The position numbers and the translations under genes are program-made. From NCBI GenBank assembly GCA_964247135.1, contig CAXTTL010000130.1, positions 1-13,764 of the forward strand: a stretch of 13,764 nucleotides of DNA, written 5' to 3'. This document shows, one piece after another, positions 1-13,764 of the stretch. Numbering within the stretch: position 1 is the first letter of the stretch; each line of letters opens with the position of its first letter. Origin of the DNA: an uncultured Deinococcales bacterium (lineage in GTDB: Bacteria > Deinococcota > Deinococci > Deinococcales > JAAFIG01). The notes under the pieces were generated by a model. It saw only the letters and a program-made list of their open reading frames with translations. It had not been told where the DNA came from and did not search any database.

Positions 1-181
1 AGGAACGGCGGTGCGTTTTGAACCAGGCGAGGAAAAAGAAGTGAATTTGGTGGCGCTTGGAGGCTCGAGAATCGTCTATGGCATGAACGGTTTGGTGATG
101 GGCAGCCTTGATGCAGTTGGCGCGAAAGCGGCGGCGCTCGAGAAAGCCAAAGCTGAAGGGTATCTCGAGGTGCAAGTATGA
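1..181 (+). CDS. ureB: Urease beta subunit (or fused gamma/beta subunit), 3' end only
   Basis: Frame from nt 2 reads [68 protein letters not shown] is the urease beta signature. TGA 179-181 overlaps the ureC ATG (ATGA). Fusion to gamma cannot be seen in the window. Confidence 0.93.
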
Positions 182-1884
182 AGATGTCACGCCAGAAGTA
201 CGCGGATTTGTTCGGTCCAACGGTCGGCGACAAGGTGCGGCTTGCCGACACGGGCTTGCTGATTGAGGTCGAAAAGGATTACACGGTGTACGGCGACGAG
301 GTGAAATTTGGCGGCGGCAAAGTGATTCGGGACGGACTGGGGCAATCGCAGGTGTCTCGAGCCGAGGGCGCACCTGATTTGGTGATTACCAACGCGTTAA
401 TCCTCGATCATTGGGGCATTGTCAAAGCCGATGTCGGCGTTCGTGACGGACGAATCTGCGCGATTGGCAAGGCGGGCAATCCTGGCATTCAGGACGGCGT
501 GACCAAAGGACTCGAGCTTGGACCTGGCACGGAAATCATCGCAGGTGAAGGGCATATTCTGACGGCGGGCGGTATTGACAGCCACATTCATTTCATCGCG
601 CCGCAACAAGCCTGGGAAGCGCTTTACAGTGGCGTCACCACCATGATCGGAGGCGGCACAGGACCAACCGCAGGCACGAGCGCCACCACTTGCACCCCAG
701 GCGAATGGCACATTCACCGAATGCTCGAGGCGCTCGAGGAACTGCCCTTAAATTTTGGTTTGCTCGGCAAAGGCAACGCGAGTTTGACCCCCGCACTCGA
801 GGAACAAGTTCGGGCTGGGGCGCTCGGTTTAAAACTCCACGAGGACTGGGGCACGACACCCGCCGCGATTCGGGCGGCGCTCGAGGTGGCAGAACAATTT
901 GATGTGCAAGTGGCGATTCACACCGATACGCTCAACGAATCGGGCTTTGTCGAAGATTCGATTGCCGCGATTGCCGGTCGTGCCATCCACACCTATCACA
1001 CCGAAGGCGCAGGCGGTGGGCACGCGCCAGACATCATCAAAATGGCGGGATTGCCGAACGTGCTGCCCTCGAGCACCAACCCGACCATGCCGTTTACCAT
1101 CAATACCATTCACGAGCACCTAGACATGCTGATGGTTTGCCATCACCTCTCGCCGCGCATTCCCGAAGATGTCAGTTTCGCCGAGTCGCGTATTCGCCCA
1201 GAAACCATTGCCGCCGAAGATATTTTGCACGACATGGGCGTGTTTTCGATGATGAGCAGCGACTCGCAGGCGATGGGACGAATTGGCGAAGTCATCCTGC
1301 GAACCTGGCAAACCGCCCACAAAATGAAACAACAACGCGGCGCACTTTCGGGTGATACCTCGAGCAACGACAACCTCCGCGCCAAGCGTTACGTTGCCAA
1401 GTACACCATCAATCCCGCCATCGCTCACGGTATCTCGAGCGAGGTAGGCAGTGTTGAAGTCGGCAAGCTTGCCGATTTGGTGTTGTTTAAACCCGCGTTT
1501 TTTGGGGTGAAACCCAGCATGATTATCAAAGGCGGCATGGTGGTTGGGGCATTGATGGGCGATCCGAACGCCAGCATTCCCACGCCTCAACCCGTGTACT
1601 ACCGCCCGATGTTTGGCGCGTTTGGACAAGCCAAAAACAAGACTTGCCTGCATTTTGTCTCGCAAGCCTCACTCGAGGCTGGCGGCAGTTTGCCCGAGTT
1701 GTCTCGAGCTTGCGTCGCCGTGAAAAACACGCGCAACATTGGGAAGAAAGACATGATTCACAACGACGCGATGCCCGACATTCAAGTTGATCCTGAAACC
1801 TACACCGTCACGGCGGACGGCGTGAAGCTCGAGTGTGAACCTGCCGAGACGCTACCGATGACGCAACGGTATTTCTTGTTTTGA
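178..1884 (+). CDS. ureC: Urease alpha (catalytic) subunit
   Basis: 568 aa with all active-site motifs: DSHIH, KLHEDWG (carbamylated Lys), [30 protein letters not shown] flap, SSDSQAMGR; ends QRYFLF. Confidence 0.99.
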
Positions 1885-1898
1885 TTGGATGAACCTTC

Positions 1899-1984
1899 GC
1901 GCTTCTCTCATCCCCGACCCTTCTTACCCCTTACGGCAGCACCTTCGGGCTTGGGGCGCTTCTCTCAACATCGAGAGAAGGGAG
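1899..1984. repeat. Intergenic REP-like hairpin / direct-repeat element
   Basis: Perfect stem CTTCTCTC (1959-1966) / GAGAGAAG (1973-1980); 12-nt direct repeat GCGCTTCTCTCA at 1899-1910 and 1956-1967. Confidence 0.5.
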
Positions 1985-2021
1985 AAACCCAACGGCAACT
2001 TTGTTGCATCTCGAGGATTTT

Positions 2022-2363
2022 ATGCACGAAGCCAGCATTGCGATAGAACTCGTGCAACTCGCCAGCGAACAAGCACTTTTGAATAACGCAACTCGAGTTT
2101 TAACGGTGGGGATTCGGATTGGGGAACTCTCGAGCGTGATTCCTGAAGCCCTCGAATTTGCTTGGAACGACAGTACACTCGGCACAATTTGCGAGAACTC
2201 GAAGCTCGAGATTGAACGCATTCAAGCCGTCGCAAACTGCCCAAATCATGGTGAGGTGAGGCTCGAGATTTCAAAAGGTTTGCGTTGCCCGATTTGTAAC
2301 ACGCCAACGCCAAGTATTGTGCAAGGCGAAGAACTCGAGTTGGACACGCTCGAGTTATTGTAG
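2022..2363 (+). CDS. hypA: Nickel metallochaperone HypA/HybF family
   Basis: Starts MHEASIA (N-terminal MHE Ni-binding motif); IGELSSVIPEALEFAW; zinc motifs CPNH and CPIC; C-terminal QGEELEL. Start placed at ATG 2022 (SD GAGGA 2013-2017), not the upstream TTG 2001. Confidence 0.93.
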   Translation: MHEASIAIELVQLASEQALLNNATRVLTVGIRIGELSSVIPEALEFAWNDSTLGTICENSKLEIERIQAVANCPNHGEVRLEISKGLRCPICNTPTPSIVQGEELELDTLELL

Positions 2364-2371
2364 AGGAGATT

Positions 2372-3028
2372 ATGACCCAAACCATCACGCCCAGAATTGT
2401 TACGGTGCGCCAAGGCATCCTGAAAAAAAATGATGAACTCGCGCTCGAGAATCGATTGAAATTTCAAGCCGCAAATTTGCGCGTTCTGAACCTTGCCTCC
2501 AGCCCAGGCGCAGGTAAAACCGCGTTGCTCGAGCGAACTTTTCAAGATTTCGGCTCGAGTTTGAAAATGGCTGTAGCGGTCGGTGATCTTGCCACCGAAA
2601 ACGACGCGGATCGTTTGCGGCACTCGGGCGCTCACGCCGAGCAAATTGTCACGGGAACCATTTGTCACCTCGACGCGCAAATGGTGCAAAATGTTTTGCC
2701 CGCCTTCCAACTCGAGGCGCTGGACGTTTTGTTTCTCGAGAATGTCGGTAATCTGGTATGCCCAAGCAGTTACGACCTTGGCGAGACGGCTCGGGCGGTA
2801 TTGATTTCGACCACCGAGGGCGAGGACAAACCGCTCAAATACCCGACCATGTTCAACACCGCTGATGTCGTGGTCATCACCAAAATGGACATTAGCGAGG
2901 CGGTGGGTTTTGACCGTCAACTGGCGCTCGAGAACATTGACCGCGCCAGACCAGGCGTAAAAGTCATCGAACTCTCGAGCAAAACGGGTGCGGGCATGGA
3001 TGCCTGGTTTGAATTTGTGAAAGGCTAA
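2372..3028 (+). CDS. hypB: Nickel-incorporation GTPase HypB (G-domain only)
   Basis: SSPGAGKT P-loop, GDLATENDA, TGTICHLDA, ENVGNLVCP, STTEGEDKPLKYP, TKMD; SD GAGGAG upstream. Confidence 0.96.
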   Translation: MTQTITPRIVTVRQGILKKNDELALENRLKFQAANLRVLNLASSPGAGKTALLERTFQDFGSSLKMAVAVGDLATENDADRLRHSGAHAEQIVTGTICHLDAQMVQNVLPAFQLEALDVLFLENVGNLVCPSSYDLGETARAVLISTTEGEDKPLKYPTMFNTADVVVITKMDISEAVGFDRQLALENIDRARPGVKVIELSSKTGAGMDAWFEFVKG

Positions 3029-3031
3029 AAT

Positions 3032-3556
3032 TTGAAACTCGAGAAACTCAAGATTCCTCTTCTTCAGCCCGTTCCTGCTGGGGCAAAAGCGAACTTGCCG
3101 CTGCATGTCAGTGCAAAACTGCCTCGCGTCGAGCAACTCCCAGAACCGCGCAACCTCGAGCCGTTTGAAATCATTCACCTCGAGATGACCTGCGTTGATC
3201 GTCGTCGGGTGCGGCGTAGGGTGATTGCGCCCGACGGACTCGAGCTTGGACTGGCACTGCCAACGGGAACAATCCTCGAGCCTGGAACGTTGCTGTTTCA
3301 AAACGAAGCTCGAGCGTATGTGGTCAGTGCCGCACTCGAGGAGGTGCTGGTGATTCGCGCCAAAGACTGGGCTGAAGCCGCTCGAGTCGCGCATCAAATC
3401 GGAAATTTGCACCGTGATGTTCAATTCTCGAATACTTCAAATTTTGAATTGCTTGTACTTTGGGATGGCGCACTCGAGTTGTTGTGCTTGCGTTCAAACC
3501 TCGAGTTTGCACGCGACCAGCGTCCTTTTCTGGGTCGTCCAAGTTGGGAGCATTGA
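3032..3556 (+). CDS. ureE: Urease accessory protein UreE
   Basis: DRRRVRRRV...LALPTGTILEPG N-domain and AHQIGNLHR Ni-binding motif; operon position; stop overlaps ureF start. TTG start uncertain; no poly-His tail. Confidence 0.85.
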   Translation: MKLEKLKIPLLQPVPAGAKANLPLHVSAKLPRVEQLPEPRNLEPFEIIHLEMTCVDRRRVRRRVIAPDGLELGLALPTGTILEPGTLLFQNEARAYVVSAALEEVLVIRAKDWAEAARVAHQIGNLHRDVQFSNTSNFELLVLWDGALELLCLRSNLEFARDQRPFLGRPSWEH

Positions 3557-4200
3557 TGCGAGCCTTAACGCGTTTGATGCAACTTTCGGACAGCGCCTTT
3601 CCGGCTGGGGCGTATGCGTTCTCGGACGGACTCGAGACCTACACCCAAACCAAAAAAGTCCACAATAGCGACACCTTAACCGCATTTCTCGAGACGCAAT
3701 TGCGCCTCGGTTGGGGTCGCTGCGACGCGCCAGCTTGTGCACTCGCCTGGAACAATGACACGAATCTCGAGGAACTCAACGAAATCTTGTCCGCCATCAA
3801 AATCGTGGAATCCATTCGCCACTCGAGCTTTCGGGTGGGTGCAGCGCTGGAGCGTGCCGCCAAAACCATCTGGTCGGAATTGGAATTTCATGCCCCAACA
3901 CCAAGCCATCATGCCATCATGTTCGGCGTGATTGCCCGCGCCCTCGAGATTCCACAAGATCAAACCGTGACCGCTTTTGTCTCGGGTTGGGTGCTGGGCA
4001 AAGCCACAGTTTCTACCAGATTGTTTAAAATCGGTGGTTTGGAAACCCAAAAAATTGTGTCCCACCTCGAGCCTGTGATTCTCCAGACGGTACAATTTGC
4101 CCTTCAAGCCCAACCCGAGGACATCTCGAGTTTCACCCCCGCACTTGACCTTGCCGCTCGAGCGCAAGTTGATTTGAAAATGAGGTTATTTCAATCATGA
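3556..4200 (+). CDS. ureF: Urease accessory protein UreF
   Basis: LMQLSDSAFPAGAYAFSDGLE N-terminus and RLFQS C-terminus; ATG 3556 overlaps the ureE stop (TGATG). Confidence 0.95.
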   Translation: MRALTRLMQLSDSAFPAGAYAFSDGLETYTQTKKVHNSDTLTAFLETQLRLGWGRCDAPACALAWNNDTNLEELNEILSAIKIVESIRHSSFRVGAALERAAKTIWSELEFHAPTPSHHAIMFGVIARALEIPQDQTVTAFVSGWVLGKATVSTRLFKIGGLETQKIVSHLEPVILQTVQFALQAQPEDISSFTPALDLAARAQVDLKMRLFQS

Positions 4201-4257
4201 AACAAAACGTTGATCTGTCTCCCTCGAGAAATCCAATTTTCTGCGAAAGGGTGAACT

Positions 4258-4298
4258 GTAGGGGTGCTGCTTGCTGCGCCCTGCTTGCTGCGCCCTGC
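4258..4298 (+). repeat. GTAG-type REP-like hairpin, copy 1, with 14-nt tandem duplication
   Basis: GTAGGGGTGCTGCTTGCTGCGCCCT (4258-4282), 23/25 identical to 8863-8887; CTGCTTGCTGCGCC tandemly repeated at 4267-4280 and 4281-4294. Confidence 0.75.
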
Positions 4299-4315
4299 CG
4301 TTCCTCGAGGCACCC

Positions 4316-4960
4316 ATGATCCGCCCCCTCCGCATCGGCATCGGTGGTCCTGTCGGCAGTGGCAAAACCGCGTTGCTCGAGGTTTTATGTCATGAAATGC
4401 GCGAACAGTACAAAATCGCGGCAGTCACAAATGACATTTACACGTTTGAAGATCAACTGATTCTCACGCGGTCTGGGGCGCTCGAGGCGCAACGGATTGT
4501 CGGGGTGCAAACGGGCGGTTGTCCGCACACTGCGATTCGTGAGGATGCAAGTCTGAACCTCGAGGCGATAGAGAATTTAATGCGCCAATTTCCTGATCTC
4601 GAGATTGTTTTTGTCGAATCCGGCGGCGACAACCTCGCCAGCAGCTTCAGTCCCGAATTGGTGGACGCGTGGTTGTTTGTGATTGACGTTTCGGGCGGCG
4701 ACAAAGTGCCGCGCAAGGGTGGTCCTGGCATCATGCAGTCGGATTTGTTGGTGATCAACAAAATCGATCTCGCGCCGCTGGTGGGTGCGAATCTCGAGGT
4801 GATGGATGCGGACGCTCGAAAGGCGCGGGATGGAAAACCGTTCGTGTTTTCCAACCTCAAAGCGGGTACGGGTGTGCAAAACATCATCACTTGGATTCAA
4901 CGTGAATTGCTGCTCGAGGACAAGCCAGAAATTCTTGTTGGACTTGCGGGTGTGGTTTGA
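4316..4960 (+). CDS. ureG: Urease accessory GTPase UreG
   Basis: [40 protein letters not shown]. Start placed at ATG 4316 (GAGG at 4307-4310). Confidence 0.98.
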
Positions 4961-5763
4961 TTCTCGAGCGTCCGCGTTTGGGTGGCACGCAACATGGCGA
5001 ACTCGAGTTGGTGTTTGAAGCTCGAGATGGCAAAACTGTTTTAACCCAAGGTTTGCAAAAACCACCACTGTTGTTTATCCGTCCGTTTGAACTCGAGCCT
5101 GGGGTTTTAACGGTCATCATCGTCAATCCCACGGCAGGGATTCTGGCGGGTGACACGTACAAGATTGCAGTCACGCTGCATTCGGGCGCCCGAGTGATGC
5201 TGCTGACGCAATCGGCAACCAAAATCCATAAGATGAACGGTGGTCTTAACGCCAGCCAAGATATTGCCTTTCATGTTGCCAACAATTCGAGACTCGAATA
5301 TTACCCTGAACGAACCATTCCTTATGCGCTCTCGAGTTTTAAGCAAAACCTGAATGTGCACCTCGAGTCGGGCGCTCAATTTGGAATGCTCGAGACTTGG
5401 ACGACGGGACGGGTGTTGCGTGGTGAACGCCTCGAGTTCACGCGTTACGCTTCAAAATCCTCGGTTCGGATTGATGACAAACTCGAGTATTTGGATTCGT
5501 TCACGCTCGAGCCTGCAAATCAAAACCTCAATGCCCTCGGTGTGCTCGAGGGGCGTGATTACCTCGCCAACGGTTTTTTTGTTGGCAATGCCGCAAGTCT
5601 ACCAGAACTCGAGAATGTCAGTACCGGTTTCACGGCTGGCAATCACCTTTGGCTTCGCGCCGTCGCCAAAAACGCCCCAGACTTGGACCGCAACATTGTC
5701 AAAGCTCGAGATGAAATTCGTGCTGCCCTGTTTGGGGCTGGCAAACTCGAGCTGCGCAGGTAA
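4957..5763 (+). CDS. ureD: Urease accessory protein UreD/UreH
   Basis: [40 protein letters not shown] motifs; TTG start overlaps the ureG stop. Confidence 0.93.
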
Positions 5764-5781
5764 TGTCATACTGAGTTTCAC

Positions 5782-6651
5782 ATGACTCCGCGTTCCTTGG
5801 GCATTGTTCTTTCAATCATCACGGCACTCGGTTTTTCCAGCCTCAGTATTTTGGGCAAACTTGGACAGGACGCGCACATGCCAAGCTCGAGTTTGTTGTT
5901 CTGGCGGTTTTTGCTGGCGGGTTTGATTTTGCTTTTCTTCAACTGGCGCACGCCTATTGCTCGAGGGGCACGGTGGATGCTTTTGGGTTTTGGTATTTTT
6001 TATTTTATCCAAACCAACATGTATTTTCTGGCGCTCGAGCATATCAGCGCGGGGACGGCTTCGCTGTTGTTGTACCTCGCTCCGGCTTTTGTGGTCTTGT
6101 ACCAACGCGTGTTGTTTGGAAAACGCCCAAAGCCCGAGCAACTGCTGGCGATTGGATTGTCGTTTGCGGGTTTGTTGGTGATTGTTGGTTTGCCAAGCGG
6201 GCGCGACCAGAACCTGTTCGGCTTGATTGTTGCCGTGGCGACTGCCGCCGCCTACGCTGGTTATTTGACCGCCAGCGAGCGCCTGCTCTCTGGCTTGCCA
6301 GCGTTTGTGGTCAGCGCCCACACCAACCTTGCCAGTGCCGCCGGTTTTGCCGTGTACGCCTTTTTCAGATATGAATTGCGCCTGCCAAACTCGAGTCTGG
6401 AGTGGGGTCTGGTGGCTGGCATGGTCGTCTTCCCAACCCTGATTGCCATTCCCGCCATGTTCGCCGCCATCGCCAAGATTGGCGCTTCTCAAGCCTCCAT
6501 TCTGTTCACCCTCGAGCCTGCTTTTGTGGTTTTGCTGGCGGCGTTGTTGCTGGGTGAACCGCTTGGTTTGTCGCAACTTTTGGGTGGTGGTCTGATTTTG
6601 GCTGGGGCGATTCTGGCGCAACTGCCTGGGCAAACGCAAAGTTCAGCTTAG
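5782..6651 (+). CDS. EamA/DMT family transporter
   Basis: 289 aa with about 10 hydrophobic segments in two repeats; LLFWRFLLA, LLLYLAPAFV, IGASQASILFTLEP, LLGEPL are typical EamA motifs. Confidence 0.9.
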   Translation: MTPRSLGIVLSIITALGFSSLSILGKLGQDAHMPSSSLLFWRFLLAGLILLFFNWRTPIARGARWMLLGFGIFYFIQTNMYFLALEHISAGTASLLLYLAPAFVVLYQRVLFGKRPKPEQLLAIGLSFAGLLVIVGLPSGRDQNLFGLIVAVATAAAYAGYLTASERLLSGLPAFVVSAHTNLASAAGFAVYAFFRYELRLPNSSLEWGLVAGMVVFPTLIAIPAMFAAIAKIGASQASILFTLEPAFVVLLAALLLGEPLGLSQLLGGGLILAGAILAQLPGQTQSSA

Positions 6652-6899
6652 GGTTTTCGATACGGCGCGTCGGTGTAATTCTCGACGGTTGTGGCAGAAC
6701 GTTCCTGGGCTTCATCGGGGTTCTGATTGTATTCACGCTTGGCACGTCGCTGGCGCAACAAATCCCAGAGCTGATCGAGTTTCACCTCGAGTGCTCTCAA
6801 TTCGGTTTCTTCGGCTTGGTTTAAGTCACCTTTGTTGTACAGGGCGTGTTCGTTCTCGACGAGGGTTTGGATGTGTTCGAGCAGATCGTGTTCGTTCAT
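6648..6899 (-). CDS. DUF2630 family small protein
   Basis: 83 aa MNEHDLLEHIQTLVENEHAL...LEVKLDQLWDLLRQRRAKRE...PDEAQERSATTVENY matches the DUF2630 pattern; SD GGAGG upstream of ATG 6899. Confidence 0.85.
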   Translation of the reverse strand: MNEHDLLEHIQTLVENEHALYNKGDLNQAEETELRALEVKLDQLWDLLRQRRAKREYNQNPDEAQERSATTVENYTDAPYRKP

Positions 6900-7188
6900 G
6901 GTTTCCTCCAATTGCCGCTTCGCAGCGGACCACTGTCTGGCTCGAGCATCATGTTGTTTTGATAACAGTATAACAGTACAGCCAGTCCTCACCAGGTTCC
7001 ATGCTTTACACCAACGGATGCTTGGTGGTGTGGAGGTGTTTGGTCGCCTGTTGGTTCTTCGAGGAGTCACAATAGCCAATGTGCCCACACTCGAGGCAGA
7101 TTCGCAAGTGAACCCAGATATCGTCCATTTTCGGGCATTCTTCGCAACCAGCCGCGCATCGGTGGGTGTTTGCCTGCCTCATCGCCAA
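6896..7188 (-). pseudogene. Decayed stand-alone UBP-type zinc-finger protein gene
   Basis: GCEEC..WVHLRICLECGHIGYCDSSKNQQATKH..HPLV, in-frame TAA (7008-7006), then SMEPGEDWLYCY. An 8-nt tandem duplication (TAACAGTA x2, 6963-6978) frameshifts the tail. 5' end uncertain. Confidence 0.85.
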
Positions 7189-7218
7189 AATTTTTTCATT
7201 CGGGACGCCCCTCGAGTT

Positions 7219-7800
7219 TCACCCTGTCAGCACTTGGGACACACGGCTTTGCAGCGCAGGCAAAAGTTCTGCCTCAAACCAAGGGTTGCGTTTGAGCCAC
7301 AAGTTGTTGCGTGGGCTTGGATGGGGCAATGGCATGACCTGTGGGTAATGTTCACGCCACGCTTGCACCACCTCGGTGACGGATGCACCTTTGTTTGGCA
7401 GATGATAGCCTTGCGCGTACTGACCAATCACCAAGGTCAACTCGAGGTTTTTGAGGTGCGAGAGCAACAATTCGCGCCAAGCCGGTGCGCACTCTGGACG
7501 CGGTGGTAAATCACCGGATTTGCCCGTCCCAGGGTAGCAAAAGCCCATCGGCAAGAGGGCAATTTGTTTTTCGTCATAGAACACCTCGCTCGAGATGCCC
7601 AACCAGGCGCGAAGCCTTTCGCCGCTGGCATCGTTAAATGGGATGCCCGTTTCATGCACTTTTCTGCCTGGCGCTTGACCCACAATCAAAATACGTGCCA
7701 TCGAATGCACTTGAACAACTGGTCGCGGACCGAGCGGCAAGTGCGCCGAGCAAAGGGTGCAGGCACGCACTTCAGCCAGGAGTTTGGTCAGTGAATCCAT
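7219..7800 (-). CDS. Uracil-DNA glycosylase superfamily protein
   Basis: CTLC, IVGQAPG (motif A), FNDASGERLRAWLG, MGFCYPG, DLPPRPEC, LPHPSPRN (motif B); ATG at 7800. Confidence 0.93.
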   Translation of the reverse strand: MDSLTKLLAEVRACTLCSAHLPLGPRPVVQVHSMARILIVGQAPGRKVHETGIPFNDASGERLRAWLGISSEVFYDEKQIALLPMGFCYPGTGKSGDLPPRPECAPAWRELLLSHLKNLELTLVIGQYAQGYHLPNKGASVTEVVQAWREHYPQVMPLPHPSPRNNLWLKRNPWFEAELLPALQSRVSQVLTG

Positions 7801-7922
7801 CAACAAACCAAACCGATTAACACAGGGTTGGGTGTCTCGGGTTTTCTCGAGTTCCAGACGTCCGTGAATGAAGCTCGAGAACCTTGCGCTTTCGAGTGCT
7901 TGTCGTCAATGCCCGAGTTCAT
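7800..7922 (-). CDS. Candidate 40-aa small ORF upstream of the UDG gene
   Basis: AAGGAG SD 4 nt before ATG 7922; MNSGIDDKHSKAQGSRASFTDVWNSRKPETPNPVLIGLVC*; its TGA overlaps the UDG ATG (TGATG). No family recognised. Confidence 0.4.
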   Translation of the reverse strand: MNSGIDDKHSKAQGSRASFTDVWNSRKPETPNPVLIGLVC

Positions 7923-8066
7923 GGTGCTCCTTGATGAACATCTCTTACTTTTTTCGCAAAGCAAGAATAAATTGCCACTTGCTTGTGAAACTCACCGCAA
8001 ACGATTTTGCGATCTTCAGATTACCCAAATATTGTGTTGTTTGAAGCTTTTGATTGGAGGTGGCTG

Positions 8067-8072
8067 TATGCT
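8067..8072 (+). promoter_or_regulatory. -10 element of a probably leaderless transcript
   Basis: TATGCT (TANNNT) 5 nt upstream of ATG 8078, with no SD at normal spacing. Confidence 0.55.
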
Positions 8073-8077
8073 AGGGC

Positions 8078-8866
8078 ATGGAAGATTTTGACTGGAAGAA
8101 CATCAAACTCGATTTAAACGACGCCATCGCCACCCTGACCATCACCCGCCCCAAAGCCCTCAATGCCCTGAACAACGACACCCTGCGCGAAATTGCCGAG
8201 GCGCTCGAGGTCGCGCTCGAGCCGAGCGAAACCCAAATTTTGATCATCACCGGCGAGGGCGAGAAAGCCTTTGTGGCGGGCGCGGACATTTCCGAATTCA
8301 CCAGCGTCGAAGATGCTTTCGGCGGGCGCGAACTGGCATTGAACGGGCAGGACATCACCAATTCGGTGGCTGCCATGCCGATTCCAACCATCGCCGCGAT
8401 CAACGGTTTTGCCCTCGGTGGCGGTCTCGAGCTGGCTTTGGCTTGCGATTTGCGGGTCGCCTCGAGCAATGCCAAATTGGGTTTGCCCGAAGTCGGTTTG
8501 GGTTTGATTCCAGGTTTCGGCGGCACCCAACGCCTGCCGCGTCTCATCGGCGAGGGTCGGGCGCTGGATCTGATCCTCACAGCGCGTCACGTGACCGCCC
8601 AAGAAGCCCTCAGTATGGGTCTGGTCAACCGAGTGGCAGAGGATGCGCTCGAGGAGGCTCACAAGCTCGCAGAATTGATTCTGAAAAATGGTCCAGTTGC
8701 CATTGGTCTCGCCAAAGAAGCCGTCCGTCGCGGATTGGGCATGACACTCGATCAAGGTTTGGAAATTGAAGCCGATTTGTTCGGCATGGTGTCCACCACC
8801 AAAGACATGAAAGAGGGCGCAAAAGCCTTCCTCGAGAAGCGCAAACCCGATTTCCGTGGCGAGTAG
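8078..8866 (+). CDS. Enoyl-CoA hydratase/isomerase (crotonase family)
   Basis: [59 protein letters not shown]; both catalytic Glu present. Confidence 0.96.
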
Positions 8867-8887
8867 GGGCGCTGCTTGCCGCGCCCT
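8863..8887 (+). repeat. GTAG-type REP-like hairpin, copy 2
   Basis: GTAGGGGCGCTGCTTGCCGCGCCCT; stem GGGCGC/GCGCCC; the TAG of its head is the stop codon of the hydratase gene; lies between convergent genes. Confidence 0.75.
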
Positions 8888-8924
8888 TTGACCACGAAAT
8901 TGATTGAGAGTTGCCGCTCGAGCT

Positions 8925-9584
8925 TTAAGGTTTGCTCAATTTCACCAATTGGGTCGTGTTGCTCGAGACCACGCTCTTGACCAAACCTACGTTTTTGACG
9001 TACCACGAGGTGGCGGTGATCGTGTTTTTGACGGGCGTACTTTTCCCGCCCAGGTTCATTTGCATGTCTTGATTGATGGTCTGCGTGACCTTGAGCGCAG
9101 TGAACGTGCCTGCTGGGACTTTCACGGTTTCCTCCGCGTTAATTTTGCTGTCAATCGTGATGACGCCGCTTTCACTCATGGCTTTTGCACCCATGTTGAT
9201 CGATATTTTGACTTTGAATTTGTTGGTCCAACCCGAGCCGACCAGCCATTTGGCGGCGGGTGGGAATGCCGCGCCCTCGTAGGACAGGGTTTCGATTTTC
9301 ATGTTGGCGGGAAACCCCGTCATGCTGGGGTATTCGGTTTGGGTCAGGCTGCCGTCGCTTTCGCATTTGACGGTGTTCTGGACTTTCATTTTGCCGATGG
9401 TGTTTTCCATCACAAAACTCGAGCCGTTGTTGGAAACAATTTTGGTGGTGTTTTGCTGGTTTTTGAAGCTACTTTGGTACAACCAAGTGGTGTTCGCCGC
9501 CGATGGAAAGTACGGGTTGTCGCAGGCTGCCCAGGCGCTCGAGCTGAGGGTGAGGGTGGTGGCAATCAATAAAATTGGTTTCAT
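8925..9584 (-). CDS. Secreted hypothetical protein, DUF3108-like/TapB-like beta-rich fold
   Basis: Signal peptide MKPILLIATTLTLSSSAWA; YFP..W.Y start, EETVKVPAGTFTALKV and WYVKNVGLVK motifs. Family assigned from memory of the motif pattern. Confidence 0.75.
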   Translation of the reverse strand: MKPILLIATTLTLSSSAWAACDNPYFPSAANTTWLYQSSFKNQQNTTKIVSNNGSSFVMENTIGKMKVQNTVKCESDGSLTQTEYPSMTGFPANMKIETLSYEGAAFPPAAKWLVGSGWTNKFKVKISINMGAKAMSESGVITIDSKINAEETVKVPAGTFTALKVTQTINQDMQMNLGGKSTPVKNTITATSWYVKNVGLVKSVVSSNTTQLVKLSKP

Positions 9585-9590
9585 GCCTTT

Positions 9591-9596
9591 ACGGTA
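9591..9596 (-). promoter_or_regulatory. -10 element of a probably leaderless transcript
   Basis: Minus strand TACCGT-aaaggc-ATG: TANNNT 6 nt upstream of ATG 9584. Confidence 0.5.
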
Positions 9597-9783
9597 GCGT
9601 ACTTTTTAAAATTTTGTCGCTCGAGGGGAAAATACCTTGTGTGGCGCGAATGGAATGGGGCTAAGACATGGCACTTTGCGGCTCGAGTTTGGTGTTCTCA
9701 GGTTGGTTGCAAGTTCCTCATCTGTGCTCTGTTAGCCTGAAAAAAGTCTAATGTGAACCATTCTTTGTTTGAAAGGTGCGATC

Positions 9784-11199
9784 ATGAAATATCTTGGGTT
9801 GTTCTTTGGCTTGCTGGTGTTGGGTTTGATTGTGTTTGCTGGTTCGGCGCAGAACATGCCTTCAAACACAAAATCGTTGATCGAACTGGGTTGGGATTCT
9901 CCAACCCCAAACATCGTGCGAGCCAACATCAAGACCATGGAACAACGTCCGTTTGATGGTCTGACCGTCAGTTTAAATGCAGGTAGAACAATCTTCAATA
10001 AAACCGCCTACGCCGAGAGTGCCTTTACCCAGGATCGAACGGACTTGGAGGCAACAAAATTCACCAGGCTCAGCCAAAATTTTATTTCTATCTGGTCGGC
10101 TCGAGAGGCGGGTTGGGACTGGTTTGATGACAGCGATTGGATTGCGACCATCACCAATGCCCGCAACTTTGCCAAAACCGCCAAGGCGGGCAATTTCAAA
10201 GGTTTTGTTTTTGACCCAGAACCGTATGGCACAAATCCCTGGTCTTACAATGCGCAATTGTATCCAAACCAAAGTTTTGCCAGCGTGCAAGCCAAGGTAA
10301 GACAACGCGGTGCGGATTTTTTGAGCACCATTCAAAAGGAATTGCCCAGTGTCAAAATTTTGATGTTGTTCGGCGCATCACTGGTCAAAGCCCAAGCCGA
10401 AGAAAGAGGCAGTCTCGAGAAAGCCGCCTGGGTCTTGCTTGCCTCGTTTATCGATGGAATGCTCGATGTCATCAACCCGCAAGCGCAATTGATTGATGGC
10501 AACGAAAATTCGTACTATTACACCAACGCCCAAGACTTTAAAGATTTTCAAGCTTTCAAACAAGCTGCTCGAGATTATGTCTCTGTTGAAAACCGTGTCA
10601 AGTACGATCAGCAAGTCAAAATCGCCCATGCCATCTTTGCCGATGGGTTGTTGAACCTCTTGAAATCGCCACGTTTTTTTGGGTATTACTTGCAAAATGA
10701 CCGCCAGCGTCAACAGTTTCTCGAGTACCTCAGCTTTCACGGGTTGCAAAACAGTGACCAGTACATTTGGGTGTACAACGAAGACATGGATTGGTGGAAC
10801 ACTCGCGGCAAGGGGGTTCAATTGCCCAGTGGTCTCGAGGAGACGCTAAAACGTGTTTCTCAAAAGGTCAAGCGGAATCAAGCCCTTGGTTTTAATGCCG
10901 ATTTTGCAACTTTGGCGGTGCTTGGTTACAACAGCAAAATTCAGTTGACTGGCAACATCACATTGGCTGGTCAGGGTCTTGGTGGTGTGCTGCTTGACGC
11001 AGGATTTGTGCTGAAGGGTGTGGACATGGCTTGCCAGCGTTCACAGCCCGATGGTTATTTTTCCTGTACGATTCCAACTGGTTGGACTGGGACGCTCAAA
11101 CCCAGCTTGCAGGGTTACACGTTTAAACCTGCTGTAATTGAATTCAAAAACTTGATCCAACAAGCCGACAACCAGAATTTTGAGGCAATCAAAAAATAA
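9784..11199 (+). CDS. Secreted hypothetical protein, possible glycoside-hydrolase-like barrel plus C-terminal beta-sandwich domain
   Basis: 471 aa from ATG 9784 (SD AAAGGTG); signal peptide ending AGSA-Q; aromatic/acidic motifs GWD, PFDG, GFVFDPEPY, IDGNE, YIWVYNE; C-terminal DGYFSCTIPTGWTGTLKPSLQGYTFKP. The CDS is clear; the function is inferred. Confidence 0.75.
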   Translation: MKYLGLFFGLLVLGLIVFAGSAQNMPSNTKSLIELGWDSPTPNIVRANIKTMEQRPFDGLTVSLNAGRTIFNKTAYAESAFTQDRTDLEATKFTRLSQNFISIWSAREAGWDWFDDSDWIATITNARNFAKTAKAGNFKGFVFDPEPYGTNPWSYNAQLYPNQSFASVQAKVRQRGADFLSTIQKELPSVKILMLFGASLVKAQAEERGSLEKAAWVLLASFIDGMLDVINPQAQLIDGNENSYYYTNAQDFKDFQAFKQAARDYVSVENRVKYDQQVKIAHAIFADGLLNLLKSPRFFGYYLQNDRQRQQFLEYLSFHGLQNSDQYIWVYNEDMDWWNTRGKGVQLPSGLEETLKRVSQKVKRNQALGFNADFATLAVLGYNSKIQLTGNITLAGQGLGGVLLDAGFVLKGVDMACQRSQPDGYFSCTIPTGWTGTLKPSLQGYTFKPAVIEFKNLIQQADNQNFEAIKK

Positions 11200-11227
11200 G
11201 GCTCGAGTGTGTGACGCTCGAGCCTTA
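11191..11227 (-). terminator. Intrinsic terminator of dnaJ, possibly bidirectional
   Basis: Stem TAAGGCTCGAG (11197-11207) / CTCGAGCCTTA (11217-11227) between convergent genes; A6 at 11191-11196 gives a U-tract on the minus strand. Confidence 0.8.
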
Positions 11228-11247
11228 AAGGTTTTATGGGTCTGAAT

Positions 11248-12384
11248 TTATTCGCCGCGAATGGCTTTGCCCAGGTTCTCGAAAAAACCTGGTTTTTTGT
11301 GCGAGATGTCTTCGTTCACTTCCTTGGCGTATTCCTCGAGCAATTCTCGGGCGCGTTTGGAGAGTTTCTTCGGTACGCTGACCTCGAGCGTCACGATCAA
11401 ATCGCCCTCGCCGCGAGATTGAAGGCGTGGCATTCCCTTGCCGCGCAGTTTTACGGTGTCGCCAGGTTGTGCGCCAGCGTGAACCTCGAGCGTCTGGTCG
11501 CCGTCCAGGGTTGGTACGGCGAAGGTTCCGCCCAGGGTCGCTTGGGCAATGCCAATCGGCAGCACGTAATGCAGGTCGTCGCCTTCGCGCTCGAGGTGCG
11601 GATGAGGCTCGAGTTCCAAGAACACGTACAGATCACCTGCGGGTCCGCCGTTGATGCCTTGGTTGCCCGCGCCAGAAACGCGCAGTCGGTAGCCCCCGTC
11701 GATGCCTTTGGGCAGCGTGACCGTGACTTTTTCGGCTTTGATGGTGCGCCCGCGCCCGTGACAGACCGTGCAGGGTTCGGGGTTGATTTCGCCCGTGCCG
11801 TGGCAGGTCGGGCATGGCGCTGCGGTCATGAAATTGCCCAGAATGGTTCGCTGTTGATGTCGCACCTGCCCTTGACCGCCGCAGGTTTGGCAGGTTTGCA
11901 AACCCTTGCCCCCAGGTTCGCTGCGTGCGCCGTTGCAGTGCGTGCAATGCTCGAGCTTGTCCACCTCAACCACCACGTCCGCGCCCGACCTGGCTTGCTC
12001 GAGGTTGATTTTGGTTTCGACTTGCAAATCCTCGCCGCGTTGGGCGCGGTTGCGTCCGCCGCGACCTCGGGCTTGCTGCCCGAAAACATCGCCGCCACCG
12101 AAGACGCTGTTGAACAAATCGAACAGGTCGCCGCCCGCGAACCCTCCAGCGCCGTTGAATGGACTGCCGGTGGGTGCTTCAGAGCCGTACTGGTCAAAAT
12201 GAGCGCGTTTTTCGGGGTCGGACAGTGTGGCATACGCCTGGTTGATCTGCTTGAATTTCTCTTCTGCCTCTTTGTTGCCTGGGTTTTTGTCGGGATGGAA
12301 TTTTAACGCCAGCGCCCGGTACGCCCGTTTGATCTCGTCGGCGTCGGCATTTTTGCCCACGCCCAATAATTCGTAATAGTCCAT
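11248..12384 (-). CDS. dnaJ: Molecular chaperone DnaJ
   Basis: J-domain with HPD, G/F-rich linker, four CxxC zinc motifs (CTHC, CQTC, CPTC, CTVC), C-terminal domain; SD GGAGAG. Confidence 0.99.
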
Positions 12385-12429
12385 AGTGTTTTCTCTCCGC
12401 GCTCGAGGTCAGCCTCGAATCTTAAATAT

Positions 12430-12473
12430 ATTATACAAGGACACTCAAGTTTGAAGAGTGGGTTTAACTCACG
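12430..12473 (-). promoter_or_regulatory. dnaJ promoter (-10 TATAAT) with HAIR-like and CIRCE-core operator sequences
   Basis: Minus strand CGTGAGT-N7-ACTCTTC-aaa-CTTGAGT-N7-TATAAT; TATAAT at 12435-12430; CACTC-N9-GAGTG at 12442-12460. Confidence 0.55.
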
Positions 12474-12503
12474 GTTTGGATGGCTCGAGGTTTTGGACTG
12501 GGG

Positions 12504-12532
12504 TTCACAGGGCTGAGCGCCTCGAGTAAGAT
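12504..12532 (+). promoter_or_regulatory. Putative sigma70-type promoter of lysJ
   Basis: TTCACA (12504-12509), 17-nt spacer, TAAGAT (12527-12532); SD AAGGAGG at 12548-12554. Confidence 0.5.
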
Positions 12533-12560
12533 GTCTGGGCATATTTGAAGGAGGATTTCA

Positions 12561-13764
12561 ATGACACTCATGGCATCACGCAGCAAAGAATTGCTCGAGA
12601 CCGAATTAAAGTACGACTCTGGTGTCTACACCAAACACGAAATCGTGATTTCTCGCGGTTTGGGCGCTCGAGTTTGGGACGTTGACGGCAACGAGTACAT
12701 CGATTGCGTTGGCGGTTACGGTGTCGCCAACATCGGTCACAGCAACCCGAGCGTCACCAAAGCGATTCAACTTCAAGCCGAAAACCTGGTCATGCTGCCC
12801 CAAACCCTGCCCAACGACAAACGCGCCGAATTCCTGGCGGAACTGACCTCGGTCACGCCGGAAGGTTTAAAACGCGTGTTTCTTTGCAATTCTGGCACCG
12901 AAGCCGTCGAAGCCGCCATCAAGTTCGCTCGGGTCGCCACGGGGCGCGAGAAATTCGTCGCCATGAAACGCGGTTTCTCGGGGCGCAGTTTGGGCGCGTT
13001 GGCGCTGACCTACGAACCCAAATACCGCGAACCATTCGGCAAACTGGTTCACGAAACCACGTTTGTGACCTACAACGACCTGGCGTCGCTCGAGGCAGCC
13101 ATCGATGGTGACACAGCCGCCGTGATTATGGAATCGGTGCAGGGCGAGGGGGGCGTGCGTCCTGGCAACGCCGAATTTCTTCGCAGAGCCAGGGAACTTT
13201 GCACCAAGCACGGCGCGCTCTTGATTCTGGACGAAATTCAAACCGGTTTTTGCCGCACGGGCAAGATGTTTGGTTTCCAAAACTTTTGCGATCCCAAGTG
13301 CGCAGGTACATCATGCGCGCTCGAGGGTGGCTGCGCGGTTAAACCCGACCTGATGACGCTCGCCAAAGCGATGGCTGGCGGCGTGCCAGTTGGCGCTTTG
13401 GTCATGACCGACGCGGTGGCGAACGCCATGCCAAAAGGCGGTCATGGGACAACCTTTGGCGGCAATCCGCTGGCGATGGCGGCGGGCATCGCCGCGATTC
13501 GCTTTATGAAAGAAGCCAAACTCTCCGAACGTGCCTTTGAAAACGGCGAGTATTTCCGTTTAGAACTGCGCAAAATCAACTCGAGCAAGATCAAAGAAAT
13601 TCGAGGCTTGGGCTTGATGATCGGCATGGAGTTAAAAGAACACAGCGCCCCGTACATTCACGCGCTCGAGCATGAGCATCATGTTCTGGCGTTGCAAGCC
13701 GGTCCCACGGTCATCCGTTACCTGCCGCCGTTAGTCATCGAACGCGCCGACATTGACCGCGTGG
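12561..13764 (+). CDS. lysJ: Class III PLP aminotransferase, LysJ/ArgD type ([LysW]-aminoadipate semialdehyde transaminase); 3' end outside the window
   Basis: Open frame absent from the ORF track because it has no stop in the window: [74 protein letters not shown] (PLP Lys), [30 protein letters not shown] and GFSGR resemble Thermus/Deinococcus LysJ. Confidence 0.9.

Follow-up and report, generated by a model that had tools for sequence, protein, structure and literature searches.

The CTCGAG palindrome in the window

The window, by which we mean the whole 13,764-nucleotide stretch analysed here (53.9% GC), contains exactly 117 copies of the hexamer CTCGAG, spread from position 64 to position 13670. 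An earlier sequence-only reading had arrived at about 117 copies by hand and about 54% GC, and had called the word strongly over-represented. Both figures stand, and so does the claim: dinucleotide-preserving shuffles of the window (n = 200) gave a mean of 2.61 copies (sd 1.61, maximum 7), and none of the 200 reached 117. With genes delimited by a crude caller written for this analysis and named from Pfam, 71 copies fall in the frame CTC GAG (Leu-Glu), 12 in xCT CGA Gxx and 17 in xxC TCG AGx, in line with the proposed use of all three frames, and 17 lie outside gene calls. Note that these last include the sites at 64, 137 and 164, which may be coding since the open frame around them continues past the start of the contig.

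The ureC gene (178..1884, forward strand) carries 12 sites. As had been noticed before, all seven of its Leu-Glu pairs are encoded by CTCGAG and three of its four Ser-Ser pairs contain the site, the exception following Met. The sites at 8917, 9620, 9682, 11202, 11217, 12402, 12484 and 12521 had been listed as non-coding and are indeed so; the site at 2010, given in the same list, falls within the hypA gene call. The first of these (8917..8922) is flanked by convergent genes, and the next two share a divergent intergenic region (9620..9687). The sites at 11202 and 11217 belong to an inverted pair, AAGGCTCGAG-N9-CTCGAGCCTT (11198..11226), with convergent genes on either side; on inspection of the sequence this pair is a terminator-like hairpin with one site per arm. 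The remaining three occupy the divergent region between dnaJ and an aminotransferase gene (12385..12560), where an alignment of five genus genomes recovered the sites at 12402 and 12521 in all five and the site at 12484 in the source genome only. Within the aminotransferase gene, the alignment also revealed a site gained in the source genome alone (12667..12672, forward strand), the counterparts in four relatives being CGAAAG, CAAAAG, CAAAGG and CAAAGG.

Abundance across the genome and the lineage

In the 5.09-Mb source genome, which is 84% complete, CTCGAG occurs 33,925 times (6.7 per kb), with an observed-to-expected ratio (O/E) of 24.7 that ranks it first among hexamers. The runner-up palindromic hexamer reaches an O/E of 3.7, and CGATCG has 47 copies only. 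The enrichment is not specific to the window, since density is at least 2.56 per kb in each of the 386 contigs; every 5-kb window (n = 825) holds at least 8 sites. Spacing is near random and uneven, with gaps of up to 2,644 bp, gaps shorter than 18 bp at about half the frequency of a geometric model, and over-dispersed 5-kb counts (variance 62.8 against a mean of 33.3). Close inverted pairs of sites (loop 3-12) involve 6.0% of non-coding sites genome-wide, compared with 2.9% of coding sites. Many of the site-poorest genes have a GC content of only 26-45% and low coding scores, and the low-GC DNA in which they lie looks newly acquired; the MvaI/BcnI restriction-modification island has a single CTCGAG across two genes.

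The trait is wider than the window could reveal. A comparison across related genomes showed enrichment in all 19 sampled genomes of the bacterium's family (4.3-6.8 sites per kb) and the same enrichment, in weaker form, in two related families, with the Deinococcus-like sister family doing the opposite and avoiding CTCGAG. Across the order the trait comes in grades, and in the Deinococcus-like family its sign is reversed. The placement of the bacterium outside the cyanobacteria, in Deinococcota, agrees with the occurrence of DdrB, which was found in a complete genome of its family and in the sister family and, among 14 control genomes, in Deinococcus radiodurans only; furthermore, the closest named relatives of its UreC are Deinococcus sp. 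MAGs. CTCGAG is thus a genuine hyper-abundant palindrome across the genome and the lineage, and the idea of a HIP-like palindrome outside the cyanobacteria holds for a word that leads all hexamers and is used in every frame and in non-coding DNA.

Coding frames, codon choice and protein composition

That codon bias alone is insufficient had been argued from the window and is upheld at genome scale. Non-coding DNA contains 4,703 sites at 7.43 per kb (O/E 36.6-37.8), and coding DNA contains 29,166 at the lower density of 6.55 per kb. Shuffling synonymous codons within the coding sequences (n = 10) left a mean of 4,035 sites (range 3,966-4,077), and each of the three frames lies 6-15 times above this shuffle. 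Note that the non-coding count was used in place of a dicodon-preserving shuffle, which is powerless on the CTC GAG frame because the site there is itself a dicodon. An origin of the excess in codon, dicodon or translational bias, or in an assembly or library artefact, would fit the 63% of coding sites that lie in the CTC GAG frame and a maximal-order Markov O/E of only 1.24, a value that is low because 88% of all CTCGA already sit within CTCGAG. Outside the Leu-Glu pair, however, Leu is encoded by CTC in only 15% of cases and Glu by GAG in 32%, and the enrichment recurs in 18 further assemblies from the family as well as in near-complete genomes from another, which excludes an artefact. The non-coding and cross-genome counts refute this explanation, whose probability we consider negligible.

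The proteome is affected as well. CTCGAG encodes 18,303 of the 23,744 Leu-Glu pairs (77%, against 4.9% expected), and Leu-Glu, with an O/E of 2.33, tops all dipeptides (0.93 in the sister family). Among 191 orthologue-like pairs, Leu-Glu occurs 980 times in the source genome and 341 times in a sister-family genome. The force behind the site is powerful enough to prevail over synonymous codon choice and to introduce Leu-Glu into proteins; to judge by the sites in frame xxC TCG AGx, additional Ser-Ser has probably arisen likewise.

Exactness and present-day conservation

The non-coding O/E is 37.8 for the exact word, 1.16 for words with one mismatch and 0.89 for words with two. Its transition neighbours are undepleted, at about twice expectation (CTTGAG and TTCGAG, non-coding O/E 1.9-2.1), and all six transitions are equally common among one-off variants. 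No pull toward the site is seen in words that differ from it at two positions: 8.8% of their changes bring them closer to CTCGAG, compared with 9.4% in 40 control words.

Third bases free to vary synonymously are kept more often inside sites than outside them (CTC 91.7% against 65.8%, GAG 94.0% against 70.3%, TCG 90.0% against 71.6%, and CGA 87.9% against 55.3%), so that synonymous bases within sites change at a rate 3-5 times below that of the same codons elsewhere. Non-coding CTCGAG is conserved in 75.7% of cases, compared with 45% for generic hexamers, and ancestral CTCGAG was altered in 12.7% of lineage observations, compared with 26.3% for control words. The step in conservation is exactly 6 bp wide, without a flanking halo. 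Polarised across six genus genomes, 37 singleton gains stand against 70 singleton losses, counts that rest on only 40 kb; because of this imbalance, the measured retention is too weak for the present 33-fold excess of the word over its neighbours.

A DNA-level force that maintains the exact CTCGAG hexamer is almost certainly real. It sees the exact hexamer and nothing less, acts alike in non-coding DNA and in all frames of coding DNA, and holds the six bases about equally, with a footprint exactly six wide.

Methylases, nucleases and rival explanations

Two enzymatic candidates were rejected. CTCGAG is not the target of an XhoI-type restriction-modification system: the XhoI-family nuclease (PF04555) was found in none of 13 family genomes and the site is 25-fold enriched. 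Neither is it the footprint of Dcm/Vsr-type very-short-patch repair: Vsr endonuclease was found in none of five genomes, the C5 methylases are paired with NgoPII- and Eco29kI-type nucleases, and CTTGAG and TTCGAG stand near twice expectation. Six methylases of the source genome are paired with nucleases whose sites are avoided (NgoPII, SacI-like, Eco29kI, PvuII, NotI-like and MvaI/BcnI), and the remaining placed ones, with the large enzyme C112 (1,499 aa) left out, are Type I, MmeI-like or sporadic in the family. No methylase tracking the trait was found with five Pfam methylase families and a motif screen, the source genome being 84% complete. An orphan D12-class methylase was found in eight of 18 family genomes, but not in three with a completeness of 94%, and in none of the 10 genomes of an enriched genus (g13). 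A further methylase, which in a relative adjoins an XhoI-family nuclease, is represented by close homologues in 13 of 23 f4 genomes and in 15 of 22 Thermus-like genomes, groups that are not specially enriched in CTCGAG, and by none in the enriched lineages.

These observations bear on methylation-directed repair, the main idea of the sequence-only reading and the model that Elhai put forward for HIP1. Applied to CTCGAG, it has an orphan methylase mark the word, and methyl-directed or Vsr-like short-patch repair would turn near-sites into sites or work best beside them, so that sites would build up. Vsr repair has reportedly shifted the abundance of CCWGG in E. coli, part of the family keeps the orphan D12-class methylase, and methylase specificity is unreadable from sequence, in a source genome that is itself incomplete. 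In cyanobacteria, according to the available part of PMC4390886, HIP1 and alternate HIPs are found together with methylases that match them, and the part available of PMC4752239 describes orphan CTCGAG methylases in Nocardia. Set against this are the missing Vsr and XhoI nucleases, the engagement of six methylases with avoided sites, and the distributions of both the orphan and the XhoI-adjacent methylase. Moreover, conservation is equal at all six positions, including T and A, no low-substitution halo surrounds the sites and transition neighbours are undepleted; equal positions and an absent halo disfavour T:G-specific or distance-dependent repair, since such models do not predict them. The connection that the sequence-only reading drew to a matching methyltransferase combined with Vsr-type repair thus went unsupported, and we consider this mechanism unlikely.

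The sharp six-base footprint and the equal weight of its positions would also suit weak purifying selection, site by site, for binding of an abundant chromosomal protein (nucleoid, replication, segregation or self-protection). Coverage is fitting, in that every 5-kb window is supplied and no gap exceeds 2,644 bp, and the shortage of gaps below 18 bp looks as though close sites were redundant. However, binding proteins usually tolerate mismatches, yet one-off words stay at background level; apart from the shortage of short gaps, sites are spaced nearly at random, with over-dispersed counts; no known protein is a candidate; and the sister family does without the site and even purges it. We regard binding as rather improbable, if a little less so than methylation-directed repair; a nucleoid-protein site and uptake bias were the other two ideas of the sequence-only reading, and both are still candidates. 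A different view makes the sites a decaying relic of a once strong process, active in the family's ancestor and since lost. It would account for the excess of lineage losses (70) over gains (37), for the range of densities within the family and for an estimated retention below what the present excess needs. Under free decay, however, synonymous and non-coding bases in sites would not change at a rate 3-5 times below that of matched bases elsewhere, and parallel gains may be concealed among the occupancy patterns of 2/6 and 3/6 (41 fully covered sites); a relic is very improbable.

Biased exchange of DNA as a possible mechanism

Our preferred reading, biased DNA exchange, takes CTCGAG to be a density-coded mark of self DNA. 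DNA with intact sites would be favoured when alleles compete, either at uptake or during homologous recombination with DNA from relatives, so that site-bearing alleles would spread and site-destroying mutations would be purged, a molecular drive of the kind associated with uptake sequences in Neisseria and Haemophilus and currently proposed for HIP1. A DNA-level force coupled to such a self-mark drive is tentatively the best explanation overall, and we rate it as somewhat less likely than not that the force acts through biased exchange, the alternatives being repair and a protein that binds the chromosome. The exactness of the hexamer suggests a candidate reader protein with the specificity of a restriction enzyme rather than a loosely binding factor; no uptake bias, receptor or other reader of CTCGAG was found. 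ComEC and DprA are each present in 12 of 13 family genomes and occur in every family of the order; they discriminate nothing, because families without enrichment have them equally.

Natural competence is known in two members of the phylum, Deinococcus radiodurans and Thermus thermophilus. If our guesses at group identity are right, both fall in groups where CTCGAG is avoided or not enriched, which counts against uptake. With one copy per 150 bp, CTCGAG also far exceeds known uptake sequences in density and is shorter than they are, another observation counting against uptake, and the near-random spacing of sites (mean gap 148, sd 143) is listed against a drive by uptake as well.

More speculatively, a hitherto unrecognised Deinococcus-Thermus system may read CTCGAG with the exactness of a restriction enzyme and reward DNA that carries it, self being marked by density, in a mirror image of restriction-modification; we hold this to be doubtful. 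If true, such a system would steer protein evolution through thousands of extra Leu-Glu pairs, would vary in strength among families, turning into avoidance in Deinococcus itself, and could explain HIP1-type words in general. Experimental access would be possible through a 63%-GC genus whose near-complete genomes, probably of cultured isolates, carry a weaker form.

Comparison with known systems

Literature searches yielded no description of CTCGAG hyper-abundance. The DNA uptake sequences of Neisseria (DUS) and Pasteurellaceae (USS) are over-represented, lineage-specific words of coding and non-coding DNA that form inverted pairs in terminators, are rarer in foreign DNA, alter encoded peptides and spread by a drive composed of biased uptake and recombination. 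They are non-palindromic words of 9-12 bases, occur about once per kb and have enriched imperfect copies, and the receptor is known in Neisseria. CTCGAG shares with them its nature as a lineage word, its rarity in foreign DNA, the terminator-like inverted pairs and the effect on peptides. It differs in being a six-base palindrome that is far denser, with one-off copies at background and with competence genes that do not track the trait.

CTCGAG is the XhoI/PaeR7I site, and the same genome avoids other sites of its own systems: GAGCTC (SacI-like) has 0 copies, GGCC (NgoPII-type) 380, CCGCGG (Eco29kI-type) 11 and CAGCTG (PvuII-type) 15. Unlike these avoided sites, CTCGAG is enriched 25-fold, a reversal of sign. 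In a survey of thousands of genomes, restriction sites were only mildly over-represented, chiefly CCGG in Helicobacter at about 1.4-1.5 (PMC4687349, in its available part). The orphan-methylase system of Nocardia uses the same word for a purpose other than restriction; as far as the accessible text of PMC4752239 goes, its sites form clusters at the replication origin, in the interval from dnaA to the polymerase III gene, and go with an orphan methylase, whereas here the word occupies the entire genome and no methylase was found to track the trait.

HIP1 (GCGATCGC) offers the closest parallel in behaviour. In the portions of the reports available, it is over-represented 15- to 300-fold (PMC5861425), at least as frequent in non-transcribed as in transcribed DNA, and common to a whole clade at 300-2,700 per Mb, with replacement or loss in some members (PMC4390886); it has also been proposed to act in the manner of an uptake sequence (PMC13756078, in part). 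Both are short GC-containing palindromes, tens-fold enriched in coding and non-coding DNA and clade-wide, and the function of HIP1 is obscure after decades. CTCGAG, too, is the top word, used in all frames and in non-coding DNA and conserved beyond neutral change; of the HIP attributes, it lacks a cyanobacterial lineage and, as far as five Pfam methylase families and a motif screen show, a methyltransferase specific for the word or its core wherever the word is frequent. It is a hexamer and not an octamer, belongs to another phylum and reaches 6,660 per Mb, above the range given for HIP1 in that part of PMC4390886; its one-off variants are at background, whereas those of HIP1 are common in the same available text; and it has no matching methylase found, a sister family that avoids the same word, and a proteome measurably enriched in one dipeptide. 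With the link to methylation unsupported, the CTCGAG system is HIP-like in its behaviour.

Abundance of CTCGAG and codon usage

The hexamer CTCGAG, the word cut by XhoI and PaeR7I, was found exactly 117 times in the window, so that the count of about 117 made by hand in the sequence-only reading was correct, positions included; 200 dinucleotide-preserving shuffles gave a mean of 2.61 copies and a maximum of 7. That reading was equally accurate on base composition (53.9% GC against an estimate of about 54%) and on ureC, in which Leu-Glu is written CTC GAG in 7 of 7 pairs and the site lies in 3 of 4 Ser-Ser pairs, the exception following Met. The window makes up the entire contig C130 of an assembly of 5,091,702 bases in 386 contigs (84% complete). 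The genome-wide hexamer count that had been proposed places CTCGAG first among all hexamers of this assembly, with 33,925 copies (6.66 per kb) and an observed/expected ratio (O/E) of 24.7 against base composition. Its density is at least 2.56 per kb on each of the 386 contigs, all 825 of the 5-kb windows hold at least 8 copies (mean 33.3), and the largest gap free of the site spans 2,644 bp.

Codon bias alone had been held insufficient to explain this abundance, and the genome bears this out. Our simple codon-score caller delivered 4,590 genes (87.7% coding). Non-coding DNA is richer in the site (4,703 copies, 7.43 per kb, O/E 36.6, the top non-coding hexamer) than coding DNA (29,206 copies, 6.55 per kb). 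When codons were shuffled synonymously (n = 10), preserving every protein and the codon usage of each gene, coding sequences held a mean of 4,035 sites against 29,166 observed, and the excess extended to all three frames: 18,304 against 3,176 for CTC GAG, 4,227 against 286 for xCT CGA Gxx, and 6,635 against 572 for xxC TCG AGx. The hexamer encodes 18,303 of the 23,744 Leu-Glu pairs (77%), where independent codon choice would give 4.9%. It is also present in 6,635 of 13,533 x-Ser-[Ser/Arg] triplets and in 4,227 of 10,047 [Ser/Pro/Thr/Ala]-Arg-[Gly/Glu/Asp/Ala/Val] triplets able to contain it.

This DNA-level word visibly reshapes the proteome. Leu-Glu is its most over-represented dipeptide (O/E 2.33, a 2.3-fold excess), compared with 1.01 for Glu-Leu and 1.61 for Ser-Ser. 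In 191 orthologue-like pairs shared with the sister-family genome G014 (58,400 aligned dipeptide columns), Leu-Glu occurs 980 times in the window's genome and 341 times in G014, a ratio that no other dipeptide reaches. Of 783 Leu-Glu pairs written CTCGAG, just 142 (18%) are also Leu-Glu in G014, the remaining counterparts being Leu-Ala, Leu-Asp, Leu-Arg, Val-Glu and others; the O/E of Leu-Glu in the proteome of G014 itself is 0.93.

Exactness and conservation of the site

The enrichment is confined to the complete word. In non-coding DNA, O/E falls from 37.8 for CTCGAG to 1.16 at a Hamming distance of 1 and 0.89 at 2, and stays near 1 beyond, and the 18 one-mismatch words have about 100 to 2,200 copies each genome-wide. 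Of the non-coding one-off words, the three that differ by a transition reach about twice expectation and those that differ by a transversion stay below 1, as expected from the decay of abundant CTCGAG sites. Flanking bases show at most a weak preference (G on the 5' side and C on the 3' side, 39%). That one-off words remain at background argues for a reader, a hypothetical protein recognising CTCGAG, with the exactness of a restriction enzyme. Note that a maximal-order Markov null, which gives an O/E of only 1.24, was discarded as an invalid test here, since CTCGA and TCGAG nearly always lie inside the full site; about 88% of all CTCGA in the genome continue with G.

Alignment with the same-genus genome G005 (278.6 kb, 85.4% identity) revealed that the site is preferentially retained. 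Non-coding sites were kept in 75.7% of cases (n = 206) against 45.0% for generic non-coding hexamers, and coding sites in 66-81% against 46%. In matched synonymous controls comparing the same codon inside and outside CTCGAG, the third base was conserved in 91.7% (1,008/1,099) against 65.8% (678/1,030) of CTC codons, 94.0% against 70.3% of GAG, 90.0% against 71.6% of TCG and 87.9% against 55.3% of CGA. The conservation profile forms a step precisely 6 bases wide: identity is 0.92-0.95 within the site (0.905-0.932 when non-coding), while at the very next base outside it has dropped to background or close to it (0.76 in non-coding DNA; 0.75 at third codon positions, then about 0.70). Where the two genomes differ by one base at a site, the six transitions are hit equally (22-31 each).

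Gain and loss were followed in six same-genus genomes of near-star-like relationship (85-87% pairwise identity), with 40 kb projected onto the window's genome. Fully covered sites were present in 6/6 genomes in 77 cases, 5/6 in 51, 4/6 in 29, 3/6 in 19, 2/6 in 22 and 1/6 in 26. With a near-unanimous ancestral proxy, ancestral sites were altered in 144 of 1,137 lineage observations (12.7%), and control permutations in 26.3%. Of 84 changes in one-off words, 6 led to CTCGAG (7.1%; controls 4.3 ± 2.7%), and two-off words showed no pull toward it in these six genomes and 40 kb (8.8% against 9.4% in controls). The slow change of complete sites, together with the lack of a two-off pull, indicates that the force acts on complete CTCGAG, mainly by retention. 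Lineage-specific gains (37) are fewer than losses (70, single-base in 57). We do not read this imbalance as proven decay in the genus, because 41 sites have 2/6 or 3/6 patterns, which may hide parallel gains, and because generic SNPs have the same spectrum of presence patterns.

Just 4 of the gains are a single base away from the consensus sequence of the remaining genomes. Many are synonymous walks such as xCC AGG G to xCT CGA G, and the recurrent CCAGGG to CTCGAG cases are walks of this kind. Site/non-site pairs show differences of at least 3 bases twice as often (23.4% against 11.6%). That the whole site is written in one step, as a cassette, is unsupported, the flanks being conserved no better than those of generic hexamers.

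Distribution in the order and in atypical DNA

The proposed count across Deinococcota was made in 151 genomes of the order. All 19 genomes of the window's family (f1) carry 4.3-6.8 CTCGAG per kb, with 0-568 copies per genome of the reversed word GAGCTC. The 36 genomes of the Deinococcus-like sister family (f3) hold 37-1,193 CTCGAG each, and a sample of that family (66.5% GC) had 4 per 400 kb (O/E 0.03). In family f5, 22 genomes of a genus of 2.1-2.5 Mb carry about 0.9 per kb, equal to GAGCTC, and genera of 2.4-3.8 Mb reach 1.4-3.4 per kb; families f2 and f4 are mixed. In samples of two enriched f5 genera (63% GC) CTCGAG is the top hexamer with an O/E of about 10, and in one such genome, G116, the non-coding O/E is 9.5, CTCGAG writes 250 of 395 Leu-Glu pairs and Leu-Glu has an O/E of 1.62. 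High in f1, intermediate in some f5 genera and low in f3, the trait is consequently graded over the order, with the opposite sign in one family.

The closest named UreC relatives belong to Deinococcus sp. metagenome-assembled genomes; the two named loci whose urease genes come nearest in sequence carry just 2 and 0 CTCGAG and are therefore outside the enriched family. DdrB was detected in both sampled f3 genomes and in the single-contig f1 genome G011, and among 14 controls in Deinococcus radiodurans only; it was not found in the window's own genome (84% complete). A sequencing-run search matched a single run, kept as contigs and containing 0.09 of the words.

Many of the site-poorest genes of the window's genome combine a GC content of 26-45% with a low coding score. 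For the longest stretches devoid of the site, on contig C13, rRNA was considered; 20 kb gave no Rfam match and contained low-GC genes instead. An MvaI/BcnI restriction-modification island has 1 CTCGAG over two genes, and the density of avoided restriction sites is inversely related to that of CTCGAG (Spearman -0.12). The 66 tRNA genes (5,129 bases) hold 10 sites, against 34 at genome density and about 1.4 from composition. No HK97-type capsid gene was found in 5 f1 genomes. Searching IMG/VR for stretches with three CTCGAG close together gave at least 120, and none of the 80 counted resembles the window's family; the densest are of high GC and often rich in GAGCTC.

Within the window, a urease cluster (178-5760; ureC, hypA, hypB-like, ureE, ureF, ureG, ureD) has no DNA match in five same-genus genomes and 73% and 69% DNA identity to f3 and f2 loci, respectively. 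Lacking a same-genus match, it may be accessory or transferred, though it is at full CTCGAG density. Between ureC and hypA (1890-1990) lies a dispersed repeat, about 80 bp long and with internal hairpins, that resembles a MITE or a REP-like element; it has 38 blastn matches in the genome, of which 23 span 60 bases or more, and numerous copies in other genomes of genera g1 and g3. The window also encodes a uracil-DNA-glycosylase superfamily protein (7222-7806, minus strand, PF03167) and a 476-aa protein without Pfam family (9769-11196, plus strand). The contig ends (1-137 and 13679-13764) recur on contigs C57 (91% identity) and C39 (99%), probably through assembly-graph branching between strains.

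Search for a reader, a methylase or a nuclease

A link to a cognate methyltransferase and a Vsr-like nuclease had been suggested; it found no support. Profiles PF07669, PF00145, PF01555, PF02086, PF02384, PF03852 and PF04555 were searched and neighbours annotated in the window's genome and G011, three order-wide protein searches were made, and a [DNS]PP[YFWH] screen of the window's proteome gave 47 matches, of which 10 unclassified ones were scanned, adding one methylase-like gene that is sporadic and partly decayed. Within this scope, which leaves aside PF05063, PF13651, PF05869, a 1,499-aa enzyme of contig C112 and proteins of 667 and 514 aa, no candidate gene tracks the trait. Vsr was present in 0 of 5 genomes. 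An XhoI-family nuclease was present in 0 of 13 f1 genomes; among all 21 genomes searched, a single one, from f4, contained it. The competence genes ComEC and DprA each occur in 12 of 13 f1 genomes and also in every other family.

In the window's genome six methylases adjoin nucleases of avoided words, namely NgoPII type (GGCC, 380 sites, O/E 0.02), SacI-like (GAGCTC, 0), Eco29kI type (CCGCGG, 11), PvuII type (CAGCTG, 15), NotI-like and MvaI/BcnI; the others that could be placed are MmeI-like or Type I. Avoidance of other palindromes is widespread, with O/E below 0.1 for 28 of 64 palindromic hexamers (GGGCCC 1 copy, CGGCCG 3, AGGCCT 4, CGTACG 5, GGATCC 7), and the six matching Type II systems are far below the number of avoided words.

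A single orphan D12-class methylase is present in G011, a complete genome. Its orthologues were detected in 8 of the 18 other genomes of f1 and in some of f2, but neither in three f1 genomes of 94% completeness nor in any of 10 genomes of the enriched genus g13. On contig C1 of the 2.3-Mb relative G015 (L177, 6897-8794), an XhoI-family nuclease is convergent with a PF01555 methylase. Homologues of this methylase (62-79% identical) occur in 13 of 23 f4 and 15 of 22 Thermus-like genomes, with none in f1 or g13; given the rarity of the nuclease, the methylase may be a widespread orphan.

Possible origin and comparison with known palindromes

Overall, the data show that CTCGAG is maintained by a DNA-level force that acts today and on the exact hexamer. 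We tentatively favour, as something short of probable, a watermark of self DNA: the word would mark DNA as the cell's own and would be amplified through biased DNA exchange. A role of this kind has reportedly been proposed for HIP1, the highly iterated palindrome of cyanobacteria, in a 2024 bioRxiv preprint (10.1101/2024.09.10.611283), and the accessible part of PMC13756078 likewise proposes such a role for HIP1. That a chromosomal binding protein explains the abundance is doubtful. Methylation-linked repair appears improbable: the equal weight of the six bases, the lack of a conservation halo and the failure to find Vsr or a tracking methylase argue against T:G-specific short-patch repair, and equally against a model of repair efficiency centred on methylated CTCGAG.

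Within the open-access literature we came upon no account of such a trait in any bacterium, and a prior description is possible. In their accessible parts, PMC4390886 and PMC5861425 cover cyanobacteria alone, PMC4687349 reports over-representation of restriction sites that is mild at most, PMC4752239 describes CTCGAG clustered at the origin in Nocardia with an orphan methylase, PMC8112702 describes m5C at CTCGAG in a Halorubrum, and PMC3903499 concerns the honey bee.

One family saturated with the word in the genomes sampled, two intermediate and one purging it, all within one order, provide a contrast usable for phyletic profiling of the responsible gene. CTCGAG is also a sharp compositional marker for genome binning, for spotting foreign DNA and for planning cloning, as XhoI would cut unmethylated DNA of such genomes every 150 bp.

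To our knowledge, essentially only cyanobacteria were known to have hyper-abundant palindromes, whose function is still disputed after thirty years. CTCGAG constitutes a second, independent case, in another phylum, with another word and no obvious methylase, and its enrichment is stronger than that of HIP1.
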